IMG/VR virus record: IMGVR_UViG_3300026165_000001
Location: 1 to 64,000 of that record
Origin: a virus
Lineage: Duplodnaviria > Caudoviricetes
Length of the DNA stretch: 64,000 bases
Reading direction: 5' to 3' (one strand)
The notes beneath the pieces were generated by a model, which saw nothing but the letters and a program-made list of their open reading frames with translations, was not told where the DNA came from and did not search any database. Both the position numbers and the translations under genes were made by a program. This document shows, piece after piece, positions 1 to 64,000 of this stretch. Numbering within the stretch: the first letter of the stretch is position 1; every line of letters starts with the position of its first letter.

Positions 1-694
1 CCGTGCCCGTGATCTCAATAGTCTTGCCATTGATCGTTCGGGCCATATCACCCAGCTTCTCGTTCATGAAGAACTTGATCAGCTTTTCATCTTCAGTAAC
101 AACTGTCGCAAGATGAATATGATGACGGGGGAGAAACTTGACGTCCATGACCCGGGCCACGACCTTGATACGTTGACGCAAATCACCAACGTAGCCGTTG
201 GCTTTATGGCTGGCATAAAACTCATCCATTTGGTCGCGCTTGTCGGCCATCCGACGGCTGTTGGGAAGGCTGACAATCATAGCCAGCTCTTTGTTAACGT
301 CAATCTCACCTTTGTCAAACATCCTGCTCAACTGGAGATTGTAGTCATTGATCAGGCCGTCACGGCCATGCTTGACAAGGTTATCGGCCATCTTGTCCAT
401 GAGCAAGACCTGGTCAAAGTAGCTGAAGATTTCCTGTGCCTTCTGTTCATCTTCTGATGTGGTTTCGACACGATAAAGTTCCACACCATCACCATTGGTC
501 TGTGGTTTGGCGCCGTGGCGAACCCGCAACGTGCGGAGAGCAACCGTGCGGTTGTCATCAACACGCTGATCAGTATCTTGATCGTAGTATCCCTGGTTGG
601 ACTTGATAAAGCCTTGTTCGCGATCAATCGCAACGGCGACAGCAAGTGCCTCCATCAGGGGATATTTTTCTTTTGTAGGGCGATATCCAATCAT
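1..694 (-). CDS. Hypothetical protein, runs off the left edge (>230 aa; C-terminal part looks OB-fold-like)
   Basis: Not in the ORF track. Manual translation from ATG at 694 (SD GAAGGA) gives MIGYRPTKEKYPLMEALAVAVAIDREQGFIKS...GYVGDLRQRIKVVARVMDVKF..., open to the window edge. Confidence 0.8.
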   Translation of the reverse strand, partial: MIGYRPTKEKYPLMEALAVAVAIDREQGFIKSNQGYYDQDTDQRVDDNRTVALRTLRVRHGAKPQTNGDGVELYRVETTSEDEQKAQEIFSYFDQVLLMDKMADNLVKHGRDGLINDYNLQLSRMFDKGEIDVNKELAMIVSLPNSRRMADKRDQMDEFYASHKANGYVGDLRQRIKVVARVMDVKFLPRHHIHLATVVTEDEKLIKFFMNEKLGDMARTINGKTIEITGT

Positions 695-732
695 CGGACT
701 TCCTTCTGATTTGTAATACTTCTAATGTTGTT

Positions 733-762
733 AGTATACTGCGAGACGCCCCGGGGCGTCAA
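733..762 (-). promoter_or_regulatory. Sigma70-type promoter with a palindrome in the spacer
   Basis: TTGACG-N18-TATACT on the minus strand. Perfect palindrome GACGCCCCGGGGCGTC at 745-760. Confidence 0.55.
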
Positions 763-872
763 GCAATTTTATCGTATTCAGGACGATGTTCTGCACCAAT
801 CTTCAGTGCATAGAGGTAACCAATTCCAAGCGCCAGAAGCGGGCAAGCTACCAAAACAATCAAGATATCCAT
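759..872 (-). CDS. Small single-TM membrane protein (37 aa)
   Basis: MDILIVLVACPLLALGIGYLYALKIG... with SD AAGGAA. It is the 3' part of track ORF 759..1106. Confidence 0.6.
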   Translation of the reverse strand: MDILIVLVACPLLALGIGYLYALKIGAEHRPEYDKIA

Positions 873-891
873 GTTAGTTCCTTTTTGAGGT

Positions 892-1194
892 TTAGTCGTT
901 GAACACAACAGCACTGAGACCTTGTCCCGGGCTGATGTAGTGAAAGGCGAGAATGTCCTCGCCACTTGCGTCACGCTCCACTTTCTGGAGCATGAACAGA
1001 CGAGTGTCGCCAGTGCGAGCACTGCGAATGTAGAAGCAGCCCATCTCGCGGATTTGGAGTTCGCTGACTTCGGCGAGGAACAGGTTCTTGCTCTTGTCGA
1101 AATCAAACTTTCGGCTGCTGATCGTTGCAGGCTGGCTAGACGCAGTATTGCAACCTGGAGTCAGTGCAGCGAGCATTTCAATTTTGGATGCCAT
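892..1194 (-). CDS. Hypothetical early protein
   Basis: AGGAG lies 6 nt before ATG 1194, directly downstream of the repeated early promoter cassette. Confidence 0.75.
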   Translation of the reverse strand: MASKIEMLAALTPGCNTASSQPATISSRKFDFDKSKNLFLAEVSELQIREMGCFYIRSARTGDTRLFMLQKVERDASGEDILAFHYISPGQGLSAVVFND

Positions 1195-1200
1195 GTCCAT

Positions 1201-1250
1201 CTCCTTTGCTTACCTTACCAATATAAGCAAGGTAGCTTGGTTTGTCAACC
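1201..1250 (-). promoter_or_regulatory. Early promoter/RBS cassette, copy 1
   Basis: TTGACA-N17-TATATT, then the TTGCTTA-N11-TAAGCAA inverted repeat, then AGGAG. Near-identical copies at 20731 and 21857. Confidence 0.85.
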
Positions 1251-1265
1251 ACTCTTTCAACTTTT

Positions 1266-1502
1266 TTAGGAGTAGCGTTCCAAAATCATTGCAACCACGA
1301 TGAAGATCAACACGATAGCGATGATCCACAAGACAAAGTGGAAGAGAAGTATGAACGGCCAAAACAACATGTAGACGTAGACCAAGATGTTGCCCCACTG
1401 TGTTGCACTCACCGTCCAGGAAAAAATGCCTGGCGCGGCCAGCCAAATGCCAACAAGGTATCCGATGAGCAGATACATGATTGTTTGGATAAGGTTATCC
1501 AC
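1266..1502 (-). CDS. Small multi-TM membrane protein
   Basis: GTG start with SD AAAGGA. Strongly hydrophobic (YLLIGYLVGIWL..., FILLFHFVLWIIAIVLIFIVVAMIL). Confidence 0.7.
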   Translation of the reverse strand: MDNLIQTIMYLLIGYLVGIWLAAPGIFSWTVSATQWGNILVYVYMLFWPFILLFHFVLWIIAIVLIFIVVAMILERYS

Positions 1503-1527
1503 GTTAGAATCCTTTATTTTCTGATTG

Positions 1528-1556
1528 ACTATACATGAACGACGCCAACATGTCAA
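1528..1556 (-). promoter_or_regulatory. Sigma70-type promoter
   Basis: TTGACA-N17-TATAGT on the minus strand. Confidence 0.7.
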
Positions 1557-2014
1557 TCTAGACTGATATCTTCCATGCCCGCCGTGCGAAGCTTGGTGAT
1601 ATTGTTAATTTGGAAGCTTTTGTTATCCAGTCCCTTCATGATGGCTAGATATTTGTTGCGGACGAGTGCAAACTCATTGACCAAGTGCTCCATGTCAATG
1701 TAGTCCTGGTCGCCTTCCGCAAACTTGTCAGCATCACGGCTGCTGAGTGCTTTGTTATAGTGCTCAAGATATTTGCGATACTTCTCACGATGTATCTTGC
1801 GAAGTTCGATGTTGAGATATTCCAAGATAGCATCAACCTCTTGTAACTGAGCAAAGCGATAAGCTACATCACCTGGTATACGTTTGCTGTTCGCTTCGAG
1901 GTTACCCGACAAGAATGTTTCCTTGCGGGCTTCCTCTAGCTCTTTTTCATAATAACTGATTGCAGGGACAATATTTGATAAGTTGTCCTTGACTTTGTTA
2001 TACCATCCAGACAT
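1553..2014 (-). CDS. uvsY: UvsY-like recombination mediator
   Basis: Helical 153-aa protein (...YLEHYNKALSSRDADKFAEGD...KSFQINNITKLRTAG), located downstream of uvsX and gp32. Confidence 0.65.
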   Translation of the reverse strand: MSGWYNKVKDNLSNIVPAISYYEKELEEARKETFLSGNLEANSKRIPGDVAYRFAQLQEVDAILEYLNIELRKIHREKYRKYLEHYNKALSSRDADKFAEGDQDYIDMEHLVNEFALVRNKYLAIMKGLDNKSFQINNITKLRTAGMEDISLD

Positions 2015-2265
2015 TATTCATCCCAGTCTTCGTGGTCTTGATCCTCAATCATATTTTCCTGAACATATGTTCGCAGTGCCTTGTCAAATGTATCACAGAC
2101 TCCATATAGTTCTGGCCCGGCGACACTGAGATCAACAAGGCCCGCCTCGTCAATAGACGTAATAAAGTGTTCCGCTGCGCTGCGTTGATCTTTGACTGGC
2201 ACATAGGTTTTTATGCCAGACCAAAGTTCAACTAGAGCAACCACTTCAGTAGTGTGTAGACTCAT
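2014..2265 (-). CDS. Hypothetical protein
   Basis: 83-aa ORF with SD GAGGA, translationally coupled to uvsY. Confidence 0.75.
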   Translation of the reverse strand: MSLHTTEVVALVELWSGIKTYVPVKDQRSAAEHFITSIDEAGLVDLSVAGPELYGVCDTFDKALRTYVQENMIEDQDHEDWDE

Positions 2266-2296
2266 GTTTATTCCTCATTTCGGGTCTATTTATATT

Positions 2297-3388
2297 TTAT
2301 GATTCTGTTGATTGATCTTCAAACTCTTGATCATCATCGTCTTCCAACTTGATTTCATGTTGGTCGAATTCTTCCATGATCACATCCAAGCAACTGTTAG
2401 TATTGGCTTCCCAATGCTTACGGAATTCCTTGGTGACTTCACCAGTGGCTGGGCTAATATATTCCAGCTTGTTACCAGTTTTCTTGAGCAAGTCATGTGC
2501 TTCAAAGAAATCAACAAGGCCGCTGTATGGATCCATGCCAGTGTCCCAAGGTATCCTGACTTGAACACTTTCAAATGGTTTGCTGTAACGGCTTTTGACA
2601 ACCTTACAGGCTGCGCGGATGCCGTGAACTTTGCTTGTCTTGTTGCCTTCAGCGTCTTCTTTGAGTTTGAGCTTCTTGATAGCAACCACAATACTAGCTG
2701 CATAAATCATGCCACTACCACCTGAGATCTTGTCATCTGGATCAAACATGTCCTGACTTGCATATGTATGGTTTGTGCACACCATGCCGATGTTAAGATC
2801 ACCAAACATATTGACACAGTTAGTAACAAGTGCTTTTAGTTGGCGTGCTTTGCGACCCATGTCACCTTTCATGTCACCTTTTTCAAACTGATTGATGTCG
2901 GTTGGTGTGAGCAACATTCCCAAACTGTCTACTACAAATAGAATCTTGGGTCGGTCTTCGTCTTCGACTCCTCCATATTCAGCGCGGTAATCCTTAACAA
3001 AATCACTGATAACTTTCGCAACATCATCAATCATGGCCATGTTAAGCTTGAGCAGCTTGTTTTCGTCAGTGTCCACGCCAAGGGCATGTAGCCAGCTTTC
3101 ATCCAATGCGTTTTCACTATCAATCAACACGACATAAATGCCTTGCTCTTGTGCGTGACGCACTAGATTACCAGCCGCAATAAAGCTCTTGCCAGCGCCG
3201 CTTTCACCTGCAAGCATTGTGACCTTGCCGAGAGGAACGCCTTTATGGAAATCATTGCTGATGAGTTTGTTAAGTGTGTAATTACCTGTTGAAATCCAGG
3301 TGTTTGGGTCACGGAAGCCTACACTCAGTCCCGTAACGCTTTTCGTAATCGATTTTCTAAATTTGCTTACATCAAATGCTCGTGCCAT
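2297..3388 (-). CDS. uvsX: RecA-like recombinase (UvsX)
   Basis: Walker A AGESGAGKS, IDSENALD, Walker B FVVDSLG, NHTY...SGG motifs. Start MARAFD follows SD GAGGAG. Confidence 0.95.
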   Translation of the reverse strand: MARAFDVSKFRKSITKSVTGLSVGFRDPNTWISTGNYTLNKLISNDFHKGVPLGKVTMLAGESGAGKSFIAAGNLVRHAQEQGIYVVLIDSENALDESWLHALGVDTDENKLLKLNMAMIDDVAKVISDFVKDYRAEYGGVEDEDRPKILFVVDSLGMLLTPTDINQFEKGDMKGDMGRKARQLKALVTNCVNMFGDLNIGMVCTNHTYASQDMFDPDDKISGGSGMIYAASIVVAIKKLKLKEDAEGNKTSKVHGIRAACKVVKSRYSKPFESVQVRIPWDTGMDPYSGLVDFFEAHDLLKKTGNKLEYISPATGEVTKEFRKHWEANTNSCLDVIMEEFDQHEIKLEDDDDQEFEDQSTES

Positions 3389-3412
3389 GTATTTCTCCTC
3401 AGTTGGCAAAAT

Positions 3413-3434
3413 GGACGGGCCTAATGGCCCGTCC
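3413..3434 (-). terminator. Hairpin downstream of gp32
   Basis: GGACGGGCC-N4-GGCCCGTCC followed by ATTTT on the minus strand. Confidence 0.6.
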
Positions 3435-3451
3435 TGGGTTTGAGTGTGAAA

Positions 3452-4456
3452 TTAACCGGCCTCTTTACGAGCTCGGATGGCTGCGAGAATATCCTTCGCA
3501 TCCTTGCCTCCGCCAGAAGATTCTTCTGGAGTTTCCACAGGTGCTGTTGCCGCTGTGGCCTCCTCTGAATCTTCGGCTCGGGTCTCCACGCTTTTAGCCG
3601 CGGCAGGTTCGGCTTTGGGCGTAGAGGCTTTTGCGGCACGGTCGCTTGCTCCGCTATTGGGTGCATCCATGCCGTATGGACGGTAATAGTCTGCGAAACG
3701 TTCTGGGTCGTAGAGCTCTCCGTCAACGCTTGCTTCAAACATCTGGAAGATGATGTTTAGATCTTCTTCTGTTGGACGCTTGGGCAAGAAATCATTCAGG
3801 CTGAACAGTCCATGCTCTGTGATAGCATCACGCTCATCCTGATCTAGGCTACGTTCCTTACGTGCCCAGTTGCTTGTAGTGTAATCAGCATACTGACCCT
3901 TCTTGGTCTTTGTGATGCGGAAGTCAACACCTTGATCATAATCAGTTGGAAGATGATCGCCAAAGTCTGGATCCATTAGAGCACTCTTGATAATGTTATG
4001 GATCTGTGTGCTAATGACAAAACGACGGATGGGATTTTCCGGTGTTTCTTCTTCAGTGAATGCACTGTTAACGACCAAACCTTGGTATAGATAACTGCGC
4101 TTCTTCCAATACTTGCGAGCCATGTCTTCCATGCTGGGGTCCTTGAACCAAGGACGAATCTCTTCGTGGACAGGGCACTTCATGCCACTCCACATCTCAA
4201 CACAAGGAACCTTGATAGTGACAGGCTTTGCTTCGTCCTGTCCTTTGATTCCACTGAATGTGAGATTGATCATCTGACGTTCGCGCCAGAAGAAATCGTT
4301 ATCGTCATCTCCATCTGGGAGGAAACGAATCACGCTTGTTTCATTTTCCGGGGTGTTCCAGTGTGGGTATATCTGGTTATCGCCACCAAATTTTTTCCCA
4401 CCTTTACTCTGCTCCTGCTCGAGCAGTTTCGCACGAATTTCTGCGAGTGTTGACAT
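3452..4456 (-). CDS. gp32: Single-stranded DNA-binding protein (T4 gp32-like)
   Basis: IRFLPDGD, Cys-containing CPV motif, YWKKRSY, YADYTTS motifs, and a low-complexity acidic C-terminal linker. Confidence 0.9.
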   Translation of the reverse strand: MSTLAEIRAKLLEQEQSKGGKKFGGDNQIYPHWNTPENETSVIRFLPDGDDDNDFFWRERQMINLTFSGIKGQDEAKPVTIKVPCVEMWSGMKCPVHEEIRPWFKDPSMEDMARKYWKKRSYLYQGLVVNSAFTEEETPENPIRRFVISTQIHNIIKSALMDPDFGDHLPTDYDQGVDFRITKTKKGQYADYTTSNWARKERSLDQDERDAITEHGLFSLNDFLPKRPTEEDLNIIFQMFEASVDGELYDPERFADYYRPYGMDAPNSGASDRAAKASTPKAEPAAAKSVETRAEDSEEATAATAPVETPEESSGGGKDAKDILAAIRARKEAG

Positions 4457-4543
4457 TGTATTTCTCCTATATTAGCCTATGTTTGTTACCGGTAATCCGG
4501 CTCATGTTAGTTTCGAGACAAGCAAGTTAAAGCTAACTCCTTG

Positions 4544-4572
4544 AATATACACAAAAAACCACTGAGTGTCAA
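4544..4572 (-). promoter_or_regulatory. Sigma70-type promoter for gp32
   Basis: TTGACA-N17-TATATT. Confidence 0.75.
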
Positions 4573-4603
4573 TAACTCTTTGATTTCCGTGCACATTTAT
4601 TTA

Positions 4604-5263
4604 TCAGAAAAATCCTGCGAACTTAGGATGAGACTTGATAATCTCAAACTTTTTAGCATTCAATCTATCATGAATTTTGTCAGCACGGATCTCTAGTAGG
4701 TATTGATCTAGCGGTTCAATATTGGTCTTGACTGGTCCTTGCCATGCATCCATTGCATTAGGCATATCGCGAATTTGCTGTTTGATTTTTTCAGCGGCTT
4801 CTTTCTGACCACGATATAATAGTTCATCATATTTGTCCCAGAGTGCATCTCTTTCGTCATTATAATCTTCAATGAATTGATGAAGGCTTTTGTAAATCTT
4901 ACCAAGCACGACAAATTCTTCACGTTCACGTTTGTGATGTTGTCCTCTTGATTTAGCGTTAGCATAGCCCCAGTTGAAAGGTATAATCTTGTAACGTTGT
5001 GACAGTTTTGTTTGATCTATAACATAAACGATATCTGCCCAATGCTTGGCATAATTGATGTCGCGTGTAAGGCTAACACCTTTGAGCCAAAAGCTATCTT
5101 TATATTCAGGATGATCGTCTTTCAATCGTCTACCACCAGGCCAGAATCTCTGAGTTGTTCTACCTTCGATTCGATTTTCTTTTAGTTGCTTTGCTGCATG
5201 ATCGAAACGCACCCCATGATATAGGGGTGCGTCTCTGCCTTCAGTTATTTGATGTAGTCTCAT
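4604..5263 (-). CDS. Putative ADP-ribosyltransferase-fold protein with a capsid-targeting-like N-terminus
   Basis: LYHG ... GVSLTRDINYA ... EREEF resemble the ART catalytic strands. N-terminus is MRLHQITE. Confidence 0.5.
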   Translation of the reverse strand: MRLHQITEGRDAPLYHGVRFDHAAKQLKENRIEGRTTQRFWPGGRRLKDDHPEYKDSFWLKGVSLTRDINYAKHWADIVYVIDQTKLSQRYKIIPFNWGYANAKSRGQHHKREREEFVVLGKIYKSLHQFIEDYNDERDALWDKYDELLYRGQKEAAEKIKQQIRDMPNAMDAWQGPVKTNIEPLDQYLLEIRADKIHDRLNAKKFEIIKSHPKFAGFF

Positions 5264-7917
5264 GCGCCGAAGAGTTTGCGAGTATCACTGTAACGGTTCA
5301 AAGTCTCGTTGATAGCATCAAGCTCAGTCTCGTAAACATTTTCACTATCAGACTCAAGCTGTTGCTCGTCAACTTGACCGGCGCGCTTGATAACGTTGAT
5401 TGCCTGCATGGCCATGTTGATGTATTTTCCACCAAGATCATGAACTGCATCTGATACTTTCATCATCATGTTGCTGAGTTCATCATCCTTGACGGCTGGC
5501 GCCAAAAAGTCTACCATTGCTGCGACTTCAGTTGCTGGGTCGTTGAATCTCTGGTTGGTTGGTGATTCTGGATCATCAAAATCAACCTCACGATTGAAGT
5601 AAATGTCGTCTTTGTTTTTCATTACATAACGCGCAAGTGATACAACCTGCTGCTCTAGTTCTTGACGATTGCGGTATGTTTCAATAACCCGTGCAACATA
5701 AGGAAGACTGTCTGCGATGCTTTCATCAAAATATGTCATTGTGGTTTCACTTTTGAGTTCGTCAATACGCTCTTGCGGCACTTCGCTTTTTTCCGTTGTG
5801 AAGCTTTCCAGTTGTGTCTTGTAACCAGTTGGGTTAGCCATCTTCTTGAGGTTATTGCGCAAACCACTGATACGTGATGTGATTTCTTCGCCTATCTGTT
5901 GGTCTTCAAAAAAGTCATTTCGACGATTTTTACGATTGAACTTCTTGAGCTGATTGAGCTCTTCCATTGTTTCGTAAATGTGCTGTCCAAAGTCATCAAA
6001 CGGCGTACCGCCTTCCTTAACATGGCGGGCCATGGCTTTTGCAGCGGTGATATTGTTGCTTGGAAACTTGAAACGTTCGCCTTCACTATTTTCAATGAAG
6101 ATGCTTTCGATCTGCCGTGTTCTTGCGCCACGCTTTTCTTCATCTACATTGCGCTTATGACGAACAATGAGACGAGCGTCTCCTAGTTCGTTAACGCTTT
6201 TACGTGCTGATCCGTGCCAGCCGCTGAAGCCCTCACTAACTGATTCAGGCAACTTGCCAACTGGTCTGGCTGTAGGATCAACCCCATCAAGATCTCGTTT
6301 TTTCTTAAATCTTCGTGTAAACCCTCTGTTTTCTGCACGATCTGCATCTGATCCGGGTCCTTTTACATCTCTTATTCGTTTATCAAAATTCATGTATGTT
6401 TTCTGATCAGCCTTGTATCGTTTTTGCCTTAGCTTATCGCCGGCGTCAACTCCATGATTATATGGTGCTGTTGAACCTTTTGTTTTCAATACCTGAGCAG
6501 CACGTTTTTGTGATCTCTCATCTTGATCTTTCGGATCGCCCCTGCGGATACGACCAGCAGTAGCTGGATATGAACCGGCATGAGGATTATTTCTCCATAC
6601 AGGATCCGTAATTGCACCTTGCTTCATAGCTTTCTGTCGTGGTGTCAATTCATTTAATTGATCTGTCTCATCAACACGGTCTGGTGCATTTTCAGGATCA
6701 CCTGTCTTAGCAAACCTTTTGGCGTGAACATGGTCTTTGAATGTTTTCATCGTGCCTTCTTGGTTTTTTGCCCACCAGCCGCCATCCTTCAATTTCTTTA
6801 CAGTGCCTTCGGCTTGTGCACCACCCCAACTTGATTCTTTAGTCATAACCTTAACCCTCTTATTGTTTTTTGCGTCGCGGATTTCACAATTCTGGCCTGG
6901 TTTAATATCTTCCATTTTCACATTCTCCTTGACCCGTGATGGATCTGGTTGTCCATCATGAATCATTTCATAGTAGGATAGGATTGCATCATAATTTGGC
7001 TTGAACAAAAGACGATCTGAAAAACTAAGTTCTTCATTTTCCTTCCACTTCTTTTTAATTGTTGCACGAGTGATTGGCTCACCTTTATGTTCCTTATAGA
7101 GCTCTGCCGCCCAAGTCTTGGGATTTCCAATACTTGCTTTTCCTTTGAAATATACCTGCCAGCTTGGATGAATAGCCGAACCACCCTTTAGATCAAATGA
7201 TTGCTGAGTGCCTGTGTGTTCTTTAACCATGATCTGCATCTTCTTTCCATTTGTAGTATTGCGAATCTCACAGTGCTTGCCTGGCTTGACATCCTGCGTT
7301 GCTTCCCATTCTCCATCGCGAATCTTTTTCATGACTGCTGCTCGCGTCATCTCTCGTGCTTCATTTACTGATTCATCTACAGGAATCAATGTGTTTAACG
7401 GGCGGCGCATTGTTCTTCCTTTGTCATCTTTCCCGTCAGCAAATGTTTTCATTTTACCCATATATTCAACGCGGTCAAAACCAGTGATTGTCATTACATT
7501 GCTGCTACTTTTGCTTGGAAGAACACGTTGTCCTACTTTGAATTTTCCACCCAGCGGTTTTGCTGCTTCTTCTACCTTGTTTTTTGCCATGTATGCGAAA
7601 TCCTTGGGTCCAATTGATTTGCCAAATGTCTTAACTGTGTATTCAATAATATAACGATTGGCTAGGTTACGTAGTCCCTTGAGCATTGCTGCGATGTCCT
7701 TGGGTTCTGTGTCCTTGGACAAATTAACAACAATTTCATTAGATGATTCATCAGCAACAAAGTTAACCATCATCTGGATATCCTTAGCATAGAAGCGGCG
7801 GGCTTCAGATGGATCTACAACCTTTTTGCCGCTTTCTGTGAACAATACAATATCGTGACCAAAACCCTTAATGATTTTGAATATCTGTTCTGAAATATGC
7901 TCAATTGAACTTGCCAT
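5260..7917 (-). CDS. Large putative head-associated protein (885 aa), modular
   Basis: Late promoter, internal duplicated module, many candidate xxE protease sites, located next to the terminase. Confidence 0.7.
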   Translation of the reverse strand: MASSIEHISEQIFKIIKGFGHDIVLFTESGKKVVDPSEARRFYAKDIQMMVNFVADESSNEIVVNLSKDTEPKDIAAMLKGLRNLANRYIIEYTVKTFGKSIGPKDFAYMAKNKVEEAAKPLGGKFKVGQRVLPSKSSSNVMTITGFDRVEYMGKMKTFADGKDDKGRTMRRPLNTLIPVDESVNEAREMTRAAVMKKIRDGEWEATQDVKPGKHCEIRNTTNGKKMQIMVKEHTGTQQSFDLKGGSAIHPSWQVYFKGKASIGNPKTWAAELYKEHKGEPITRATIKKKWKENEELSFSDRLLFKPNYDAILSYYEMIHDGQPDPSRVKENVKMEDIKPGQNCEIRDAKNNKRVKVMTKESSWGGAQAEGTVKKLKDGGWWAKNQEGTMKTFKDHVHAKRFAKTGDPENAPDRVDETDQLNELTPRQKAMKQGAITDPVWRNNPHAGSYPATAGRIRRGDPKDQDERSQKRAAQVLKTKGSTAPYNHGVDAGDKLRQKRYKADQKTYMNFDKRIRDVKGPGSDADRAENRGFTRRFKKKRDLDGVDPTARPVGKLPESVSEGFSGWHGSARKSVNELGDARLIVRHKRNVDEEKRGARTRQIESIFIENSEGERFKFPSNNITAAKAMARHVKEGGTPFDDFGQHIYETMEELNQLKKFNRKNRRNDFFEDQQIGEEITSRISGLRNNLKKMANPTGYKTQLESFTTEKSEVPQERIDELKSETTMTYFDESIADSLPYVARVIETYRNRQELEQQVVSLARYVMKNKDDIYFNREVDFDDPESPTNQRFNDPATEVAAMVDFLAPAVKDDELSNMMMKVSDAVHDLGGKYINMAMQAINVIKRAGQVDEQQLESDSENVYETELDAINETLNRYSDTRKLFGA

Positions 7918-7921
7918 ACTG

Positions 7922-8368
7922 TTATTTATCCTGATCTATTATTTTAACATTAGGGTTTCTTCTCTTGACGCGATCAACAACGTGTGATAGATATTCCTGA
8001 CCCATTTTTGTTGAACTGCTACGTTTGATAGCTTTGTTCTTTTCTCTAGCATAATCCGCAGCGGCTTGATATAGCTCACTTGCGAGTCCACGATTACGAT
8101 AATCTTCATCAACAATGACGTGCTTGAGCCATAGTTCATCATTGTCATATGGATTTATTTGTAATGCTAGACTTGATACAACTCGTTGCCCATCAAAATG
8201 AGCAATGTGTATTTCTTTATCCATTTCATTTACATGAAGATAGCGTAGCCTTTCAAATGTATCCTGATTGACATCTTGGTTACGGGAAATGAAAAGAGCT
8301 AGATCATTTCCCGGCATGATTTTCATCTGTATGTCGTTATTTTCAAATAGATGTCGATATCTCATCAC
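7922..8368 (-). CDS. GNAT-family acetyltransferase
   Basis: Acetyl-CoA motif A VIVDEDYRNRGLASELY. Confidence 0.85.
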   Translation of the reverse strand: MMRYRHLFENNDIQMKIMPGNDLALFISRNQDVNQDTFERLRYLHVNEMDKEIHIAHFDGQRVVSSLALQINPYDNDELWLKHVIVDEDYRNRGLASELYQAAADYAREKNKAIKRSSSTKMGQEYLSHVVDRVKRRNPNVKIIDQDK

Positions 8369-9924
8369 AATATTCCGATGGGCATGGGTCGTCTTAGTTC
8401 AGCATCATCAAAACTATCCTTGAGATCAGTGAATGCGTCCTCATCATATTTGGCAACTTGCATGGCCATGCGAACAGCAAGGAGGGTTGACATGACAAGA
8501 TCGTCTGTATCCCCGTCCTTTGCTGCATAGCTGTTTCCCTTTGCTACAAAAGTTTTGAGTTCGCGAGTAAGGTTCTTGCTGCGAACCTTCATTGTTTCTT
8601 CTTCAACCCAACGCTTGAGCTTTGCGCAAGAAGCAAGTTTTGTGCCGTGGGTTGTGTTAAACCCTTTTCTATATCTTCTTACGTTACCCCGTCGCCTTGG
8701 CTCACTAAGGAAAATCCCTGGCAGATTTTCTTCACCCATTTCTTCGATAGAAACTAGGGCGGCTTCACCTAATGTATTGTTTTCTACACTGTAGTAGATT
8801 TCACTATTCGGTGCAGCATCTTCAAGCTCTTCCAAAATACTTTTTAATACTTTGATTTGACCTTGGACTGGAGTCTTATTGTGTTGCCATTCGCCAATCT
8901 GACGCATGCCAGGTATAGCAAATACTTGAATAGCAGAAGGGTCGCCGCCCGTTCCTAGGCTTGGATCTAGTGCCACTAGATAGGTTTGCTCATCACGAAT
9001 TGCATCATACCATCGGATCTGGCCGCTTCGACGCAGTGGCTCCATGCCGAGGTCCATTTCGGAGAGGAAAATAGAATTGATAAGAGTTTCATCGAACGCA
9101 ATGAATTCACATTCATGCTCACGGCGAAATCGTTCATCGCCAATTTTGGATCTTTCGTTCGTTGCCCATTCTTGATCGCGATCTGGATGTTGATCCCACT
9201 TAACAATATATGGACGGAAACCATTTACGCCTGTTTCTGTTTCATTACCAAACTCATCAACGCGACGATTAGCTTGCTTCCAGATTTGAGCAAATTGGTC
9301 GTCATCTTGGTTGGGTGTTGAGGTAATAATACACTTACCACCAGTACTCAATGTTGGTGAGATACTGGTCCAAAATTCCTGGGCCACACGTGGCGGCACA
9401 AAGGCAAATTCGTCCAAGTAAACTAGTGAAAGTGAAAGACCACGTCCGGTGTTTTCTGTGGTAGCTTGCGCAACAATTTTACTACCGTTGTCAAATTCAA
9501 TGCTTCCTTTATTATATGCTGTTACGCCAGCCCTAATATAGTCTGGGCAACTTTCATACATATAACGTAGACGTGTCATGATTTCTTGTGCACCGTCACG
9601 TTTGTGAGCAGCAACTAATATGGTGCTATCCGGCTTAAACATAGCATACCAAAGCAAGTATGCAGCCGCGCAAGTGGACTTACCAGTCTGGCGACTAAGC
9701 AAGCTGATTGAATAACGATAATCATTGTAGCTGTTGATCAACCCTTCCTGATAGTCAAACAACTGGAAAGACATCCGTCCTTTTGTTGGATGTTGAATAT
9801 AACAATAGTTTCTAATGAAATGTAACGGATTAACTGAGCAAAGTGCGAGCTCTCTCAGTTCTTTTTGTGACATCGCCTGTTCTTGATACGGGCGTTTGAC
9901 AAGATCTGTATTTACAGTATTCAC
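8365..9924 (-). CDS. terL: Terminase large subunit (gp17-like)
   Basis: SRQTGKST Walker A, YLDEFAFV Walker B, ITSTPN, nuclease motifs ALDPSLGTGGD and DDLVMS. Confidence 0.97.
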   Translation of the reverse strand: MNTVNTDLVKRPYQEQAMSQKELRELALCSVNPLHFIRNYCYIQHPTKGRMSFQLFDYQEGLINSYNDYRYSISLLSRQTGKSTCAAAYLLWYAMFKPDSTILVAAHKRDGAQEIMTRLRYMYESCPDYIRAGVTAYNKGSIEFDNGSKIVAQATTENTGRGLSLSLVYLDEFAFVPPRVAQEFWTSISPTLSTGGKCIITSTPNQDDDQFAQIWKQANRRVDEFGNETETGVNGFRPYIVKWDQHPDRDQEWATNERSKIGDERFRREHECEFIAFDETLINSIFLSEMDLGMEPLRRSGQIRWYDAIRDEQTYLVALDPSLGTGGDPSAIQVFAIPGMRQIGEWQHNKTPVQGQIKVLKSILEELEDAAPNSEIYYSVENNTLGEAALVSIEEMGEENLPGIFLSEPRRRGNVRRYRKGFNTTHGTKLASCAKLKRWVEEETMKVRSKNLTRELKTFVAKGNSYAAKDGDTDDLVMSTLLAVRMAMQVAKYDEDAFTDLKDSFDDAELRRPMPIGIL

Positions 9925-9970
9925 CGTTACTCCTTACAGATTCAAACAGGACCCATAAAGAAGAGCTCGT

Positions 9971-10429
9971 TTAGCCCTTCTTTTTATGTGCCTTGTATTC
10001 CTTGAGCATACCCTCTTCAGTATGATCTTCTTCAATCTGAACTTTTTGTGGGTCTGCATTGAGATAACGACGTAGGCTCAAATCAACTGTTTCACCTTCA
10101 GGAGGCTCTTGATAATGGCCACGATCATCATACTGCTTATAGATACTATTGGACCATTCACGCATTTGCTGTTGTTCGGTCTTGGCTGACTTTTTAGACT
10201 TTTCTTTATCCTTAGCAGCTTTCTTTGCTGTTTCTTTTTCGTCACCATCGCCGTCGATATCAGCAAAATCTGGTTTCGCTTCTTCTTCTTCGAGTTCTTT
10301 AGAATCCTGTGCGTCTTCCATTAGGTCACGGATTTGATACATGTTGCGTCCTGACTCGTCTTGTGGCAATTTTTTTGCTGTTTCATTACCTGCGAGCTGG
10401 CGTAGTCTGTCGAGTTCTGTTTTATCCAT
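9971..10429 (-). CDS. Putative head-internal protein with an RLxxLAG motif and a DxDxDG loop
   Basis: N-terminus MDKTELDRLRQLAGNE. DIDGDGDEKE resembles a Ca-binding loop. Confidence 0.6.
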   Translation of the reverse strand: MDKTELDRLRQLAGNETAKKLPQDESGRNMYQIRDLMEDAQDSKELEEEEAKPDFADIDGDGDEKETAKKAAKDKEKSKKSAKTEQQQMREWSNSIYKQYDDRGHYQEPPEGETVDLSLRRYLNADPQKVQIEEDHTEEGMLKEYKAHKKKG

Positions 10430-10430
10430 T

Positions 10431-10940
10431 TTAGTCCTCTGCTTTCTTCAGATGATCTGCACGCTCTTTGGCAATCTCTTTAAGGAACGAATCTTTAAAC
10501 TTTTCTCCGTAAAATTGCTCTGGGTCGGGTTGCTCAACTTCACTGTATTCTTCGTCAGTTAGGCGTGGTTCATAATTCTCTTCTGGCATCTCATCTGCCT
10601 CGTTTTCAATATGTAGAGGCTCTAGCTTGTTTCGAACGATTAGAAAACGTTCATGGATGCCCATTTTTTGTGTTAGTTCAGCAAGCAACTGAAGTGGGCT
10701 TGCTGGCTGACGCGTTTTGAAGTCGACCATGTAAACCTCTGCGGCATCAATACTGCGGAAATCACGTGGATTACGCTGTATAATTGTTTTCTTTGGCGTT
10801 GTGATATCAAAGCCGTCATACTTTCTTAGGTGCAACTCCATTGCGTCGAGCTGCTCATCAGTTGGTTCTCTAGCAATCTTCACACGAAATTCGTGGACCG
10901 CTTCATTTTCTGCCAAATATTGCCCTAGGTTCTTGGTCAT
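10431..10940 (-). CDS. Hypothetical virion protein
   Basis: Late promoter at ~10962. N-terminus MTKNLGQYLAE. Confidence 0.7.
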   Translation of the reverse strand: MTKNLGQYLAENEAVHEFRVKIAREPTDEQLDAMELHLRKYDGFDITTPKKTIIQRNPRDFRSIDAAEVYMVDFKTRQPASPLQLLAELTQKMGIHERFLIVRNKLEPLHIENEADEMPEENYEPRLTDEEYSEVEQPDPEQFYGEKFKDSFLKEIAKERADHLKKAED

Positions 10941-10964
10941 AGGAATCTCCTGCTATTATGGTAT

Positions 10965-11387
10965 TTATGTGTCTTGGTTATTTTTCACTAATATAAAATA
11001 TACCGCTGTTCCCAAATCTTCAGTTACAACGCGGTATCCCATTTTTCCTGCGTAACGATCAAGCATTCTAGAGTATAAATTTGTTCGAGATGACTCGCCT
11101 TTATCACCACTAAATGTAAGAGTGTGTGGCTGATTTTGTTCAACCCACTCTAACATATGATTAATTACTGCTGAGAATATTTTGTTGGCATTGCCCTCAT
11201 GTGTTTGTGTTGTTTTTTTGTTTCTTTTAAAGGCCACCGTCCAATCTTCTGAACTGCTGCCGCTGCTTTGATACATTAGTTCAATATGATCGTTGTCGAT
11301 ATAAGTTTCATAAAACTGGTTATCGAATGTATCAACAGTCTTATCCCAAAAATCTGCCTTGTAGTCGAATAGCTCAAATAATCTCAT
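10965..11387 (-). CDS. Hypothetical protein with a capsid-targeting-like N-terminus
   Basis: N-terminus MRLFELFD. Coupled to the upstream gene by an ATGA overlap. Confidence 0.7.
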   Translation of the reverse strand: MRLFELFDYKADFWDKTVDTFDNQFYETYIDNDHIELMYQSSGSSSEDWTVAFKRNKKTTQTHEGNANKIFSAVINHMLEWVEQNQPHTLTFSGDKGESSRTNLYSRMLDRYAGKMGYRVVTEDLGTAVYFILVKNNQDT

Positions 11388-11914
11388 TGGTCATCGTCTC
11401 TTTTCATGCCTGCAAGTATATCACTTAACATATCATTACGTGTTGCAATAATACGTCCTTCTGTTTCTTCTGCTGAATCATCTTGTGTTTTGAGGTGTCG
11501 TTTCTTGAGATAATCAAGCTTTTCGTTCTCGTGTTCCAACTTGGCTTTTTGTATTTGTAGCTTGACCATTTCAAGCTTCTTTTGCGCTTTGTTAGTTTTG
11601 GCGTTGAGCGCATTGGTCATCATGCTACTGGCTGCGTTGAAGATATCAGCGGCATGTCGGTCCTCGACATTTTTACCCAAATCAACTAGGTCATCAAATG
11701 TTTCAATAGCCTTACGTGCATACTCGTCATAATCTGTATCAACGTTGTCTAGCCCGCTGACTTGCGGCAAGGCAGCATCGATTTTGTCTGCCCTCTCCAT
11801 GATCTGATGCATTTCATCTTCTGTGTAACCTTCAATTTCTTCCATGTCATCTTCCTTGACTTCTGGTAAATCCATTGGTGGTAAATTGAAGGTATCTTCT
11901 AATTTGCGTGTCAT
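11384..11914 (-). CDS. Probable terminase small subunit
   Basis: Helical/coiled-coil protein ending in ...IIATRNDMLSDIL, positioned upstream of terL. Confidence 0.55.
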   Translation of the reverse strand: MTRKLEDTFNLPPMDLPEVKEDDMEEIEGYTEDEMHQIMERADKIDAALPQVSGLDNVDTDYDEYARKAIETFDDLVDLGKNVEDRHAADIFNAASSMMTNALNAKTNKAQKKLEMVKLQIQKAKLEHENEKLDYLKKRHLKTQDDSAEETEGRIIATRNDMLSDILAGMKRDDDQ

Positions 11915-12141
11915 ATTCTGCTCACCCTATAGTTTCCTCTGATGTTGCTGTGCCAAAACTTACCCTTGCTTGGGGCGCGGACCCATTGACGAAATAAACC
12001 TTCGCCCACTCCCAAAACACGATAACGGCGCCCGCTGTTGAGGGTCATGATTACGACATTGGGGCCAGCGTAGTCTAGATCAGCAATCCAACTGCTCATA
12101 ACCTTGACTTCAGCAATAGGTTCTATCTGTTCTAATCTCAT
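11911..12141 (-). CDS. KTSC-domain protein
   Basis: SSWIADLDY...LNSGRRYRVLGV...APSKGKFWHSNIRGNY matches the KTSC pattern. Confidence 0.8.
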   Translation of the reverse strand: MRLEQIEPIAEVKVMSSWIADLDYAGPNVVIMTLNSGRRYRVLGVGEGLFRQWVRAPSKGKFWHSNIRGNYRVSRI

Positions 12142-12614
12142 TTACGAGCTCTCTTTTTTGGCATCTTGGGCTTGCGCTGACTGCGTGGCTTTTGTGGTTT
12201 GTTGAAGATTTCCTTTTCTGTAATGATGCGAAATCCAATACCCTGTTGCCTACACCACTGTCTGGCATAATTCCATTTGGCTTCATTGATAACAGCCATG
12301 GCTTGATCATATTGTCCTTTTGCGTTGCCTACCATATGACTACTGGGTTTTACTTCAACCAATTCAGCATGTTTTTTGCCTTCCTTGTCTACATAGATCA
12401 CAAAGAAGTCTGGGACATAATTGCTCTTTTTTCCAGTTATTGGATTGATATAAGGTATACGGTGGCTTTCACTAGCCCAAGCCAGGATGTTGGGATGATT
12501 GTCGCACATACGCATAAAATGAAGTTCCCAACCCGATCGGTATTTGGGAATGTGCTTTCCAACATATTTTTCTGTGTTTTTAGGCTGATAATTGCCTTGC
12601 TGATACGTCGACAT
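12138..12614 (-). CDS. gp4: Head completion nuclease (T4 gp4-like, TnsA fold)
   Basis: KYVG...YRSGWE...WASE...YVPDF...EVKP...NEAKW...FRIITE. Confidence 0.9.
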   Translation of the reverse strand: MSTYQQGNYQPKNTEKYVGKHIPKYRSGWELHFMRMCDNHPNILAWASESHRIPYINPITGKKSNYVPDFFVIYVDKEGKKHAELVEVKPSSHMVGNAKGQYDQAMAVINEAKWNYARQWCRQQGIGFRIITEKEIFNKPQKPRSQRKPKMPKKRARK

Positions 12615-12627
12615 AAACGTATTTAGC

Positions 12628-13278
12628 TTATCCGGTGCTGGATGGTCGTGGAGAACGGCTAGGTTCTATTCCATCATCAAACTGACTTGATTCAACATAT
12701 GTCTGAACACTCTCAGGCTGGAATGTTACTGCCCACTGAACTGGATTGCTGTCGCTGTAGTTCATTGTATCGCCAGTCACCGAGGTAATATATGGTTGCT
12801 TGAGTATCCAACCACGGTGACGGCCGCGGATACCATTCTGTATAATACGGATCTCAGGAAAGAAGTTGCGTGTGGCATTGGGGGTAAAACCTAAATCTGT
12901 TTCAAAGTTGATCTCCACTGTGCTTGTTCCCTCAAGCTGAGTCCTACTTGTCAAACCTTCTGTTCCGTTATAGTAATGAGCAAAATAGTCACGCATGATA
13001 TTATACCACTGGTCATCAAATGTGTCATAAAAACTCACTGTGATCGGATCATAATTGATTCGTGTCTGCACGAAACGCTTTTTGTTGTATTGATTCATCA
13101 ACTGACCATCAACACTAAAACTCGGCTGTGTAACTTCACTAACTTTGTGGTAATTGATAATCGCACGATCATGTGTAGTCAACTGCAATGTGAAATTAAA
13201 CCTCTGACGAGGAATGAGATCCAATGTGCCTGGACTATCTGAGCTATAAACCTCTTGTGCGAAATTGGTGATTGCCAT
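12628..13278 (-). CDS. Tail tube-like protein (gp19-family paralog)
   Basis: PRQRFNF...VTQPSF...NQYNKKRFVQTRINYDPITVSFYD...MNYSDS. Confidence 0.65.
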   Translation of the reverse strand: MAITNFAQEVYSSDSPGTLDLIPRQRFNFTLQLTTHDRAIINYHKVSEVTQPSFSVDGQLMNQYNKKRFVQTRINYDPITVSFYDTFDDQWYNIMRDYFAHYYNGTEGLTSRTQLEGTSTVEINFETDLGFTPNATRNFFPEIRIIQNGIRGRHRGWILKQPYITSVTGDTMNYSDSNPVQWAVTFQPESVQTYVESSQFDDGIEPSRSPRPSSTG

Positions 13279-13553
13279 TATTGTAGATATGCTCTCGCTT
13301 TGTCTCTATAGATTGTTACACTCGCTACACTGGGATGACGATATAATTTATTCAAATGCTCAGGAAAAACATGAAGCTCATGCTGACTTACGCCTGTGTC
13401 TATTTCAACATATTTTTTGGTTTTCTTGATGTCAGCATACATGTGATCGCCATCAAATGCTTGTATTAGTAAATCAGCAATGTCTTCCATTTTTTCGTCA
13501 TCAATTCCATCTTCATTGATTCCTGAAAGAGCTTTTAGTCTATCTAAATTCAT
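13278..13553 (-). CDS. Hypothetical protein with an RLxxLSG N-terminus
   Basis: N-terminus MNLDRLKALSGINE, SD AAGGA. Confidence 0.7.
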   Translation of the reverse strand: MNLDRLKALSGINEDGIDDEKMEDIADLLIQAFDGDHMYADIKKTKKYVEIDTGVSQHELHVFPEHLNKLYRHPSVASVTIYRDKARAYLQ

Positions 13554-13570
13554 TGTTTATTTCCTTACGA

Positions 13571-13613
13571 AAAAACGGCCGAAGCAGGCAGTCCGAATGC
13601 TTCGGCCGTTTTT
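13571..13613. terminator. Bidirectional intrinsic terminator after the tail tube gene
   Basis: AAAAACGGCCGAAGCA-N11-TGCTTCGGCCGTTTTT. Confidence 0.85.
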
Positions 13614-13621
13614 AATTAGCA

Positions 13622-14230
13622 TTATGAACCTGTTGCGTTCGCTTGTGTGACAGTCTCAACGCTAAAGTTTGGATCGCTAAGGTTGTCAATTGCACCAACA
13701 AAGTGTTGTGCGTTGTCATAGCGTAGCTGCACTGAAATGGTCTGGTATTCACCACCACTGCCGTAGTTGGTCTCATTGTATGTTAGGTTTGAAATATATG
13801 CACCGCTCAAAACCCATGTGTCTAGCGGGACTGGATCTGGGTTAGCACCATTCAAGTTTTCAATTTGACACTGGAATTTATAGCTAATACCGGCCTGTGG
13901 TGAGCTCTGGTTTGCCATATCGATCTGCTTCGCAACTTGTTGGTCAAGTAGTGCTGAAGTTGCTGATGTAATGTCGTCACGTAGCTCGATGGTTACAGGC
14001 TCCCAGGAGTGCTTACCAGCTAGGTAGATACGTGAGTTGTATGTGTCCACTAGAACTTCATCATGTGTAAGGTTCGGACGTGTGACGCTGACAACGTTGT
14101 TTGTTGCAACTTTTGTGTCGCCTGCACCCATGTTGATGAAGTTAACGCGGAAGCGGTATTGTAGTTTTGGCATCAGTGTACCTTGGCTTTCGCCGTTTAC
14201 TGGGACACTTAGCTTGTCAAGAACTGCCAT
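13622..14230 (-). CDS. gp19: Tail tube protein (gp19-like)
   Basis: LMPKLQYRFRV...YNSRIYLAGKHSWEPVTIELRDD...LRYDNA, with a late promoter at 14265-14271. Confidence 0.85.
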   Translation of the reverse strand: MAVLDKLSVPVNGESQGTLMPKLQYRFRVNFINMGAGDTKVATNNVVSVTRPNLTHDEVLVDTYNSRIYLAGKHSWEPVTIELRDDITSATSALLDQQVAKQIDMANQSSPQAGISYKFQCQIENLNGANPDPVPLDTWVLSGAYISNLTYNETNYGSGGEYQTISVQLRYDNAQHFVGAIDNLSDPNFSVETVTQANATGS

Positions 14231-14290
14231 TCGTCTATCTCCTCATAATGCGCTCTGCTCAAAGTATTTATCATCTAGAGAAAATTTTCC

Positions 14291-14319
14291 TTGACAGCCA
14301 AAACGTCTTACTATATAGT
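14291..14319 (+). promoter_or_regulatory. Near-consensus sigma70 promoter, divergent from the tube gene
   Basis: TTGACA-N17-TATAGT. Confidence 0.85.
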
Positions 14320-14342
14320 ATAACTATAAAGAAGGAAACTGA

Positions 14343-14432
14343 ATGATGTTTATGACTCTTGAAAATCTTGTTATCGGTTCTACGCTGTTTGTAACTGATT
14401 TTGTCAACACTTACGGCGTTCTCTTTCTCTAA
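14343..14432 (+). CDS. Small hydrophobic peptide (29 aa)
   Basis: MMFMTLENLVIGSTLFVTDFVNTYGVLFL*, with SD GAAGGA 6 nt upstream and a promoter directly upstream. Confidence 0.55.
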   Translation: MMFMTLENLVIGSTLFVTDFVNTYGVLFL

Positions 14433-14610
14433 GCACTAGAAACTCGTGGACCACGGCCAGATAAGGCTGGAGGACGGGGCTGAGGGGCGATAGAAACCGT
14501 ATTAGACCATCGCCCGGTATATGCATTGTTTCGTAACTACGGCCGTTGAGACTTTCGCTTTTCGGTGATGCCATCCTCAATTAGCTGTAGCAAACGCTTT
14601 GCACTAGTGT
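14433..14610 (+). ncRNA. Candidate structured RNA (multi-way junction)
   Basis: Closing stem GCACTAG/CTAGTGT encloses several nested stems. The G-U pairs work only on the + strand. No ORF. Confidence 0.55.
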
Positions 14611-14615
14611 AAACT

Positions 14616-14645
14616 TGAAGCCGCTCAATTTATTGAGCGGCTTCA
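14616..14645. terminator. Long perfect hairpin between convergent units
   Basis: TGAAGCCGCTCAAT-TT-ATTGAGCGGCTTCA. Confidence 0.8.
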
Positions 14646-14646
14646 C

Positions 14647-15072
14647 TTATGGCTTGATTATATTATGGTGGGGTAAGACCATGAGTTGATCATCTTCGCC
14701 TTCTGGCTGATCATATGTCAACCACTGTGGTGGTTGACCATCCTTCCTGGCTTCTCTAATTTCTTCCAGCATTGCAGCTTCTTCACGACTGTATGGGTAT
14801 TCATACAAGCGGTGACCTCTGTCGTTGATCGCCCAGAGTATAATTGATGGCTTGTTTGTTATCTCATGCCAAACATAGGCATATTCACCTTGGGGTTTGG
14901 CTTGTATTGGCGCCCCCATTTGCCTTACGAAGAGCTCATAAGCGACTACTCCGATCATAAGAAAACACATCAACGCGATAGATTTTAAAAACCAATGTGC
15001 TGGTGACCAGTAAGCCAGAAAAGAAACAAGCAATGCAGTTAATATGCCTATGAGAGTTAATATTGTTACCAT
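14647..15072 (-). CDS. Membrane protein (2 N-terminal TMs)
   Basis: Hydrophobic aa 1-47; third gene of a coupled membrane trio. Confidence 0.75.
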   Translation of the reverse strand: MVTILTLIGILTALLVSFLAYWSPAHWFLKSIALMCFLMIGVVAYELFVRQMGAPIQAKPQGEYAYVWHEITNKPSIILWAINDRGHRLYEYPYSREEAAMLEEIREARKDGQPPQWLTYDQPEGEDDQLMVLPHHNIIKP

Positions 15073-15677
15073 TCGTCATTCCCATCGCTCATTGAAGGCG
15101 GAAGCGTATTTCTTCTCACCTGAACATTTGTTCTTAAGTCCGTGATCTTTCCATCCTGTCCGACGATGAATGACACCACTGTTGTCTCTTGACTAGGGTC
15201 AAGCGTAACCGTGTCTGTAAACACACTGCGGAACGGATTCAGCATGGTCAAATTAATTGTGATGTCTTCTGTTGGTCCTGAACTGCTATAATAATGAACA
15301 TTTACAAAATATTCACCTGGAGGCAAAATTGTGAAACGTATATTTTCATAATTGCGTGATATTACCACTTGCTCACCATCAACCATGATAGTATCATTTT
15401 GTGTGCCGCGGTCATCTCGCTCTAGAACAAAATAACTACCATCCATACGAGTAAACCCAACCCAATCCCTGTCTTTGCCTTGGACCCAAAGATCAATATC
15501 AACATAACTTTCATCATCCCATTCCATTTCGACCATGAAGCGTATGGGAGGATCAATTTGTCCGCCTTGGGTTGGTGGATTGATCATGAGAAAGGCAAGA
15601 ATAAACATCAACGTAATACCCAACAACAAGTTGAATACCAAATCCAAAAATGCTAATCTAAGAGTTCCTGATGTCAT
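15066..15677 (-). CDS. ExbD/MotB-like single-TM protein with a YfaP-like soluble domain
   Basis: TM LAFLDLVFNLLLG carries an Asp. WDDESYVDIDLWV...LERDDRG...ENI resembles YfaP/DUF2135. Confidence 0.6.
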   Translation of the reverse strand: MTSGTLRLAFLDLVFNLLLGITLMFILAFLMINPPTQGGQIDPPIRFMVEMEWDDESYVDIDLWVQGKDRDWVGFTRMDGSYFVLERDDRGTQNDTIMVDGEQVVISRNYENIRFTILPPGEYFVNVHYYSSSGPTEDITINLTMLNPFRSVFTDTVTLDPSQETTVVSFIVGQDGKITDLRTNVQVRRNTLPPSMSDGNDEW

Positions 15678-16126
15678 TCTTCAAGTATCACTAACTGAAA
15701 ATTAATCAACGCTGATAGTATAATACCACTAAGAGATGTAATCAATGCTGCTGCCATTCCGCTTGCCATACTGGTTAGAGCTTGTGTCATTGCAACAGTA
15801 TCTGCTGGATCTAATACAACCCCAGGCCCAAACACACTCCAAAGAACGATCATAAATCCAATCAATGTACCGACGAGACCAATCGAAACAGTGGTTTCGC
15901 CCATATAACGAACCATTTTGTGTTCGTATTCTTCATATGATTTTCGCCAATGCATACGAATCATTAAGATGTGGGCCACCGCCGCAATGCCTAGGTTAAC
16001 GAATGTTAGGTAGGTTTGATCATAATTTAGAATGAAGTCAAACAATCCAAGGTAATATTGGCCTGTTGCTAATACAAACACTGTCAATATTAATACTGTC
16101 CAAAACTTCCAAAATTTCATATTCAT
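15674..16126 (-). CDS. MotA/TolQ/ExbB proton-channel family protein
   Basis: SIGLVGTLIGF and GMAAALITSLSGI match the two conserved channel helices. Confidence 0.75.
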   Translation of the reverse strand: MNMKFWKFWTVLILTVFVLATGQYYLGLFDFILNYDQTYLTFVNLGIAAVAHILMIRMHWRKSYEEYEHKMVRYMGETTVSIGLVGTLIGFMIVLWSVFGPGVVLDPADTVAMTQALTSMASGMAAALITSLSGIILSALINFQLVILEE

Positions 16127-16145
16127 TAATTTATCCTTAATGATT

Positions 16146-16176
16146 GTGGGGCAAAAGTGTTTCCACCTTGCCCCAC
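16146..16176 (-). terminator. Hairpin downstream of the sheath gene
   Basis: GTGGGGCAA...TTGCCCCAC inverted repeat. Confidence 0.55.
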
Positions 16177-16202
16177 TTATTTATCATAATTATCAACGTA
16201 TA

Positions 16203-18647
16203 TTATAGAGCGCCGGTGTTGACAATACGGATTGGAATGTAGATGAATTCCACCGCCTTGGTCGGAGCAATTGCTACGTCAATATATAGTTCGTTGCGGT
16301 CGATTCGAATCGGTGTATTGTTTGATTCGTCACATACAACCGCAAAGTCAGTGAGTGCTCTCTTGGTTAGCAAGTCGCTTAGGAAGCTTTCGAACAATTG
16401 GACGGCACGTTGACGTGTCAATGTGTCGTTCTGTTCAAAGAGCAGCGGACGTGCAATCTCGTCGAAACGCTCACGTAGGTAAGCAACGAGACGTGCTACG
16501 TTGACTCGATCCAATGCGCTGCTGGTTGAATGCAGGGTCTTCTGACCAAACACAACTACACCCTCTAGAGGGAATTGAGCAATTGGGTTCATCTTGTTCA
16601 AGTATAGTGCGTCACGCTGGCCTTGGCTAAGTGATACTGCCTTGAATTCTTCTTCTGTTGTGATGTAACCAACTGCGCTACCGTTCTGCACGACACCACG
16701 CGTCAAGCCTGCTGGAGCAAACCATGGATAGCTGATGTTGTCGTTGTATGCGTAGGTGTAGAGCACCATGTGACTTGCTGGAACGGTTACTGTGGTTCCG
16801 GCTGGTGTTGTTGAACGCCCAGCTGGGTAATAAACCGCACTGTAGGTGTTCTTTGTAACAAGACCTTCATCACCGTTTTCTGTTGCGCCAGTGCCTTGGA
16901 CCCAGTTAACAGCTTCTGTTGGTGTGAGACGCATTGGAGTATCAATAATGATAAATCCTGTTTCGCCACGGTCGCTGTTAAGCGTTACCAACTCGTCTGT
17001 TAGTTCTGGGAAGTTTGGAGCCGCAAGTAGGGTGAAGTTACGATTTGGATCACGTAGATCTTCGTTACCTGCTACTGCTGCTTGCATTGCTGTTGCAATA
17101 ACTTTACGTTGTGCCAAACGACTAAACACGCCGCTGCCATTGGCATTATTTGCGGCAGCATTGGTCCAAGCATCAACAGTTGATGCTCCACCGTTGATTG
17201 AAACGCCTTCAGTCCATACACGAACTGTTCCGCTTGACAGCGCCATGTTGACAGCTAGCATGTTGGTTGGGTATAGTGCTTCATCTGGTGCTGAATCAAA
17301 GTCAGTGCTGTTTGAATCGTGTGCGGCACCTGCTGTGATTGTGCTGTCTGCTGTGAAGTCAGCGAACAATACACCACGGTCTGTGGTTTGGTCTGTGTTG
17401 TCATATAGCAACCAGTTTGAACCATCATAACGGTAAAGCTTGGGATATTCAGCTTCTGTTCCATCTGTTTCAACCCAAATGTCGTCTGTGCTTGGTGAAG
17501 TTGGCTCTATTGTTGAGTATGTTACGTCTGCTGAATCAATACGTAGCCAATCTGTTCCGTCATTGATGTAAAGATCAAGATCTGTAACAGTTGGATCATA
17601 CCAATATGTTCCTGCAACTGGATCTCCAGTTGGCTCAGCTGCCTGTGCATATACTTCTTCAGCAATCGCACTGGCTGTGGTATCAACTTCTTCGATCTCA
17701 AAACCAGCATTTGCGGCTGTAAAGTTGAGTGCAATATTACCATCGGTCATGTCATTAATGATGTCTGTTGCGCTTGTTCCATCTTGTGCGACGTAAGTTG
17801 TGCCGCCGTCGTTTGAAACACCTTCAACCTCAACAAGGCTGAAAACACCCAGGCTATTTGACTGATAGATGACAAGATTAACACCATTACCTGGTGACGT
17901 AGTCTTGACCCAAATGTCGTCTGCTGCTGGTGATGATGGGCTGCTATAGTGTGGAGCATATGTTACTGCTGTGGCTGCTAGGTCAGCAATGTTTGCTGTG
18001 TCAACACTTTCCCATGCTGAACCGTCACTATAGAAATAACCAATTGCAAATCCAGTTGAGCCATCACTTAGCACGGCAACTAGGAAGTCTCCTGCTGCGC
18101 CCACGGTGGTTGATGGTGTATATGACTTAGGGTCAGAAACTTCACCGCTGGCAGCGGCAAGATCAACCTCAACGGTTACAGTTTGTAGGACCCATGCTGA
18201 GCCGCTCCAAACGTGGATACCATATGAGCTAGCGTCAGTGTCTAGCCAAAACTGGTTGCCATTTGCTGGTCCAGTTGGTGCTGTTTCGCTTGATTCAAGT
18301 CCTGCAAGGTCAACGTCTGCACGGACAACGTATGCTTGTGAGCCTTGTCCTAGATAACTGTATGCAGCTAGGAGACCATATTCGCTTGTCTCTGCACCTT
18401 CAGTGGCTGCAAAGGTCGGGTCTCCGAAAAATTGGGTTAGTTCTCTCTGTGATGTTACTGGAACAACAAGATTGGCATTAGCTGCCTTTGTGTATTTTGC
18501 GATGCCATCAGTTTCTGTTCCTGTTGGATCTGTCTTGTCTTGTGCTGTAGCAACAATGACTAGAGGAATTGTGCCAGAACCCGGGCTGGCATATGCGCTT
18601 TCGTCAACAACTGTTACGTCAACGCCTGGTGATACTAGTGTAGCCAT
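16203..18647 (-). CDS. gp18: Tail sheath protein (gp18-like)
   Basis: MATLVSPGVDVTVVDES N-terminus; PWFAPAGLTRG, RDALYLNKMNPI, ALDRVNVARL, PTKAVEFIYIP. Confidence 0.95.
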   Translation of the reverse strand: MATLVSPGVDVTVVDESAYASPGSGTIPLVIVATAQDKTDPTGTETDGIAKYTKAANANLVVPVTSQRELTQFFGDPTFAATEGAETSEYGLLAAYSYLGQGSQAYVVRADVDLAGLESSETAPTGPANGNQFWLDTDASSYGIHVWSGSAWVLQTVTVEVDLAAASGEVSDPKSYTPSTTVGAAGDFLVAVLSDGSTGFAIGYFYSDGSAWESVDTANIADLAATAVTYAPHYSSPSSPAADDIWVKTTSPGNGVNLVIYQSNSLGVFSLVEVEGVSNDGGTTYVAQDGTSATDIINDMTDGNIALNFTAANAGFEIEEVDTTASAIAEEVYAQAAEPTGDPVAGTYWYDPTVTDLDLYINDGTDWLRIDSADVTYSTIEPTSPSTDDIWVETDGTEAEYPKLYRYDGSNWLLYDNTDQTTDRGVLFADFTADSTITAGAAHDSNSTDFDSAPDEALYPTNMLAVNMALSSGTVRVWTEGVSINGGASTVDAWTNAAANNANGSGVFSRLAQRKVIATAMQAAVAGNEDLRDPNRNFTLLAAPNFPELTDELVTLNSDRGETGFIIIDTPMRLTPTEAVNWVQGTGATENGDEGLVTKNTYSAVYYPAGRSTTPAGTTVTVPASHMVLYTYAYNDNISYPWFAPAGLTRGVVQNGSAVGYITTEEEFKAVSLSQGQRDALYLNKMNPIAQFPLEGVVVFGQKTLHSTSSALDRVNVARLVAYLRERFDEIARPLLFEQNDTLTRQRAVQLFESFLSDLLTKRALTDFAVVCDESNNTPIRIDRNELYIDVAIAPTKAVEFIYIPIRIVNTGAL

Positions 18648-18738
18648 GTATGATCTCCTGTCAAAGCTTATATTTTTGCTCTGCCAGTATTTATTGGGCG
18701 GCTACTTATCTGGGGTGGTTACGGTGATAACTACGTGC

Positions 18739-19365
18739 TTAATTACCTACTGCGCGTTCAACATGCTTTTTTAGTTCTGATAGATCACCGTCGTTTGGTA
18801 TCGTTTTTTCAAACTCTGTGGCATAATCCAACCAGCGCCATTCGCTCTCGTGGATTTCTGGATAATCTCGCATCCAATCAGTGTCATAACGATTGTCAGA
18901 AATTGCTTTCTGAACCCATTCTGGATCAGGGCCACGTTTAACACGCCACACCTCGCCATTCATCTTGCGAATGAGATCGCGTTCGTTATAAAATCGAACG
19001 TCAGGTATCACATAATTTGTTTGGGGATTTTGTTCAAGCACCTGCTTGACCATGAGGACCCAGATTTGACCATCAAGTCCTCGACGCATACAATCTGTGC
19101 CCACGCGCTGCATGACCAATCTTGGAGTGAGATCATATCCAAGTTCTTGGCTCCACCACGGATCTGGTGTTTCTCGCCACTCACGACTATCAGGTGTATC
19201 ACCCTCAACCATGCCACGATCCCAACCAAAGAGGGTGGAAACTGTGTCTTTCAGCCTATCTGCATAACTGAGTTTTGTAAATCCATAATCTTCAACTAAA
19301 ATGTCGCCCACTGTGCCTTTACCACAACCGATAAAGCCACAGACACCAATAATTCTTCTTTTCAT
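18739..19365 (-). CDS. Deoxynucleoside monophosphate kinase
   Basis: IIGVCGFIGCGKGTV P-loop; TPRLVMQRVGTD; IPDVRFYNE. Confidence 0.9.
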   Translation of the reverse strand: MKRRIIGVCGFIGCGKGTVGDILVEDYGFTKLSYADRLKDTVSTLFGWDRGMVEGDTPDSREWRETPDPWWSQELGYDLTPRLVMQRVGTDCMRRGLDGQIWVLMVKQVLEQNPQTNYVIPDVRFYNERDLIRKMNGEVWRVKRGPDPEWVQKAISDNRYDTDWMRDYPEIHESEWRWLDYATEFEKTIPNDGDLSELKKHVERAVGN

Positions 19366-19386
19366 TTGATCTCCAGAGTATTCATA

Positions 19387-19415
19387 CTTATAGCATGAAA
19401 ACTCTTAAAAATCAA
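19387..19415 (-). promoter_or_regulatory. Sigma70-type promoter (extended -10) for the dNMP kinase
   Basis: TTGATT-N17-TATAAG with TGC immediately before the -10. Confidence 0.55.
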
Positions 19416-19419
19416 TCAC

Positions 19420-19680
19420 TTATTGTCTTTCAAGTTTTCTCATGAGGGCTTGCTGGTTTCGTTCATCAATACGCTCAGTAAGCCTATCTACCTCGGATTC
19501 AGTTCCTCTCAGAATGTCACGAGTCAAACCCATGATGACTATTTGCTCATCTTCGGAAAGTTCGCCAGTCTGCTTACAATACCATTCCTTGAATTCATCA
19601 ACAAGGCGAAGAGCTTGAGCTCGCTTCAATTTCATGCGTCGAAGATCATTCATGTTTTTTTCAAATTCTGTCTCTGTCAT
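19420..19680 (-). CDS. Hypothetical protein
   Basis: Coupled ORF in the early cluster. Confidence 0.7.
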   Translation of the reverse strand: MTETEFEKNMNDLRRMKLKRAQALRLVDEFKEWYCKQTGELSEDEQIVIMGLTRDILRGTESEVDRLTERIDERNQQALMRKLERQ

Positions 19681-19937
19681 GATTCCAACTTGTTCATTGC
19701 TTCATCTTGTCCTAATTGATCGATCATTTTTTCCAGAGCCTGTGGAAAATGATCGACCATCATTGAATCGTCAGGCAAACTTGTGTAAAGCGAGTTAAGA
19801 AAATAGATCATGAAGCCGTCACGCTTTGCTAGCGCCATAACGTCGGGCGATCGCTTTTCAATAAGCTTGGCTTCTTTGTGCAATCTTTCAACCAGTTCGC
19901 AAACTAGGGCGGCACGAGGATCATCATATCTCATCAA
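19677..19937 (-). CDS. Hypothetical protein
   Basis: Coupled ORF. Its C-terminus resembles those of its neighbours (MNKLES / MRKLER / MKKLSE). Confidence 0.7.
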   Translation of the reverse strand: MMRYDDPRAALVCELVERLHKEAKLIEKRSPDVMALAKRDGFMIYFLNSLYTSLPDDSMMVDHFPQALEKMIDQLGQDEAMNKLES

Positions 19938-20091
19938 AAGGTCGTCCTTTGTGCTTGCGCTTTCGATCTATTTTTGTCTCACGCTTGTCAGGAATGGTCC
20001 GTTGGGTGAACCCGCTGCGAGGATCCCTCAAAGTAGCCGCAACTGGGTTGCGGCCTTTGGGCATCTTGATTTTTGCAGGTTTCTGTGCCAT
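19924..20091 (-). CDS. ArfA-like small basic protein (55 aa)
   Basis: RNPVAATLRDPRSGFTQR...DRKRKHKG resembles the ArfA pattern N..A.L.DP.F.QR...RK.KH. Confidence 0.5.
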   Translation of the reverse strand: MAQKPAKIKMPKGRNPVAATLRDPRSGFTQRTIPDKRETKIDRKRKHKGRPFDEI

Positions 20092-20098
20092 GGCGTTA

Positions 20099-20368
20099 TT
20101 AATCGTTCCTAATCTCACCGGTTTCCAGGTCCAAAACGATAACCTGATAGTTGGGACCGGCACCAGCGCCGACCGTAACCTCTGTGGGGTTCTCAACGTC
20201 AGAGATTGCAGTGCAGTCAACAACGTCGTTTCCTTGCCAGATCAACATGGATCCTTCAACGTCATATCCCATGTCCCAGGCTTCTGCGCTGGTAACAGTT
20301 CGATATTCTTTGCGGTCCCACGCAAGGGCTACAAGTGACGCAACATGAAATTTCTCGAAAATAGTCAT
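20099..20368 (-). CDS. Hypothetical protein
   Basis: Start MTIFEKFH with SD AAGGA; the 3' part of track ORF 20099..20620. Confidence 0.65.
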   Translation of the reverse strand: MTIFEKFHVASLVALAWDRKEYRTVTSAEAWDMGYDVEGSMLIWQGNDVVDCTAISDVENPTEVTVGAGAGPNYQVIVLDLETGEIRND

Positions 20369-20378
20369 TTTCCAATCC

Positions 20379-20723
20379 TTACATGTAAAGCGGGCCAGTC
20401 CACTGGATGGTGTAGCCACCATCAAGGACGTTGCCACGGCTGTGGTTGCGGGCCGGAGCGTTGTAGCCAGCAGCCATAAGGATGGTGCCCTTGGGGAACT
20501 TCTTGTCCGTGTCAGTGGCAACAATAAAGCCCCAAACGCTGCGGTTGGAAACAATCTTGATATACTTCCGACCAGGGAGGACTTCAAAGCCGGCGTTGAA
20601 CTCTGCGACCATCTGTTCATTGATCTCAGTCAATTCGTCTTTGCCACGCAGGGTGTAGGTCAGGTAGTCCGCCTTGATGGCTTCAACCAGGGCGTCTACT
20701 GCGTTGTCGAGCGTCATTTCCAT
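20379..20723 (-). CDS. Conserved phage early protein
   Basis: GRKYIKIV...SVWGFI...KGTILMAAGYNAPARNHSRGNV. Follows early cassette copy 2. Confidence 0.8.
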   Translation of the reverse strand: MEMTLDNAVDALVEAIKADYLTYTLRGKDELTEINEQMVAEFNAGFEVLPGRKYIKIVSNRSVWGFIVATDTDKKFPKGTILMAAGYNAPARNHSRGNVLDGGYTIQWTGPLYM

Positions 20724-20730
20724 CGTGTAT

Positions 20731-20780
20731 CTCCTTTGCTTACTCATATAATATAAGCAAAAAGCCTTGGTTTGTCTACC
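20731..20780 (-). promoter_or_regulatory. Early promoter/RBS cassette, copy 2
   Basis: TAGACA-N17-TATATT, TTGCTTA-N11-TAAGCAA, AGGAG. Confidence 0.8.
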
Positions 20781-20816
20781 AGAAAGTGAAACTAATTTTT
20801 CTTGGTCTTCAATAAC

Positions 20817-21089
20817 TTAAAGATTTTCTGAAAGTTTTTTCATCATGCTTTCATTTACATAATCTTGTTGATCCTCAATGAGGTTAGACAATTCCACAAG
20901 ATCTGTGGTGTTGACAACATCCTCAACTATCTGACTACGTTTCATGACACCATTACGTATTTCATCCCGACTAAGATATGGATAGTGCCATATCAGAGCC
21001 TCTTCAATCGCTTTAATCGCCTGTTTCTGAAGCACAGCAACCTGAGTCATATATTCGTCGTAAAGGTTTTCTTGTTTTTCAGTCAGCAT
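20817..21089 (-). CDS. Hypothetical protein
   Basis: 90-aa ORF abutting the upstream gene. Confidence 0.7.
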   Translation of the reverse strand: MLTEKQENLYDEYMTQVAVLQKQAIKAIEEALIWHYPYLSRDEIRNGVMKRSQIVEDVVNTTDLVELSNLIEDQQDYVNESMMKKLSENL

Positions 21090-21533
21090 CTACTGCCTCC
21101 CAGCGCAAACAGGTCCGAGACCAGATTGAATACTTTCAGGGACAGTGAGTGTCCGTCCACACGCGCCACAAGTGCCGCTGTGGTAAAACTCAAGCTCTTG
21201 GGGCATCTTGCCAGCACAGACTTGCTTGAGTGTCCAGTTGAGGGCTTTGAAGCTTGCTGCATCAGGCTTGCCTTTGCGCCCAAAAAGCACTTGTCCAGAA
21301 CGACGAGTATCGATATAGCCGATGTATCCGTAATCAGTCTCGTTGTTGGGACCACGGAGCGCGCTGACAAAGCGGATGGTTGCATCCTTGTCACGCTTGC
21401 GGCTGATTTGGTAGGTAAAGCGGGCGCCGGTGCGTTTGCTGACAACAGTGAACAGGGCGCGGCCCGCATAGACAAAACGCTGGATGTCAGTGGGGTCGGT
21501 CATCTGGCCTTCAAAAAGATCGTCTTGCATCAC
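21090..21533 (-). CDS. Zn-ribbon (DUF6011-like) protein
   Basis: C-terminal CGACGRTLTVPESIQSGLGPVC. Confidence 0.75.
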   Translation of the reverse strand: MMQDDLFEGQMTDPTDIQRFVYAGRALFTVVSKRTGARFTYQISRKRDKDATIRFVSALRGPNNETDYGYIGYIDTRRSGQVLFGRKGKPDAASFKALNWTLKQVCAGKMPQELEFYHSGTCGACGRTLTVPESIQSGLGPVCAGRQ

Positions 21534-21539
21534 GTCCTC

Positions 21540-21851
21540 TTAGCGCAGGGTGGTGTGAAAGCCGGTTTCGGCGGTGAACAGCTCTTGCAGCATGTCAGCG
21601 TAAACACCTTCATGACGCGAGATCGTTTTCCACTCTAGCTTGCGGATACGACCAAACTCAACGTTATAGGTGTCGCTGCTGTGGTCATATTCAACACGCA
21701 GGCGGTTAGCGCGGTTTCGGGCGCCGGTGCCAAACTGTAGGGCAAGTCCACCATCACCGCTGAGAGCAACCATGTTCTTGCCACCTACCATCAGTAAAAA
21801 CTGACGTCCACCCATCTGGTCGAGAATGGTTTGGGCAACTTGATTGGACAT
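21540..21851 (-). CDS. Conserved phage early protein
   Basis: VAQTILDQMGGRQF...DTYNVEF...VYADMLQELFTAETGFHTTL. Follows early cassette copy 3. Confidence 0.8.
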   Translation of the reverse strand: MSNQVAQTILDQMGGRQFLLMVGGKNMVALSGDGGLALQFGTGARNRANRLRVEYDHSSDTYNVEFGRIRKLEWKTISRHEGVYADMLQELFTAETGFHTTLR

Positions 21852-21856
21852 AATAT

Positions 21857-21906
21857 CTCCTTTGCTTACCCTACCAATATAAGCAATGTGCCTTGGTTTG
21901 TCAACC
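21857..21906 (-). promoter_or_regulatory. Early promoter/RBS cassette, copy 3
   Basis: TTGACA-N17-TATATT, TTGCTTA-N11-TAAGCAA, AGGAG. Confidence 0.85.
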
Positions 21907-22089
21907 AGAAATATAAGGTTCTTTGCCTTTGGGACGATACCACGTTTTTTGCTGGTGTAGCTTGCCTAGCATGTCGTTAAGCAGACGCTTGCGATCTGGG
22001 CTGTCTGTAGCTGATAGCTGCTGCCGAAGTGCAGACTCAATGATTTCAAGATCTTCAAGATCAAGTTCAAAATATCGATTATAAGTCAT
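21901..22089 (-). CDS. Hypothetical protein
   Basis: 62 aa (FELDLEDLEIIESAL...LGKLHQQKTWYRPK). Confidence 0.7.
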   Translation of the reverse strand: MTYNRYFELDLEDLEIIESALRQQLSATDSPDRKRLLNDMLGKLHQQKTWYRPKGKEPYISG

Positions 22090-22094
22090 GGTTA

Positions 22095-22823
22095 TCAGTT
22101 ATCTTTAGGTAGTTTTTTTGGGTTTATCACTGTTCGGCTAGGATCTGATGGAGCAGGAGCAGTCCATCCCAAGGATTTCATTTTTTCCCATGCTGCTTTT
22201 GCTGCGGGCTGTTGGAGTCCACTAGCATGGAGAAGAAGGCCTTGCTTGTCAAGCCATTTGGCTGCTTCTTGATACATAGCCAGGGCGATTCGCTGTCTTT
22301 GGAAGTCCTCATTGACTCTAATATAATCAACAAGAGGCTTGTCTACATGAAATTTCTTAAATTTTTGGAATTCTTGAGCATTATTCTTATTCAGTTTTGG
22401 ATCATCAACCATTTCCAAATAATGATCCAAGGTTTCACTATCCATGTCTTTGATCTTGCTTTGATCTGACCAAGCAAGATCCCACCCTTGTGTTCTCGGA
22501 ACATATCGACCCAAAATTGTGTATGTCACTAGTGTTTTTTTGACTTCGTCAGGCATATTACGCCAATGTGTTCCAACTAGTTCTCGTGGTATGTATTGTT
22601 TTAGAATATAATTAACCATTGATGGATATCTGGCATCAAATCGTTCTTTGGGAATGTATGATATTTTAAGGTAGCCAGCCTCCTTGCCATTGACTCGGGG
22701 GACCAGCTTGTGCACAATCCATTCACTATTAAAATTTCGATCTGATTCAGAATCCTGGTGTAACTCAAATTTAATATCGTCACCAGCTTTGGTCTTGTAT
22801 TCTACAATATCCTGAATACGCAT
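22095..22823 (-). CDS. GNAT-like protein with a capsid-targeting-like N-terminus
   Basis: N-terminus MRIQDIVE. VDYIRVNEDFQRQRIALAMY...QQPAAKAAWEK resemble GNAT motifs A/B. Confidence 0.65.
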   Translation of the reverse strand: MRIQDIVEYKTKAGDDIKFELHQDSESDRNFNSEWIVHKLVPRVNGKEAGYLKISYIPKERFDARYPSMVNYILKQYIPRELVGTHWRNMPDEVKKTLVTYTILGRYVPRTQGWDLAWSDQSKIKDMDSETLDHYLEMVDDPKLNKNNAQEFQKFKKFHVDKPLVDYIRVNEDFQRQRIALAMYQEAAKWLDKQGLLLHASGLQQPAAKAAWEKMKSLGWTAPAPSDPSRTVINPKKLPKDN

Positions 22824-22834
22824 TGTGAATCTAC

Positions 22835-23068
22835 TTAACTGCCTGGATAAATTTTAATCACGTCTTGCGGTTCTTGGCTGCCACCAATCGCTCTGTAAGC
22901 ATACTCTTCTTCAACTGAGATTCGGTCTGTTGGATCATAATATGTTTGTAAATGGTTGATCAGATCACCCACAGTCATTCCATCCAAGTCCACAATATCC
23001 AATCGTGAACCTTGAGTCTTTTTAGCTTCCTTAACACCCGCAAGAGCTTTTATTCTGTTAATATCCAT
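22835..23068 (-). CDS. Hypothetical protein with an RIxxLAG N-terminus
   Basis: N-terminus MDINRIKALAGVKE. Confidence 0.7.
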   Translation of the reverse strand: MDINRIKALAGVKEAKKTQGSRLDIVDLDGMTVGDLINHLQTYYDPTDRISVEEEYAYRAIGGSQEPQDVIKIYPGS

Positions 23069-23072
23069 AATC

Positions 23073-23813
23073 TTATCCTATAATGATTCCAAGCCCAGCA
23101 CTACCTTCTTTGTAGAGCTTGATATCTTCTTCTAGCTGAGCCATGGTTTCTGCTGCATCAGCTTTGAGTTGATCGCCATTTAGCGTAGTGCCTCCCTGTG
23201 GACCAGCAACAGTTGCAAACTTGCCACGAGCTTCGCCCAGCATGAACTTGCTCATAGCCAATGAATACTCTTTGATCCATGGAAGCGCATAGTGATCTAC
23301 AAACAAGTCGTCTTCTTCACGATATTGATAGACATGTGCGTATATAGGACGCGGATATCGTGGTCGACGGTGCAATATCAACTGGTGCTTGGTGCGGTTC
23401 CACGTATATGTGTATTCAGCACCGAACAAACGACCAAGGGTTTCGTGATATTGAGCTAGGAAGTCATACATAGCAAGTGTTCCGCTCTGTCCGCTTCCAT
23501 AGCCGCGCAGGAAGGTGTTCCAGTAGTTTGCTTCAAATGGTTCAAACTCAACACCGGTTGATGTTGTTCCGCTTACTCTTCCGTAAAGATCTTTTACGTC
23601 AATGATATTGTCTGGAAATGTGTATGTGTTGACATCTTCGGTAATCTCAAAAAAGTGAAAGTTTTCTTCGACAGCGTTCTCACTTCGTTGTCTATATTTT
23701 TCTAAGGCTTTGTCGATTGATAGTTCATAGTGCTCAGGGTCGAGTTCAACGTCAACCATCTGGCCACCAAGTCTCAACTCAATCTCTTTTGTGATTTTTG
23801 CGCGATCTGTCAT
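23073..23813 (-). CDS. gp13: Neck protein (gp13-like)
   Basis: LRLGGQMVDVEL...WIKEYSLA...GEARGKFATVAGPQGGTTLNG. Confidence 0.85.
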   Translation of the reverse strand: MTDRAKITKEIELRLGGQMVDVELDPEHYELSIDKALEKYRQRSENAVEENFHFFEITEDVNTYTFPDNIIDVKDLYGRVSGTTSTGVEFEPFEANYWNTFLRGYGSGQSGTLAMYDFLAQYHETLGRLFGAEYTYTWNRTKHQLILHRRPRYPRPIYAHVYQYREEDDLFVDHYALPWIKEYSLAMSKFMLGEARGKFATVAGPQGGTTLNGDQLKADAAETMAQLEEDIKLYKEGSAGLGIIIG

Positions 23814-23833
23814 AAAGTGCTCCTGCTGTCAGG

Positions 23834-23858
23834 TATTTATTGCGATACTGGATAAATA
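23834..23858. promoter_or_regulatory. Back-to-back late promoters (T4 TATAAATA-like, consensus nTAAATA)
   Basis: TATTTAT at 23834 (minus) and ATAAATA at 23852 (plus). The same motif precedes structural genes at 7923, 12620, 14265, 18688, 26330, 32901, 39056, 41364, 41396, 48659 and 54218. Confidence 0.8.
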
Positions 23859-23874
23859 CCCGAAAGGAATCGCT

Positions 23875-24981
23875 ATGCCTCGCCTCTCTATGTGGAGTCC
23901 AAATAAGACCAACGACTACAAGTTCTTTGACCGCACTATCCGCGAGCAGTTTCATGTTGGCGGGACGGGGGCAATTATTCACAAGTATGTTGGTCCTGAA
24001 GATGGACAACTATCAGATGATCCTAGTCGACCTGATTATCAAAACAATAATGTTATAAACGAAACAACTATACAAGACTTGCTGTTACTTGAAAATCGTG
24101 ACCGCAAGTATGACAAAGATCTATACGAATTGCGCGGCATTTATAATGTAAGCGATAACGACTTTGACCTCACACAATTTGGCCTATTCCTTACAAACGA
24201 CACACTATACATGACATTCCACCTTAATGAAATGGTTGAAGTTTTGGGACGTAAACTCATGAGTGGCGACGTTATTGAGTTGCCGCATCTTATCGAACAA
24301 TATGCTCTTGATGCAGACACGCCGCCCATTCCTAAATTCTATACTGTTAGTGATGGTAACAGAGGTGGTGAAGGTTTTAGTGCTACTTGGTGGCCACACA
24401 TTTGGCGTGCCAAGCTTGAACCAATTACTGACAGCCAAGAGTTTGACGATATCCTAGGAAATGCAGATGATGCCGACAGTATGAAGAATGTATTCAGCAC
24501 ATTTGCCAAAGAAATGGATATCACTGACGCTGTAGTTGAAAGTGCTGCGGGAAATGATCCTATTGGCGGCGCTACTCAGCTTGTAGATCATCTCTACAAC
24601 TATGTCAATGAACAAGGATATAATTGGGATCCTGGCGAGACTATAGCATCAGGCGATAATTTTCCAAGCACACCAAATCAAGGTGACTTCTACATACGCA
24701 CAGATTTTCGTCCAAACCGTCTCTTTGTTTACAGGGATACACGTTGGGTGAGACTATACGATAACATCGACGACCGCACTTGGAGCGATAGAACGTTCAA
24801 TGCTTCAACCTTTGTAAATAATATCGATACAGATGTAGCCACAGGGCGAGAATATAATTCACGCCAGAGCATTGAAGATGCGATTCGTCCACGAGCAGAT
24901 TATGATGGCAACGCGGATGTTGATCTGGATGAAAGTTTTGATGTTAGTTTCAATAACAAAGATTTTGGAAATGATCCATAA
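23875..24981 (+). CDS. Neck/head-closure protein (gp14-like)
   Basis: Start MPRLSMW with SD AAGGA; IQDLLLLENRDRKYD...FDLTQFGLFL...GDVIELPHL; located between gp13 and gp15. Confidence 0.7.
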   Translation: MPRLSMWSPNKTNDYKFFDRTIREQFHVGGTGAIIHKYVGPEDGQLSDDPSRPDYQNNNVINETTIQDLLLLENRDRKYDKDLYELRGIYNVSDNDFDLTQFGLFLTNDTLYMTFHLNEMVEVLGRKLMSGDVIELPHLIEQYALDADTPPIPKFYTVSDGNRGGEGFSATWWPHIWRAKLEPITDSQEFDDILGNADDADSMKNVFSTFAKEMDITDAVVESAAGNDPIGGATQLVDHLYNYVNEQGYNWDPGETIASGDNFPSTPNQGDFYIRTDFRPNRLFVYRDTRWVRLYDNIDDRTWSDRTFNASTFVNNIDTDVATGREYNSRQSIEDAIRPRADYDGNADVDLDESFDVSFNNKDFGNDP

Positions 24982-26333
24982 TGCAATATTTTTACGATGA
25001 ACAAATAAGAAAATACCTCTTGCAATTTGTGCGAATTTTCGGAAATTTCACAGTTCAAAAAGGTTTTGATGCACAAGGAAATCCTGTTTACGAAACTGTG
25101 CCTGCGCGTTATGGTGACATGAGTAGACAAGTCGGTCATATTCTCAAAGAAAATAGCGAGAACAGTTTAAACACTGTTCCTTTCATTAGTTGCTATGTTA
25201 ACAATCTTGAAATGAAACCAGATCTCCGTCGTTATCCTCAATTTGAAGAAACTCTACAAGTAATAGAAAAAGAGTTTGATGAGGATAGCCATACCTATCT
25301 AGAAAACCCAGGCCAGAGCTATAATGTGACGCGTTACCAACCTGTGCCATATTTGCTTACCATGAACGTTGACATTTGGACCAGCAATACTGATCAAAAG
25401 CTTCAGCTTCTTGAACAAATTCTTGTCTTGTTCAATCCTGGAATCAACCTACACACAAATCAAAACACACTGGATTGGACCAGTCTTGCATATTGTGAAA
25501 TGACAAATACGACTTGGTCAAGTCGTAGTCTTCCAAGCGGAGCCGATACTGTTATTGATGTCGCAACGCTAACATTTGAGATGCCTATCTTTATCAATCC
25601 TCCTGTCCGTGTTCAGCGTATGAATATCATCCATACTATCCTTACACAAATTCATACCCTAGACTTGGAAGACTTTGAAACTTGGACTGTGGACGCAATC
25701 ACAGGAGATAATAGCAGCTTTGTGGTCACAACACTGGAAGATTATTGGATTCGTTTTGAAGATGGCAGCGCCTTGTTGTTACAACGCAATGGTGATGATC
25801 AAGGTGGTTTAGGCACAGTTCTAAATTGGGAGAAGGATGTGTTCAGCAATTATGGTGAATTGCGTCCTGGCATAAGTCAGATTCGTTTACGTCAGGGTGA
25901 CGACGTAACAGATCCCAGTAGCGATGTAATAGGAACGATTGATTTTGATCCAAACAATAACCAAAGATTAATAGTAAATATTGATGCAGACACTCTTCCT
26001 AACAACACACAAGGAACGGTTGACGCTATTATCAATCCACAAAATACAGGCCCGGGTGATGGCAACTTGCCCAGTGCAGTTCTTGGACAGAGATATCTTG
26101 TGCTTGACGAAGTTCCAAGTGGTGGAATTTGGGGGACCATTACAGCGGGCAAAAACGATATTATTGAATTTAATGGTGGTTCATGGGTCGTCAGTTTTGA
26201 CTCAAGTGCTAATGGTGGCACAGAATATGTAACTAATACTGCTACCGGAGATCAATTTGAGTGGACTGGTGAGTTTTGGCAGAACAGTTATGAAGGCACT
26301 TACCGAGAAGGTTGGTGGCGTCTTTACATATAA
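24981..26333 (+). CDS. gp15: Tail sheath stabiliser/terminator (gp15-like)
   Basis: YFYDEQIRKYLLQF...PVPYLLTMNVDIWTSNTDQKLQLLEQILVLFNP. Confidence 0.8.
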   Translation: MQYFYDEQIRKYLLQFVRIFGNFTVQKGFDAQGNPVYETVPARYGDMSRQVGHILKENSENSLNTVPFISCYVNNLEMKPDLRRYPQFEETLQVIEKEFDEDSHTYLENPGQSYNVTRYQPVPYLLTMNVDIWTSNTDQKLQLLEQILVLFNPGINLHTNQNTLDWTSLAYCEMTNTTWSSRSLPSGADTVIDVATLTFEMPIFINPPVRVQRMNIIHTILTQIHTLDLEDFETWTVDAITGDNSSFVVTTLEDYWIRFEDGSALLLQRNGDDQGGLGTVLNWEKDVFSNYGELRPGISQIRLRQGDDVTDPSSDVIGTIDFDPNNNQRLIVNIDADTLPNNTQGTVDAIINPQNTGPGDGNLPSAVLGQRYLVLDEVPSGGIWGTITAGKNDIIEFNGGSWVVSFDSSANGGTEYVTNTATGDQFEWTGEFWQNSYEGTYREGWWRLYI

Positions 26334-26341
26334 ATAGACAC

Positions 26342-26785
26342 ATGACAATCAGAGCAAGCGGATGTATTCTACTAAGCGAGAATACAAAAAGGATTTTGCT
26401 TCAGCTACGAAAACCAGACCGCAAAAACAAAAATTATTGGGGATTTTGGGGAGGCACACAAGAAGGCCAAGAACTTCCTGTGCAAACAATTGAGCGTGAA
26501 TTGGAAGAAGAGCTTGGATTTTTGCCTGACATTACTAAATTTATTCCAATACATAAAATGGTGAGTAATGACGAATCATTTGAGTATGACACATTCCTCG
26601 CCACTGTTCCTCAAGAATTTACACCCAACATAAATGGCGAAAGCGAAGGCTACGCCTGGGTTAACTACGACCGTTATCCAGTTCCGTTACACCCAGGCGC
26701 TAAAATAGTTCTTCAAAATCCTCGTATAATAAGTAAGATCAAAACTGTGGTCGATCAGCTTGTCACTGCCCAGGACATCAGATAA
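26342..26785 (+). CDS. NUDIX hydrolase
   Basis: Nudix box GGTQEGQELPVQTIERELEEELG. Confidence 0.85.
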   Translation: MTIRASGCILLSENTKRILLQLRKPDRKNKNYWGFWGGTQEGQELPVQTIERELEEELGFLPDITKFIPIHKMVSNDESFEYDTFLATVPQEFTPNINGESEGYAWVNYDRYPVPLHPGAKIVLQNPRIISKIKTVVDQLVTAQDIR

Positions 26786-26790
26786 TACAT

Positions 26791-27870
26791 TTATGCTAGA
26801 TCGCCTTTGATATTAACAACGTTATTGTCAATAAACTTAATCGTTACAACGCCATATTGACCTGCTGATTGAGTTAAGCCTCCAAGACTTAAAATAGTAA
26901 CAGCTTCTGCTAGAGAAGTAAAATTTAATGCACCCGATCCTGATTGTTCGATATAAAATTCATCTCCAACTGAAAATGTGTTTGATGGAATTTCTACATC
27001 AAAAGGCAATCCACCTGAGTTATTAAGTCGTATGTATGTGCCTGCGTCAATTCCTGCAAGATTGAAAAGGAAATCAGCGGTTACATCTAGAACAGTTGGA
27101 AAACCTCCTCCTCCTCCACCACCACTTTCTATAGCAATATTCGCTTGTCCAGATCCAGCATCTGTAACCGTAACACTAGAACCTGTGAAGTTCAATGTTG
27201 ATGCTGTTCCTACGATGCTCACACCATCATCTTCTACAGCAAAAGATCCACCTCCACCCGAGGAATCAATAGTAATTGTTCCAGCACCATCATCATATGT
27301 AAGTGTGATATTTGATCCAGCAACAAGAAGATCATTTACTCGATCGTCTACTCGTTCATCTGTGTAATATAGATTGCTACCCTCAGATATTTGTGCGGTG
27401 GTTGATGGTCCATTGATTGTTAGTAGGTTAGAACCATCATCGTAACTTAATCCAATATTTGTTCCACCAGCTAACATTGCAGCAACACGGTCGTCTACTC
27501 TTTCGTCTGTAAAATAAAGATTACTACCTTCTGCTAAATCTCCGGTATCATTACCACTTAAATCAACATTACCATCATTTATTTGCTCCCAAACAGCGGT
27601 AACATTTGTGTTGTCCAAACAGACATATATTGCATCATTTGTTTCATCAATCCAAAAATCACCAACAGCAAATTTACCATTACCACCACTACCGTCAACA
27701 TCATCGTTAACAGTGGGCGCGGCAGTTTTGCCTGTAATTTTGAATGGAACACTGTCTGATATATTATCAAAATGTGTGCGTAAATCCTCAGCGGTAATTC
27801 CGCCTGTTGCGTTCGTTGCGAACAATGTATCTGTTAATGTTCTAAAGGTGCTGTTTGAAACTTGTGCCAT
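26791..27870 (-). CDS. Fibre-like virion protein
   Basis: Shares the EGSNLY(F/Y)TDERVDDRV repeats with the long fibre; Gly linkers; beta-rich C-terminus. Confidence 0.7.
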   Translation of the reverse strand: MAQVSNSTFRTLTDTLFATNATGGITAEDLRTHFDNISDSVPFKITGKTAAPTVNDDVDGSGGNGKFAVGDFWIDETNDAIYVCLDNTNVTAVWEQINDGNVDLSGNDTGDLAEGSNLYFTDERVDDRVAAMLAGGTNIGLSYDDGSNLLTINGPSTTAQISEGSNLYYTDERVDDRVNDLLVAGSNITLTYDDGAGTITIDSSGGGGSFAVEDDGVSIVGTASTLNFTGSSVTVTDAGSGQANIAIESGGGGGGGFPTVLDVTADFLFNLAGIDAGTYIRLNNSGGLPFDVEIPSNTFSVGDEFYIEQSGSGALNFTSLAEAVTILSLGGLTQSAGQYGVVTIKFIDNNVVNIKGDLA

Positions 27871-27944
27871 ATTTACTTACTCTTGCCTTTTCTGGATTCT
27901 ATCCTGTCTTACTATCTTAATTATCTGTTTTTTCTCGTCGTGGA

Positions 27945-28529
27945 TCAATACTCTTTAATTCCGTATAAAAATCCTCGTCCAGTCATAACACTAGCTGGCA
28001 TCTGGAATCTTAGATTTGTTATATCACTAGTAGTAAAGCGCATTCCGCCAAACTGACAAAGCACTGGTCGATCACCGTTAGCAACTGTTGAGTGATAACT
28101 TCCAGCACCCACAAATCCCGTATAGGCTCCAGCCTCATTGGCATTAAAAATCAACATCTCTAGTCTGAGACCATCCCTTGCACCATCATTACCAATTCCT
28201 TCACCTGAAGCATTGAAGATTAAACGATTATCAACCTCAGTATATAAACTGTTTCCAGCGCCATCTCTGCTTTGGGCAATAGTTGAGTAATCACCACTCG
28301 TGCTGTCCCATGAGACTCCGTTATCTGTTGATGTTTCCATTTCAAAAACACCATCATTTGATGCAAATACAGTATTCACGAAACGGACAACATAAACCGG
28401 ATATGATCCATCTAGATTAAAGATCACACTGGTCGCAGAAAAGTTTTGTGCATCTAGTCGTATCTCAGCCGGACGATAGATTCCCTTTCCGCGGTATCGT
28501 AATTCATTAGTTCTTAGTGTTCCACTCAT
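27945..28529 (-). CDS. Putative fibre-associated/receptor-binding protein
   Basis: Beta-rich, ends GFLYGIKEY, downstream of the tail fibre. Confidence 0.6.
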   Translation of the reverse strand: MSGTLRTNELRYRGKGIYRPAEIRLDAQNFSATSVIFNLDGSYPVYVVRFVNTVFASNDGVFEMETSTDNGVSWDSTSGDYSTIAQSRDGAGNSLYTEVDNRLIFNASGEGIGNDGARDGLRLEMLIFNANEAGAYTGFVGAGSYHSTVANGDRPVLCQFGGMRFTTSDITNLRFQMPASVMTGRGFLYGIKEY

Positions 28530-29215
28530 AGGCTTTGTCCTACTCTTCCCATGTTGTTTGTTGGTTTTTGTCTCACATATAGCACAGCTCTACCTGTAAT
28601 AGTCTCGTCGTTCTCTGTCATAAATGCAAATCCCACAGCGGGATTTGCAAGGGCTACATGACTACCTCCACCACTTGGCATGACAAATACATTATCACTC
28701 CCATTAAGTTGAACTCCCATTGATGAGAATGCGAAAAATTTTCCTAGGGCCACATAAATTTCACCACTCCATCCACCTGCTGTATCCTCATCTCGAATAT
28801 CAGCCGGGTGTAGCATGGCATCGTTCTGTCCACTTCCTCCAGGGGTATCAACATCAGGGGTTCCATCAGCTTGGAGTTCGATATAACTCCAGCTCTTATT
28901 TCCATCATTAAGTATAGGGGCAAGTCGGTGACCATTAGTTCCTCTTGACAGTGGAACCAGTTGGAATCTCCTCGCATCAACCGTTGTGTGTAGGTTAAGA
29001 CAAAGTATTCTGAATTCGAATAGATTTAAGTCTTCTTCATTTGGAGTGAATCCAAATGTCCGTTCGATTACATCAATACCATCCCACCCAGGCATTCTGG
29101 GATCACCAACAGTGCTACCAGGAAGGGACCCAAAGTCAATACTATCCACATAGGACCAGTCCCGGTATATGCTTTCGCCGTTGCCGTCAAGAAGATCGTC
29201 AATGGTAGTTGTCAT
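28526..29215 (-). CDS. Putative fibre-associated protein
   Basis: Coupled ORF with C-terminal ITGRAVLYVR. Confidence 0.55.
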   Translation of the reverse strand: MTTTIDDLLDGNGESIYRDWSYVDSIDFGSLPGSTVGDPRMPGWDGIDVIERTFGFTPNEEDLNLFEFRILCLNLHTTVDARRFQLVPLSRGTNGHRLAPILNDGNKSWSYIELQADGTPDVDTPGGSGQNDAMLHPADIRDEDTAGGWSGEIYVALGKFFAFSSMGVQLNGSDNVFVMPSGGGSHVALANPAVGFAFMTENDETITGRAVLYVRQKPTNNMGRVGQSL

Positions 29216-29781
29216 TAATAGTTCCTTCCATAAAGAGACATGCCTATCGAGGTTAAATCACCGCCGGGCTCATGTAAAGATACGAATGTGATCTTGGTTG
29301 AGGGATTGTAGGCGCCAGTGGCTCGGAACCTATTTGAATACAAGGCGCCACTAAACTCAAAGTGAGTTGGTGCCGCTGCATATGGATCGAAGATGAGCGT
29401 TCTCAAGGTTTCATCACCTGAGGTGTTGCTAGATATGCTGTTTTTAATACTGTCTCCCCCAGTTGAATTAGTCCCAAAAAAAGCGCCTGTGTTATTTACA
29501 CCATATGAAATATAAGAGTAATCATTTGTGGTAATCCATGTAGGGGTGCTACCAGTGTTTGTTGCTACACGGAATTCTATATCGGTCCCGAATCCTCCAC
29601 TGATGGCAAAAATTTCCATCTCAAGATAATCATAGTCACCATCATATGGTTGGATGTCAAATCCAAGATAATCAGTATTCAATTCCCCTTCACTTCCCCG
29701 GAAGAAGCTGTCAAGTAGCACTCTCTCATTCATATTGTTTCCGTCCAGATCTTGAAGTGATCCAATTTGTAATGTGCTCAT
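29215..29781 (-). CDS. Putative fibre-associated/receptor-binding protein
   Basis: N-terminus MSTLQIGSLQDLDG, ends MSLYGRNY; resembles 27945..28529. Confidence 0.6.
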   Translation of the reverse strand: MSTLQIGSLQDLDGNNMNERVLLDSFFRGSEGELNTDYLGFDIQPYDGDYDYLEMEIFAISGGFGTDIEFRVATNTGSTPTWITTNDYSYISYGVNNTGAFFGTNSTGGDSIKNSISSNTSGDETLRTLIFDPYAAAPTHFEFSGALYSNRFRATGAYNPSTKITFVSLHEPGGDLTSIGMSLYGRNY

Positions 29782-29790
29782 ATGTCCTCC

Positions 29791-32700
29791 TTAAACAATG
29801 GATAAATTTCCATTTACAGTAATGGTAGTTCCAGTAGCAATTTCAAGTGGTCCTGCTGCGCTGGCATTCTCGTTGGCATCTATGGTTACATCTGTATTGA
29901 GGACTTGCTCATTGACACGGAAGATATCTCCTGGTGCTGATCCAACTTCACCATTCTCGCCTTTGAAAAGACCGGCGCCGCCTCCGCCGCCAAGTGCGGC
30001 CCAAGAACTATTTGAATATCCTTCAAACTCATTATTTGTTGAGTTATAACGGATATATCCATCAGCACCAGTTGGTCTTTGTGCATCTGTTCCTACAGGC
30101 AACCGGATGGCATCAGTTGCGCTGATATCAAGACTAACAGCGGGTGCACCAGTTCCAATACCAATCAAACCATCAGATTTGACAACCAATCTATTATTAG
30201 CGCCATCTGTTTGAAACTGTATATCAGCAGCATCAATGGTTCTCATTATTAGTGAGTCTGTTCCTCTATGAAACAGGCTTGTATTGCCTTCGCTGGCTCT
30301 TAGAATTCTAAATCCATAATCTGTGTAGGTAGTTCCTCCAACAAGATCGATAAATGCATTGCCGTCGCCTGTTCTACCTTCACCGATCTGGATAAAGTGT
30401 GGTGCTGTTCCTGTGCTTCTAGTGAGATTGATGTTGTCAGCGAATGTCTTGTTGCCGCCAATTGTTTGATTGCTTGTTAAATCTACATAATCAGCTGGGT
30501 CGAATGCCTTAACTGCTGCTAGGTTGGTTACCTCACTGTCCATTAATGCTCCAGCCGCTGTAACATTGGCAGTGTCAGTTACATCAGCCAGTGCCTCTAT
30601 GCCATCTAGCTTGGTGCCATCAGATGCGAGGTCTCTGCCATCAACTGTTCCACTTACTGTGATATTGCCTGTAATATCAAGTGCGGCTCCATTGTAGGTA
30701 AGTCCGGTTGTGCCTTCAATAGTGCCATCACCAGTCCATACGCCAACTTGGTTGTCAACTGGTGTGCCTACTTTGTTTACATCCCCTCCTCCAGCAATGC
30801 TAGCCCATGTTCCATCTCCTCTCCAGTATGTTGAAGAACTCGCTCCTGTTCCACCGTTGAGGTTTGATACTGGAAGATTTCCAGTTACTTGACTTGCAAG
30901 ATCAATGTTGGCATCGTTAGTGTATGTGCCAGCACCTGTCCTGCGCATAAATCCATTTGTAGAAAAGTCACTATCCATAACAGCGCCTGCGGCTGCCACA
31001 TTAACAGTATCAGTTACATCTGCTAGTGCTTCAATGCCTGCTAGCTTTGAGATGTCGCCTGCGGTTGTAAACTTATTTGTGGTAGAAGTGTCATCTAAAT
31101 CATCTGGGTCCAATACCACAGCACCCGTCAATCCGTTGACACTGTCAACATCTCCGCCGGCATCAATAGTCAATGTTCCAGCCACATCGTTATATGTAAG
31201 TGTTACATTTGAGCCCGCTGTGAGTAGGCTATCAACTCTATCGTCTACTCGTTCATCTGTATAGTAGAGATTTGTTCCTTCACTTAGATCGTCTGTATCC
31301 TTGGTCCCTAGTCTTGTATCAAAGTCTGTATTGAAAGTGTTGTAGTATGCGGGCTCTGCCCAACTTCCATCTGCTCTCAAAAAGTTGGTTGTACCTCCAC
31401 CTGAGCTAGGGACAATACCACTGTTACTAATGTTGAATGTGCGCAGTAGATCAGTTGCCGCAGGGCCTGTGAGTGCTTCAATATCGCCTGTGCCACTACT
31501 GTCACGACCAAGTATGCGATTGGTAGCAATGTGCTGCATCTTGGCAAAAGTAATAGCTTGATCTGGAACGGCCACTGTGAGTGTTCCTGCCACATCATTA
31601 TATGTTAAGTTAATGGCATCGCCTTCAACGAGAAGTGCTGCAACTCTATCGTCTACTCGTTCATCTGTGTAGTAGAGATTTGTTCCTTCACTTAGATCTG
31701 TTGTAGAATTGCCACTCAAGTCTTGAAGTGCTGTGTCTGCCAAATCGCCCTGTGCTGCTGTGGCATAGTCAGCCGGATCAAATGCCTTAACTGCTGCTAG
31801 GTTGGTTACCTCACTATCCATGAGTGCCCCTGCTGATGTAACATTAGCAGTATCAGTTACATCAGCGCCAGTTTCAATACCTGCTAGTTTTGTTTGTTCG
31901 CTATCTGTAAAGGCATTTGTATTAACATTATTTTCATAAGCAGTCTTGATCTCAGCATCTGTTTGGTCTGCTGTCGCACCAGTTTCAATACCTGCTAGTT
32001 TTGAGATGTCACCTGCCGTTGTAAACTTGTTGGTTGTTGAGGTGTCATCTAGATCATCTGGGTCCAATACCACAACACCTGTTTGTCCATTTACACTATC
32101 AACTGGAGCCGTTCCGCCTGCCGCATCAATAGTCAGTGTTCCTGACACATCATCATATGTGAGGGTAATGTTTGTTCCACCAACCAGTAGACTGTCAACT
32201 CTATCGTCTACTCGTTCATTGGTGAAGTAAAGGTTTGTTCCCTCACTTAGATCGGTAGTTGAACTACCTGAAAGATCCTGTAGTGCTGTGTCTGCCAAAT
32301 CGCCCTGTGCGGCAGTAGCATAGTCAGCCGGATCAAATGCCTTGACATCAGCTAGATTTGTTACTTCGCTGTCCATTAGGGCACCTGCTGATGTAACATT
32401 GGCAGTATCAGTCACATCTGCTAGTGCTTCCACTCCTGCTAGTTTTGTTTGTTCAGCATCAGTAAAGGCATTGGTATCAGCATTATTTTCATAAGCAGTC
32501 TTTATCTCTGCATCTGTTTGATCGGCAGTTGCGCCTGCTTCCACTCCTGCTAGCTTTGAGATGTCGCTTGCGGTTGTAAACTTGTTGGTTGTTGAGGTGT
32601 CATCTAGATCATCTGGATCCAATACCACAACACCTGTTTGTCCATTTACACTGTCAACGTCTCCGCCACTTCCTCCCCCGATCGCGCCCCAGCCTGAGTT

Positions 32701-32871
32701 ATATCCTTCAAACTGACCAAGGTCAGAATTGAAACGTATCATACCATCAACACCAGATGGTCGATTACCTGTTGTGCCTACTGGTAACTTGACAGCACCT
32801 AGAATATCGAATGTGAGTGTCTCGTCTTCAGTTGAGATCAGGTTACCATTATGATTTAAATTAATTGGCAT
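29791..32871 (-). CDS. Long tail fibre protein
   Basis: Repeats VDSVNGQTGVVVL, KLAGIE.GA, SEGTNLYYTDERV; LPVGT..RP...IR.NS...FEGY modules. Confidence 0.85.
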   Translation of the reverse strand: MPINLNHNGNLISTEDETLTFDILGAVKLPVGTTGNRPSGVDGMIRFNSDLGQFEGYNSGWGAIGGGSGGDVDSVNGQTGVVVLDPDDLDDTSTTNKFTTASDISKLAGVEAGATADQTDAEIKTAYENNADTNAFTDAEQTKLAGVEALADVTDTANVTSAGALMDSEVTNLADVKAFDPADYATAAQGDLADTALQDLSGSSTTDLSEGTNLYFTNERVDDRVDSLLVGGTNITLTYDDVSGTLTIDAAGGTAPVDSVNGQTGVVVLDPDDLDDTSTTNKFTTAGDISKLAGIETGATADQTDAEIKTAYENNVNTNAFTDSEQTKLAGIETGADVTDTANVTSAGALMDSEVTNLAAVKAFDPADYATAAQGDLADTALQDLSGNSTTDLSEGTNLYYTDERVDDRVAALLVEGDAINLTYNDVAGTLTVAVPDQAITFAKMQHIATNRILGRDSSGTGDIEALTGPAATDLLRTFNISNSGIVPSSGGGTTNFLRADGSWAEPAYYNTFNTDFDTRLGTKDTDDLSEGTNLYYTDERVDDRVDSLLTAGSNVTLTYNDVAGTLTIDAGGDVDSVNGLTGAVVLDPDDLDDTSTTNKFTTAGDISKLAGIEALADVTDTVNVAAAGAVMDSDFSTNGFMRRTGAGTYTNDANIDLASQVTGNLPVSNLNGGTGASSSTYWRGDGTWASIAGGGDVNKVGTPVDNQVGVWTGDGTIEGTTGLTYNGAALDITGNITVSGTVDGRDLASDGTKLDGIEALADVTDTANVTAAGALMDSEVTNLAAVKAFDPADYVDLTSNQTIGGNKTFADNINLTRSTGTAPHFIQIGEGRTGDGNAFIDLVGGTTYTDYGFRILRASEGNTSLFHRGTDSLIMRTIDAADIQFQTDGANNRLVVKSDGLIGIGTGAPAVSLDISATDAIRLPVGTDAQRPTGADGYIRYNSTNNEFEGYSNSSWAALGGGGGAGLFKGENGEVGSAPGDIFRVNEQVLNTDVTIDANENASAAGPLEIATGTTITVNGNLSIV
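31020..32660 (-). repeat. Intragenic near-identical repeats in the tail fibre (~555-nt unit twice, plus partial copies)
   Basis: TCCATTTACACT occurs at 32086 and 32641 (555 nt apart). LDPDDLDDTSTTNKFTT occurs three times. Confidence 0.85.
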
Positions 32872-32888
32872 TTTTGTGAAGATTCCTA

Positions 32889-32917
32889 TTGACTTCCTGG
32901 TATTTATCGCTTATATT
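32889..32917 (+). promoter_or_regulatory. Sigma70-type promoter overlapping the opposite-strand late promoter of the fibre gene
   Basis: TTGACT-N17-TATATT, with TATTTAT (32901-32907) inside the spacer. Confidence 0.75.
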
Positions 32918-32923
32918 GAATAC

Positions 32924-33116
32924 ATATTAAGCGGCTCCGAGGGATATGGGGCGTTGAATAAAGTAACTAGCGTTAGGCACAGGTGAGACCGGACTATTAC
33001 AGCTGGTCACTGACCCTAGTGCACCTGAGGTCGCGTTGCGGCCATAGGGGATCAGAGTAACTAGTAACCATTTCGATCAAGAGTGAACCGGCCCTAGGGC
33101 CGGTTCTTTTGTTTTT
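32924..33116 (+). ncRNA. Candidate ~190-nt small RNA
   Basis: Bounded by a promoter and a + strand U-tailed terminator. No ORF; several stems with + strand G-U pairs. Confidence 0.6.
33085..33116 (+). terminator. Intrinsic terminator, U-tract on the + strand
   Basis: GAACCGGCCC-TA-GGGCCGGTTC-TTTTGTTTTT. Confidence 0.85.
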
Positions 33117-33132
33117 ACTAAAACAACAGCTA

Positions 33133-34293
33133 TTAGCTGAAGGTTAGGTTTGCAGTTGTAACGTCAATGCGGTTTAGGTAGTCCGCAGCGTTACCAAGGC
33201 TTGACGCCTGGTTGCTGAGTTCTACGTATCCGTAACGTGTCATGAAGCTGACAACTGGCTCGAAGGTGCTTGGGTCAAGCACTGTGCCTGAGCTCATTAG
33301 AGGAATGTATGGGCAGTAGAATGCCGCTGCATCTGTCTCGTTTGAACCTTTATATCCGATAAGGATGTTGTCGTCTGTCGCATACTGGTTAACATAAACG
33401 CGCATTGAGCCGTTTAGTGTACCAACGAACTTGGTGTTTGTTGGCGCCTCGAAAGGACCTTCAGTTGTGCGAGCAAATGCACTTGTGGTAGCTGCCTGGA
33501 GCACTGTGAGGATTGTTGGTGAAACAACCATCCAGTTACCAGCGCCACGACGTGTGCGAGCTGCAATGTCGTTTGCTGCCTTGTTGATGAGCACTGCTAG
33601 TGCAGCATGTTCGTCACCAACAAAGGTTGCGGTTCCGCTTACTGCGTTCTGGTCGTATGTGCTGGTTGCAGCACCTGCGAGTGAACGTAGAGATGCTAGG
33701 ATCTCTTGGTCGATTTCAGCAGTGATCTCCTGCGCGAGCGCAGCCATGATCTCTGCTTCAACGTCTAGGCCATGCATAGCTTGTGCGTCTTGCGCAGCTT
33801 CGAAAGTCCAACGTGCGCTGAGCTTACGAGTCTTTGCTTCGACGGTCTGCTTGAGGACCTGGATGTTTAGCTTACGACCAGCCTGACCTTCAAGCACTGA
33901 AGTTGCTTCAGCGCGGTCAGTTGTAGCGTTACCTGAGTAACCGTTAGCAATCTGGAACGGGCTAAGTGCCTCGTCACCAGCAACTGCTGAGTCGAATGTT
34001 TCTGCATAACGGACACGTAGAGTGTGGATTTGACCAACTGGGCCGGTCATTGGCTGCACACCAACTAGTTCGTTTGCAATAACAGTTGGCATAACACGGC
34101 GGATAACTGGTAGGATCACTTTGTTAAGTGTCGCAATGTTACCTGCTGATGTTGAGCCGACTGTTGCAGATTCTGACAACTGCTTCTTGGTGTTTTCAAG
34201 AACAGTTTCCATAACTGACTTTTTGTTACCGGTCAAGCCGTCAACGAGTGCGTCCTTGGTTGCTGACCAGTTTTCGAATAGAACGTCTGCCAT
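33133..34293 (-). CDS. gp23: Major capsid protein (gp23-like)
   Basis: RRVMPTVIANELVGVQPMTGPVGQI...VEAKTRKL...FYCPYIPL...FMTRYG. Confidence 0.97.
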   Translation of the reverse strand: MADVLFENWSATKDALVDGLTGNKKSVMETVLENTKKQLSESATVGSTSAGNIATLNKVILPVIRRVMPTVIANELVGVQPMTGPVGQIHTLRVRYAETFDSAVAGDEALSPFQIANGYSGNATTDRAEATSVLEGQAGRKLNIQVLKQTVEAKTRKLSARWTFEAAQDAQAMHGLDVEAEIMAALAQEITAEIDQEILASLRSLAGAATSTYDQNAVSGTATFVGDEHAALAVLINKAANDIAARTRRGAGNWMVVSPTILTVLQAATTSAFARTTEGPFEAPTNTKFVGTLNGSMRVYVNQYATDDNILIGYKGSNETDAAAFYCPYIPLMSSGTVLDPSTFEPVVSFMTRYGYVELSNQASSLGNAADYLNRIDVTTANLTFS

Positions 34294-34306
34294 TTTAATT
34301 TCTCCT

Positions 34307-35425
34307 TTAGCTTAGTCCTGCTAATTTCTTGAGTTCAATGATATCAGCTGAGCCACCAACGTCTTGCTGGGCGCTCTTGTTGACCTTGTCACCATTAACT
34401 TCACGTACTGGACGCTTGTTTTCAGTGAGTTTAGCCTTCTTTGCTTGTGTCTTAACATCTGAGTCTTCTGAAAGGACACTTGGAAGATACTTCTTGTATG
34501 CTGTCTTCAACTGTGAAGTCTTGACACTTTCAAGTAGTGTTCCCATTAGTTCTTTCTGACCCCTGTTTAGAGGACCAAGCATTTCGCTCATAATTTGCTT
34601 TCGCTCACTCAAGTCGGTTGCGACTCTAGCTTTGCGGTTTGCTTCTTTGAGCTGTTGTTCCCTAGCTTCTATTGCTTCTTTTGATTCAGCAAGGTTCTGC
34701 TTTAGGTTCATTATTTCTTTAGCAAGTTTAGCAGTCTGTGTGCTTTCGCTTAGAGTGCTTGTCATAAACTCGCTTGCGAATGTCTCGAAAATCTTACGAC
34801 CGAACTCGTTTTCCTTAGCTGTTTGAATGTCTTCGTGTAGAGTTGTGAGCTCCTTACGCATAACATTTTCAACCATGGTTTCAAGTTTAGCTGCGCTCTT
34901 CTTGATGAAGTTGCGCTTTGCTTGTTCGATGACTTTTTGACCTTCGCGTACCATTTTGACTTTCTGCTCTGCTAGAGCTCGCTTGTCATCATGGAATTCG
35001 TTGAGTTCTTTGGTTAGCTGCTTGAGAACAAACTCTTCTAGCTTACCAAAATTAGCCTTTTGTGTTTTACGATCCTCACGCAATTCACCGATTTCCTTAG
35101 CTAGAACTTCTTGAACAAAACTATCGAGCATCTTGGCGTGCTCTTTAACCGCTTTCTTGTAACGAACGCGATCTTCTGCGACCTTGGCTTTGTCCGTTGC
35201 GAACTCTTCCAATTCGGTCTTGATAGCTTCCTTCAACATTGCGTCCATTGCTTCAACAATTTGTGACTTGTCATTTTCATAACGAGACGCAAACTCTTCA
35301 CGCAACTCTGCGGTCATAGCCTCGCGCTCTTCAGCAATACGTGCTTCGAACGCTTCGTTTAGCTCTGACTGAAGTTCTTCGTTAAGAACATCGCTGCCGA
35401 GGATTTCTTTAAATGACTTAGGCAT
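34307..35425 (-). CDS. gp22: Prohead scaffolding protein (gp22-like)
   Basis: Coiled coil between the protease and MCP genes; ends IIELKKLAGLS. Confidence 0.85.
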   Translation of the reverse strand: MPKSFKEILGSDVLNEELQSELNEAFEARIAEEREAMTAELREEFASRYENDKSQIVEAMDAMLKEAIKTELEEFATDKAKVAEDRVRYKKAVKEHAKMLDSFVQEVLAKEIGELREDRKTQKANFGKLEEFVLKQLTKELNEFHDDKRALAEQKVKMVREGQKVIEQAKRNFIKKSAAKLETMVENVMRKELTTLHEDIQTAKENEFGRKIFETFASEFMTSTLSESTQTAKLAKEIMNLKQNLAESKEAIEAREQQLKEANRKARVATDLSERKQIMSEMLGPLNRGQKELMGTLLESVKTSQLKTAYKKYLPSVLSEDSDVKTQAKKAKLTENKRPVREVNGDKVNKSAQQDVGGSADIIELKKLAGLS

Positions 35426-35427
35426 GT

Positions 35428-36063
35428 TTATTTTCTCCCTAGGTCTTGGATAATTCGAATCATCTCTTCTTTGAGATACTTCTGTGCTCTTGGATCGTGC
35501 TGAACATTAGTTGCTACGTCCCAAATGCTATTAGCACGACGGTGATTCATGATGTGTTCATAAATCGGATCCGGATATGCTTCTGGTGCACTTGGATTCG
35601 CCACGATATCTACCGTAACAATTTCAAACTCTGACACACTGCCTGAGCCATCAACGTTACCACTGCCGCGTGAGCTGACCCCTAGTTTTACACCACTTTC
35701 CAGTAGTGTTTTACATATGTTGCCCATTGGAGTGGGCAACATTTTTAGTTTACCAACACCGTCTGATCCACGCATGTCCATATCGACAATCATGTGGCTT
35801 ACACGGTCAAGGTTGATGTTCAGATCGTCTGGATGATCTGCTTCACCAAGGACTGTATAACCACCAGCAATCTTCTCTTTGAGCGACTTAACGGCGCTTG
35901 TGATTTCATTAACTGGGTATACTCTTTGATTCTGATTTCGCTTATCACCTTGGATGAAGATACCCTGCATATACAGGTCCTTGCCACCTTGGCCATTATC
36001 ATGGCTTTCAGTAGTAATAGACGCTGCATCAGGCGTAATAACTTCTCTAAGAGGTGTAAACAT
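35428..36063 (-). CDS. gp21: Prohead protease (gp21-like)
   Basis: NQNQRVYP, LGEADHP, LGVSSRGSG, DIVANPSAPEA. Confidence 0.95.
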   Translation of the reverse strand: MFTPLREVITPDAASITTESHDNGQGGKDLYMQGIFIQGDKRNQNQRVYPVNEITSAVKSLKEKIAGGYTVLGEADHPDDLNINLDRVSHMIVDMDMRGSDGVGKLKMLPTPMGNICKTLLESGVKLGVSSRGSGNVDGSGSVSEFEIVTVDIVANPSAPEAYPDPIYEHIMNHRRANSIWDVATNVQHDPRAQKYLKEEMIRIIQDLGRK

Positions 36064-36077
36064 CAGTTATCGTTTCC

Positions 36078-36965
36078 TTAGTGCTTTTTCTTGTCTTTGA
36101 AAAGGCTTTGTGCCTTTTCGCTTGAGTTACTTGGGTGTGAAACTTTCTTGTCCATCTTGCCCTTTTGCTCTTGTGGTCCAGTAACACTCATTTTCTTTGC
36201 TGAGTCACCTTTACCACCTTTTTCGTCTCCACCAAACTTATTGACTGGCTTTGCATGGCCGCCGCTCATATCGCTTTGGTTTTGCAGAACTGGTGAAGCT
36301 TTTCCGTCTTCATCACCTGACATTGAAACATTTTGCTTGTGTAGCTTTGCGTCTTCGCCTAGGTCATCATCTTCAAGGTCGTCATCTTCAAGGTCGTCAT
36401 CTTCTTCGTCACCCATGTCGGCGTCCATGTCTCCGAATTCATCAGCAACTTCGTCGCCTTCCTCTTCGTCGCCCATTTCGTCGCCCATCATGTCGGCAAA
36501 TACTGCTTTGAGTTCTTCAATAGCATCTTCGACGTTTTGGACTGCTTCTTCAGCATCACCGTCGCCGCCCATCTCTGGATCGTCGTCCATATCTAGATCG
36601 TCGCCCATATCTGGCTCGTCTTCCATGTCCATATCAACGTCCATGTCCATTTCGCCCTCAAGATCGTCAACGGCTTCATCTTCTTCGTCGTCTTCGCCAA
36701 AATATTCTTCAGCTTCGAGTTCGTCTTCCATTGTTTCGAGATCGTCCTCAAAGTCACCTGACTCGTCTTCGTCATGATAACCTTCTTCAAGGTCTTCATC
36801 TTCGTCAAGCTCTAGCTCGTCTTCCACTGCGTCATCTTCTTCAGCTAGGTCAGCATAAATCTCACGCGCTGTTTCGATGAGGTGCTCATGCAACATTTCG
36901 CTGGCAAGTTCACCCTCGCCATTCACCATGTATTCAAGCACTTTTTCGAGTTTTGATTTTGTCAT
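36078..36965 (-). CDS. Highly acidic prohead core protein
   Basis: D/E-rich centre and basic C-terminus; between portal and protease. Confidence 0.7.
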   Translation of the reverse strand: MTKSKLEKVLEYMVNGEGELASEMLHEHLIETAREIYADLAEEDDAVEDELELDEDEDLEEGYHDEDESGDFEDDLETMEDELEAEEYFGEDDEEDEAVDDLEGEMDMDVDMDMEDEPDMGDDLDMDDDPEMGGDGDAEEAVQNVEDAIEELKAVFADMMGDEMGDEEEGDEVADEFGDMDADMGDEEDDDLEDDDLEDDDLGEDAKLHKQNVSMSGDEDGKASPVLQNQSDMSGGHAKPVNKFGGDEKGGKGDSAKKMSVTGPQEQKGKMDKKVSHPSNSSEKAQSLFKDKKKH

Positions 36966-37107
36966 TCTTCACACTCCTTGGCCCATCGTGGGCACTGTTT
37001 TGCATTACTTCAAATAGTATTTACAAAACAAAATGCCTTACCTTAGAAAAAGGCACGAAAAAGGGCAAAAAGTGTGTTTTAATTCCGTGATCTACCTGAC
37101 TAAGTAA

Positions 37108-37314
37108 TCACTCTTCGGCGTCTGGGCTACCGTAGATGTATGCTACATCATCAATTCTTTGCTTTTGTTCAAGATCTTCAATGCTGCGAGTCTTGCGCAG
37201 CTTTTGAAGATGCCGCAAAGTTATACGTGGACGACGTCTGTGATCAATGTTGACCACTGTGTAATCGTCCTGTTCTTCGTCATAATATTCTCTTAGAAAT
37301 TCTTGACTTCTCAT
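37108..37314 (-). CDS. Small prohead protein
   Basis: MRSQEFLRE...RRPRITLRHLQKLRK; coupled to the portal gene. Confidence 0.7.
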   Translation of the reverse strand: MRSQEFLREYYDEEQDDYTVVNIDHRRRPRITLRHLQKLRKTRSIEDLEQKQRIDDVAYIYGSPDAEE

Positions 37315-39029
37315 ATTTCCTCATCCCCTTCATCGCCACCTATTGGGCTAGTTTCGTCACCACCTGCTTCAGCATCAAAGTCTTCTTCACCGCCAAGATC
37401 TTCATCAGCTTCAAAATCATCTAGGCTGCCATCAGCACCACCCTGGACACCAACGTTTCCTAGATCACTGAATTCTTCATCATCAACTGATCCTTCTTCA
37501 TTGCCCTTGATTGGATTTTCCTGCTTCCATAGCTTTTCGTTTTCAAGTATTTCATCTTCACTGAGTTGTAGATATTTCTTGAGCATGAATCTCTTGCTCA
37601 AATAATCAACACCTTCAAGTTGACCAAATACACTGGCACGTGAGCTGTTGATTTCAATCTCACGATAATCACTAAAGCTTTGTGGTTCAACAAAGTCCAA
37701 CTCAAACTGACTTGAATCAATTTCATAACCACGGTGCTTGAGGAACAATTTGAATTCTTTATCAAATGATGGTTGAACAATACGTTGCAGTCTCTGGCAG
37801 TATTTTGTAAATCGATATTCTTGAATAAATGCTGTTCCTACACGTCCATCATTATATGTTGCTGTGCCGTCATCTGGTCCAGTAGGTAGATAGCTACTTG
37901 GAACGCGCAAACCACGAGCTAGTTTGTTATTGAAGAATTTGAGGTCATCAATATCACCTAGGTTGTCACCGCCCGGTAGTGTTTCAACTTTACTGCCACG
38001 TCCTTCAGCTGTTTGAGCAAAGAAGTAATCTTCCATGATTGATAGCGGGTTGTATTGCGCATCCATCATATTGCTACCACCACCTGTTCGTGTTGGAATA
38101 CGACGCTGGTGAATTTCGTTCTTTACGCGCTCAACATGAGACATTGCTTGGTGGCTTGGCATATCACCTACGTCAATATAAAAGATACGACGTTCAGGTG
38201 CTCGTTGCACACGGTAAATGATAATTGAGTCTTCAAGCAATTCTTTTTGCTTGTATGTTTTGAAAACAGCATCAAGAATACTATTGCCGAATGGCCAAGC
38301 ATTGTCCATTCCATCTGTTAGTGCCATATGAATAACGTGCTTGGCATCAATTGAAAATTCAACATCTCCACCTGCTCCGCCGTTTACATTGGTAACGTTT
38401 GAAGCATTTCTTTGAGTTGTTGAATTGATCATGTTTGTCGGACTGACACTTGCTCCAGCATAGTTGCCAGGACCTTTTTGATTGGTCGCAACCAGAGTCT
38501 GAAAATTAGGATCCAAATTTTTGATGATATATTGTGATGGTTCTTTACCACGACTTTCGTCAACAATCACACGCAATACGTCAGCTGGGCTTACATAGTA
38601 AAGTTTCCAAGTTTCAGGATCACGCACAAATGGTTGGTCGCCATATTTGACTGTATTACGAAATGTATTAAATATTCGCCTGTTCCAATCATTTACACGG
38701 CACCATTGCTTGAGAACGGTTTGAAGAACATCGCTTTCAGTTTCAGTAGGACTGTCATGCCATTTGATAATGAATGGTGATTCAGTTTCTTCGTCTTGCT
38801 GTGTTGAAAATTCTGCAATCGTGTCTAGAGCAGTATTAATTTCACTGTCCATGTCCATTTGATCATATTGGACATAACGTTCAAGACGATTGGGTTGTCC
38901 AACATATACCTCTGGTAGCCAACTCTGAAAACGCGATGCATCTGTTTTATTTGCGCCGCGTGATTTCCCACCACTTAGTGGACTTTGAGTGCCTTGGTAT
39001 GTTTGAAAATGCTTCTTCCAGCCTGCCAT
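37311..39029 (-). CDS. gp20: Portal protein (gp20-like)
   Basis: LLEDSIIIYRVQRAPERRIFYIDVG, EDYFF, GSKVETLPGGDNLG. Confidence 0.97.
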   Translation of the reverse strand: MAGWKKHFQTYQGTQSPLSGGKSRGANKTDASRFQSWLPEVYVGQPNRLERYVQYDQMDMDSEINTALDTIAEFSTQQDEETESPFIIKWHDSPTETESDVLQTVLKQWCRVNDWNRRIFNTFRNTVKYGDQPFVRDPETWKLYYVSPADVLRVIVDESRGKEPSQYIIKNLDPNFQTLVATNQKGPGNYAGASVSPTNMINSTTQRNASNVTNVNGGAGGDVEFSIDAKHVIHMALTDGMDNAWPFGNSILDAVFKTYKQKELLEDSIIIYRVQRAPERRIFYIDVGDMPSHQAMSHVERVKNEIHQRRIPTRTGGGSNMMDAQYNPLSIMEDYFFAQTAEGRGSKVETLPGGDNLGDIDDLKFFNNKLARGLRVPSSYLPTGPDDGTATYNDGRVGTAFIQEYRFTKYCQRLQRIVQPSFDKEFKLFLKHRGYEIDSSQFELDFVEPQSFSDYREIEINSSRASVFGQLEGVDYLSKRFMLKKYLQLSEDEILENEKLWKQENPIKGNEEGSVDDEEFSDLGNVGVQGGADGSLDDFEADEDLGGEEDFDAEAGGDETSPIGGDEGDEEI

Positions 39030-39058
39030 AATGATTATCTATTCCTATTTGTGGGTAT

Positions 39059-41341
39059 TTATTGACTTTCTTCAGCAGTGCGATTGAGTCTTTGTAGTTG
39101 ACGATTTGTGTCTTCTATCAGTTCTGTTTGACGAGCTAACCAGTCTTCTATTCTAGGTGCAGCTTGATTGTTAAGAAACGCATTCATTTCTTGGGTATTT
39201 GCTTCTATTCCATTGACACCATTGGGTGTAGTCATTGAACCAGGATTAACTGGGCCCGGAGTTCTTTCTAGTATACTGTTATTTTCAAATGGAGTATTAA
39301 GAGCTGGATAACTTTGAGCCTCACGTTGCATCCATTCATTACGTCGTCGTTGCCATTCTAATTGCTCATCGTTAGTACCATCCGTCGGAAATGGATATTG
39401 ATCTTCAAATTTTCCGCTAATTGTTCCATCGCCGGTTGGTTTAATTCCCAGTCCTGTTGCAAAAGCACCAGCTGGTGTCGCGGCGCGGGTGCCTTTTACA
39501 AGCATCGGCAAAAATCGACTCAAAATTCCAGGAGTTTTTGATGCTGCTGCTGATGCACCAGATTTAACTGCGCCTGTGCCGCGTGTAACCCAATTACGCA
39601 ATTGTGAGAATAAGCCGCCAGCACCAGATGCAGCACCTGAACCCCGTCCTAATAGATTTTTAGCACCACCAAGCATTCTTCCTCCGGTTTTACGCCATCC
39701 CCAACCCAACATCTTACGTCCAGGACCTGTAAGAGAGAGCAGCCCAAGGCCGACACCAGCTGCTTTTAACGCATCAGTAAACCTTTCCATACCGGTTGTC
39801 ATTTCAGAATATGAACCTTTTATTCCTTGCCACAGCGTGTTATCGGGTCCGAAATTATCCGAAATATTGCGTATTGCCTCGACCAATTCTCCTCCACTAC
39901 TTTTGACATCAAGTCCGAGATTTTCAATAACTGTTGACAAAGTGCTATCTTTCATACGATTAGTGGTTTCTTGTATGTGGCTTGCAAGTGCGAGGAGTTC
40001 AGTCTCCATTGTGGCTTGAGCTGCATCTTGATGTGCTTCACGATTGGTTTCAACAGCCTTTTCAAGTCCTTGCAATTCACTCACAAGGCTTATCAATTGG
40101 GCCGCGCCATCGACATCTCTCTGTGCAAGTCGACCCAACTGCACCATTTCATCAGCTGGTATGGCATCACCCAGTTCAGCCAATCTGCTAACCAATTGAA
40201 CATTAAATTCACTTGTGTCCATGGTTTTCATGTTGCTACTAACAAAATTAAAAATATCCTGCAACATTGTGTTTGCTTCGCTATTGATTGATGCGATTGC
40301 ACGGACTGCTTCATTATTTGTGGTGCGGAAATCCAACCCTGTTGCGATGGCTTGAGCCATGGCCAAACCAATCTGGTCACCAACTTCCCCGCCGGCGCCG
40401 AATACAGTTGCCAAGGAATTGAAATTCTCGCTCAACCTGCCACCTTCACGCTCTATGCTCATACGGAATGCAGTGATTGCTGGATCGTCTGCCATTTCAC
40501 GACGTTTACGTATCATATCACGTCGATCTTGTCCAGTAATAGCAGCAAGTCCTGTTGTTTCAAGCAATAGATTATTCATTGATTCTGCCAGGCCATCTTG
40601 TATTGCTTGTTGATTCATGCCGCTGCGGCGACGGATTTCAATTTCTTCCAATAACATTTCATTATATTCAGTATTAGTTAAACCAAAGTTATTGAAATCT
40701 CTTGCGAGCACTCTTGCTTCACGGCTAATCCTACTGAAGTTAGCGGCGCCGTCTTGTGCATTTTCACCCATTGCACGAAGTGAATCTCCGTTGCTCATTA
40801 CCAATTTGCCATAGTCTTCCATATTGAGACCTGTTAATGTGGCTTGATGTCTCAATTCTACAAGGCTAGATCCCAATCCAATACCGACATTTGAAAGTTC
40901 ACTGACGTTTTTTGCGAATTCTTCAAGCACACTTACTGCAAATCCCGCAGCGGCGCCGATGGCTCCGATTGGAATCAATGCCTTTACGATGCCAGAAAGA
41001 CTTTCCTTATTAAAGGCATCTGCAAGATCTTTACTAGTGGATTTCAGTGAATTGGTAGCATTTTGCAGAGCCTTTCCGTGATCTTTACGAAATTCATTGA
41101 GCTTCTTTTCAGCTTTAATACTTTCGGACCGATCTTGTTTTGTAGCTGTCTTCAAGTCACGCAATATTTTTTGATTGTCCGCTACTGTCTTTTGACTACG
41201 TCCTGAATGCTTGACCAATTCAGTTAGAGCTTTGGCGCTTGCGAGATTGAACTTTGACATTTCGCGAGCAGTTTCTTCGGTTGCCCAACGAGGAACGCGA
41301 ACACTTTCTCCGCCAATTATAATTTCAATATCATCTGCCAT
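39059..41341 (-). CDS. Tape-measure-like protein
   Basis: Long helical Ala/Gly-rich protein with hydrophobic patches, divergent from the hub-chaperone genes. Confidence 0.6.
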   Translation of the reverse strand: MADDIEIIIGGESVRVPRWATEETAREMSKFNLASAKALTELVKHSGRSQKTVADNQKILRDLKTATKQDRSESIKAEKKLNEFRKDHGKALQNATNSLKSTSKDLADAFNKESLSGIVKALIPIGAIGAAAGFAVSVLEEFAKNVSELSNVGIGLGSSLVELRHQATLTGLNMEDYGKLVMSNGDSLRAMGENAQDGAANFSRISREARVLARDFNNFGLTNTEYNEMLLEEIEIRRRSGMNQQAIQDGLAESMNNLLLETTGLAAITGQDRRDMIRKRREMADDPAITAFRMSIEREGGRLSENFNSLATVFGAGGEVGDQIGLAMAQAIATGLDFRTTNNEAVRAIASINSEANTMLQDIFNFVSSNMKTMDTSEFNVQLVSRLAELGDAIPADEMVQLGRLAQRDVDGAAQLISLVSELQGLEKAVETNREAHQDAAQATMETELLALASHIQETTNRMKDSTLSTVIENLGLDVKSSGGELVEAIRNISDNFGPDNTLWQGIKGSYSEMTTGMERFTDALKAAGVGLGLLSLTGPGRKMLGWGWRKTGGRMLGGAKNLLGRGSGAASGAGGLFSQLRNWVTRGTGAVKSGASAAASKTPGILSRFLPMLVKGTRAATPAGAFATGLGIKPTGDGTISGKFEDQYPFPTDGTNDEQLEWQRRRNEWMQREAQSYPALNTPFENNSILERTPGPVNPGSMTTPNGVNGIEANTQEMNAFLNNQAAPRIEDWLARQTELIEDTNRQLQRLNRTAEESQ

Positions 41342-41412
41342 GAAAAGCCCTTAAAATACGTAGATAAATACCCAGTGTAGGGTAATCCTTACATATATTT
41401 AGCGAGATCGAA

Positions 41413-42246
41413 ATGAGTGAAAATCCACTACAGAAACTATATAGAAACAAGAAAGTCTATGTTTCATTGCCCAGCGGTGGCAGATTTTATAACTCTGGTG
41501 TAAAACTCAGTGCAGACAATGAAATCGGCGTTATGCCCATGACTGCCACTGACGAAATCAAACTCAAAACTCCTGATGCTCTGTTCAACGGCGAAGCCCT
41601 ATACGAACTATTCAAGAGCTGTGTGCCAGATATCGAAAATCCACGTGAAATACCAGTGTGTGATATCGACAAATTATTGCTTGCAATTCGCATGGCAACC
41701 AGTGGTTCAACATTGGAGATAAAATCCACTTGCCCTAAATGCAAACACATAGAAAAATATGATGTTGACCTAGGCGTAATCATGAACAGTGCACAAGAAA
41801 TCACTGAAGACAACGCTGTAACATTGGATGACGACATCATTGTTGAAACCCGTCCACTCACACTACAAAGTCAAATCATGGCACAAATGGATTCATTTTA
41901 TCAATACCGTATGCAGCAAATGATCAATGACGATAGTGTGCCAGACGAACAAAAGGCTAAAGAGTTTAATGAAATACTAGTCCAAGCCATCACACTTCAA
42001 ACAGGACAAGTTGCCAGTTGTATTACAAAGGTGACATTGGACGAAGACACTCAAGTAACCGATAGTGAACACATTTTTGAGTGGGTAGAAAACATGGATA
42101 GTCATACTCATAGAAAAATTAAAGATTGTATTGAAAAATTGAGCGATCCAAAAATGAGTGATAGTGTTACCATCAAATGCAGTCAAGAAGAATGTGGTCA
42201 TGAATACAAAGCAAACATTGACCTAAATCCAGTAAATTTTTTCTAG
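41413..42246 (+). CDS. Baseplate hub/tail assembly chaperone (gp26-like)
   Basis: LPSGG, PMTATDEI, LLAIRMATSG...CPKC, C..EECGH; ends NPVNFF. Confidence 0.75.
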   Translation: MSENPLQKLYRNKKVYVSLPSGGRFYNSGVKLSADNEIGVMPMTATDEIKLKTPDALFNGEALYELFKSCVPDIENPREIPVCDIDKLLLAIRMATSGSTLEIKSTCPKCKHIEKYDVDLGVIMNSAQEITEDNAVTLDDDIIVETRPLTLQSQIMAQMDSFYQYRMQQMINDDSVPDEQKAKEFNEILVQAITLQTGQVASCITKVTLDEDTQVTDSEHIFEWVENMDSHTHRKIKDCIEKLSDPKMSDSVTIKCSQEECGHEYKANIDLNPVNFF

Positions 42247-42260
42247 CCACCGCCATACAC

Positions 42261-42476
42261 ATGACTCCTGGTGAATTAAGACAATACATTCACGATATGG
42301 AGGTGGAGGTAGAACGACTGGAGGAATACGTATTTGATATAGCACTCTTTAGTGAGGGTGCGATATCTGTTAGTGAACTCCTAGGTATGCCCATGCCCAA
42401 AATACGAAAATTCGAAGAACGCCTAAGCGAAAAAGTCAAAGCAGAAGCTGGCAAGAAGGGAACCGAGTATCTCTAA
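42261..42476 (+). CDS. Small hub-assembly protein (gp51-like); probable -1 frameshift extension of the upstream ORF
   Basis: SVSELLGMPM motif. No SD; in the -1 frame relative to 41413..42246. Confidence 0.6.
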   Translation: MTPGELRQYIHDMEVEVERLEEYVFDIALFSEGAISVSELLGMPMPKIRKFEERLSEKVKAEAGKKGTEYL

Positions 42477-42485
42477 TCAACTCAG

Positions 42486-42607
42486 ACGGTTGTCAACCGT
42501 ATATTTCCATCCACTCCACTCTATTATAGTGATGCTTCGCATCACTAGCTGATTCGCATATCTCATCTCCATTCGCTTCGCTCATTTCGATTCGATCTGC
42601 TTTCAGC
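42486..42607. repeat. Cluster of hairpins including GCGAAGC mini-hairpins (minus strand)
   Basis: ACGGTTG-T-CAACCGT 42486-42500; TAGTGATGC-TTC-GCATCACTA 42527-42547; GCTTCGC 42575-42581. Confidence 0.7.
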
Positions 42608-42691
42608 ATTTCTTATCGTGTTTTACTATGTCGAATTGTCATTCCATTTTGATTTGAATGTTTTGAATCTATTAGGCATTTCCCAGAACCA

Positions 42692-43050
42692 ATAGCCACA
42701 CTTTGCCCGATGAGGCAAAGTGTGGCTATGGCAGACGTTTCCCGTCACCAACCCAGCAAGCTGGGCCACTCCGTTCCAAAACAACCTTGTATAGCCAGGG
42801 AAGGGCGGTTGAGCGATACCCTTTTATGTTTAGCTTTTCAACGCGGGACCACATCATGCTGTTAACGGCTTACACGATGCTGCCTGTGGGTTCCAAGCGT
42901 GTGAGGAGAGCCCACTCATTTCTCAGGTGTCAATCTGAGTGCGTATATGACTGCGACATGCCAGATCTGTTGCCGAAAATTTGTTTACGGCTCCTCAAGG
43001 CATTCATTGAGGTCGCTATGGTCAGGGTTCTGAGGTTGGTCCTAATAAGC
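42692..43050 (-). ncRNA. Candidate large structured RNA (~360 nt)
   Basis: At least 8 stems, including a perfect 16-bp hairpin at 42692-42729 and a possible pseudoknot; intergenic; GC-richer than its flanks. Confidence 0.55.
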
Positions 43051-43055
43051 CTATA

Positions 43056-43565
43056 TTAGTTGTGAGCACTTTCAAAGGCAGCTCTATTGAGTTCAAAGAA
43101 ACTATCAAATTCTGTTAGTTTCCAAACAACTCCTTCCTGGTCCGTGTAGACAACGTGTCTGTTGGTTTTGAATGGCAACGTAGCATCAAATCCAACAAAC
43201 TTACCTACACGGGTAATTTTCATAAAAAGAATATTAATGTCATCATCGTCCGCAGCATCTTTGATTTGCTGCAACCAATCTTCGAGAATAGGGATCGGCT
43301 CGTTGAATAGTAATCTATGGAACGGAAAACTTGCGTAGTTTTTACATTCACAGTTAAATCGATTCCAATGATCAGGCGGAACAATGTCGCCCTTCATGTG
43401 ACGTATCTGCCCATCACTCATGAGAATTTTACGGTCGGCATTGCTGCCACCTGTATAAGCCCCACTGTTGGGGACGCGCATGAATGGCGCGCCATAAGTC
43501 TCTGTCAAGTATTTGGCGACATCACGTTCCCACGCGCCGCCCTTGGCTTTGCTTTTACTGGTCAA
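43056..43565 (-). CDS. Holliday-junction resolvase-like PD-(D/E)xK nuclease
   Basis: SKAKGGAWERDVA...RVPNSGA...GDI...ECKNY. Confidence 0.75.
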   Translation of the reverse strand: MTSKSKAKGGAWERDVAKYLTETYGAPFMRVPNSGAYTGGSNADRKILMSDGQIRHMKGDIVPPDHWNRFNCECKNYASFPFHRLLFNEPIPILEDWLQQIKDAADDDDINILFMKITRVGKFVGFDATLPFKTNRHVVYTDQEGVVWKLTEFDSFFELNRAAFESAHN

Positions 43566-43780
43566 AGGTCTTTAATCATCTCTGCTAGCCCCGCTCCGAC
43601 ATTTCGTGATTTACTATTAAATCCTGTGATGTCAGAACCAAAGTCATATGTCATGCTGGGTAATGTATATGTTGATATCGTGGTGTCTATAGTGCTGGTA
43701 TCAACACCACTATACGGCCTATTAGGATCATCGTAGACTATTCCGCCGTTGTATGAATATGGGTGTGTGTTATAATTCAT
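43562..43780 (-). CDS. Hypothetical protein
   Basis: Coupled ORF; ends LAEMIKDL. Confidence 0.55.
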   Translation of the reverse strand: MNYNTHPYSYNGGIVYDDPNRPYSGVDTSTIDTTISTYTLPSMTYDFGSDITGFNSKSRNVGAGLAEMIKDL

Positions 43781-44018
43781 TTATCATCTCCGCAAGAACA
43801 GGACCACATTTGTATGATTCTGTTATCTTTTTCTGTGTTTTTTTATTCTCTGTAGCTTTTCTTGTCGTTTGTTGGGCCTCGACTATTTTGTATAGTTCAT
43901 CGATATGATTGAAGTCTGCGTTTGCATTAACATAATCATAATCATACCAATGACTTTTAATACTGTCAAGTTGTGAACCGTAATATGTTTTGCTAGGGAT
44001 ATTTTTACTCAATGTCAA
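43770..44018 (-). CDS. Hypothetical protein
   Basis: Coupled ORF; ends LAEMINEL, similar to its neighbour. Confidence 0.55.
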   Translation of the reverse strand: MTLSKNIPSKTYYGSQLDSIKSHWYDYDYVNANADFNHIDELYKIVEAQQTTRKATENKKTQKKITESYKCGPVLAEMINEL

Positions 44019-45777
44019 ACTCCTGATCTGGGCTAAAGCTAGTAAAGCCGTTTTCTTTAACCACGTAGAGTATGTTATTTACTCTTCCAATTAATTCTTC
44101 CCTGTGTGAAATAAGGAATATATTTTTGTTTCTATCGCGGTGCATTTTTTTCAGAACAACAAGTGCACTTTCTACACCATTGCTATCCATGCCACTATCA
44201 ATTAATTCGTCTATTGCCATGAAGTCAATAGGCGTATTGGTGCTTTCGTGAACATCACGGAATGCCCAACTAAGGCCAAGAATCAATCTATTTCTTTCGC
44301 CTCGACTCAAGTTATCAAAATCTAGTTCACGTCCTAATTCTGTAATTTCAACACTGAGATCATTTTGAAATTGAACCTCGTGTGGCAAACCCAACTTGTT
44401 AAGATAATAGTTGAGTCGGCTATTTAAATATTGTAGATTTTGATCAATAATGCGCTTGCGGACAAAACTGTCTTTGTTTGTGAGCAACTTGAGTAAGAAC
44501 TCCTGATGTTCACGCAAGTTATGCAAGCTATTCATTGTCTCCCATTCGATTGTTTGGATGCCAGATTCTTCAAGACTAGCAACTTGTTCAGTATAGGGGT
44601 CTTCTGCCTGTTGCAACCCTTCTAGCTTACTGGTCAAAGTTGCTAGTTGACTTTGTTGTTCATACGCCTCTTGCGCCGTTGCATATTTAGTTGTGGGTAT
44701 CTTGTCTGGCAGCTTGATGGCTTTGATCTTGTGAGTTATTTCTTCGACATTGCCGTTTGCTTCTGCTATGGCTGCTTGATGTCCCTCTATGGCTCTGGTT
44801 TTATTTTTAATGATTTTGTCATTTGAATCATCATGGAGTTCCTGACCACATGCATAGCAAGTATGGTTTTTAGCTGCTTCCAGGTCCTTCTCAGCTTTTT
44901 CCAAGCTACGTTTTTCGCGTTGAATTGTAGCTTCTTCTCCTGATAGAGAGCGTTGTAGTTCTGACAGCTCAGAATTTTTACGACGGTATTCGTCAAGCGC
45001 CACATGCTGTTCAAGTTCGAATTCAATGTCCATGGACTCGAGTTCAGATACAGCTTCTTGAAGCTCTTTGATTTCTTCTGCGTTCTTATTTTTCCATACA
45101 CGTTGCCTACGTTTGAGGTCTTCAATCGAACGTTTAATTTGCTCATTAGCATTCTCCACGCCTTTGACCCGATATTCTTCTTCTTTGATTTGATCCTTGG
45201 TGGTTTTTACCAATTCTTTAAGCACATTTGCTTTTTCACTGAGCAACGTGATTCCCATGAGATTTTCAATAATCTCACGTTGATCATTCGCTCGTAATGC
45301 AAGGAAAGGTTCGTTATATGTGTTTAGAGCAATGAGATGTTTGAACATGATATGATTCATTCCAATCACATTTTCAATCTCATGCTGAGTCAAACGCATT
45401 TCACCCTGTCCTTCGTCAGTTTCCACAACCGCGTCGTGTTCATTGACCAAAAATTTAAGAGTGTTTGGGGCGCGACCCCTTTCAATACGATAGGAATTGT
45501 TACCCACTTCGAATTCAACTGTTACCAACATTCCTTTGTTATTGGTCTTATTGATAAGGTTGTTTTTTCGAATATTAGTAATGGCATTTCCATAAAGAGC
45601 ATAGCTAAGGGCGTTGATCATAGTGGTCTTGCCCACGCCGTTTCGTGAACCATCACCACCAAGATCCAAGTTATTACCCAACACAAGTGTTAGTCCAGCT
45701 TCTTGGAAATTGACGGCCTGGGTAACGTTACCCACGCTCATAAAATTCTTGATTGTGATATTCTTAAACCGAATCAT
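44005..45777 (-). CDS. gp46: Rad50/SbcC-like recombination ATPase (gp46)
   Basis: NGVGKTT Walker A, CYAC zinc hook, LSRGE signature, AIDELID, ISH. Confidence 0.95.
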   Translation of the reverse strand: MIRFKNITIKNFMSVGNVTQAVNFQEAGLTLVLGNNLDLGGDGSRNGVGKTTMINALSYALYGNAITNIRKNNLINKTNNKGMLVTVEFEVGNNSYRIERGRAPNTLKFLVNEHDAVVETDEGQGEMRLTQHEIENVIGMNHIMFKHLIALNTYNEPFLALRANDQREIIENLMGITLLSEKANVLKELVKTTKDQIKEEEYRVKGVENANEQIKRSIEDLKRRQRVWKNKNAEEIKELQEAVSELESMDIEFELEQHVALDEYRRKNSELSELQRSLSGEEATIQREKRSLEKAEKDLEAAKNHTCYACGQELHDDSNDKIIKNKTRAIEGHQAAIAEANGNVEEITHKIKAIKLPDKIPTTKYATAQEAYEQQSQLATLTSKLEGLQQAEDPYTEQVASLEESGIQTIEWETMNSLHNLREHQEFLLKLLTNKDSFVRKRIIDQNLQYLNSRLNYYLNKLGLPHEVQFQNDLSVEITELGRELDFDNLSRGERNRLILGLSWAFRDVHESTNTPIDFMAIDELIDSGMDSNGVESALVVLKKMHRDRNKNIFLISHREELIGRVNNILYVVKENGFTSFSPDQEFDIE

Positions 45778-46058
45778 TCTGGTCGTTCAGATCCATTGTC
45801 TTTTGTGTCTTCATCTTGAAGAGCCTCGTCCATCCAGTCTGGCATTGTGTCTGGATTTTCAGTGATTGCTTTTCCTAGCAGCAACATAAGTGAATCCATA
45901 TCTTGGTCCATTAATTCATGAATTAAACCTTGAAATTCACCATCTTCCATTAATTGTTCGTAACTTTGATCAGTGCCATTTTGTTTTGCACGATCACTCC
46001 ATTCACCAACACGTTCATGCAATTCATTTATTTGGTCTAGTTTCTTTTGATCAGTCAT
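45774..46058 (-). CDS. Hypothetical acidic protein
   Basis: ORF between gp47 and gp46, SD AAGGA. Confidence 0.7.
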   Translation of the reverse strand: MTDQKKLDQINELHERVGEWSDRAKQNGTDQSYEQLMEDGEFQGLIHELMDQDMDSLMLLLGKAITENPDTMPDWMDEALQDEDTKDNGSERPE

Positions 46059-46068
46059 TAATTAATCC

Positions 46069-47088
46069 TTATAGATTGTTGTATATATCCATTAGTAATT
46101 TTTTGTTGATCATTTCGCTATCAACATTCTGAAGCTGATTATAAACGATTTGATCTACACTTTCCACAACGAAATCACCGTCCTGTGCAGGATCCATTGA
46201 CATTTCGTCTTTCTTGACAGGCAGCAGACTGAGTTCACGTGGATTGAACTGAGTCATAAATGTTTCCTTAATGAAGTTTGCTTCTTCATAACTGATAGGA
46301 ACGTCTAGCATCGCCCGACAATAGGTTTTTTCGTTTAGGTAGTCCTCTGGCGCGTCAATCAGGTCGCTAAGATTGAGGCGGATATAGCGTGGGCCATCAT
46401 AATTGACATAAGTTGGTTCACCTCCCCACTTTAAAAACATAGCACCACGTTGGTCATCCCAGGCATCAGCATAATTGTGAGCAAAAGGACTACCTAAATA
46501 ATGGACTTTGTCCCGCACTTGGCGCTTGTGAAAGTGCCCGCTAAAGACATAGTCAGCTTTCTTGAAATCATCTGCTTTGAGTTCGCCGTGGTCAGGCATC
46601 TCAACAATGGCATTCATCATGAAATGTGGCAACTCAAAATGGCCAAAGACATACTTACTCTTCAGCTTTTTCATCTTTTTCCATTCATCTCCAACTAGCC
46701 AAGGAACCAAGGCGACATCGCCCTGCTCTAAAACATCGTCGTTGATAATGTGAATATTGTCAAACATGTCTCCATATGGGATGGAGTTAATCTCTCGCTT
46801 TTCACGATAGAATAGATCATGGTTCCCAACTAACATGTAGATGTTTTCAAATGCTTTACTCAGCCTGGAAAAGTTGCTTACTGTGTAGTTGAGAGTTGAT
46901 ACGTTAACACTAGCACGATGGTGATGCCAATCGCCTAGGAATATGCAGGTTTCACAGCCACGAGTTTTTGCTTCGTCGATAAACCATTTGATAAACTCTT
47001 CACAGTCGATATTGTGTTGGCGACTGTTATTTTTGTTACCAAAATGAATGTCGGTGAAACACGCGGCGTGTTCAAATAAGTTGTTCAA
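46069..47088 (-). CDS. gp47: Mre11/SbcD-like nuclease (gp47)
   Basis: DIHFG, LGDWHH, GNHD, GHFE, SGHFH metallophosphoesterase motifs. Confidence 0.95.
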   Translation of the reverse strand: MNNLFEHAACFTDIHFGNKNNSRQHNIDCEEFIKWFIDEAKTRGCETCIFLGDWHHHRASVNVSTLNYTVSNFSRLSKAFENIYMLVGNHDLFYREKREINSIPYGDMFDNIHIINDDVLEQGDVALVPWLVGDEWKKMKKLKSKYVFGHFELPHFMMNAIVEMPDHGELKADDFKKADYVFSGHFHKRQVRDKVHYLGSPFAHNYADAWDDQRGAMFLKWGGEPTYVNYDGPRYIRLNLSDLIDAPEDYLNEKTYCRAMLDVPISYEEANFIKETFMTQFNPRELSLLPVKKDEMSMDPAQDGDFVVESVDQIVYNQLQNVDSEMINKKLLMDIYNNL

Positions 47089-47113
47089 GAGTGCGACCTC
47101 GATTTATCTAATG

Positions 47114-47142
47114 ATAATAACAGCTTAGTTGCTAGCTGTCAA
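47114..47142 (-). promoter_or_regulatory. Sigma70-type promoter for the gp47/46 operon
   Basis: TTGACA-N17-TATTAT. Confidence 0.7.
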
Positions 47143-47403
47143 GTGTTCAAGCTCTGCTCTGATCTCAGATTTCATGATTTCCATAAGTTCAGATTCTGCA
47201 TAGGCTGCATAAAACTCATCAAGATCTTCTGCTAGCGTAGTCTGAAATTTGACATTCATGTCATATTCTTCATCATTGTATGTTGTGGTAAACTTATATT
47301 CTCGATATTTTTCAGTTTCTTCATTCACATACTTCATGACAACGAATTCATTATCATTAACAGTCATTTGCAGAAATTCTTCAGATTGTGTTGTATTTGA
47401 CAT
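47125..47403 (-). CDS. Hypothetical protein
   Basis: SD GAGGA, 92 aa. Confidence 0.7.
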   Translation of the reverse strand: MSNTTQSEEFLQMTVNDNEFVVMKYVNEETEKYREYKFTTTYNDEEYDMNVKFQTTLAEDLDEFYAAYAESELMEIMKSEIRAELEHLTASN

Positions 47404-47424
47404 TCTTAATTCCTCTTGTTTTCA

Positions 47425-47691
47425 CTAAGTGACAATTGCATCAAAACGTTTTATGGCTTGTGTCATAGTGTTTCCGTTCTTAGCAACACCCATTAAATGG
47501 AGTCGGATAATTCGAGACCCATCTTCTCTTGGCGTAGCCTTGTCAAACTGATCGTCAATTTGATACACAATGTCAGCAATTGACGAACCACTACCACCAA
47601 CTGTATCCCCGACAGGGCGAATATTATGCATCTCAATAAACTCAGACAATTCGGGCCAATTTTCAATCTTGTATGTTCGTTTTTGTGACAT
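47425..47691 (-). CDS. Hypothetical protein
   Basis: SD AGGAG, 88 aa. Confidence 0.7.
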   Translation of the reverse strand: MSQKRTYKIENWPELSEFIEMHNIRPVGDTVGGSGSSIADIVYQIDDQFDKATPREDGSRIIRLHLMGVAKNGNTMTQAIKRFDAIVT

Positions 47692-47699
47692 ATTTTCTC

Positions 47700-48593
47700 C
47701 TAAATAGTATTGTATCCGGCATTTCTTAATTCTTCTTGTTTTTTTTCTTCATCCTCATCCCGAGAACGTTGCTGGGCAGCTTCATCGTCTAGCTGACGGT
47801 TGAAGCTGGGCATGTATCCGCCATCCTGTAACATGTCGTCACGGATGTTTTGGTTACGTTTTTCGAGATTGAGAACACGAGTAAAGCTATTAGTGATGGT
47901 TGCAGTATAGTAAGCGAAAGGATTAGCACTTCTTGCTTCGTTAAACTTGAGTCCAACTTCACTCAACTGTAATAATGCTGCACTTTGCATCTCATCATTA
48001 TATGTATAGCCCCGCCAGTTACCGCGCATTGCATAACGCTCTACCAACTTCATCATCATTTTGGCCAGCTCGCCTGTCAAACCACCATGTGTTTGACTAA
48101 AATGACCGTTATCAAATCCACCTTGCCAGTGGCTACGCAATACTTCCTTTAGTTCACCATCTACAAACGCATAGTGTTTAAATGGCGGAAAGTTGATGCG
48201 AGTGTGTAGGTCTGCTACTGTTTTTGGGTTTTTCTTTCGATTAGGTGTTTCTGGGATATGATCATATGTCATTACACGAAACACAACGTCTTCATCTGAG
48301 ATAGAGCTGGGATCAACACGAAAATCAGCTTGTTTGGGTTTTGTTGATCTCACACCACCTGCATCATGCCACGCATTGATACCTTTTTCATATCCCGCGC
48401 TTGATAGTTGCGCAGCGTGATTTTCTTTTGCCTCATGAATTTTTTCGTCGTCGATCTCTTCTAGAGAATCAACAATGTTGTCAAAATGCTTGTATCGATC
48501 ATCCAAGGCATAGCAATAACTTAGCTTGCTCTTGTGAATTTCCTTTAGCATATCTTTGTTGTTGAGGTATTTTGTAGACTTCTTCCTGACCAT
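47700..48593 (-). CDS. gp55: Late-transcription sigma factor (gp55-like)
   Basis: YLNNKDML...YAMRGNWRGYTYNDEM...KFNEARSANPFAYYT...EKRNQ. Confidence 0.8.
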   Translation of the reverse strand: MVRKKSTKYLNNKDMLKEIHKSKLSYCYALDDRYKHFDNIVDSLEEIDDEKIHEAKENHAAQLSSAGYEKGINAWHDAGGVRSTKPKQADFRVDPSSISDEDVVFRVMTYDHIPETPNRKKNPKTVADLHTRINFPPFKHYAFVDGELKEVLRSHWQGGFDNGHFSQTHGGLTGELAKMMMKLVERYAMRGNWRGYTYNDEMQSAALLQLSEVGLKFNEARSANPFAYYTATITNSFTRVLNLEKRNQNIRDDMLQDGGYMPSFNRQLDDEAAQQRSRDEDEEKKQEELRNAGYNTI

Positions 48594-48614
48594 TTAAGAT
48601 TCCTTGTTGATATC

Positions 48615-48643
48615 AGTATAATACGTTAACCCATTGAAGTCAA
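48615..48643 (-). promoter_or_regulatory. Sigma70-type promoter for the late sigma gene
   Basis: TTGACT-N17-TATACT. Confidence 0.75.
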
Positions 48644-48729
48644 GCGGTTTTCAGGCTGATAAATATTAGTTAGAAGGCGTTGAATTGTTGGATTGAGGGC
48701 ATGTCACGCTGGTATTTATCGGAATCAAC

Positions 48730-49380
48730 ATGGTTACAAGACAAGATCTCAGAGCATCATTAACGGTTAAAACCCGTAGCAGAAGTTTCGGCGTGAACAA
48801 TTTTTTCACCGGGACAATACCTGCTTACAACGTTCCCTTCCAAGGACCAGGACAGGCATTAATAAGAACACGTGGTATCGTGTTTCCGTTTACTCCCAAC
48901 ATCAGCGTTGCACAACAGGTTGAATATGGTCAGTATGATGTAGTGCACACAAATTACCAACAGAATGCATATGCAAGGACGCGCAACCCCCAAATACAAA
49001 TTACTGGGGTATTTGTTAGTCAAACGCCAGAAGAAGCAGCGTATACAGTGGGCGTGATGCATTTCCTCAGAGTGTGCAGCAAGATGAATTTTGGTGCCAA
49101 CGACGATGATCGCGGCACACCACCGCCAGTGCTATTGTTTAGTGCATATGGGGCATATAATTTTCAAAATGTTCCTGTATTGATTGGTAGCTTTAACTAT
49201 GTATACCAAGATGATGTTGATTATGTTGAGGTAGAAACAGGGGGCGAAACGGTGCAGATACCATCAATGATGATCATTGCTATCGACTTGCTACCACAAT
49301 ACAGCCCAGAAAAACAAACAAACCAATTCACACTTGATAGTCTTGCAAGAGGAAGTGGCTATAGGAATGGATTTATCTAA
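48730..49380 (+). CDS. Baseplate/tail-tube initiator-like protein
   Basis: GIVFPFTPNI...HTNY...HFLRVCSKMNFG...GTPPPVLLFSAYG; first gene of the baseplate operon. Confidence 0.6.
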   Translation: MVTRQDLRASLTVKTRSRSFGVNNFFTGTIPAYNVPFQGPGQALIRTRGIVFPFTPNISVAQQVEYGQYDVVHTNYQQNAYARTRNPQIQITGVFVSQTPEEAAYTVGVMHFLRVCSKMNFGANDDDRGTPPPVLLFSAYGAYNFQNVPVLIGSFNYVYQDDVDYVEVETGGETVQIPSMMIIAIDLLPQYSPEKQTNQFTLDSLARGSGYRNGFI

Positions 49381-49667
49381 TGTCATATAAAAGAACAAGT
49401 CATCTCAGAGCAACACCAGTTGTGAATGGTTTTACTCAATTATGGGAACCACCAATCGTTCCAGATTTCACTCGTGCAAAAGAATTTACTATCAATCAAA
49501 AATACAACAAGAGACCAGATTTACTGGCTTATGATCTATATGGTGAAAGTCGTTTTTGGTGGGTATTTGCCATTTACAATAAGAACGATTTAGTAGATCC
49601 AATTAATGATTTTGTTACCGGTACTCGTATATGGATTCCGGATCGCGATTACATTGCAGGAATTTAA
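49380..49667 (+). CDS. Baseplate wedge protein (gp53/LysM-like)
   Basis: YNKRPDLLAYDLYGESRFWWVFAIYN...GTRIWIP. Confidence 0.8.
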   Translation: MSYKRTSHLRATPVVNGFTQLWEPPIVPDFTRAKEFTINQKYNKRPDLLAYDLYGESRFWWVFAIYNKNDLVDPINDFVTGTRIWIPDRDYIAGI

Positions 49668-51742
49668 TGACTTATTTAACAAACAAACTTAACAATTACG
49701 AAACATATACCTATAACATCAGGCTTTATGTTTGTAAACCAGAACGTGTCCAAGACCTTGATGCTGCAATTGATCGGGGTGACGCTATCATTTTGGCTGA
49801 TAACGCACAAATTGCACGATATAATATCAATTCTTTGGAGCAAGTTTTCCGCATCAGCCATTCTTTGGTTCGAGAGGGAGTAGGTAGCCAATTTGATATG
49901 CGCATTGTTGAACCAAATGGTGTTACGTTATTGAGCACCATAAAGGGAATTTGTAATCAACTCGGCATTGCAGACCATCTTAGAGCAACATATATTATCG
50001 CAGTTGATTTTCACGGTAGATTGTCGGATGGCCAGCCGAAAAAATTCCCGCAGACATTTTATTACCCAGTGGTTGTTAGCCAGTTTACATTTAAGGTTGA
50101 TGAAGGTGGAACCAATTATCAAATTCGTTTAGTTGAAAATTCACAAGTTGGATATCAAGTTGCTGCTAATGAAGTAAGAAATACAATTACTATTCAGGCT
50201 GAAACTGTTGGTGAGTTTGTTGACCAATTTGAGGAAAAACTAAACCAATCATTGAGATATTCTTGGAGAGCAAATGCCAGCCTTTCAGCAGGATTGGGTC
50301 CGGATGAATATAAGTTTGAATTTGACGGCACCACAGAAGATTGGCGCAGTTGGAGATTTGAAGTTCTAGATGCTGATTTCCAAGTTGGTGCTGTGAGTTT
50401 TGAAGGTGTTCCGGGAAGAAGTCCTAAATTGCAAGTTGTGGCTATGAACGGAACACAAATTACTACTTTAATGAGTCAAGTCCTACAATTAACAGCGGAA
50501 TACAAACAAATCTTGATTAATCAAGGTGGCGAGATTAGCAATCAAACCATGCGTCGAAAACCAGAAGATGCGTCAAATAGACAGTTGGACGTATTCCCTG
50601 TTTTCTTTAAAATGATTTCAAATGTCGAATACAATGAGTATGATCAATTTCGAGGCGACTATAGAAAAACCTATCGTTATAAACTCAAAGCATATACTGC
50701 GACTGATGAAATTTTGGATGCAAACCAATTTATGTCTAGCATTGGTAATTCAAGCGTTCAGCGTTCAAGAATATTCAATCTAATTGCTGGGGATTTCCTA
50801 CGTAAACGTTATGATTATTATTTTACTGGACGTAATACAGAAGTATTAAGTTTGGATTTACAGTTTGATTATGCTTATTTCAATATCACACCCATGGGCG
50901 ATGGTTACTTTGGTGATCCAGATGTTCAAAGAGCCGTAGCAGCGGGTGATGATATTAGTGTTCGTGATCGTCTCAGTAAAATTGAAATTTTACAAGATGA
51001 CCTGGGAAGCGCAAAAAGCGGTTTAGCTCGCGCACAGAGACAATTTGATAATGCTTTAGGGAGCGGATCAAGAACACAAATTGGTTTTGCTATAGGAAGT
51101 TTGGAGAATGCAAGTATTGAAGTTAATGCAAGGATTGGAGATATCCGCAGCGCCCTAGCAGACGGTTATGATTTTAATCCAAGCAGTGTTCAATACTTAC
51201 AGCGTTGGGTCGAAGATACGATCAGTGATAGTGATACATATGGTTCAGAAAATAACCTAAGAAGCGGCGCATTAAAATTTGGCGCAGTCAAAACTAACCT
51301 TGAAAATAGCGGTGACCTTATTACTATTGAGATGGAAGTTCGTGGTGATCCATACTGGATGGGTAAACCAAATACATTTTATAATCAACAACAAAACATT
51401 GAAGATCTAGTAGACTATGAGGCAGGCGCCCCGAGTTTCTTTCTCAATGTTAACTTGCCAAGCACTGAAGAAGATGCTGACGGTAGACGAAAACCAGATC
51501 CAGATTACATGGTAAGTGGAGTTTATCGTGTTGTCAGTGTAATCAATCGTTTCCATAACGGACAATTTATACAATATCTCGAAGCAGTGCGTGATATTGG
51601 AACAAATGTGGCAACTGTTTATGACATGCTTGCTGGTGACACCAGTGTGGATCTTGCACGAGATCTTGCTTCATTGCGTCAACAAGGAAACTCAATTTCA
51701 CAACGAATTGAGAACGCAAGGCTTGGATTGGATCGTAATTAA
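49667..51742 (+). CDS. Baseplate hub protein (gp27-like)
   Basis: NKLNNYETYTYN N-terminus; IEMEVRGDPYW; SGVYRVVSVINRFHNGQFIQYLE; directly upstream of gp5. Confidence 0.6.
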   Translation: MTYLTNKLNNYETYTYNIRLYVCKPERVQDLDAAIDRGDAIILADNAQIARYNINSLEQVFRISHSLVREGVGSQFDMRIVEPNGVTLLSTIKGICNQLGIADHLRATYIIAVDFHGRLSDGQPKKFPQTFYYPVVVSQFTFKVDEGGTNYQIRLVENSQVGYQVAANEVRNTITIQAETVGEFVDQFEEKLNQSLRYSWRANASLSAGLGPDEYKFEFDGTTEDWRSWRFEVLDADFQVGAVSFEGVPGRSPKLQVVAMNGTQITTLMSQVLQLTAEYKQILINQGGEISNQTMRRKPEDASNRQLDVFPVFFKMISNVEYNEYDQFRGDYRKTYRYKLKAYTATDEILDANQFMSSIGNSSVQRSRIFNLIAGDFLRKRYDYYFTGRNTEVLSLDLQFDYAYFNITPMGDGYFGDPDVQRAVAAGDDISVRDRLSKIEILQDDLGSAKSGLARAQRQFDNALGSGSRTQIGFAIGSLENASIEVNARIGDIRSALADGYDFNPSSVQYLQRWVEDTISDSDTYGSENNLRSGALKFGAVKTNLENSGDLITIEMEVRGDPYWMGKPNTFYNQQQNIEDLVDYEAGAPSFFLNVNLPSTEEDADGRRKPDPDYMVSGVYRVVSVINRFHNGQFIQYLEAVRDIGTNVATVYDMLAGDTSVDLARDLASLRQQGNSISQRIENARLGLDRN

Positions 51743-53487
51743 TGGCAATTAGTAGAGATATATACACACGAAAAGTTCGCTCAGCTTATAATCAACATAC
51801 ACTTGAAAAAGGTTTACGAATTCCGGCTGGGTTATATCGCGGCATTGTGGTTGATATTGATGACCCAAACCGTGAAGGCAGAGTCAAAGTTCAGATACAA
51901 AAGTTTTATGGCGCTTTCCCTGCTGGTGAAACGTCAGCTAGCCAGGTTGCAGGTGACGAATTTTTAGGTGCAATATGGTGTCATCAACTTTTGCCGTTTG
52001 GACAGACATCTCCACCAGCTGAAGGCCCTAATGGAACCGTAAGTCAAAACACTAGCGGGTTTTTTGGCGCCCCGCCCGAACGAGATAATGAAGTATTGGT
52101 TGCATTTGGTAGCGATATGAGCGCTGGTGTAATCGTGGGTATGATACCAGATCCGTTCAAAAGAGAAGGCATAGCAGGAGCAGGCAAAACCCGCACAACC
52201 GCTACTGGCGAAACCACAATTGGTCTTGAAACGTCTCGTACGGCTGGCTCGATTGATGACTTGCCAGACGAACACCCCCAAGCAGAAGTGCTGCGCAATC
52301 AGGGTCTTGACAGAGACCGTATACGCGGACAGAACTTCTCAAGCCCCACTAGAGACCCCAGTTCGCGCGTCGTTGGCATGAGTTCTCCAACTGGTCATGC
52401 CATTGTAATGGATGATGGCAATCTTGAAGATGGCGACAACCTGGGAATGAGGATACGAACCGCCGGCGGCGCACAGATCCTCATGGACGACACAAATGGT
52501 CTAACCTATATTAACAATCGTGAAGGTAATGTATGGATCGAAATGAACCGTAACGGCGATATTGACATCTATGCAGCTAGCACAATCAATATGCATACTT
52601 TGGGTGATTTCAATATGCATTGTGGTGGCAGTTTTAATTTGCAAGCCGGATCTGATATCAACATGAGAGCCATGGGAAGCGTAAAACAACAGGCTGTTGG
52701 TGGCCCTTTTGACATTACATCAGGATCAAATTTAAATCTCACAGCGGATGGAAATGGTAATATGAGCGTTGCTGGTAACTATCGTGAAACAGCGGCTCGA
52801 ATCGACATGAACGGTCCAGCAGCAGAAGTGGCTGCGCCACCCCCCACAAATCAGCTGGCTGGTAACAATGTGGTTACTGAAAGCGTGGCCCGACGTGTTC
52901 CAGAAGCAGAACCTTGGGCTGGACACCTTGATGTTAGTGTGCTTGACACTGGCTCAGCGAGTGGCGCTGTGGCACAAGGAGAAAGTAACAGTTATTATTA
53001 TGGTAGTCCAACAGACCTATCAAGCTATAATGATCAGACTGGTGAATTTGACATCAATAATTTCCCGCCTAGTCAAGGAGGAGAATTCCTTAGCTATTCA
53101 AGCAACGTTGATAGGCGTATTGATCCTGAATTGATTTCCATGGTGGAAGAGGTAGCACGACGTTTTGGTCGACCACTAACAGTCACAAGTGGTTTCCGTT
53201 CTCCCAGTTACAATGCGAAAGTGGGTGGCGCCAAGAAAAGTCAACACCAACAAGGTAAGGCTATCGATGTTTCAGGTAATGGTTTGACTAATCAAGATCG
53301 TCTAGATTTGATCGCAATCGCCAGTGCTGTGGGTATTAGAGGTATTGGTGTCTATAGCGGAGGAAGTCTTCACTTTGACAACCGCAGCGGAGCAAGGGCT
53401 GCATGGGGCAGTGACTATACTCGTGCAAGTGTCCCAAGTTATGCGGTAGCAGCGGCTAATCGTCACCGTAGTGGAGGATTTGGATAA
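51742..53487 (+). CDS. gp5: Baseplate spike (gp5/VgrG OB-fold + beta-helix) fused to a peptidase M15A domain
   Basis: GIVVDIDDPNREGRVKV OB fold; GHAIVMDD; C-terminal TSGFRS...SQHQQGKAID...LHFD. Confidence 0.85.
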   Translation: MAISRDIYTRKVRSAYNQHTLEKGLRIPAGLYRGIVVDIDDPNREGRVKVQIQKFYGAFPAGETSASQVAGDEFLGAIWCHQLLPFGQTSPPAEGPNGTVSQNTSGFFGAPPERDNEVLVAFGSDMSAGVIVGMIPDPFKREGIAGAGKTRTTATGETTIGLETSRTAGSIDDLPDEHPQAEVLRNQGLDRDRIRGQNFSSPTRDPSSRVVGMSSPTGHAIVMDDGNLEDGDNLGMRIRTAGGAQILMDDTNGLTYINNREGNVWIEMNRNGDIDIYAASTINMHTLGDFNMHCGGSFNLQAGSDINMRAMGSVKQQAVGGPFDITSGSNLNLTADGNGNMSVAGNYRETAARIDMNGPAAEVAAPPPTNQLAGNNVVTESVARRVPEAEPWAGHLDVSVLDTGSASGAVAQGESNSYYYGSPTDLSSYNDQTGEFDINNFPPSQGGEFLSYSSNVDRRIDPELISMVEEVARRFGRPLTVTSGFRSPSYNAKVGGAKKSQHQQGKAIDVSGNGLTNQDRLDLIAIASAVGIRGIGVYSGGSLHFDNRSGARAAWGSDYTRASVPSYAVAAANRHRSGGFG

Positions 53488-54197
53488 TGCTTAGACTGGT
53501 TGAATCTAATAGACGTATTCCCTGGGAAACATTTACAATACAGGATGAATTTGCTGTCAAGTTTGTAATCAACGTTGGCGTTGCAGTCGTAAGCGAGGAA
53601 ATGCTGAGCTTGATGTTGGGCTATCGTGAATGGAGTGGTATACGTTACATCAATCAGGCCACTGGTGATTATGAAATAGGATATGGTATTGGTGATCCTG
53701 ATGATGAACAAGGATATACTGAGCCGCAAGCATATGCTGACTGGGTTGGATACATACGTAATCGTCAAAAGAACCTTAGAACACAAATTCCAATTGTAGG
53801 CATAACACAAGCCGCATTTGATGCTTTGCTAAGTCTCTATGTTGATACAGGCACTTGGAGAACGGTTCAATCAAATGAAGGATTATATGATCTAGCTGAC
53901 GCTGTTAAAAACTCTAATTGGTTGTTAGTGGCAGATATTATTTCTCGTGGAAATGTCAATCCTGAGCTTCGCAAAAAAGAAGCAGCGGTAGTGCAGCTTG
54001 GTGACTATAACACAATCAAAACAAGACAGCAACAGCGAACCACAGGTATCCAAAAATTAAGAAACGCCTATGTGAGTGGTCTTCCTGAATTTGAAAGAAA
54101 ACAGGCTGAATTTGTATTCTATCGTCAATTTGGATCATTCTTGCCTGGTATGAGCCAGCTAAGGCAACGCCGAATTGTTGCTCAAGCACTCACATAA
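53487..54197 (+). CDS. Lysozyme-like (GH24-related) baseplate protein
   Basis: Y...G.YEIGYG, ITQAAFDALLSL..., RKKEA motifs. Confidence 0.55.
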   Translation: MLRLVESNRRIPWETFTIQDEFAVKFVINVGVAVVSEEMLSLMLGYREWSGIRYINQATGDYEIGYGIGDPDDEQGYTEPQAYADWVGYIRNRQKNLRTQIPIVGITQAAFDALLSLYVDTGTWRTVQSNEGLYDLADAVKNSNWLLVADIISRGNVNPELRKKEAAVVQLGDYNTIKTRQQQRTTGIQKLRNAYVSGLPEFERKQAEFVFYRQFGSFLPGMSQLRQRRIVAQALT

Positions 54198-54229
54198 AAT
54201 ACGCAGTTTTTCATACCATAAATACTGAT

Positions 54230-54595
54230 ATGGCAACTTTCGTAGGATTTTCAACAGTTGGTAAACGAACAGGCACTCGAGTCCTTGAGGATAAAGAGTT
54301 GGCCAAGCGTGACTTGCTTAATCATTTTTACACACGAAGAGGTGAGCGACTTGGTGAACCTGAGTTCGGAAGCATCTTGCCAGAATTGATTTTTGAGCAA
54401 TTTGACCAATTGGTTGTTCAAGCCGCTGATGAAGACGTCAAAGCAATTATTGGTTTAGACCCGCGTTGGGAATTGATAGACTATCGTATCAATGAGGGCG
54501 ACAAAACGTTGACAATTGAAATACAATTGCGTTACGTCCCTGATCTCAGCGAAGATCGTTTGGTGTTGAAATACACTAGTGAAGAAGAGATTTAA
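54230..54595 (+). CDS. gp25: Baseplate wedge/sheath initiator (gp25-like)
   Basis: DLLNHFYTRRGERLGEPEFGS...DPR. Confidence 0.9.
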   Translation: MATFVGFSTVGKRTGTRVLEDKELAKRDLLNHFYTRRGERLGEPEFGSILPELIFEQFDQLVVQAADEDVKAIIGLDPRWELIDYRINEGDKTLTIEIQLRYVPDLSEDRLVLKYTSEEEI

Positions 54596-54598
54596 CAT

Positions 54599-57500
54599 AT
54601 GGCACAGAGTATCCGACAGAGAAATTTGTTTGCAGCAGAAGACTATCGTCTTGTATACGACAGTTTCAAACAAGCAAACTTTCAAGCATACGACTACGAC
54701 ACAATACGTGGCGCACTAGTTGATTATATTCAACAGCAATATCCAGAAAATTTCAATGACTGGATTCAATCCAGTGAATTTGTTGCGCTGATTGAAACAC
54801 TTGCGTTCCTTGCGCACAGTCTAGCCTTTCGTATTGACCAAGCAGGACGTGAAAACTTCCTTAGCACTGCGGAACGTCGTGCCAGCGTTTTGCGTATTGC
54901 TGATTTTCTAGGATACACACCAACACGTCATCAACCAGCTCGTGGTCATCTCAAAGTTACAGGCATCCGCACTACACAGGACGTTTTTGATATCAATGGT
55001 GATAGCCTTAAGAACCAGACAATTGATTTTGAAGACTCATATCAAAACTTTTTATTGGTGATGAATGAAGTATTGAGTGCTACAAATAAGTTTGGTAGAC
55101 CAAACAATAGTATAAGAATTGGCAACGTCAAGAACGACATTTACACCACCAATATTTCAAACAACCGTAATATTGTATTTGATATTCAAGGTGAGGTAAA
55201 TGGGGTGCGTCGTGGGTTTGAAGTGCACGGCACCAATATCAATCGTTCTACCAATACATTGGTTGAATCAGAACCTGATCCGACTGGCAGCTTTAACATC
55301 GTTTACAAAAATGACGGCCAGGGACTCGGTAGTAATGATACTGGATTTTTTGTGGGCTTCAAGCAAGGCACATTGCAATTTAATGATATCACAGCAGACG
55401 AAGCTGTTAGTAATCTCTTGATTGATCTTGGAGCAACCAATGTTAATAACAGTGATATTTGGGTTCAAAGTATTAATGATTCAGGTGAAATAGTAAACAG
55501 TTGGACTAAGGTGGATAGCGGATTTGGTGCTAACACTGTTTTTAACAACATACGACAAGATAACCGAAAACTCTACTCAGTAAAAACAGTAGATGAAGAC
55601 AACGTCAACATTATATTTGGTGATGGTGTCTTTAGCGAAATACCTCGTGGTATTATTCGAATTTGGTATCGCACTGGTATCAATCAGACATACACACTAG
55701 ATCCAGATGATATTGGAACAGTGACTTTTGGTTTCAACTATGATTCACCAGACAATAACACGTATAAGGTAACATTTACATGTGAATTGCAAGATCCAGT
55801 AACAAACGCATCTTCAGCAGAAACCATTACCAGCATTAAAAACAATGCCGGACGTGTTTTTGCTGCACAAGATAGAATGATCACTGCCAGTGATTACAGC
55901 GTTTATCCACTTACTGTTAGCGAGAATATTCGCAAAATCAAAGCAATTAATAGAACATATACCGGACATAGCAGATTTATTCGCGCACAAGATCCCACTG
56001 CAACCTACCAAAGCGTGGATCTCGTGTTTGATGATGGATATATCTATAGTGAAGGCTTGACATATCGAACAAATCTAGCGTTGCCTAGTAACCTCAGTGT
56101 TGATCAAATTTATTATCGCTTTATTGATGAAGCTATCTCAAATCCTGAAGTGATCAATTTGTTCTACAGCAAATATGAAGATGTCAGTGTAGATTTCAAC
56201 AACGTGAGCACAAGCTATGAGTGGCAACAAATTACAAGTGGTTATAGAGGCTCAACTGGTTATTTAACACGGGGAAGTGTTATTCAAAAGATTGGGTCAA
56301 ATGCTACAAACGATCTAAACGATGCTCGCCCAGGAAGCATTGTAGAATTTGTGGAATCACCATACAATAGCGGCACGCTGGGCGAGCCAGGTGATTCTCT
56401 CACAATTATAAATGCTGGTTCAGGATATACGAGTGCACCTACTGTTACCATTCGCGGAACAGGAACAGGCGCTGAAGCCACAGCCACGATAAATGGCGGT
56501 CAGATTTCTGGCGTGACGTTAACGGCAGGCGGAGCAGGATATCAAAACCCTGTTGTCGTTGAAATCACCGGCGGGGGTGGTAGCGGCGCGGCGGCCGTAG
56601 CTCGTGCCCAGTCAGCGGCTAAGACATGGGCTCGTGTAGTTGATGTCGTATCAGATGGACAGGGTATCAATGACAGTAATGGCAATCCTACTGGCCTCAC
56701 ATCACGTGGACAGGGGGCAGTGGTTCTCAATAAGGTCATTCCCAACACTGCTCGTGTAAGTCGTGTGTTTCCAGCATACAAAACACAATTTAGTGACGAA
56801 GAAAGAAACAATATTCTTGATGAGCTAGCAAACCTAAACTCATTTGGTTTGCGTTATGATGAAACTGCTAGCGAATGGAAAATCATACGCTCAGGTGATC
56901 TTCCGACAACTGATGAAAACAATCCAGATAATTTCAGCTTTGAAAATGCTGGTGATTTGAGTAATTCAAACAATGACCATAGTTGGATCATGCGAGTTAA
57001 TTATAGTGCAAGTCGTTGGGAATTTATTTCACGGCGACAGCGATTTGTTTATGGATCCGACGAAAAAATTCGCTTCTTTAATCAAAACGGCAAGAGACGA
57101 TTCAATGTAGAAACAAACAAACCAGAACGCGATGCAATTGTTGTGTCACGAATTAACACAAAGCCAAACGGTAGCCTATTTCCTCTAGAAGAAGATTTGA
57201 CTTTCTTTGCTTACCGTTATTTCACAGAACCAGACGGATACACAGACAATCGAAAAGTAATCGTTACACTGGCTGATGTTGACAATGACAATTATCCAGA
57301 TAATCCTCTTGCATTTAAAACACTATCTGGCAATAACAATATTGCACTGGGAACCGTGACGGAAGACGGAAATGAATACACTGTGAGAACAGAAACTGGA
57401 ACAGAAGTGCCAGGACGCAGCAATTTGACTGCGACGTGGCGCCGCATTAGCACTAGTCGTTATCGCATTGATCCAAGTCTTTCAAATATTATTGATGTGT

Positions 57501-58024
57501 TCGTTCTTAACCAGAATTATGACACTAAATATCGAGAGTGGATTGCAGATAGCAGAAAAGAATCAGAACGCCCAGAAACCCCAACCGAAGTGGAATTGGA
57601 AAAACAATTTGCGGCACTAGATTCCAAGAAAGCAATTAGTGATTCAATTGTTTATCGAGCAGCAGAATACAAGGTGTTGTTCGGTGAATTGGCTGATTTG
57701 GAATTGCAAGGTAAGTTTAAGATCGTGAAAGTTTCTGGAACAACATTGACAGACAATGAAATCAAGTCAAGAGTATTAACTGCAATTCAAAATTTCTTTG
57801 ATATCAATAATTGGGATTTTGGTGAGACGTTCTACTTTACAGAGTTGAGCGCCTATATTCACCAACAACTTCCTGGTGTCATTAGCAGTGTGGTTTTGGT
57901 TCCATTGGCAACCAACAGTCAATTTGGTGACTTATTCCAGATCGGACCAGACAGCAATGAATTGTTTATTCCAGACGTAACACTAACTGATATCGAAATT
58001 GTCGATTCATTGAATTCAATATAA
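54599..58024 (+). CDS. gp6: Baseplate wedge subunit (gp6-like)
   Basis: YDYDTIR...PENFNDWIQSSE...RENFLSTAERRASV, FGDGVF, QDRMITASDY, WDFGETFY. Confidence 0.85.
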   Translation: MAQSIRQRNLFAAEDYRLVYDSFKQANFQAYDYDTIRGALVDYIQQQYPENFNDWIQSSEFVALIETLAFLAHSLAFRIDQAGRENFLSTAERRASVLRIADFLGYTPTRHQPARGHLKVTGIRTTQDVFDINGDSLKNQTIDFEDSYQNFLLVMNEVLSATNKFGRPNNSIRIGNVKNDIYTTNISNNRNIVFDIQGEVNGVRRGFEVHGTNINRSTNTLVESEPDPTGSFNIVYKNDGQGLGSNDTGFFVGFKQGTLQFNDITADEAVSNLLIDLGATNVNNSDIWVQSINDSGEIVNSWTKVDSGFGANTVFNNIRQDNRKLYSVKTVDEDNVNIIFGDGVFSEIPRGIIRIWYRTGINQTYTLDPDDIGTVTFGFNYDSPDNNTYKVTFTCELQDPVTNASSAETITSIKNNAGRVFAAQDRMITASDYSVYPLTVSENIRKIKAINRTYTGHSRFIRAQDPTATYQSVDLVFDDGYIYSEGLTYRTNLALPSNLSVDQIYYRFIDEAISNPEVINLFYSKYEDVSVDFNNVSTSYEWQQITSGYRGSTGYLTRGSVIQKIGSNATNDLNDARPGSIVEFVESPYNSGTLGEPGDSLTIINAGSGYTSAPTVTIRGTGTGAEATATINGGQISGVTLTAGGAGYQNPVVVEITGGGGSGAAAVARAQSAAKTWARVVDVVSDGQGINDSNGNPTGLTSRGQGAVVLNKVIPNTARVSRVFPAYKTQFSDEERNNILDELANLNSFGLRYDETASEWKIIRSGDLPTTDENNPDNFSFENAGDLSNSNNDHSWIMRVNYSASRWEFISRRQRFVYGSDEKIRFFNQNGKRRFNVETNKPERDAIVVSRINTKPNGSLFPLEEDLTFFAYRYFTEPDGYTDNRKVIVTLADVDNDNYPDNPLAFKTLSGNNNIALGTVTEDGNEYTVRTETGTEVPGRSNLTATWRRISTSRYRIDPSLSNIIDVFVLNQNYDTKYREWIADSRKESERPETPTEVELEKQFAALDSKKAISDSIVYRAAEYKVLFGELADLELQGKFKIVKVSGTTLTDNEIKSRVLTAIQNFFDINNWDFGETFYFTELSAYIHQQLPGVISSVVLVPLATNSQFGDLFQIGPDSNELFIPDVTLTDIEIVDSLNSI

Positions 58025-58033
58025 GGTAAATTG

Positions 58034-61000
58034 ATGGCAAAAGATTATAGCGCCAACCCAAAAGACGTAAAAAACTTCACACAAGGGGCTGAAGTTGGAC
58101 TGGATCAAAGCTTTCAGGACTATAGTGAGTTTCTGCCCTTTATCAATAGAACAGAATCACTTGAGCGTTTCTTTGGCAGCACTGTCAATCAACTTCTAAG
58201 TTCTGGATCAACTCAGAGTATTGACGCATACTGGGGTCGGCTTGCAGGAAGAAACTATAACCCAAATAACGAACTCTTTCAGTTTGAGCCTGATGCCACA
58301 CGTCTTAACTATCAATTCCAGCCTGGCACAGTGAGCCGTGTTGAAGGCCAAACTGAACAAACTGTTAGTTACATCAATTGGCTCAAGCGTCTCGAAAGTC
58401 TTGGTGCTGATATTAATAACCATGATCGACTTTTCAGTGAGCTGGGATATGTGCTAGACTTGCCAATTAATGCAGATATGTTGATGAATTATCGCAATTA
58501 TTATTGGTTAGAAGGACAAATACCAACAATTGTAATTGAACCCACAGTTGACGATCCAATTGTCATTGATGATATCGTTAAGTTTTCATTCTATACAACT
58601 CCAGAATTGTCAAACTACAAGACTGTTGAGTTTGTGACTGGTTTGCGTGTTAAATTCACAGGCGATTATGTTTCAAGTACGAGCGGAGATTATTTTGCTG
58701 ATTATACATATTCAGTTGAAAATGTGGGCGGTGAAGGAGGAATTAAACTTGTGCCAGTTATTGATGATACTGGTGACAATCTATTCCCGAGCACCACTCC
58801 TTATGAGATAGAAATCCGCGAAGGCTGGGATATATTTGATTATGATACAACACCATTCGATGGCATCGCGCCATTCGATCCATACGACGTCACAACTAAT
58901 CGTGATCGTGAAGATCTAAATCTTAACACTACATATATTGTAATGGAACGTTGGGCAGCCGATAAAAATCCTTGGGCCAGAACAAACAAGTGGTATAGCC
59001 TACATGCAATTGACATCATGGCAGAGTATAATGGCGTTAATGTTGAGGCATATAAAAACGCCTTTACCCGCGCCAATAGACCAATTATTGAATTCCGTGC
59101 AAACATGGAGCTCACAAACTTTTGTGGTAATTTTGCTGGCACAGTTGATTACGCAGTAAGCATCGACCAAGCAAGCCAAATTGGAGACTCAGGCGGATCT
59201 TTCCAAGTCGATAGTGAAAACTCATTGGAAGATGGCGATGTTATTTTTGTTGGTAAACCAGAAACAAATGGTATCCAGCTTGTTGAATTTAATCAAGACT
59301 TCAACAGTGACTTCGACAGCGGCCCAGCACTGAGCGGCGCGTTTGGTCCTCCATATAGCAGCGCATTTGACGTTGGTGTGGCAATTACATTGAATCAAAA
59401 CGCATACCAAGTCAGTATTGTTAGTAATACAATTACATTGACGCCACTTTCACCATATAATGACGGCGATTATGTGATTGTCACTAAGGGAGAACAAAAA
59501 GGATTTGTCTATTGCTTTACAGAGGCTGATGGTTGGCAAGTCGCACAAAATAAAGAATCACGAGGTGATTTCCCGCTATTCAAGCTATATGATGACGAAC
59601 TAATTGATCTTGAAAGTTACGAAAATACAGACTTTGTTGGTGAAAAGATCTTTGGATATCGAGAAAATCCAACAGGCGGATTTGATCGTGAACTAGGATT
59701 TAGTCCATCATTTACGCAGCAAGGATCATTTAACGATTATGAATTTGAATGGACACTTAGCACAAACCGTTATAGTCGTGATGTAACAGTGGACAATTCA
59801 ACTGAAATTCGTGGATACTATTTCTGGCGAGATCGAGTTGAAAACAAATATTATAATGGATGGACACAAGTCCGTGGTGGACAGCGTGTTCCTATTATCC
59901 AAACACAAGTCGCCGACGGAACAAACCAGCCTACATTTGAACTAGGAACAACAGCAGTCAGTCATCCCACTGAATACACTGTGGTTTTCCAGGACGATGA
60001 ATATCGTTGGCACGAACACAGTTATATTGATCGTCATCCTATCGGTGAACCAAATCCAACAATGGTTTGGCGCTATGATACTGATTACAATATCAATACG
60101 TTGATTGAAAACTCTAGCGATTCCTTGGAGTTTGTGCGAGCAATTTCTTATGCTTCAGATACTGTTTCCAGTATTACTTTAGCTAGTGCAACACCGGTTG
60201 AGATCACAGTTGCAGATACATCACAGCTAAAGACTGGTGACCGTGCCACATTTACAAATGTAACAGGAACAACCGAACTCAATGGGAATACTTATGAAAT
60301 CACAGTTGTTAACTCAACTACATTTACACTAGATGGAACAGATGGTGATGATTTCAGTGCTTATGTAAGTGATGGCGACATTACATATGGTGATGGAGAT
60401 ATCACTGTTACTGTAACAGATGATCTAAACACAACTGTAAATGTATCCAGCAGCTATGTATATGGAAAGATATTGTATCGCAATACTAATGATTCAACCA
60501 TTCAGGGAGAGATTTTCCTTTCTGATGAAAATCAAAATAGATACTCTGTAATTCGCAATGGTCGTTATCTCGTAGAAGATGTTGATTACGCATTTAGTGG
60601 CACAACAATTACCGTGACTGCGGAATGCAGTGAGGACGATGTTCTTGAACTAATTTATATTGCTGATGCAGATCTAGAAAATGTTGTTTATGATGTGGCT
60701 CCTATTCACTTCTACAATAACGATAACAAACCATTCACGTTTGTGGGTTATGACGATCTAACAAATCACTTTGCACGACAAATGTCTGCAATGCCAGGAT
60801 TTGATGGTGATGTATTTGGCATTAACAACTACCATAACACGGTGCGACAGCATTCATATGACGGCTTGATTAGACAGCAAATCTTCTCAAGCAAGCGTGT
60901 GCAATATCTAATAGATCAAGAGTCTATTAATCCAGTTCGTGCACTCAAAAATATTTCACGTGATTATGCTGATTTCAAGAAATACTTTATTAATAAAGTT

Positions 61001-64000
61001 CGACAATTGTGGAATACAAATGAATGGTCAACTGTTAGAGAATTGGTTGACCGAGCAATTTCTGACATCAATATTGGAAAAAGCGACGAATTCAAATATG
61101 CACATAGTGACATGGCATATGCTAAACAATTCAGAAGCATTGAACACACAATAACAAATAGCGATACTGAATATGCTATGCCCAGTGTGGTTAACGTTTA
61201 TAATGATCGACAAAACCATATACAAGTCTGGCTAAAGGAATATGATTCAGTGACAAGCCAGTTCATTGAACGTCCGTTGGTCAAGGATATTGATTATACA
61301 ATTAACGGTCCAAATATTGTTTTGACCAGCCCGGCTGAATTTAGTGGTAATGTTGTAAACAGTTCAGATAATGTTGTAAACAGTTCAGACAATGTCATTG
61401 TTGGTGAACCAACCGGTGGACCAGCAACTCTTACCATACGTTGGTATAGTGTAAATCAACTGAGTCATATTCCGCCAAGTGCAGTCAAACTAGGATTCTT
61501 CCGTCCAACACAAATTGAATTTACAGATGGTGTATTGATTGGACATGACGGAAGTCGTTATACTGCAACAAACACAGATATCACCAACACAAAAAGTGTT
61601 GACTTTGATGTTGTCGCGGCTGCACTATACGATTATGAGTTGCGAGTATTCAATAACTTGGTTGATGGACACTTCCTAAGCGATACACAATACAATTATG
61701 AAATGGGGGAATTTTATCCAAACCCTGATGGCGAGTTTGCTTATGATGTATCAGATATCAATGATCGACTCGATGACTGGTATAACCGTTGGGCTATCCG
61801 CAACAGCGTAACTGAAATTGACACGGTTGCTTATGATGCTGGTGATGAATTTACTTGGAATTACAGCACGGTTGGTCCTGAACTGGGTAGCTGGCGCAGC
61901 ATATACACTTATTACTTTGGAACAGATCGCCCACACACACATCCTTGGGAGATGCTCGGACACCGCATCAAGCCTACATGGTGGGATGCAACTTATAGTT
62001 GGACGGCGGGACCTTTGCGTGATGCATTGATTTCAGCCTTGAAGTTCGGCAAAACAGGAGACACAAGCGGTCCTGATAAGATTGATTTGCGTTATGCTCG
62101 TAGCAGCTATGATTGGGACGATGAAACCCTGGTCAGTGATGATGGTTCAGCAACCTTAAATGGTCCTGACACCGCAGGCGTTGTTAGCACACCAGCGAGT
62201 ATTGATGCTGCACGTGATTTTGTTTTTGGTGATTGGAGTGAAACAGAGGATAGATGGCGTAAGAGTAGTGAATATCTTTTTGCGCTTGCTGAAGTCTATT
62301 TGCAACTCAAGCCATACAGGACACACGAGCTATTTTGGTTCCTACATCGTTACAATATTAATCGCAACGTAACACAAGAACAGTGGGTCAATATTGATTA
62401 TTGTATTCGTGCATATAATCAAGAATTGCACAACCAAAAAGTCAAAGACGGTGTTATCGCTAGTATACGTGTCGTTAATGGCGGAACAGGATATACATTC
62501 CTTGATCTTGAATTTGAACAAGGACCCATTTGTTATCGTATTGCTGAAGCACAAGCCTATACATCTGCAGGACGTGTGGTGGCTGTAGCAGTTACAGATC
62601 CAGGACGAGGCTTTGCTAGTGATCCAGTGGTCAATTTGAATGGTCCTCCAAGCGGTTCCGGTGTTGAGTTAGAGTATGTTATTATTTCTGATCTATACTT
62701 CACACACCTAGGATTCAACACTCTTCCAGCAGAAGAATATGTAGTGGTAAATCCAGACTCAACAGACCTAGCTGAACGACTTGATGGCCTTGATATCAAT
62801 TACATGCTACATGTTGGAGGATTTACTGACAAGCGCATACTTGCTATTGAGTTGGATGGTGATTATGATAGTGGTGTTGTTCGTATTCCAGAAACAAGCT
62901 ACGACATTCTAATTGATCGCAATGCTCCAATCAAAACAGCATTTTATTCAGGTGTTCGAATCGATAAAGAGGACGTTGGTTACCGCGTGAGTGGTTACGA
63001 TCTTGATAGTGAATTCTTCAATTATCTTCTGCCATCAACAGCAGGCAAACAGATAAGTGTTGATATTGGAAATACTGAGGTTGTGAAACATCTCAACTGG
63101 AGAAACGAGGTAGCACGAATTCCTTACAATACAGTGCTCCTCAAGCGCCAAGAACTGTATCAGTTCTTGCTGGGACTTGGCAAATACTATGAAAGCATTG
63201 GTTTTGATGCATATACACAATGGGAAGTGGAAGCCAGAGCAGCGATTGAATGGGCATTGGGAACCGACACTGATCCTTTCTATGTGAATGGTATTAATGA
63301 TACAATCAGTTATCATCAAGGAACACGTGGCGTTGTGCAAACAATCGACGTCAATTACGATGGTGTGCCCAACTTGCTTGATCAAAATTTTAAGAATATT
63401 CGACGCAATGAAACACTTGTTTTGAGAGATAATGATAAAACTGAAATCTCAATCAAGAACGGCGAAGATAGAATTTATGGTCTAGGTGTTCGTGTTATTG
63501 AATTTGAACACATCATTACCATTGATAATGTTACATCATTCAATGACGAATTTTATATTCCTGAGTTGGGTGTTGGTCAAAACCGTGTCCGCCTAGTAGG
63601 CGAAAGAACAAGAAATTGGAACGGTCGTGTTGAGGCGGTTGGATACCTTGTGCAAGATACAGGACTTGTTCTCAATATAGAAAGCAGCGTTCGTGAGCTT
63701 GAACAGGACTGGATGACATCTGACAGTAAAGCACTTGAGCGTTTGACACGTCAAACTCGTGGATACAATGTTGGATATTCAAAACCAACATACATGACCA
63801 ATACTTTTGTTAGCGACCGTTCAGGTTATGCGTTTGAAAAGGGTTTGAGAAAATACCGCGGCACTGCTAGCGCAATCGAAGCCATGACCAGGAACAAGAA
63901 CATTTTTGGTCAAGAATTTGAGCATGAACTATATGAAAACTGGATGGTAAGACTGGGAGATTTTGGTGACGTTAGTGAACGCAACCCGATTGAATTCCAA
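58034..64000 (+). CDS. Giant baseplate/virion structural protein (gp7-like position), runs off the right edge
   Basis: ATG 58034 MAKDYSANPKDV...FLPFINRTESLERFFGSTVNQL. The same frame is open at spot checks (59282, 60161) and at the edge (FGDVSERNPIEFQ). Absent from the track, consistent with having no stop in the window. Confidence 0.85.
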   Translation, partial: MAKDYSANPKDVKNFTQGAEVGLDQSFQDYSEFLPFINRTESLERFFGSTVNQLLSSGSTQSIDAYWGRLAGRNYNPNNELFQFEPDATRLNYQFQPGTVSRVEGQTEQTVSYINWLKRLESLGADINNHDRLFSELGYVLDLPINADMLMNYRNYYWLEGQIPTIVIEPTVDDPIVIDDIVKFSFYTTPELSNYKTVEFVTGLRVKFTGDYVSSTSGDYFADYTYSVENVGGEGGIKLVPVIDDTGDNLFPSTTPYEIEIREGWDIFDYDTTPFDGIAPFDPYDVTTNRDREDLNLNTTYIVMERWAADKNPWARTNKWYSLHAIDIMAEYNGVNVEAYKNAFTRANRPIIEFRANMELTNFCGNFAGTVDYAVSIDQASQIGDSGGSFQVDSENSLEDGDVIFVGKPETNGIQLVEFNQDFNSDFDSGPALSGAFGPPYSSAFDVGVAITLNQNAYQVSIVSNTITLTPLSPYNDGDYVIVTKGEQKGFVYCFTEADGWQVAQNKESRGDFPLFKLYDDELIDLESYENTDFVGEKIFGYRENPTGGFDRELGFSPSFTQQGSFNDYEFEWTLSTNRYSRDVTVDNSTEIRGYYFWRDRVENKYYNGWTQVRGGQRVPIIQTQVADGTNQPTFELGTTAVSHPTEYTVVFQDDEYRWHEHSYIDRHPIGEPNPTMVWRYDTDYNINTLIENSSDSLEFVRAISYASDTVSSITLASATPVEITVADTSQLKTGDRATFTNVTGTTELNGNTYEITVVNSTTFTLDGTDGDDFSAYVSDGDITYGDGDITVTVTDDLNTTVNVSSSYVYGKILYRNTNDSTIQGEIFLSDENQNRYSVIRNGRYLVEDVDYAFSGTTITVTAECSEDDVLELIYIADADLENVVYDVAPIHFYNNDNKPFTFVGYDDLTNHFARQMSAMPGFDGDVFGINNYHNTVRQHSYDGLIRQQIFSSKRVQYLIDQESINPVRALKNISRDYADFKKYFINKVRQLWNTNEWSTVRELVDRAISDINIGKSDEFKYAHSDMAYAKQFRSIEHTITNSDTEYAMPSVVNVYNDRQNHIQVWLKEYDSVTSQFIERPLVKDIDYTINGPNIVLTSPAEFSGNVVNSSDNVVNSSDNVIVGEPTGGPATLTIRWYSVNQLSHIPPSAVKLGFFRPTQIEFTDGVLIGHDGSRYTATNTDITNTKSVDFDVVAAALYDYELRVFNNLVDGHFLSDTQYNYEMGEFYPNPDGEFAYDVSDINDRLDDWYNRWAIRNSVTEIDTVAYDAGDEFTWNYSTVGPELGSWRSIYTYYFGTDRPHTHPWEMLGHRIKPTWWDATYSWTAGPLRDALISALKFGKTGDTSGPDKIDLRYARSSYDWDDETLVSDDGSATLNGPDTAGVVSTPASIDAARDFVFGDWSETEDRWRKSSEYLFALAEVYLQLKPYRTHELFWFLHRYNINRNVTQEQWVNIDYCIRAYNQELHNQKVKDGVIASIRVVNGGTGYTFLDLEFEQGPICYRIAEAQAYTSAGRVVAVAVTDPGRGFASDPVVNLNGPPSGSGVELEYVIISDLYFTHLGFNTLPAEEYVVVNPDSTDLAERLDGLDINYMLHVGGFTDKRILAIELDGDYDSGVVRIPETSYDILIDRNAPIKTAFYSGVRIDKEDVGYRVSGYDLDSEFFNYLLPSTAGKQISVDIGNTEVVKHLNWRNEVARIPYNTVLLKRQELYQFLLGLGKYYESIGFDAYTQWEVEARAAIEWALGTDTDPFYVNGINDTISYHQGTRGVVQTIDVNYDGVPNLLDQNFKNIRRNETLVLRDNDKTEISIKNGEDRIYGLGVRVIEFEHIITIDNVTSFNDEFYIPELGVGQNRVRLVGERTRNWNGRVEAVGYLVQDTGLVLNIESSVRELEQDWMTSDSKALERLTRQTRGYNVGYSKPTYMTNTFVSDRSGYAFEKGLRKYRGTASAIEAMTRNKNIFGQEFEHELYENWMVRLGDFGDVSERNPIEFQ
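61349..61396 (+). repeat. 21-bp in-frame tandem repeat (NVVNSSD x2 plus partial)
   Basis: AATGTTGTAAACAGTTCAGA(T/C) twice, then AATGTC. Confidence 0.85.

Follow-up and report, generated by a model that had tools for sequence, protein, structure and literature searches.

The 178 nt that follow a small membrane-type peptide gene, at 14433–14610, probably form a genuine RNA structure, a 3′ domain of an early transcript that is also coding. Judged by comparison of sequences, which gives modest support, the domain would belong to a tiny new family, and we put the probability of a functional + strand RNA structure at roughly 55%. The window, that is, the whole 64,000-nt stretch of DNA analysed here, belongs to a fragment of 87 kb from an uncultured jumbo myovirus (giant phage). 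The catalogue of structured phage RNAs is, to our knowledge, a poor one, and it is poorest for giant uncultured phages. Should the element be real, it would represent an RNA family not yet on file, carried by an early unit that a host-type promoter drives from within the late structural genes, and its fold would be linked physically to the translation of a very small membrane peptide. The locus is also a concrete case in which related phages exchange RNA-bearing cassettes at one position of the genome. The family as seen has two members, and its present value is therefore that of a lead, not a result.

The segment 14433–14645 makes up the 3′ portion of a "moron" unit flanked by the tail-tube gene and a gene for a membrane protein (Table 1). 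The layout on the + strand is as follows: a near-consensus σ70 promoter, a Shine-Dalgarno sequence, a 29-aa ORF, the 178-nt tail and a 14-bp hairpin. The unit is oriented against the flanking tail-tube gene and the next late operon. The motif at the left border may, by analogy with T4, be a late promoter; AAGTATTTAT is retained in L003, L004, L005, L006 and L087. A promoter-bearing unit is found at the equivalent position in all close relatives, and the slot, bounded by the tail-tube gene and the late gene that follows, carries different cargo in these same five. The −35 box, TTGAC(A/T), is kept in four of the five; L087 has TTTACC. Transcription would start near 14326. With its own promoter and putative terminator, its insertion between conserved genes and its variability among relatives, the unit has the sequence features of a phage moron. 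The convergent gene at the right border encodes a protein with homologues in L005 (48% identity) and L003 (35%) and with no Pfam or PHROG family. Elsewhere in the same phage, at 32885–33118, there is an ORF-less promoter-to-terminator unit that also has an ACUAG...ACUAGU pairing.

Table 1. Coordinates of the features of the unit and its borders (positions in the window).
Feature	Position	Strand	Details
T4-type late-promoter-like motif GATAAATAC	14264..14272	-	~35 nt upstream of tail-tube start; left border of slot
σ70-type promoter TTGACA-17-TATAGT	14291..14319	+	11/12 consensus positions matched
Shine-Dalgarno AAGGA	14332..14336	+	6 nt upstream of ATG; also left junction of the mobile peptide-RNA module
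29-aa hydrophobic, membrane-type peptide ORF MMFMTLENLVIGSTLFVTDFVNTYGVLFL	14343..14432	+	stop TAA 14430-32
Folded 3′ domain, multi-branch junction, 178 nt (predicted)	14433..14610	+	MFE, pair counts, alifold tests, covariance model R1
P1 5′ strand GCACUAG	14433..14439	+	first base after stop; pairs 14604-14610 (CUAGUGU); probability 0.97
P2 arm: CUCGU/ACGGG (14443-47/14474-78) around hairpin 14454-58/14465-69	14443..14478	+	probabilities 0.64, 0.98
P3 hairpin GGGCGAU/AUCGCCC, 17-nt loop	14485..14515	+	100% complementary; probability 0.94
P1′ (UGCA, 14522-25) and P1″ (CGU, 14532-34) 5′ strands	14522..14534	+	pair 14600-03 and 14594-96, respectively; probabilities 0.88, 0.46
P4 long arm: outer 14537-43/14584-90, inner 14545-50/14576-81, apical hairpin 14555-59/14564-68	14537..14590	+	probabilities 0.94-0.99
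3′ strand ACG-CUU-UGCA-CUAGUGU	14594..14610	+	pairs successively with P1″, P1′, P1
GC-rich perfect 14-bp hairpin, terminator-like	14616..14645		arms 14616-29/14632-45; common to + unit and convergent 141-aa gene
Convergent 141-aa membrane-protein gene	14647..15072	-	right border of slot

Natural variants were collected by aligning contigs from four DNA runs to the region; the 14 runs considered included no RNA run carrying it. Contigs from two runs switch to other sequence just before 14332. One of them (X9 record 13) has 236 additional letters between 14323 and 14332, and the other (X10 record 5) joins other upstream genes and is then continuous through the peptide, the tail and the hairpin to 14682. 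As read from these contigs, the peptide-RNA module moves as a unit with its left junction at 14332. A single contig spans the tail, with six base differences from the window, and one natural variant is a 3-nt deletion in the hairpin loop at 14629.

Codon comparison shows that the 29-aa ORF is real and under purifying selection. The peptide and its L004 counterpart share 16 invariant columns; of the 23 aligned codons, six are identical, nine differ synonymously and eight non-synonymously. Synonymous sites are near saturation, with nine of the 15 residue-identical codons differing. The ORFs of L004 and L169 are separated by just two differences, both silent (GTT/GTC, GCA/GCC). The codon differences and the AAGGA sequence together supply what is expected of the small ORF in a dual-function sRNA, namely that it be translated or under selection. 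The peptide has no Pfam or PHROG family, and a peptide-based search finds three loci carrying it, all from known lineages.

The evidence that carries the main finding comes from the one other lineage in which a homologous tail was found, L004/L169. The tail of the window is identical to that of L004 at 101 of 164 aligned bases, and the sequence-only alignment score (z 4.3) was equalled by none of 200 interior shuffles. Long identical blocks are retained in the tail despite the near-saturated synonymous sites of the adjoining ORF. For the covariation test, the window's own MFE structure was placed on a purely sequence-based MAFFT alignment with L004. The cells paired under this structure amount to 78.8%, versus 30–47% in slid controls, and eight pairs are changed on both sides, versus 0–3 in the slid controls; eight was reached by nine of 500 shuffles, so that the covariation support, which comes from a single sequence pair, has a significance at about the 1–2% level. 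The consensus fold has an energy of −17.7 kcal/mol versus −9.25 ± 3.3 for column shuffles (z −2.56, 3/300; on repetition z −2.46, 5/300). The reverse-complement alignment gives a weak signal (z −1.05, 44/300), and the conserved-structure signal is therefore on the promoter's (+) strand.

The helices differ in how well they are kept. Pairing is complete (100%) for P1, P1′ and P1″ in both sequences, and the three together have four compensatory changes. In L004, P1 reads AUGACUAG/CUAGUCAU, where one change is compensatory and another one-sided; the P1 5′ strand is identical in L005. P1′ and P1″ account for the other three changes (UGCA/UGCA to UAGA/UCUA; CGU/ACG to UGU/ACA), and their 5′ strands sit inside the best-conserved block, GGUAU.U..AUUG....GUAA. 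In an alignment read by eye, CAAACGCUUUGCACUAGUGU has six substitutions between the window and L004, five of them in pairs that are still standard. P3 retains four of seven pairs, two of them compensatory, and the outer helix of P4 keeps five of seven, again with two compensatory. When the sequence alignment is used, the helices poorly kept in L004 are those of P2, with 70% and 57% of their cells paired, the inner helix of P4 (0/5) and the apical hairpin; for P2, an equivalent CCCGUG/CAC-GGG helix may be present there, by eye. Our own Sankoff-type aligner, which scores structure and sequence together, found no excess over shuffles for window and L004 (z 0.64, 14/50) or for window and L005 (z 1.16, 5/45). 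On the sequence-based alignment, the tail and its long-range helices are conserved in one other lineage.

The original prediction proposed eight pairing elements in an RNA that starts directly after the peptide stop codon. That start agrees with the position of P1, and a check of the sequence confirms that each element can pair as drawn. The elements are a closing stem GCACTAG/CTAGTGT (7 bp including one G-U); two small 5′ hairpins, CGTG/CACG and CCAG/CTGG; an arm ACGGGGC/GTTTCGT at 14474-80/14528-34 (7 bp including three G-U) and, within it, the perfect 7 bp of GGGCGAT/ATCGCCC at 14485-91/14509-15; an arm at 14537–14590 with outer CTACGGC/GCTGTAG and inner TTGAG/CTCAA; and a hairpin GCAAA-CGC-TTTGC, whose base 14590 is shared with the preceding arm. 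In the thermodynamic ensemble, half of the scheme survives. Four elements are favoured, with mean pair probabilities of 0.97 for the closing stem, 0.94 for 14485-91/14509-15, 0.99 for 14537-43/14584-90 and 0.97 for 14546-50/14576-80; the two small 5′ hairpins, the G-U-rich arm and the hairpin at 14591–14601 have pair probabilities of 0.03 or less. The complete scheme has an energy of −42.3 kcal/mol, versus −55.3 for the MFE. The argument for the + strand from G-U pairs depends on a helix that folding disfavours.

Folding energy must be read with the terminator-like hairpin set apart. The 213 nt including it are more stable than shuffles on either strand (z −3.69 for +, −3.93 for −). For the 180-nt core without it, the energy is no better than that of shuffled controls, an outcome that the original prediction had named as telling against it: z −0.97, with 31 of 200 shuffles as good, on the + strand; z −1.01, 33/200, on the − strand; and z −0.93, 49/300, when the test was repeated. 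On thermodynamic grounds alone, then, the core does not stand out. The domain has the same predicted fold within the full 325-nt transcript as it has in isolation.

The terminator-like hairpin beyond the tail has the perfect 14 bp originally described. It is followed by CUUAUGG, without a clean U-tract, and was uncalled by the terminator scan because there is no run of T. In L003 and L005, hairpins with T-rich tails are found at the equivalent site.

Searches for further members were carried out at several levels. Among 11 sources, covariance model R1 matched the window and L004 only; L005, L003 and L183 were unmatched with filters off. The L005 element has 20-nt ends near-identical to those of the window, an interior without significant similarity (z 1.5, 18/200) and a different peptide, and a three-sequence RNAalifold that includes it gives a poor consensus (−9.4 kcal/mol). 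The 109-nt L003 element was rejected as a member: it has no sequence similarity and an MFE z of +0.18, lies behind a separate terminator-like hairpin and does not match R1. The peptide family of L005 and L003 was found by peptide-based search at two loci, both L005-type. A blastn search with the 416-nt intergenic region as query had no match among 50,697 phage records, and nhmmer and blastn of each candidate tail against up to 251 loci (1.1 Mb) returned self copies only. The exact 3′-end pattern occurs in three IMG/VR contigs only; the core-motif pattern likewise finds just the three known contigs in IMG/VR, and none in GTDB genomes. A metagenome scan with the tail-tube protein kept 80 loci, two of them close, and gave no new tail (L087 is incomplete; L088 equals L005 save one SNP). 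Within the window, the longest exact match or complement of the tail is 13 nt (E 0.13), and RNAduplex against the 5′ regions of the window's ORFs gave only loop-ridden artefacts as antisense targets. A hidden minus-strand gene (58-aa ORF, 14404–14580) was discarded, having no similarity to its L004 counterpart at E up to 100. Rarity of CTAG was likewise dismissed as the cause of the conserved ACTAG, CTAG being observed 181 times versus 142 expected.

No known RNA family accounts for the tail, in agreement with the original statement that the family was not recognised. Rfam 15 at gathering scores has no match in the whole 64-kb window, including hammerhead, twister, pistol, hatchet and HDV-like ribozymes, Y RNA, 6S and riboswitches. 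At E up to 10, the segment 14200–14700 has two matches, to eukaryotic snoRNA/scaRNA models in the ORF region (E 2.6 and 3.7), and none within 14433–14645. ARAGORN finds no tRNA or tmRNA genes in the window. Of the functions first suggested, a ribozyme finds no match among the self-cleaver models of Rfam, and nothing supports a decoy. A structured 3′ element fits best, since there is a + strand unit with promoter and ORF, and blocks and helices are kept in the homologue; the detailed pairing scheme offered with it was half right.

Other explanations of the same observations must be weighed. The tail may be a non-functional spacer or decayed remnant, with pairings such as any 180-mer of 50% GC would offer and a similarity to L004 that is residual common descent. 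We consider this rather unlikely. It would accommodate the unexceptional folding energy of the core, the half of the original helices that the ensemble rejects, the structure-aware alignment scores that do not rise above shuffles, the free replacement of the interior in L005 and L003, and the small size of the family. Against it stand the long identical blocks next to an ORF with near-saturated synonymous sites, the sequence-only score, and the compensatory changes together with an alifold z of about −2.5 on the + strand only. A second proposal is that CTCTAAGCACTAGAwAACTCG and ACTAGTGTAAACTTGAAGCC, the two conserved ends, in which ACTAG repeats and palindromes occur, are recombination linkers for cassette swapping, and that the stem is simply an inverted repeat of such a linker in the DNA. 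The window and L005, with their near-identical ends, unrelated interiors and different peptides, are what such swapping would leave; the restriction of the exact 3′ end to three contigs and the contigs that join the module to other genes fit as well. GCACTAG is also a direct repeat, and the sequence at the 3′ site is nearly palindromic in the window (TTTGCACTAG/CTAGTGTAAA) and, by reading, a perfect 14-nt palindrome in L004. Linkers of this kind are nonetheless improbable: the compensatory changes of P1′ and P1″ fall in the interior and leave the ends aside; the conserved-structure signal differs between the strands, as that of a DNA repeat would not; the rest of the window shows no enrichment of the end motifs (5 versus 5.2 expected; 8 versus 4.7); CTAG is not rare; and the contigs place the left junction at 14332 rather than at the stem.

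The peptide itself invites comparison with type I toxins. The hok and aapA1 messages are translationally locked until processed, and by analogy the peptide would be a membrane toxin whose mRNA is locked by the folded 3′ part and a 5′–3′ pairing until processing. A hydrophobic peptide of 29 aa behind a strong constitutive-type promoter would suit this, as would the predicted fold of the full transcript, in which the Shine-Dalgarno region pairs with the pyrimidine-rich ORF end just before P1. Set against these points, that pairing is not kept in L004 or L005 (by eye), the peptide has no match to any toxin family, and no promoter-like site that could drive an antisense or divergent antitoxin RNA was found on the − strand in or beside the unit, where the sole nearby − strand site (14352–14323, 9/12) points away. 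We regard a toxin-like message as very improbable.

We return to the reading of the tail as a functional + strand RNA. We propose that an autonomous early unit ('moron') is driven by the host-type σ70 promoter and yields a predicted transcript of ~320 nt. The tail would fold as an independent multi-branch domain, with the 7 bp of P1 starting at the first base after the stop. The P1 3′ strand would continue into P1′ and P1″, which would close the long arm P4, and P2 and P3 would branch off the junction, whose strands are the best-conserved sequence. Since P1 adjoins the stop codon, every terminating ribosome would have to melt P1, so that folding of the domain would be coupled to translation of the peptide. 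The tail would thus be the RNA half of a dual-function early transcript. Transcription, the transcript ends, the fold in vivo, the coupling to translation and any function are what we infer from sequence analysis. Our first guess, a tentative one, is that the folded RNA binds a partner, a putative protein or ligand. The second guess, that it is a cis-acting 3′ stabiliser or insulator of the short message, we consider unlikely, and some other role scarcely probable. It is tempting to go further and to posit a new class of 'clamped' RNA modules: a multi-branch domain behind a tiny membrane-peptide gene, with termination-gated folding, 20-nt end clamps that allow exchange of the interior (window versus L005), and a swappable early payload, for example, a decoy for host defence or for an RNA-binding protein, the unit at 32885–33118 being a second member. 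This extension is doubtful.

Among known phage RNAs, manA invites comparison: a phage- and marine-associated structured RNA (PMC2864571; bioRxiv 10.64898/2026.07.01.735769), it is like the present element in its ~190 nt, multi-stem junction and occurrence in marine-type phages. manA RNAs are usually in 5′ UTRs, whereas the present element follows its ORF and is directed towards a terminator-like hairpin and a convergent gene. The manA model (RF01745, gathering 55.2 bits) has no match at E up to 10 in 14200–14700 or 32850–33150. As a positive control, it detects manA at 59.7 bits in the related phage L183, in an intergenic slot of the structural module adjoining the capsid gene; such slots in this clade do host RNA elements.

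In the organisation of the transcript, the unit recalls dual-function small RNAs, both coding and structured, such as Staphylococcus RNAIII/δ-haemolysin and E. coli SgrS/SgrT. The unit would share with them a short transcript with its own promoter and terminator, and a tiny ORF, of 29 aa in the present case, next to a distinct, independently folding RNA domain whose size is comparable or greater. The present domain differs in that all of it follows the ORF, with its clamp at the stop codon, in having no sequence relation to them, and in having no notable complementarity to other genes of the window. In architecture, the predicted fold can be set beside the tRNA-like and Y-RNA-like junction RNAs, with which it shares a 7-bp closing helix, a 3′ strand stacking directly on the next helix and a multi-way junction; it differs from them in the absence of an evident T-loop or CCA and of a match to the Y RNA of Rfam. 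Phage morons are autonomous promoter-gene-terminator units between conserved phage genes. Like them, the present unit has its own σ70 promoter and hairpin, opposes conserved late genes and carries cargo that differs among close relatives. What sets it apart is that more than half of its predicted transcript consists of a conserved domain that codes for no protein.

The intergenic region 14231-14646, one of six gaps of at least 150 nt in the window by a crude ORF cover, holds a + strand unit among flanking genes that are almost all on the - strand (Table). The original prediction saw in it a novel ncRNA (a decoy, a ribozyme or a structured 3' element). The last of these is our best reading, as follows. 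Judging from sequence comparison, we give a probability of roughly 0.55 that the 178-nt tail behind the 29-aa peptide ORF is a structured 3' element of a phage transcript, of unrecognised family; the ribozyme and the decoy found no support. The peptide, which has no Pfam or PHROG family, is the product of a real gene. Between the window and L004, a related locus from another phage, it has 16 invariant columns, and the 23 aligned codons comprise 6 identical, 9 synonymously changed and 8 non-synonymously changed. Since 9 of the 15 same-residue codons have already changed, silent sites are close to saturation. A hidden - strand ORF in the stretch was excluded, there being no similarity to its L004 counterpart at E up to 100. 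The hairpin that closes the unit had been described as terminator-like. It is a perfect 14 bp, but the terminator scan did not call it because no run of T follows; counterpart hairpins in relatives end in T-rich tails.

Positions of the + strand unit, the helices of its tail, neighbouring genes and a second unit
Feature	Position	Strand	Remarks
Tail-tube protein gene	13622-14230	-	PHROG 4542 'tail tube protein', E 2e-46
Promoter TTGACA-17-TATAGT	14291-14319	+	11/12 consensus positions
Shine-Dalgarno AAGGA	14332-36	+	
29-codon ORF	14343-14432	+	
Non-coding stretch (tail)	14433-14610	+	178 nt
Closing stem P1	14433-39/14604-10		mean pair probability 0.97
P2 (MFE)	14443-47/14474-78		encloses hairpin 14454-58/14465-69; replaces disfavoured elements
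P3	14485-91/14509-15		mean pair probability 0.94
P1' (MFE)	14522-25/14600-03		replaces disfavoured elements
P1'' (MFE)	14532-34/14594-96		replaces disfavoured elements
P4, outer	14537-43/14584-90		mean pair probability 0.99
P4, inner	14546-50/14576-80		mean pair probability 0.97
Two small 5' hairpins; G-U-rich arm; 3' hairpin (original prediction)	arm 14474-80/14528-34; 3' hairpin 14591-14601		mean pair probability 0.03 or less
Perfect 14-bp hairpin	14616-29/14632-45		
Convergent 141-aa gene		-	stop directly after the 14-bp hairpin
Second, ORF-less unit	32885-33118	+	between 1026-aa fibre-like gene and capsid gene, both -
Promoter TTGACT-17-TATATT of second unit	32890-32918	+	

The closest GenBank phages to the tail-tube protein (PA5oct-like Pseudomonas jumbo phages, Atu_ph07 and Phosso) reach only about 41% identity, and a sheath C-terminal domain is present in the neighbouring 814-aa protein. 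With the tail-tube match itself, these observations assign the parent record (87,355 bases, the first 64 kb of which form the window; rated about 24% complete in IMG/VR) to an uncultured jumbo myovirus. Among GenBank phages, none has DNA resembling the 416-nt intergenic region. The sheath and tail-tube genes are separated by three membrane-protein genes (141, 203 and 150 aa; 14647-16126, -); the 150-aa product has a MotA/ExbB match below threshold (21.0 bits; cut-off 22.9). All three are missing in L004 and the near-identical L169, where the sheath gene directly follows the cassette. On the - strand, some 35 nt ahead of where the tail-tube gene starts, 14264-14272 reads GATAAATAC, a putative motif of T4 late-promoter type that all close relatives keep at the same place (L003-L006 and L087). 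Similar (A/T)ATAAATA strings stand upstream of genes adjoining the capsid gene in loci L173-L181. Of all tetranucleotides GTAC is by far the most avoided: trinucleotide counts predict 142 copies in the whole window and 12 occur, a deficit suggestive of pressure by a restriction system specific for GTAC. CTAG shows no such avoidance (181 observed, 142 expected).

The tail-tube searches, from which 80 IMG/VR loci and 80 metagenome loci were kept, gave only seven with tail-tube identity of at least 72%. The identity is 92% in L003, 84% in L087, 81% in L004, 78% in L005 and L088, and 72% in L006; L083, found via the 141-aa gene, is a twin of the window (99.5% by tblastn). All seven close loci retain the tail-tube 5' region and an equally placed + strand promoter, and what lies downstream differs. 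In L004 and L169 three additional small genes precede a homologue of the 29-aa peptide, which is followed by some 175 nt and a hairpin. L005 (as well as L084, L086, L088, L170 and L171) encodes an unrelated hydrophobic peptide of 54 aa ahead of some 180 nt and a hairpin. In L003 a gene for 75 aa comes first, then a 49-aa peptide akin to the L005 one, a terminator-like hairpin and further non-coding sequence. The sequences of L006 and L087 end within L004-like genes, and distant tail-tube relatives wholly lack the neighbouring genes. These differences in cargo mark the slot as a variable 'moron' site. The segment 14323-14332 is a natural break-point of the cassette. In one contig from a public DNA run (X10 record 5) the end of an L003-like gene abuts 14332, and the sequence continues to 14682, differing from the window at 6 bases and lacking 3 nt of the hairpin loop at 14629; another (X9 record 13) carries 236 extra letters between 14323 and 14332.

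The window and L004 tails are identical at 101 of 164 aligned bases, in blocks that include ACUAG.AAC.CGUG, GGUAU.U..AUUG....GUAA and CAAAC.C.UU..ACUAGU. Their interiors are significantly similar by sequence alone (z 4.3): when the L004 interior was shuffled, none of 200 versions scored as well, nor any of 50 in a separate run. That the tail is conserved although the adjoining silent sites are saturated argues for constraint on the non-coding stretch. The window and L005 have almost identical ends (5' CTCTAAGCACTAGA(T)AACTCG, 3' ACTAGTGTAAACTTGAAGCC) and interiors without significant similarity (z 1.5, 18/200); no tail similarity is found between L004 and L005 or in any pair with L003. A covariance model built from the window and L004 tails matches these two only among 11 sources, and with filters off the L005 and L003 elements are still not matched. 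A pattern scan for the conserved core returned only the three known contigs from IMG/VR and nothing from GTDB genomes. The tail family as seen has two members, and L005 is a mosaic that has the ends alone in common.

Every pairing of the original prediction is present in the sequence, and four of its eight helices (P1, P3, outer and inner P4) are favoured in the Boltzmann ensemble. The other four are disfavoured, and the energy of the scheme is -42.3 kcal/mol versus -55.3 for the MFE structure. The whole 213 nt appears stable against shuffles (z -3.69 on +, -3.93 on -), and the source of this stability is the terminator hairpin. The 180-nt core has z -0.97 on the + strand (31/200 shuffles as good) and -1.01 on the - strand (33/200). 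Thermodynamics therefore neither singles the core out nor indicates a strand, and a folding energy better than shuffled controls is not found for it. The family, which had not been recognised, has no counterpart in Rfam: at gathering scores there is no match in the window, at E up to 10 only two chance snoRNA-type matches appear, both within the ORF, and the element is a member of no Rfam family. An ARAGORN search for tRNA and tmRNA genes was negative. When the whole 325-nt transcript is folded in silico, the tail is predicted to form a separate domain with exactly the structure it has in isolation. The Shine-Dalgarno region (14330-14338) pairs there with the CU-rich ORF end (about 14420-14428); inspection by eye shows no such pairing in either L004 or L005, so it is given little weight. 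The string CTCAATT occurs both in the inner P4 3' strand (14576-14586) and in the terminator hairpin 5' arm (14624-14634), so strand exchange between the two is conceivable; no counterpart was seen in L004.

Covariation was assessed on a sequence-only MAFFT alignment of the window and L004 with a structure predicted from the window alone, so that neither was fitted to the other. Over 52 pairs, 78.8% of cells are paired, versus 30-47% with partners slid 1-3 columns, and both-sided changes still pair at 8 pairs, versus 0-3 in the slid controls (9/500 shuffles reach 8). P1, P1' and P1'' all use the 3' strand ACG-CUU-UGCA-CUAGUGU; every pair of these helices forms in both sequences, and four of the changes in them are compensatory. 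From window to L004, the outer pairs of P1 change, P1' goes from UGCA/UGCA to UAGA/UCUA, and P1'' from CGU/ACG to UGU/ACA. Two compensated pairs remain in P3 and two in the outer P4 helix, which lose three and two of their seven pairs, respectively, in L004; this alignment preserves P2, the inner P4 helix and the apical hairpin only poorly. The originally predicted scheme does slightly worse (7 compensated pairs, 18/500 shuffles), and its 14591-14601 hairpin is not kept in L004. RNAalifold gives -17.7 kcal/mol for the pair versus -9.25 +/- 3.3 for 300 column shuffles preserving gaps and conservation (z -2.56, 3/300; on repeat, z -2.46, 5/300). The reverse-complemented alignment gives only -10.4 kcal/mol (z -1.05, 44/300), and the signal therefore sits on the promoter's strand. 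Other results speak against a conserved structure. A Sankoff-type aligner of our own, scoring both sequence and base-pair probabilities, shows no excess over shuffles for window-L004 (z 0.64, 14/50) or window-L005 (z 1.16, 5/45). Three-sequence RNAalifold with L005 is poor (-9.4 kcal/mol), and MFE z-scores of the tails are mild (L004 -1.76, 18/300; L005 -1.99, 11/300). Overall, the evidence that the long-range helices are conserved is suggestive, at about the 1-2% level and from one sequence pair.

The weak thermodynamics of the core, and an interior freely replaced in L005 and L003, would suit a spacer with chance pairings; tail conservation and the strand-specific alifold signal speak against it, and we regard it as doubtful. 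It is less probable still that the element ends are a DNA-level recombination linker. The identical ends flanking interiors that are unrelated, the near-palindrome TTTGCACTAG/CTAGTGTAAA, the GCACTAG direct repeat and the module junctions observed in DNA-run contigs point that way, but compensated P1' and P1'' pairs lie inside the element, the conserved-structure signal is strand-asymmetric, the end motifs are not enriched elsewhere in the window, and the left junction was observed at 14332. A type I toxin-like message, suggested by the hydrophobic peptide and the predicted Shine-Dalgarno pairing, seems very unlikely for a unit without any antisense promoter, in which that pairing is not conserved.

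For the structured 3' element, it is tempting to consider the geometry of translation. In the window and L005, P1 starts with the base that directly follows TAA, and in L004 it starts 5 nt after that codon; a terminating ribosome covers roughly ten bases past the stop codon. A ribosome terminating on the peptide ORF would have to open P1, and the junction with it. The best-conserved letters are in the junction strands and the peripheral arms are variable, a pattern to be expected of an RNA shape read by a partner. This inclines us to a dual-function early transcript whose 3' domain would act as a folded RNA; our second choice would be that this domain acts in cis to protect or insulate the short message. 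No base-pairing target was found in the window, and none of the 14 runs listed for the sequence is an RNA run. The element is a lead, with a tiny family and modest statistics.

The second unit has, after its promoter, about 160 nt without a credible ORF, and ends in a canonical terminator (GAACCGGCCC/GGGCCGGTTC plus T-run). Its ACUAG (32966) pairs with ACUAGU (33060) in the MFE structure, as at the ends of the 14433-14610 element, and its core MFE is unremarkable (z -0.88, 37/200). Rfam returns only terminator-type chance matches for this unit, and similar sequence is found in none of 80 capsid-gene relatives; in most of these, just a short terminator-bearing spacer occupies the corresponding place. 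L183, a related phage with an MCP about 80% identical, has a true manA RNA (RF01745) downstream of the capsid gene (2770-2976, +; 59.7 bits versus a gathering score of 55.2, E 1e-14), beyond which come a hairpin plus T-run and then the next gene. By our own reading, its promoter TTGACTTCTGGTAT...TATATT resembles that of the second unit. The manA motif is described as phage- and marine-associated, of unknown function and a proposed riboswitch candidate (PMC2864571), and a 2026 preprint reports that manA RNAs form cages (bioRxiv 10.64898/2026.07.01.735769). The window's element is not manA, and the L183 example shows only that structural-module intergenic slots in this clade carry structured RNAs. 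The unit behind the 14291-14319 promoter corresponds to what is called a phage moron. The dual-function small RNAs RNAIII and SgrS have no sequence relation to this unit and are the most like it in layout.

Follow-up and report, generated by a model that had tools for sequence, protein, structure and literature searches.

Our analyses have identified a candidate non-coding promoter-terminator cassette in an uncultured jumbo phage, where it lies in the gap that separates the genes for the major capsid protein and a tail fibre. Judging from its sequence and from what related phages retain of it, this cassette is probably a real transcription unit. The explanation of its function that we favour, tentatively and with slightly less than even confidence, is that it acts in cis, either as an antisense RNA or through promoter occupancy. 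By analogy, it may be likened to a moron-like unit that carries no open reading frame (ORF). A conserved and structured small RNA (sRNA) acting in trans, as a decoy or a ribozyme, is not supported by our results.

Elements of the predicted cassette

The window, by which we mean the whole stretch of 64,000 nucleotides that was analysed, corresponds to positions 1 to 64,000 of an IMG/VR virus record of 87 kb (completeness ~24% by CheckV) and represents part of the genome of an uncultured jumbo phage whose capsid is of the T4 type. The best named relatives of its capsid protein (66-71% identity) are those of Vibrio phage 2.275.O, Sinorhizobium phage Phosso, PA5oct, CBB, and GAP32, all of which are jumbo phages, and prohead protease and scaffold-like genes are found upstream of the capsid gene. 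The cassette sits in a 261-nt gap (32872-33132) between the capsid and tail-fibre genes (Table 1), both of which are on the - strand. This gap is partly covered by contigs of three other sequencing runs with 0-2 differences (viz. X8 32885-33370, X11 32757-33017, and X12 33036-33194) and hence is not an assembly artefact; contigs of diverged relatives align inside the capsid gene only, and the gap is partly uncovered in some runs (DNA runs X8, X11, X12, and X13). No tRNA or tmRNA was found. The T4 origins oriF and oriG have a replication primer RNA, and an origin primer of this type was considered for the cassette and rejected: there is no extremum of cumulative GC skew near 33 kb, the minimum lying at ~48 kb, where gene orientation flips. 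Elsewhere in the window, one open frame of 1990 aa or more (58031-64000, +) directly follows a 1141-aa ORF (54599-58024) and runs past the window end.

Table 1. Coordinates of the cassette, its neighbouring genes, and RNA motifs at the corresponding position of related loci (window coordinates unless a locus is named).
Feature	Position	Strand	Remarks
Tail-fibre gene, 1026 aa	29791-32871	-	PHROG 24456, E 3.1e-96; divergent from cassette
Sigma-70-type promoter (predicted)	32889-32917	+	-35 TTGACT 32889-32894, 17-nt spacer, -10 TATATT 32912-32917
GATAAATA, late-promoter-like motif for tail-fibre gene	32901-32908	-	Within spacer of + strand promoter
Imperfect palindrome GCTTATAT / ATAT(T)AAGC	32909-32932		Spans -10 hexamer and transcript start
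Predicted non-coding RNA, ~190 nt	32924-33115	+	Ends inferred from sequence
5' hairpin with SD-like loop and 3-codon ORF	32934-32957	+	Stem 32934-39/32947-52; ORF 32946-32957
9-nt direct repeat AGTAACTAG, first copy	32962-32970	+	
G+C-rich 85-nt stretch between repeats	32971-33055	+	Includes putative three-way junction and hairpin 33029-43
9-nt direct repeat AGTAACTAG, second copy	33056-33064	+	
Intrinsic terminator (predicted)	33085-33116	+	Palindromic 9-bp stem 33085-33106 (7 G-C), U tract 33107-33116
Small hairpin over capsid stop codons, T-rich tail	33127-33139	-	Possible first terminator of capsid gene
Major capsid gene, Gp23 family	33133-34293	-	Pfam PF07068, E 2.1e-101; PHROG 138; convergent with cassette
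Rfam motifs in the slot of related loci	L025:2935-3335; L023:4236-4784; L099:3792-3996; L113:3783-4149; L024:4311-4517	capsid sense	

The promoter TTGACT-17-TATATT, which had been pointed out in an earlier reading made from the sequence only, is present as described there. It is the top promoter-like match within 31.5-34.5 kb and the sole match to the exact pattern in 64 kb, where 0.04 would be expected. A scan of the 87-kb record returned 49 sites that match at least 10 of the 12 consensus positions, 13 of which lie mostly outside ORFs (as sorted with a crude ORF set). Four of these 13 intergenic promoters have GCTTATATT in common, viz. that of the cassette at 32889 and those at 1220, 20750, and 21876, each of the latter three standing directly before an SD-ATG gene start. 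On these sequence grounds, the predicted cassette promoter is one of a class of sigma-70-type promoters that this phage has in its intergenic regions. The relative PA5oct is described as dependent on the host RNA polymerase, with promoters of the form TTGAC/TATAATA (PMC7318152).

The four sites form a promoter sub-family (TTGACA-17-TATATT with GCTTATATT; 1220-1248, 20750-20778, and 21876-21904, all -, and 32889-32932, +), in which an inverted repeat GCTTA ... TAAGC is formed by the -10 region and the first transcribed bases. This symmetry is seen at the promoters 1220, 20750, and 21876 as well as in the cassette, and in these three protein-gene copies the repeat leads straight into AAGGAG; two related loci (L087 and L278) retain it, by eye, with altered letters. 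The inverted repeat may serve as an operator or, in transcripts that read through from upstream, as a leader hairpin. The start of the RNA was placed at the A of a conserved CATA, 7 nt past the -10 hexamer, and its end within the U tract. Early expression of the unit would be expected from its promoter type.

The spacer of this promoter also contains, on the opposite strand, the 8-mer GATAAATA, a putative late-promoter motif similar to the T4 late promoter TATAAATA. The 8-mer occurs 9 times in the window (2.47 expected), in most cases at a distance of 30-65 nt before a gene start, and the copy at 32908-32901 is read as the predicted late promoter of the tail-fibre gene. The gap would then hold two overlapping promoters placed back to back, a late one directed leftward to the tail fibre and a sigma-70-type one directed rightward. 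A gene for a late-transcription sigma factor is present at 47700-48593 (PHROG 12791, E 3e-87). It has a sigma-70-type promoter (48615-48643, -) similar to that of the cassette and is divergent from a virion-protein gene (48730-49380) with GATAAATA upstream at 48658; this back-to-back early/late arrangement at ~48 kb, where the cumulative GC skew minimum is also found, mirrors the one at 32.9 kb.

At the other end of the unit, the tail after the terminator hairpin reads TTTTGTTTTT on the + strand vs. merely ACTCTTGATC on the - strand. The proposal that the U tract fits the + strand unit better than the capsid gene is thus borne out for the tail itself; the hairpin is not exclusive to this unit, having T-runs on both sides in relatives. 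The identical hairpin is located 3' of the capsid gene in L088, L170, L286, and L302, and the terminator is probably shared back to back by the cassette and the capsid gene.

No ORF of at least 20 aa with a start codon lies in the segment from the predicted start to the terminator, and the longest stop-to-stop frames in the unit (26-28 aa) are without ATG, GTG, or TTG context. An ATG said to close after three codons does so (ATG GGG CGT TGA, 32946-32957), preceded by an SD-like GAGGGA at 32939-32944. L176 and L273 have, by eye, a hairpin like this 5' one of the window, with GGAG in its loop and with GTG ORFs of 5 and 2 codons, and this likeness of hairpin plus mini-ORF amounts to just two independent cases. 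A mini-ORF ("minigene") function for the SD-like site and ORF of 2-5 codons in the window and L176/L273 was rejected, the combination being absent, by eye, from the other six units.

All five of the stems previously named for the body are complementary as given, and most of them recur in the minimum free energy (MFE) fold. The claim that G-U pairs favour the + strand also holds, since these stems contain five G-T pairs (A-C on the opposite strand); the folding energy is -46.8 kcal/mol for the + strand vs. -33.7 kcal/mol for the - strand. An inner fold beyond chance, by contrast, is not found: the whole 192-nt RNA has a z of -2.24 against shuffles because of its terminator hairpin, and the 161-nt body without the terminator has a z of -0.85 (+ strand; +0.96 for the - strand). 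The body is G+C-rich relative to the phage genome. A short repeat GTAACTAG, reported at 32963 and 33057, is present and is part of the 9-mer AGTAACTAG, which is found in only two places in 64 kb (at least two matches were obtained in 2 of 100 shuffles); beside this single 9-nt pair, the sole other repeat pair is one of 14 nt with 79% identity. The 85-nt stretch between the two copies may be an insertion.

The cassette locus in related phages

Related loci were collected by scanning sequence collections with exact patterns and by searching IMG/VR and metagenome contigs with the capsid protein, the best 80 of about 600 candidates being kept each time. A pattern of the -35 hexamer and spacer retrieved 23 stretches, of which six are at the cassette locus (L170, L174, and L182, which are the same, L176, L180, and L086), 14 belong to Category B (see below), and three are chance matches. 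A pattern for the DNA 3' of the capsid gene retrieved at least 118 stretches, and 79 distinct flanks were taken from these and other loci; a filter for the promoter plus ATCAAG was passed by seven of them (L170, L176, L180, L086, L273, L278, and L286), and a hairpin scan contributed L302. Nine distinct units are thus available, viz. those of the window, L087, L176, L273, L286, L170, L180, L278, and L302. L087 came from the capsid search, L273, L278, and L286 from the capsid-3' pattern, and L302 from the hairpin, none of them being selected by promoter; L170, L176, and L180 entered the set through a pattern requiring the -35 hexamer and spacer, and are biased in this regard.

The eight relatives, whose capsids are 91.2-97.4% identical to that of the window, have a common layout of TTGAC-17-TAnAnT, CATA, body, ATCAAGA, and hairpin, convergent with the capsid gene. 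In the alignment, TTGAC, TAnAnT, their 17-nt spacing, and an ATA where the transcript is predicted to begin are invariant in 9/9 units. One example is L087 (capsid 94.5%), in which a gap of the same size contains TTGACT-17-TACATT at the same place and in the same orientation, a bidirectional terminator, and a diverged interior. The ATCAAGA-like stretch before the G+C-rich hairpin is present in most units, with variation in several (GTCAAGA in L087, ATCACGA in L180, unaligned in L273), and is conserved because it is the complement of the U tract that a capsid-sense transcript needs after the shared hairpin. In L273 and L278, a Nudix-like gene replaces the tail-fibre gene on the left and the spacer has diverged and is without GATAAATA, with hexamers and 17-nt spacing intact; the promoter is therefore kept for itself and not as the shadow of a late promoter. 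This gene (L278:1427-1858, +; L273:1317-1853, +; capsids 91.7 and 97.4%, respectively) is convergent with the capsid gene, its Nudix box having been seen by eye in the L278 translation only. The description of the locus as a stand-alone unit convergent with the capsid gene has accordingly stood up well, with a promoter of the phage's own class and with promoter, start-site context, and terminator kept in eight further lineages.

The bodies enclosed by this frame range from 47 nt (L302) to 161 nt (window) and are unalignable across lineages; those of L180 (60 nt) and L273 (120 nt) are unrelated despite capsids 97% identical to that of the window. On the RNA strand, none of the nine bodies is clearly above shuffles (best z: L302 -2.4, L087 -2.0, and L180 -1.9), and the minimal members L278 and L302 have A+T-rich bodies of 47-57 nt without structure. 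No shared fold was found for the window and L087 (folding term -2.2 kcal/mol). The structural conservation among relatives, whose lack the sequence-only reading had named as a refutation, is thus not seen: the bodies cannot be aligned, have no common fold, and in the window do not exceed shuffles. Within two homologous pairs, a stem is retained: the bodies of L176 and L273 keep a stem of 7-8 bp via one compensatory change, and those of L170 and L286 keep a hairpin via G-U changes only. These two pairs hint that some bodies may be under selection at the RNA level.

Relative to L170 (L170:9905-9974, -), L286 (L286:3327-3473, -) has an insert of ~72 nt with two hairpins, which consists of 63 nt plus one repeat copy and is flanked by the 9-nt direct repeat AAGCTTATT, the rest of its body being L170-like. 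This insert parallels the 85 nt between the AGTAACTAG copies of the window; either a small insertion has left this trace, or the repeats provide a substrate for deletion.

A recognisable promoter is absent in L088/L303/L304 (capsid 90.7%, same hairpin) and in L277 (88.6%), and in relatives with capsid identities of 82-86% the gap is ~95-100 nt; its hairpin is bidirectional, with T-runs and an A-run, and the next gene is preceded by a late-promoter-like motif resembling TAAATATGTA. The promoter-less loci and the short gaps at or below 86% identity indicate that the unit is dispensable.

Known RNA families and comparable phage systems

No homologue of the body was detected by blastn in 50,697 phage records, and blastn against related loci gave matches at the L087 promoter region and the L088 hairpin and nowhere else. 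The whole records behind 50 + 13 related loci (other than L087 and L088) held nothing beyond one 15-nt chance match, exact 18-21-mers from three parts of the body were found in IMG/VR only in L086, a 99.9% identical copy, and two body probes had no match in 185,579 species genomes. The earlier remark that the family is not recognised agrees with our covariance-model scans: Rfam 15 gave 0 matches at gathering score in the 64-kb window, and scans of a 601-nt and a 173-nt stretch at E <=10 gave sub-threshold matches only. The best of these, the DnaX frameshift element (RF00382; 27.1 vs. 35 bits), was rejected, as its match rests on the terminator hairpin and the aligned stretch has neither an A-run for the slippery A AAA AAG site nor an ORF running through it. 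The manA RNA (RF01745, gathering score 55.2 bits) has no match on either strand at E <=10. ToxI-like antitoxin RNAs consist of tandem direct repeats of ~30-40 nt beside a toxin gene, and a type III antitoxin RNA was likewise rejected, there being no such tandem repeats and the neighbours being capsid and tail-fibre genes. No conserved single-stranded seed is present in the nine units, and the 87-kb record contains no complement of at least 12 nt to the RNA elsewhere, vs. 1.9 expected by chance. Earlier guesses of a protein decoy, an antitoxin mimic, or a ribozyme find no support, the body being no better than shuffles and sharing no fold with relatives.

Category B, which was retrieved with the same promoter spacer (ATTTATCGCTTATATT), is a highly conserved RNA-like element of ~240 nt (e.g., L169:4650-4915, +; also in L167, L171-L173, L175, L177-L179, L181, L184-L186, and L188). 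It is found in small, unrelated phage contigs with terminase, RusA, and replication-initiator genes; RNAalifold gives 62 pairs, 6 of them with compensatory changes, and there is no Rfam match. Kinship with the window RNA was rejected: a 10-mer is shared, but a profile HMM matches the promoter only, and a covariance model (R1) built from 11 members has no match at 32.9-33.1 kb at E <=10, its weak match at 62991-63109 lying inside the giant ORF. The likeness is treated as chance.

Some more distant relatives carry known RNA elements at the corresponding position. In a scan of 26 loci, partly chosen by eye, of about 300, manA reached the gathering score (55.4-63.2 bits) in L024, L025, L099, L113, and L299 and stayed under this threshold in L023 and L119, the slot of L025 and L023 has a glutamine riboswitch aptamer, and freshwater-2 was found in that of L023, L299, and L029 and at sub-threshold score in L113. 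These relatives are marine, their capsids are 75-80% identical, and the motifs are in capsid sense. The structured manA RNA, of ~200 nt, occupies the slot of the window RNA just 3' of the capsid terminator; it differs in being capsid-sense, the window RNA having the opposite orientation. In the slot, manA sometimes has the glutamine aptamer before it and freshwater-2 after it. By eye, L099 has TTGACC-17-TATATT before manA and a hairpin and T-run after it, and on this evidence the L099 manA would be a stand-alone RNA gene and not a leader. This suggests that manA, which is cis-regulatory in Rfam, can stand as its own promoter-to-terminator unit. A further locus (L014) that appeared manA-like by eye was discarded, with no match at gathering score or at E 0.001. 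In this jumbo-phage group, the capsid 3' flank thus seems to harbour RNA elements repeatedly.

Morons of tailed phages are independent promoter-cargo-terminator units inserted between late genes, and, according to Hendrix and colleagues, they reportedly occupy positions between genes that are adjacent in related phages. The cassette is alike in that a sigma-70-type promoter and a factor-independent terminator surround an extra segment between structural genes, and in that the genes bordering this slot are adjacent in relatives (82-86% capsid identity, gaps of ~95-100 nt). It differs in that it has no protein-coding cargo, is convergent with the capsid gene, shares its terminator, and has cargo that turns over. 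The early "anti-late" transcripts of T4 are said to be long read-through RNAs made by host-polymerase transcription against late genes, whereas the cassette RNA would be confined to the intergenic gap by a strong terminator.

Antisense and non-coding phage RNAs with mapped start sites are described for PAK_P3, LUZ19, phiKZ, and others, and a role in restraining transcription or late expression is proposed for such antisense RNAs (PMC10914365). Like the predicted cassette RNA, those of PAK_P3, LUZ19, and phiKZ are described as short, with defined promoters, and directed against structural genes (PMC10914365); they were found by RNA sequencing, whereas the cassette is known from sequence alone and ends before the capsid coding sequence. 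PA5oct, which shares the capsid group of the window (68% identity) and is likewise a jumbo phage that uses the host RNA polymerase, is reported to have transcribed ORF-less regions (PMC7318152). Its ncRNA001-004, at about 8.3, 22.0, 103.1, and 246.1 kb, are described there as having no known promoters (PMC7318152). These RNAs lie away from the capsid gene (85.9-87.0 kb), and the cassette has no sequence likeness to phage records. No convincing convergent unit is found 3' of the capsid gene in PA5oct or Vibrio phage 2.275.O. PA5oct has a 14-bp bidirectional terminator there (L084:5225-5313; MK797984 87074-87162), and a CTGACA-17-TATAAT (11/12; 2 such matches vs. 1.7 expected) faces this terminator on the opposite strand and overlaps the start of a Hef-like endonuclease gene.

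Possible modes of action

In the explanation that we favour, the host sigma-70-type promoter would fire toward the 3' end of the capsid gene, and an RNA of ~190 nt would stop at the terminator shared back to back with that gene. Selection would hold the promoter, start site, and terminator region, and the body would be swapped, inserted into, and deleted among close relatives. The RNA would be perfectly complementary both to the 3' end of the capsid mRNA and to late transcripts that pass the capsid terminator in the direction of the tail fibre, and a polymerase on the cassette promoter would cover the late-promoter motif of the tail-fibre gene; through both effects, late structural expression may be checked early in infection, or capsid and tail-fibre transcripts kept separate. 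The geometry allows antisense pairing, the convergent units sharing a hairpin whose - strand U tract is weak. A frame that is selected while its body turns over implies that the unit acts through being transcribed in place, and a freely variable body fits a cis-antisense or occupancy role, for which no particular sequence is needed. Because L273 and L278 have no late promoter to occlude, occupancy cannot be the general role.

It is doubtful that the cassette is instead an expression slot whose 161-nt body is a lineage-specific payload, a structured sRNA binding a host or phage factor in trans. The order of promoter, terminator hairpin, and U tail is the classic layout of a bacterial sRNA gene, the G-U pairs, the far lower + strand folding energy, and a G+C content as high as in many RNA genes all point in this direction, and the manA, glutamine-aptamer, and freshwater-2 elements in the same slot of more distant relatives keep such a payload alive as an idea; the stems retained in two homologous pairs of bodies also speak for it. 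The fold of the body is not significant against shuffles, however, and is not shared with L087, its nearest comparable counterpart; seed, complementary target, and Rfam match are all lacking in the searches above, and the short bodies of L278 and L302 are A+T-rich and unstructured. A related proposal, that the capsid 3' flank is an exchange slot for promoter-driven RNA genes, in which the clade of the window has a fixed frame with changing payloads, and that the window body, including its 85-nt insert, is a new, fast-evolving, trans-acting RNA, is distinctly unlikely; such a body might be a decoy for a host factor or defence, diversified by an arms race. Neutral decay of a moron, in which a former small early gene has shrunk to three codons and its RNA has no role of its own, is difficult to reconcile with hexamers, spacing, and start context that are invariant in 9/9 units while the interior has turned over, and no relative with an intact small ORF in the slot was found among the 79 flanks. 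Some features would nevertheless be explained by it, viz. the SD-like site and its ATG, the GGAG and short GTG ORFs of L176 and L273, the position of the next gene within ~100 nt of the capsid gene in relatives at or below 86% identity, and the 9-nt direct repeats around 85 nt, as left by an insertion or used in a deletion; we consider this origin unlikely.

The remaining proposals are much less probable. It is highly improbable that the unit contains an attenuator in which 33009-33022 pairs with the 3' half of the terminator (33091-33104), in competition with its hairpin, and thereby regulates antisense read-through into the capsid gene. The two 14-nt arms are 79% complementary, and CCCTAG/CTAGGG words occur at 33014, 33045, and 33091, but the terminator is a perfect palindrome, so that likeness to one of its arms equals complementarity to the other; moreover, this is a single case, short members lack such a segment, and there is no match to a known aptamer. 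It is also very unlikely that the locus is a product of chance, with a hairpin that serves the capsid gene only, hexamers that arose as a by-product of the tail-fibre late-promoter region, and spacer for the remainder. The GATAAATA motif for the opposite strand could account for conservation of this stretch, and A+T-rich gaps readily yield promoter-like matches, as the convergent 11/12 match of PA5oct illustrates; yet L273 and L278 keep the hexamers and their 17-nt spacing with neither the late motif nor the tail-fibre gene, and the exact pattern would be expected 0.04 times in 64 kb.

The significance of the cassette depends on its transcription. If it is not transcribed, the locus is an ordinary intergenic region only. 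If it is, the cassette would be a clean non-coding "moron", in which a conserved expression frame with exchangeable content stands beside the most highly expressed late gene, and it could be used to test how late structural operons are insulated or timed in jumbo phages relying on the host polymerase. Alongside the manA, glutamine-aptamer, and freshwater-2 elements of its relatives, it would mark the capsid 3' flank as a place to seek phage RNA genes.

Follow-up and report, generated by a model that had tools for sequence, protein, structure and literature searches.

A Structured Non-coding RNA Family Downstream of gp47 and gp46 in Uncultured Giant Phages

The Intergenic Gap and Its Gene Neighbourhood

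What is encoded in the long gap that lies between the recombination genes of an uncultured giant phage and the baseplate hub genes that face them? The window, by which we mean the whole stretch of DNA that was analyzed (the first 64 kb of an 87,355-bp IMG/VR virus record with a CheckV completeness of 24%), has an intergenic gap of 579 nt (42477-43055) with convergent genes on either side, in keeping with the space of about 580 nt in which a sequence-only reading of this DNA had proposed a large undescribed phage non-coding RNA. The gap is bordered by a 71-aa ORF on the plus strand, which ends at 42476 and is near a gene for a gp26-like baseplate hub protein (plus strand; PF12322, 1.9e-20), and by a gene for a PDDEXK_15 nuclease on the minus strand (43056-43565; 2.5e-24). 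On the same strand as the nuclease gene are two small ORFs, along with the genes for the SbcC/gp46-like (phrog_77, 4.4e-105) and SbcD/gp47-like (phrog_100, 2.2e-63) proteins. Based on these orientations, the gap sits between convergent transcription units. A T4-type portal gene (minus strand) is also in the neighbourhood of the element, and a 760-aa ORF between the portal and hub genes (39059-41341, minus strand) has no Pfam or PHROG family. The nearest cultured phages, as judged by gp46, are PA5oct (49.7%), Phosso and Atu_ph07, all of them with less than 50% identity.

The G+C content is 0.50-0.535 at 42700-42999 versus approximately 0.33-0.46 in the surroundings, and there is no compositional break at the element beyond gene-strand effects. 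The gap also has features on the plus strand, as the 71-aa ORF is followed by two plus-strand hairpins (42486-42500 and 42527-42547), the second of which has a 9-bp stem with a UUCG loop and is conserved in three relatives (L003, L006, and L083). These hairpins probably mark where the hub operon ends, as its 3' end or its terminator region, and the gap consequently holds elements of both strands. A block at 42560-42640, reading GCUGAAAGCAGAUCGAAUCG ... GGAGAUGAGAUAUGCGAAUCAGC on the minus strand, is conserved in close relatives only.

A Conserved Core with Two Pseudoknots

We gathered 84 IMG/VR loci by searches with the nuclease and hub proteins. In blastn comparisons the gap was about 70% conserved among the closest loci, and a stretch of about 140 nt (approximately 42780-42925 of the window) was conserved even where nuclease identity was around 50%. 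The first alignment of these relatives already held compensatory changes. As the sequence-only reading had recommended for syntenic relatives, a covariance model was built; this model, R1, has 153 positions and 24 pairs and is derived from 50 IMG/VR representatives. It finds the element as a single copy in the 87-kb record, matching all 153 positions at 42922-42764 on the minus strand with 112.1 bits (E 2e-25), a score that is partly circular since the window is one of the 50 training rows; it is the independent relatives that carry the argument.

The conserved core (42922-42764, minus strand) comprises P2 with its inner hairpin P2a, P3, P4, P5, and two pseudoknots, all of which can be read in the window and make it a member of the R1 family. 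All of the hairpins listed in the sequence-only reading are present. The core is preceded by P1, a CUCAG/CUGAG hairpin with a UUGACA-type loop (42939-35/42926-22) that relatives keep with differing stems, and it includes a single-stranded AAAUGA (42916-42921) that is near-invariant in the alignment columns. P2 (42915-11/42890-86) encloses GCUCU, P2a (42907-05/42894-92), and AAC. P3 (42880-73/42858-51) needs G-U pairs, and a segment of its loop, CCGUU (42868-42864), is the 5' arm of pseudoknot PK2, whose 3' arm is AACGG (42771-42775). The other pseudoknot, PK1, joins GUUGA (42838-42842) to UCAAC (42812-42808) in the loop of P4, an AAGGGU...GCCCUU hairpin (42801-42823; paired at 42823-19/42805-01) with a conserved U.G that closes the stem; the family form of PK1 is GUUGR/YCAAC. 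P5 is a CCUGG/CAAGG hairpin (42785-42799). Approximately 30 bases of the core are invariant and unpaired. Many members have a clear small hairpin, P3.5, around GUUGR, of which the window has only 2 bp, and GCGU may alternatively pair with bases that precede GUAA.

Pair counts were made for P2, P2a, P3, P4, P5, and PK1 in the 50 representatives, using a MAFFT alignment that was not fitted to the structure. Standard pairs were found in 88.5% of 1413 cells, compared to 69.8% in shuffles (none of 500 reached the observed value), and as the shuffles ignore relatedness these figures are not probabilities. Slid-partner controls, which keep relatedness, had 36-50% of cells paired, far below 88.5%. Both sides had changed in 335 cells versus 120 in the shuffles, and the covariation score was 0.545 versus 0.212 shuffled. 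For the individual helices, P2 (helix 1) was paired in 99.2% of cells with changes on both sides in four of its five pairs, P2a (helix 2) in 97.3%, and P4 (helix 6) in 100%, with changes on both sides in all five pairs and the closing U.G in 48 of the 50 representatives. PK1 (helix 5), which had been proposed from the window alone as a pairing of the P4 loop with 42838-42844, was paired in 94% of cells; its position 4 is GC in 26 representatives, AU in 17, and GU in seven, and its position 5 has five pair types. P5 (helix 7) was paired in 89% of cells and both of its counted pairs covary. P1 was judged by eye and left uncounted because MAFFT misaligns it, and misalignment likewise precluded a fair count of hpA, hpB, P6, and P6.1.

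Since MAFFT cannot align PK2, this pseudoknot was tested directly by duplex energies. The duplex of a member's loop with its own tail had a mean of -11.2 kcal/mol versus -5.5 kcal/mol with the tails of other members, and the own tail ranked in the best 5% for 52 of 80 distinct loop-tail combinations. The arms of PK2 are typically 7-11 bp and differ from member to member.

The minus-strand fold predicted by RNAalifold has 28 pairs and an energy of -24.8 kcal/mol, compared to 16 pairs and -16.6 kcal/mol for the plus strand, and the single-sequence MFE z-scores were -3.98 and -2.42, respectively. Single-sequence folding and the rise in G+C are not decisive on their own; the compensatory change across relatives is. 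We consider it close to certain that the minus-strand structured RNA family is real.

Strand and Absence of a Reading Frame

The RNA is on the minus strand and thus co-directional with the gp47-gp46-PDDEXK nuclease genes. The U.G of P4 and the frequent G-U pairs of P3 would be mismatches on the plus strand and argue for a minus-strand RNA, as had been deduced earlier from the G-U pairs needed at 42851-58/42873-80; the pairs of P7 (see below) agree, and the sense MFE is below the antisense MFE in 95 of 98 distinct members.

A different account of the conservation would be that it is at the protein level and that the plus strand carries a genuine gene, a 118-aa ORF (42703-43059) whose frame is open in the window and several close relatives. 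At least one antisense frame is open over the core in 26 of 100 aligned members; the other 74 have stops in all three frames of the ORF's strand within the core, so that conservation of this ORF, named in the sequence-only reading as evidence that would count against an RNA, was not observed. The substitutions are compensatory within helices, the G-U pairs are valid on the opposite strand only, and the ORF has no Pfam or PHROG family, all of which leave the probability of a gene here next to nil. A 52-aa ORF on the minus strand also has no Pfam or PHROG family, and stops occur in all three sense frames within the core in 95 of the 100 members. The element is non-coding, as no reading frame is conserved.

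Domains 5' and 3' of the Core

At least 14 sequences form a subfamily in which conservation extends beyond the core in both directions. P1 is preceded in them by a three-way-junction domain (42953-43016, minus strand) which contains an invariant CAUAGC and whose closing helix (43016-43012/42957-42953) encloses two hairpins (43012-43007/42998-42993 and 42991-42988/42975-42972). The closing helix is paired in 13-14 of the 14 sequences with GC/AU exchanges at two positions, the variants being GCGAC/GUCGC, GCGGC/GCCGC, GCAGC/GCUGC, and GCAAC/GUUGC. We considered whether CAUAGC pairs with P7 at its 3' end and rejected this, since that end varies while CAUAGC is invariant.

On the 3' side, P6 (CCCAGC/GCUGGG, 42752-42765, minus strand) is variable, as some relatives are without it and the complementary stems differ when compared by eye. 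It is followed by a small hairpin, GACG-GGAAA-CGUC (42734-42746, minus strand), within the conserved GGUGACGGNAAA, and by P7 (42692-42729, minus strand), a 16-bp hairpin that forms a perfect inverted repeat (100% complementary), as had been recognized before. Across the family, the 3' arm of P7 keeps its sequence, GGCNAAGUGUG. At most positions the hairpin is paired in 11-13 of the 14 sequences, and these pairs include U.G (six) and G.U (five), which are possible on the minus strand only and mark P7 as an RNA feature, neither a DNA cruciform nor a two-way terminator. By a strict pattern, a P7-like hairpin with the 3' arm GGCUAAGUGUG is present 20-50 nt past the core in 61 of 98 members, and most of the misses listed carry the hairpin with a slightly different 5' arm.

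There is no U-run after P7 on either strand. An intrinsic terminator was not found at 42692-42729, the sole terminator-like site in 42300-43300 being at 42342-42361 (plus strand), and scans for sigma-70 promoters and terminators detected neither at the element. On this account, both the ends of the RNA and its expression are putative. One promoter motif, CTAATATAGGCT, which straddles the stop codon of the nuclease gene, was considered and dropped; TAATATAG occurs five times in the window versus 1.56 expected, and three of its other four copies are inside ORFs, two of those on the wrong strand.

Two possible leader arms at the 5' end, UUAUUAGG (43041-43048, minus strand) and CCUCAGAACC (43026-43035, minus strand), complement 42669-42676 and 42682-42690, respectively, and the CAGAACCC in the leader arm is conserved within the close subfamily. 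Their partner in the window is a 3' trailer (42669-42690, minus strand) with a conserved YUGGNAAA motif. The duplex of leader (43048-41, 43035-26) and trailer (42690-82, 42676-69) has an energy of -21.8 kcal/mol versus -7.7 kcal/mol for non-self combinations. As the stem is strong in only two of 12 relatives tested (the window and L006), we dropped this closing helix as a family feature and consider it lineage-specific or due to chance. The RNA is predicted to extend on the minus strand from 43048 or 43016 to 42692 or 42669. The bounds of 42692-43050 that were proposed originally are therefore nearly right, and the element is marginally longer if its ends are at 43048 and 42669.

Occurrence in Uncultured Giant Phages

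The core was detected by iterated nhmmer in 45 of the 84 loci fetched through their neighbours, and the covariance model added 13 of the remaining 39. A scan of IMG/VR for the P4-region motif, made without regard to context, returned at least 120 stretches, 119 of which have the whole core by nhmmer. The extended hits together comprise at least 102 distinct cores, which fall into 53 clusters when grouped at 88% identity. Among the matches listed, a neighbouring gene was recognizable at 110 of the 119 loci, and all 110 have the order seen in the window, with gp47 and gp46 upstream on the strand of the RNA and the hub gene convergent downstream; the nuclease was found upstream at 26 of these 110. 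An entire clade of uncultured giant phages has this RNA as one of its core features.

Three loci have an extra ORF of 149-153 aa (5032-5490 in L070, 5069-5518 in L035, and 5011-5472 in L053; plus strand in locus orientation) between the RNA and the hub operon, about 200 nt downstream of the RNA and on its strand. These ORFs have no Pfam family, and most relatives are without them.

Such ORFs, together with the aptamer-like size of the RNA and its pseudoknots, would suit a riboswitch or leader that controls a downstream gene on the minus strand. In the window, however, there is no minus-strand ORF between 42764 and 41341 and the next genes converge with the element, and the downstream ORF of these loci is missing from most relatives. 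Rfam gave no riboswitch match either, and we regard this explanation as very improbable.

Homologs in Cultured Phages and Bacteria

Searches of cultured phages with blastn gave no match, either for the element of the window or for a central family member. Over their complete records, R1 had no match in PA5oct, Phosso, Vibrio phage 2.275.O, and Salicola phage SCTP-2, beyond one marginal hit in PA5oct (E 0.3), and nhmmer was negative as well on the three local loci. Atu_ph07 has a weak R1 match (490093-490271; 29.6 bits, genome-wide E 1e-4), which is some 17 kb away from gp46 in a region where nothing is annotated between 489783 and 490380. P1, AAAUGA, P2 with GCUCU and AAC, PK1 as GUUGU/ACAAC, and PK2 arms GUAGUAAA/UUUACUAC can be made out by eye in this candidate, and its arrangement around P4 differs from that of the family. 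Directly after the candidate RNA, in the place of P7, is a hairpin of about 17 bp, AUCCCCCUGCUAUCAAA ... UUUGAUAGCGGGGGGAU (L233 1380-1480, corresponding to Atu_ph07 approximately 489,970-490,070, minus strand), that is unrelated to P7 in sequence. A candidate copy in a cultured Agrobacterium phage makes the RNA open to experiment.

A motif scan of 185,579 species genomes returned eight stretches, which by our own estimate is about the number expected by chance. One of the eight, L217 in an Azospirillum MAG, is a full-length R1 match of 47.6 bits and the only full-length one with E < 1e-5; L215 has a weak full-length match (18.4 bits, E about 0.003-0.009) and L213 a partial one (model positions 77-132, 28.5 bits). 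A search of the Azospirillaceae found matches in five of 121 genomes, all weak (29-48 bits). Three of these are full-length members that keep PK2 with different arms (CUCGCAG/CUGCGAG, CUUGCAG/CUGCAAG, and AGGUGCAAGA/UCUUGCACCU). Two of the three are near genes for phage tail, tail-fibre, and endolysin proteins, one prophage copy coming after the last tail genes, and the neighbours of the third are unrecognizable; they have no neighbouring proteins in common and no gp46 or gp47 neighbours. The other two matches are shorter, lack P4, and are beside integrase genes, and their membership in the family is uncertain. The occurrence of the RNA in temperate prophages indicates that its function is probably portable.

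These settings bear on the suggestion, made in the sequence-only reading, that the RNA is a replication primer like ColE1 RNA II that is coupled to the recombination genes. ColE1 RNA II is a series of stem-loops guiding R-loop formation, and the element resembles it in being a structured RNA of some hundreds of nucleotides on a mobile replicon, here beside recombination genes and an AT-richer stretch (42500-42699, G+C 0.38). That "AT tract" does not hold up as an origin feature, as its G+C is within the normal range for the window, and no iteron-like repeat arrays adjoin the element, only short matches in two copies. Origin features were not detected, no link between a DNA start and the RNA's 3' terminus came to light, and the core, unlike RNA II, is a compact double pseudoknot. 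Homologs recur in prophages and elsewhere in Atu_ph07, without gp46 and gp47 beside them, and their unrelated places speak more for a self-contained RNA than for an origin element tied to one site. Outside the clade there is no fixed linkage to recombination genes, and a primer role, for which only the neighbourhood speaks, has very little probability.

More weight attaches to a role in cis, in which the element would be a 3'-end module of the gp47-gp46-nuclease unit whose compact pseudoknotted fold and P7 hairpin would stop or process its transcripts and, at the meeting point of two convergent operons, shield the upstream mRNA from 3' exonucleases. The position in the jumbo-phage clade is rigid, always at the end of the same operon and facing the baseplate hub operon (110/110 among the listed loci with a neighbour match), P7 is at the extreme 3' end, and one prophage copy also follows the last genes of a unit, those of the tail; a cis role would fit this. 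However, P7 is without a U-run and the terminator scan was blank there, the Atu_ph07 copy is in another context, and a stabilizer would need far less than two covarying pseudoknots and some 30 invariant unpaired bases within 153 nt. We consider a cis role unlikely overall, and what standing it has comes from the constant place of the element behind a single operon.

Comparison with Known RNA Families

Rfam 15 had no matches at gathering scores in the 64-kb window, a search that had also been recommended. With E up to 10, the 4-kb region, the 421-nt element, and member L157 gave chance hits only (eukaryotic miRNA and snoRNA models and isrB, E 2.5-9, at or close to the element in the window and in L157), and with E up to 1 there were none on the element in the bacterial members L217, L213, and L215, where the real matches were confined to tRNA genes in another part of L213. 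ARAGORN found no tRNA or tmRNA genes in the window. The earlier statement that the element has no hallmark of a tRNA, tmRNA, RNase P, or intron is borne out by these blank results from Rfam 15 and ARAGORN, and its proposal of a large undescribed phage non-coding RNA is upheld by the covariation, the lack of a match in Rfam 15, and the non-coding nature of the element. Three likenesses, CAGAACCC, ACAG..CAAACCGCC, and GGGCUC, which we take to resemble conserved regions of RNase P, were set aside since no RNase P model matches.

In the literature searched, this RNA is not described, and neither a function nor a curated family was found for it in the sources searched. The family may be listed, unnamed, in the bulk catalogue of PMC10690425, which contains more than ten thousand candidate viral RNAs from IMG/VR.

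Like GOLLD, ROOL, raiA, and OLE, the RNA is long, multi-helix, and pseudoknotted with many invariant unpaired bases, has no obligate adjacent protein gene, and is unassigned in function. The family is carried by phages and prophages, as are GOLLD and ROOL. It differs from these four RNAs in being smaller (about 330-380 nt, with a core of 153), in its helix plan, in having no match to them at E up to 10, and in its fixed position after gp47-gp46 in one jumbo-phage clade. Large, intricately folded RNAs with an unassigned job are rare, and OLE, GOLLD, ROOL, and raiA each opened new RNA biology. The phi29 pRNA (RF00044) is also encoded by a phage, has a similar core size, and uses loop complementarity. 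Unlike the pRNA, the element has no Rfam match, belongs to an unrelated phage group, and is not beside packaging genes; its loop pairings are read here as pseudoknots.

In the SRP Alu domain, which is joined to an S domain, two hairpins are separated by (U)GUAA or UGUNR and their two loops are base-paired. The element is similar in that a near-invariant GUAA has the GUUGR that follows P3 on one side and the YCAAC of the P4 loop on the other. It has no S domain, however, the more 5' of the two hairpins is weak in the window, if present at all, and the SRP covariance models gave no match. We treat this likeness as a lead only.

Double-pseudoknot architecture and strongly conserved unpaired nucleotides are also what one might expect of a new ribozyme, self-cleaving or otherwise catalytic, in which the invariant bases of the junctions would be assembled into an active site by the pseudoknots. 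The DNA of phages and prophages is a frequent location of self-cleaving ribozymes. The ribozyme families of Rfam gave no match at E up to 10, though, and the size of at least 153 nt is above that of the known self-cleaving classes, all of which are smaller to our knowledge. We therefore consider a ribozyme doubtful, with long odds against it.

A Possible Function in Trans

Our preferred explanation, to which we assign a probability of about 0.5 as a whole, is that the element is a structured non-coding RNA of about 330-380 nt, from a family outside Rfam 15, that is self-contained and acts in trans. The same fold is present in three unrelated genomic settings with no common neighbouring gene, and this speaks for a self-contained RNA with a target common to the hosts. 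The RNA would either form the 3' end of the gp47-gp46-nuclease transcript or have an unrecognized phage promoter and, in the window, could be released through the leader/trailer stem. The invariant unpaired bases held by the two pseudoknots look like a binding or active site; under the preferred explanation AAAUGA, GCUCU, AAC, GUAA, UAC-GC, and ACC would form a partner-binding site, the partner would be one common to different hosts, and the RNA might serve as a decoy or scaffold. That the RNA is a trans-acting binder, rather than a cis element or a ribozyme, is a tentative proposal for which the odds are a little short of even.

We also entertained a bolder version, in which this is a new functional class of phage RNA that is not passive, being either catalytic or a mimic that binds to the translation machinery of the host. 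With its kissing loops, the hairpin-GUAA-hairpin unit may be said to recall the SRP Alu domain and the loop platforms that bind the tRNA elbow, and carriers of the RNA include giant phages with translation factors, such as Atu_ph07, whose annotation includes a threonyl-tRNA synthetase and a peptidyl-tRNA hydrolase. If true, the RNA would be a portable tool common to lytic giant phages and temperate phages, but we think this version improbable.

Other Stretches in Relatives and Bacterial Genomes

Stretches of 1-2 kb beside the resolvase gene were observed in PA5oct (L207 approximately 6700-8850, or 75.7-77.85 kb of the phage) and Phosso (L208 approximately 9411-10424). That of PA5oct has four tiny annotated ORFs (38-50 aa) and one ORF of 150 aa, while that of Phosso has none. 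R1 does not match either stretch, and they may hold a different or very divergent RNA.

The partial match in L213, on a Marinobacter confluentis contig (approximately 5071-5129, minus strand), covers GUUGG-GUAA-P4-P5 only. The surrounding stretch is poor in ORFs and has four tRNA genes about 4 kb away; the 5' half of the match is different, and it may represent a variant architecture. The two Azospirillaceae matches without P4 (L229 and L230, with the RNA at approximately 6001-6124, minus strand) are each next to an integrase-like gene and share on their other flank a small operon (a 55-64-aa ORF, DUF6626, and a 168-aa ORF); this locus resembles an integrative element whose RNA has a 5' half of a separate kind.

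Follow-up and report, generated by a model that had tools for sequence, protein, structure and literature searches.

A candidate family of large, doubly pseudoknotted RNAs in uncultured T4-like jumbo phages

Few large, highly structured RNAs of bacteria and phages are known (RNase P, tmRNA, introns, OLE, GOLLD, ROOL, HEARO, and raiA), and each of these brought new biology or a new RNA architecture. In ColE1, the RNA II promoter and the origin are about as far apart as the unit described here is long (~560 nt), and RNA II and the T4 origin primers form simple stem-loops with little conserved tertiary pairing. The present locus shares with ColE1 RNA II and T4 oriF and oriG a host-polymerase promoter upstream of an AT-rich tract but differs from them in that the RNA is dominated by two covarying pseudoknots and invariant loops. 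The T4 homing endonuclease gene segB sits in the tRNA and stable-RNA cluster of that phage, and here too a phage RNA gene is flanked by a free-standing gene of the Seg-type GIY-YIG kind; the present RNA is not a tRNA, however, and two unrelated nuclease families alternate in the slot. GOLLD and ROOL come closest in kind. GOLLD is reported to combine a part conserved in all members with a 5' part that is less conserved, ROOL to include a disordered linker, and both to make contacts between RNA copies (PMC12286853). The present RNA is likewise a large, multi-domain, pseudoknotted non-coding RNA of phages without a known protein partner; its core is conserved, and its 5' domain and AT-rich linker vary. 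It differs from GOLLD and ROOL in matching their Rfam models neither in sequence nor in structure, in its smaller size (folded body ~350 nt), in lying away from tRNA genes (0 tRNAs in 60 loci), and in being carried by environmental T4-like jumbo phages. In our reading, it may represent a new class comparable in kind to those two RNAs. Fremin, Bhatt, and Kyrpides (2023) reported 8495 candidate structured RNAs of DNA viruses from IMG/VR; these range from 29 to 151 nt with a mean of 67, and no large multi-domain RNA is described in the main text (PMC10690425). Their data source and type of evidence, covariation, are the same as ours. Pieces of the present RNA could be among the 8495 candidates. 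A search of full-text, mostly open-access literature found no description of the RNA.

The window analyzed here comprises the first 64 kb (64,000 nt) of an 87 kb IMG/VR viral contig (IMGVR_UViG_3300026165_000001) that is rated 24% complete. Its gp46-like protein shares 49.7% identity with the version in the Pseudomonas phage PA5oct group, 47.9% with that in Sinorhizobium phage Phosso, and 44% with that in Agrobacterium phage Atu_ph07, which identifies the virus as an uncultured jumbo T4-like myovirus. A gap of 579 nt (42477-43055) separates two convergent genes, extending from the end of a plus-strand 71-aa ORF at 42476 to the end of the minus-strand nuclease gene at 43056, which agrees with the ~580 nt of intergenic space described in the original prediction. 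On the minus strand, the RNA is placed downstream of the gp47-like, gp46-like, and PDDEXK-nuclease genes (Table 1). The G+C content is 0.50-0.535 over 42700-42999 compared to about 0.34-0.46 in the intervals on either side. An SRA search located the locus in 13 DNA runs labelled as soil metagenome, and the RNA runs listed numbered zero.

Table 1. Features of the RNA locus and its neighbors in the window, listed by descending position.
Feature	Position	Strand	Evidence or remark
Metallophos gene, gp47/Mre11-like	46069-47088	minus	Pfam domain
AAA_23 gene, gp46/Rad50-like	44005-45777	minus	Pfam domain
Two small ORFs	between the AAA_23 and PDDEXK_15 genes	minus	
PDDEXK_15 nuclease ('resolvase'), neighbor outside the RNA	43056-43565	minus	E 2.5e-24; phrog_244
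CTAATATAGGC motif, overlapping the nuclease stop codon	43047-43059	minus	the window's single CTAAYAYA unit
Folded body: 5' domain, pseudoknotted core, long hairpin	42690-43016	minus	~70% identity across relatives; covariation
P1, 5' strand GCGAC, closing the 5' domain	43012-43016, pairs with 42953-42957	minus	covariation
P2, enclosing UUGAGG, hairpin 42988-91/42972-75, and GAUCUGG	42999-43003 with 42958-42962	minus	
UGAC-loop hairpin, just 5' of the core	42922-42939	minus	87.5% paired, 5/5 double changes
Core, 155 nt	42768-42922	minus	R1 match end to end
Hairpin Ha/Hb	42886-42915 (42911-15/42886-90 and 42905-07/42892-94)	minus	helices 100% and 99.5% paired
Hairpin S1	42851-42880 (42880-73/42858-51)	minus	covariation, outside R1
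S2, pseudoknot 1	S1 loop 42860-42867 with 42772-42778	minus	99.7% paired, 5/5 double changes
Pseudoknot 2	GUUGA 42838-42842 with UCAAC 42808-42812 in the Hc loop	minus	91.0% paired
Helix Hf, enclosing Hc and Hd	42828-42831 with 42779-42782	minus	
Hairpin Hc	42801-42823	minus	most conserved sequence of the family, GGUAYMGCNYAACCGCC
Hairpin Hd	42784-42800	minus	90.4% paired, 3/4 double changes
3' strands of S2 (42772-78) and Hf (42779-82)	42772-42782	minus	
Optional hairpin	42752-42765	minus	window's subgroup only; ~12/43 sequences with letters there
Segment X, GUGACGGGAAA	42736-42746	minus	varies in parallel with X'
Long hairpin, conserved stem CACACUUNGCC...GGCNAAGUGUG	42692-42729	minus	covariation
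Segment X', UCUGGGAAA	42676-42686 (approximate)	minus	varies in parallel with X
AT-rich variable linker (~100 nt), then conserved small hairpins	42477-42675	minus	GNA/GNRA-looped hairpin 42529-42545
T4_baseplate (gp26-like) gene and 71-aa ORF	ending 42476	plus	convergent with the RNA

Protein-anchored scans of IMG/VR yielded 84 loci, 39 of which contain the intergenic sequence according to blastn and nhmmer, without exception in the identical position and orientation. A pattern derived from the best-conserved hairpin (Hc) matched at least 118 further stretches, 115 of 118 being true members according to nhmmer, so that the homologues total at least 154 IMG/VR loci. The 143 full-length copies and the window were grouped into 64 clusters at 93% identity. 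A covariance model of the 155-nt core (R1; 153 positions, 27 pairs) matched the window at 127.5 bits (E 1e-30), where it detected one copy in the 87-kb contig, and matched all 64 representatives end to end with E-values from 1e-37 to 2e-4. No match to the region was obtained by blastn against 50,697 phage records. R1 likewise gave none in SCTP-2, Phosso, and PA5oct, three cultured relatives searched genome-wide and, with filters off, near their nuclease genes. Many uncultured jumbo T4-like phages related to the PA5oct and Atu_ph07 groups share the RNA as a conserved unit.

When folded in comparison to shuffled sequences, the minus strand gave a z score of -3.98 versus -2.42 for the plus strand, and RNAalifold applied to 23 sequences returned 39 pairs, 29 with compensatory changes. 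The structure was counted on the R1 alignment as 40 pairs in 10 helices, including two pseudoknots, for 64 sequences (63 distinct); three of the counted helices (S1, Hf, and the loop-loop pseudoknot) lie outside R1 and are hence unfitted. Standard pairs occupied 93.3% of the cells compared to 72.9% in shuffled controls, none of the 500 shuffles reaching 93.3%, and sliding the partners by 1-3 columns reduced the pairing to 33-44% and the covariation score from 0.604 to 0.06-0.11. Both-sided (double) changes were present in 33 of the 40 pairs, supporting the earlier claim of a large ncRNA. The pairing strand is the minus strand because G-U pairs are conserved and frequent, for example in 43 sequences at one S1 pair (GU), in 60 in Hc (UG), and as CG:21/UG:19 in the long hairpin. 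Because subfamilies were misaligned, a 23-sequence MAFFT alignment gave blurred counts for the 5' domain, which were redone on the 11 sequences of the window's subgroup. G/U-rich pseudo-helices (GUUG, GUGUG) returned by the helix finder were discarded as wobble artefacts. Nine of the eleven structural elements in the original prediction were supported; the exceptions were 42993-98/43007-12 and 42734-46, the latter paired in 47.5% when scored by column.

Within the core, the outer helix of Ha/Hb was paired in 100% of the 63 distinct sequences and showed double changes at 5 of 5 pairs, and the stem of Hc (42801-05/42819-23) was paired in 99.4% with the same number of double changes. The outer four pairs of S1 were 87.9% paired, with 4/4 double changes, and the earlier argument that this stem needs G-U pairs and so must lie on the minus strand holds. 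The proposed pseudoknot between the Hc loop and 42838-44 was also recovered; the pair 42839/42811 is GC in 40 sequences, AU in 21, and GU in 2 with none unpaired, and the helix covaries as GUUAU/AUAAC and GUUAC/GUAAC. Pseudoknot 1 lengthens to as many as 10 bp in some relatives, L006 among them, and the internal loop of Ha/Hb, GCUCU...GAAC, is near-invariant. The Ha/Hb hairpin alone recurs in the more distant relatives L066 and L074.

The 5' domain is closed by P1, which was paired in 98.2% among 11 close relatives with double changes at two of its five pairs (AU:5 GC:5 at one pair). The same stem had also been proposed to close a helix at 42993-98/43007-12; this part of the proposal failed, as that helix was only 63.6% paired with 0/5 double changes. 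P2 competes with it and uses part of the same stretch, and was 79.2% paired with 3/5 double changes in the 11 sequences and 82.6% paired with 5/5 double changes in the 23 sequences. Inside P2, UUGAGG is conserved and the hairpin 42991-88/42975-72 is variable; the latter had been predicted and was 72.7-95.5% paired with double changes in 4/4 pairs. The predicted stem 42922-26/42935-39 of the UGAC-loop hairpin was likewise upheld (Table 1). The 5' domain differs among subfamilies and the core is constant, and in one subfamily merely ~60 nt extend from the upstream stop codon to the core. Large functional RNAs with peripheral elements show this combination of a variable 5' domain and a constant core. 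A helix joining the 5' and 3' ends of the whole RNA was sought by eye and by scanning, and none was established.

On the 3' side of the core, the optional hairpin that had been noted at 42752-65 was 73.8% paired with 7/7 double changes and is restricted to the window's subgroup. For the element at 42734-46, a GAC...GUC stem is visible by eye in many relatives. The perfect 16-bp hairpin of the original prediction was confirmed as 86.2% paired with 11/16 double changes, many of them from C-G to U-G, which is sensible on the minus strand only; no intrinsic terminator was called at this position, and no U tract follows the stem in the window or in 43 relatives. X and X' flank this long hairpin, and across 43 relatives they vary in a parallel, not complementary, manner, for example as GGGAAA/GGGAAA, GGUAAA/GGUAAA, GGAAAA/GGAAAA, UGUCAAG/UGUCAAG, and GGUGAAG/GGUGAAG. 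Most versions contain a GNRA-like tetraloop sequence, and no cis partner complementary to X was found at a constant place among the relatives. The presence of two identical loops suggests that X and X' may form two contacts of the same kind, either with a symmetric partner or from one RNA copy to another. As a possible sign of homo-oligomeric, RNA-only assembly, their parallel variation is only a hint. The small hairpins beyond the AT-rich linker reach down to about 42480. One of them was 77-83% paired with double changes in 23 sequences, and the other gave 53.8% by column, a value lowered by differing loop lengths. The stretch 42477-42675 travels with the RNA and is found in a bacterial copy as well.

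Upstream sequences from 59 representatives revealed that in many relatives 2-7 phased tandem copies of the CTAAYAYA unit (period ~11) immediately precede the RNA on its 5' side. In the window, CTAATATAGGC is the only exact match, and the motif is not enriched (9 found versus 5.0 expected). CTAAYANAGGC and CAGAACCCT were ruled out as general promoters, neither being enriched in the window. Consensus sigma-70 promoters (TTGACA-17-TATAAT) are located directly upstream of the RNA in relatives such as L126, L095, L158, L032, and L131, and occur where a GIY-YIG gene or a spacer precedes the RNA. In the window, the nuclease stop codon and the RNA lie too close together for a promoter to fit between them, and a weak promoter-like site is present only inside the nuclease gene. 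The plus strand from 42200 to 43300 was scanned for a promoter of an RNA I-type antisense transcript and contained no promoter-like site, a kind of scan that is weak evidence either way.

Across the 154 listed loci, the gene order is gp46, then a gene for PDDEXK_15 (63 loci) or a SegE-like GIY-YIG protein (59 loci), and then the RNA. A nuclease gene is thus immediately 5' of the RNA in 122 of these listed loci, the two types sharing one slot and occurring together at one locus only. On the 3' side, a same-strand gene for a 147-aa protein is found in 77 of the 154 listed loci and the convergent gp26 cluster follows directly in 43. The 147-aa protein had no Pfam or PADLOC family, matched only 'T4-like GC 824' clusters in the Atlas, and is not similar to the product of the gene downstream of the RNA copy in Candidatus Njordibacter (see below). 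Each of three records that are complete or nearly so (G223, G224, and G226) has a single RNA copy; in G223 the RNA is at about 26 kb and the PDDEXK gene near 200 kb, a separation of ~170 kb. A fourth record, G225 (318 kb), contains four diverged RNA copies with unrelated neighbors. No nuclease neighbor was identified by Pfam for three of the four G225 copies or for the G223 copy.

A pattern scan of 185,579 prokaryote species genomes gave 53 matches, of which 51 were due to chance and two were real as judged by R1. The complete chromosome of Candidatus Njordibacter sp. Uisw_056 encodes the RNA at 135.6 bits, and an Azospirillum MAG contig with 60% G+C encodes it at 44.6 bits. The Njordibacter island contains the whole unit, including the long hairpin and the 3' hairpins, between a divergent serine-recombinase gene and uncharacterised genes, with TRAP-transporter genes on one side and inverse autotransporter and tyrosine-integrase genes on the other. 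The Azospirillum copy is found among sensor-kinase, response-regulator, EndoU, and transposase genes. Neither copy is accompanied by any T4-like gene, and their large neighboring proteins are unrelated, with none shared and none matching PADLOC. The RNA was absent from the other genomes examined in the families of these two carriers (0/120 and 0/100, stricter filters). No constant protein neighbor was found across the phage, paralogue, and bacterial copies, and the link to recombination genes is positional and inconstant. This lack, together with the consensus promoters in some relatives, the four diverged copies of G225, and the bacterial copies, marks the RNA as an independent gene.

Comparison to Rfam 15, as suggested with the original prediction, gave no match at the gathering thresholds for the 64-kb window or 16 homologous loci. 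In the E-value mode, only chance-level matches were obtained (window, the two further homologues L035 and L065, and the two bacterial loci), the permissive noise including miRNA models placed on the long hairpin. The Rfam 15 thresholds for GOLLD, ROOL, OLE, HEARO, RNase P, tmRNA, group I/II introns, 6S, and the riboswitch families were not reached. ARAGORN detected 0 tRNA or tmRNA genes in the window and 0 in 60 homologous loci, in keeping with the earlier statement that tRNA and tmRNA hallmarks are lacking. A T-box leader was considered and rejected; one homologue scored 12 bits versus a gathering score of 93 (E 3.4), the window scored none, and the window has neither a terminator nor a downstream gene related to aminoacyl-tRNA. 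The RNA exceeds 300 nt, contains many covarying helices and pseudoknots, is phage-borne, and is non-coding, as is characteristic of large ornate phage RNAs. The covariation, the lack of a conserved ORF, and the lack of an Rfam 15 match support the description of this element as an undescribed large phage ncRNA.

The original prediction had set a conserved, 118-aa plus-strand protein (42703-43059) against the RNA, and the corresponding ORF is open in the window. It matched no Pfam family, however, and only 5 of the 64 representatives keep 100 aa or more open across the homologous segment (median 67 aa); stops are present in all six frames over this segment in most representatives, the conserved nucleotide blocks sit in differing frames among relatives, and the substitutions follow the pattern of paired helices. 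The coding interpretation is already refuted by these comparisons and has practically no chance of being correct. The RNA might otherwise act in cis, as a very large leader or riboswitch for the downstream gene or as a structured 3' UTR that stabilizes the nuclease operon mRNA. Consistent with such a role, two small hairpins are located just before the start of the same-strand 147-aa gene where that gene is present, and in the window the RNA begins at the nuclease stop codon. Yet the window's 87-kb contig lacks the 147-aa gene; the window and at least 43 other loci have a convergent gp26-like gene next to the RNA; the genes downstream of the paralogues and bacterial copies are unrelated; and neither a terminator/anti-terminator pair nor a U tract behind the long hairpin is present. 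The convergent next gene speaks against cis action in the window, and as an RNA gene of its own that retains its fold across very dissimilar surroundings the element is therefore unlikely to have a cis-regulatory or operon-specific role there; a role in cis we regard as very improbable overall, although it may apply at the 77 listed loci with the same-strand 147-aa gene.

Replication offers another explanation, in which a host-polymerase transcript would fold and a persistent RNA-DNA hybrid in the AT tract would prime DNA synthesis, as for ColE1 or T4 oriF/oriG. The consensus sigma-70 promoters upstream in relatives would suit such an origin module, as would the variable AT-rich ~100 nt and small hairpins that follow the folded body, the iteron-like phased CTAAYAYA repeats of many relatives, the movement of the ~560 nt unit as a whole, its occurrence beside recombinases in bacterial mobile DNA, and the several copies in one genome, T4 itself having several replication origins. 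Against this interpretation, the doubly pseudoknotted core, near-invariant loops, and conserved G-U pairs exceed the known needs of a primer RNA, the window has a single repeat unit of a motif that is not enriched, and SCTP-2, Phosso, and PA5oct lack the RNA throughout their genomes yet replicate. The suggested coupling to recombination genes is countered by the distance between the RNA and the nuclease gene in complete relatives and by the unrelated neighbors in G225 and in bacteria, and we consider the origin module improbable. The neighboring enzymes raise the further alternative that the RNA is a guide or cofactor of the adjoining nuclease or recombinase, or a mobile ribozyme-like element that spreads with those enzymes. 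The single slot occupied by PDDEXK_15 or GIY-YIG genes, the serine recombinase gene as the divergent neighbor in Njordibacter, and the patchy distribution with multiple and bacterial copies are in favor of this idea, whereas one RNA cofactor for three unrelated enzyme families is unlikely, the G223 copy and three G225 copies have no nuclease neighbor by Pfam, PDDEXK_15 genes occur in cultured phages without the RNA, and the locus has no exon context, reverse transcriptase, or Rfam match to an intron or omega-RNA. A selfish or nuclease-linked RNA thus seems unlikely. Most simply, the adjoining PDDEXK_15 and SegE-like GIY-YIG genes would be homing-type nucleases beside a conserved RNA gene, not its partners; the near-constant adjacency to three unrelated DNA-cutting families (PDDEXK, GIY-YIG, and the Njordibacter serine recombinase) could nevertheless reflect a functional link.

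We favor, as the probable interpretation, a large, stable, trans-acting structured RNA gene of an uncatalogued family that is made early by the host polymerase and serves as a scaffold or decoy, in assembly, or as a ribozyme. The two pseudoknots, conserved G-U pairs, and invariant loops indicate that a precise three-dimensional shape is required, and a trans-acting folded RNA is preferred because this complexity points to such a shape. The folded body measures ~330-370 nt, and the whole unit of ~560 nt moves together. The function we assign to it is a class-level guess. Host RNA polymerase would transcribe the RNA early in infection, presumably by read-through from the gp47-gp46-nuclease operon in the window and from its own consensus sigma-70 promoter in those relatives that have room for one. 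The product would then work as a folded molecule that binds as a scaffold or decoy, assembles into a particle, or acts as a ribozyme; its target may be common to diverse bacteria, and its role would be other than that of a leader, terminator, or primer. A more specific proposal, which we offer tentatively as a possibility, is that of a new large-RNA class with its own activity (ribozyme or self-assembling particle) that jumbo phages would use early in infection, sometimes in four diverged copies, and that bacterial mobile islands would occasionally have captured, with the X/X' loops acting as contacts to a symmetric partner or to the RNA's own copies.

The RNA is abundant in environmental phage contigs, with at least 115 true members from the pattern scan, and it is directly testable, as the sequence can be transcribed in vitro. 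A model of it gives annotators content for a recurrent 0.6-kb 'gap' in the genomes of jumbo phages. The clean covariation permits modelling, and two pseudoknots together with invariant loops are typical of binding or catalytic RNAs. The family combines this architecture with three unusual genetic behaviors, namely the presence of several paralogues in a single phage, transfer to bacterial islands, and an alternation of the nuclease genes alongside.

One phage genome, the 317,722-bp IMG/VR record G225, contains four versions of the core that have diverged from one another; these score 90.8, 71.5, 64.9, and 47.5 bits with R1, the covariance model of the 155-nt core, and have unrelated neighbors, including an LPD29 protein and a dCMP-deaminase-like protein. 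Copies were also located in bacterial sequences. The Njordibacter copy lies within a genomic island and adjoins a serine recombinase gene, and that of Azospirillum is a 60% G+C version of the RNA near a DDE transposase. The RNA was not found in the other genomes searched (0 of 120 from the family of Njordibacter and 0 of 100 from that of Azospirillum).

Positions of RNA copies and associated sequence features
Feature	Record or locus	Position	Remark
RNA-core copies	G225	12288-12454; 120354-120520; 251842-252033; 315043-315210	
RNA copy L264	NZ_CP159830.1	2863589-2863742	Complete Njordibacter chromosome
RNA copy L265	NZ_DASPMG010000099.1		Azospirillum MAG
Segment X	Window	~42736-42746	Flanks long hairpin
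Segment X'	Window	~42676-42686	Flanks long hairpin
CTAAYAYA repeats	Window	43049-43059 (single unit)	
CTAAYAYA repeats	L035, L038, L065, L052, L032, L156, and others		
Gap with Ha/Hb hairpin	L066	4676-4734	
Gap with Ha/Hb hairpin	L069		
Gap with Ha/Hb hairpin	L074	4040-4116	

The short segments X and X' vary in parallel among relatives, having identical letters and no complementarity; a cis partner for them was sought and none was found. Just 5' of the RNA, many relatives carry 2 to 7 tandem copies of CTAAYAYA with a period of ∼11 nt, the last of which is joined to AGGC, the 5' strand of P1 (the helix closing the 5' domain) in one subfamily. Two neighboring near-copies of this motif, CTAATATAGGA and CAAACATAGGC, occur away from the RNA locus at 4465-4485 (minus strand) of the window. 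In locus L125, the region separating the GIY-YIG gene from the RNA holds three tandem copies of the 23-nt unit ACAGACACCAAGTCAATTCAAGC, situated ∼150-250 nt 5' of the core; L126, L187, and L139 have a related block, CAGACATAAAGTC.

On the other side, the sequence past the 3' hairpins continues in relatives to the point where a 147-aa gene ("T4-like GC 824") begins. Window positions 42477-42530 align with the stretch leading into this gene, but the gene itself is missing there and was not found in the whole 87-kb contig. This locus appears to have lost it.

In phages that are less closely related (L066, L069, and L074), the PDDEXK gene is followed by a gap of 0.5-0.7 kb, and the sole feature shared with the RNA is the first hairpin of the core, Ha/Hb (GGGCUCUC...GAACCC); on this resemblance, the gap element may represent a remote sister family. 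Other relatives (loci L018, L081, and L024-L031) lack an R1 match and likewise contain 0.6-0.9-kb noncoding gaps downstream of the PDDEXK gene.

Across the window and loci L003-L207, two small, mutually unrelated nuclease genes, PDDEXK_15 (63 loci) and a SegE-like GIY-YIG (59 loci), alternate at a single site that separates gp46 from the RNA, with both present together only in L128. This alternation suggests that the window's "resolvase", the PDDEXK_15 nuclease encoded at 43056-43565, may itself behave as a free-standing homing nuclease.
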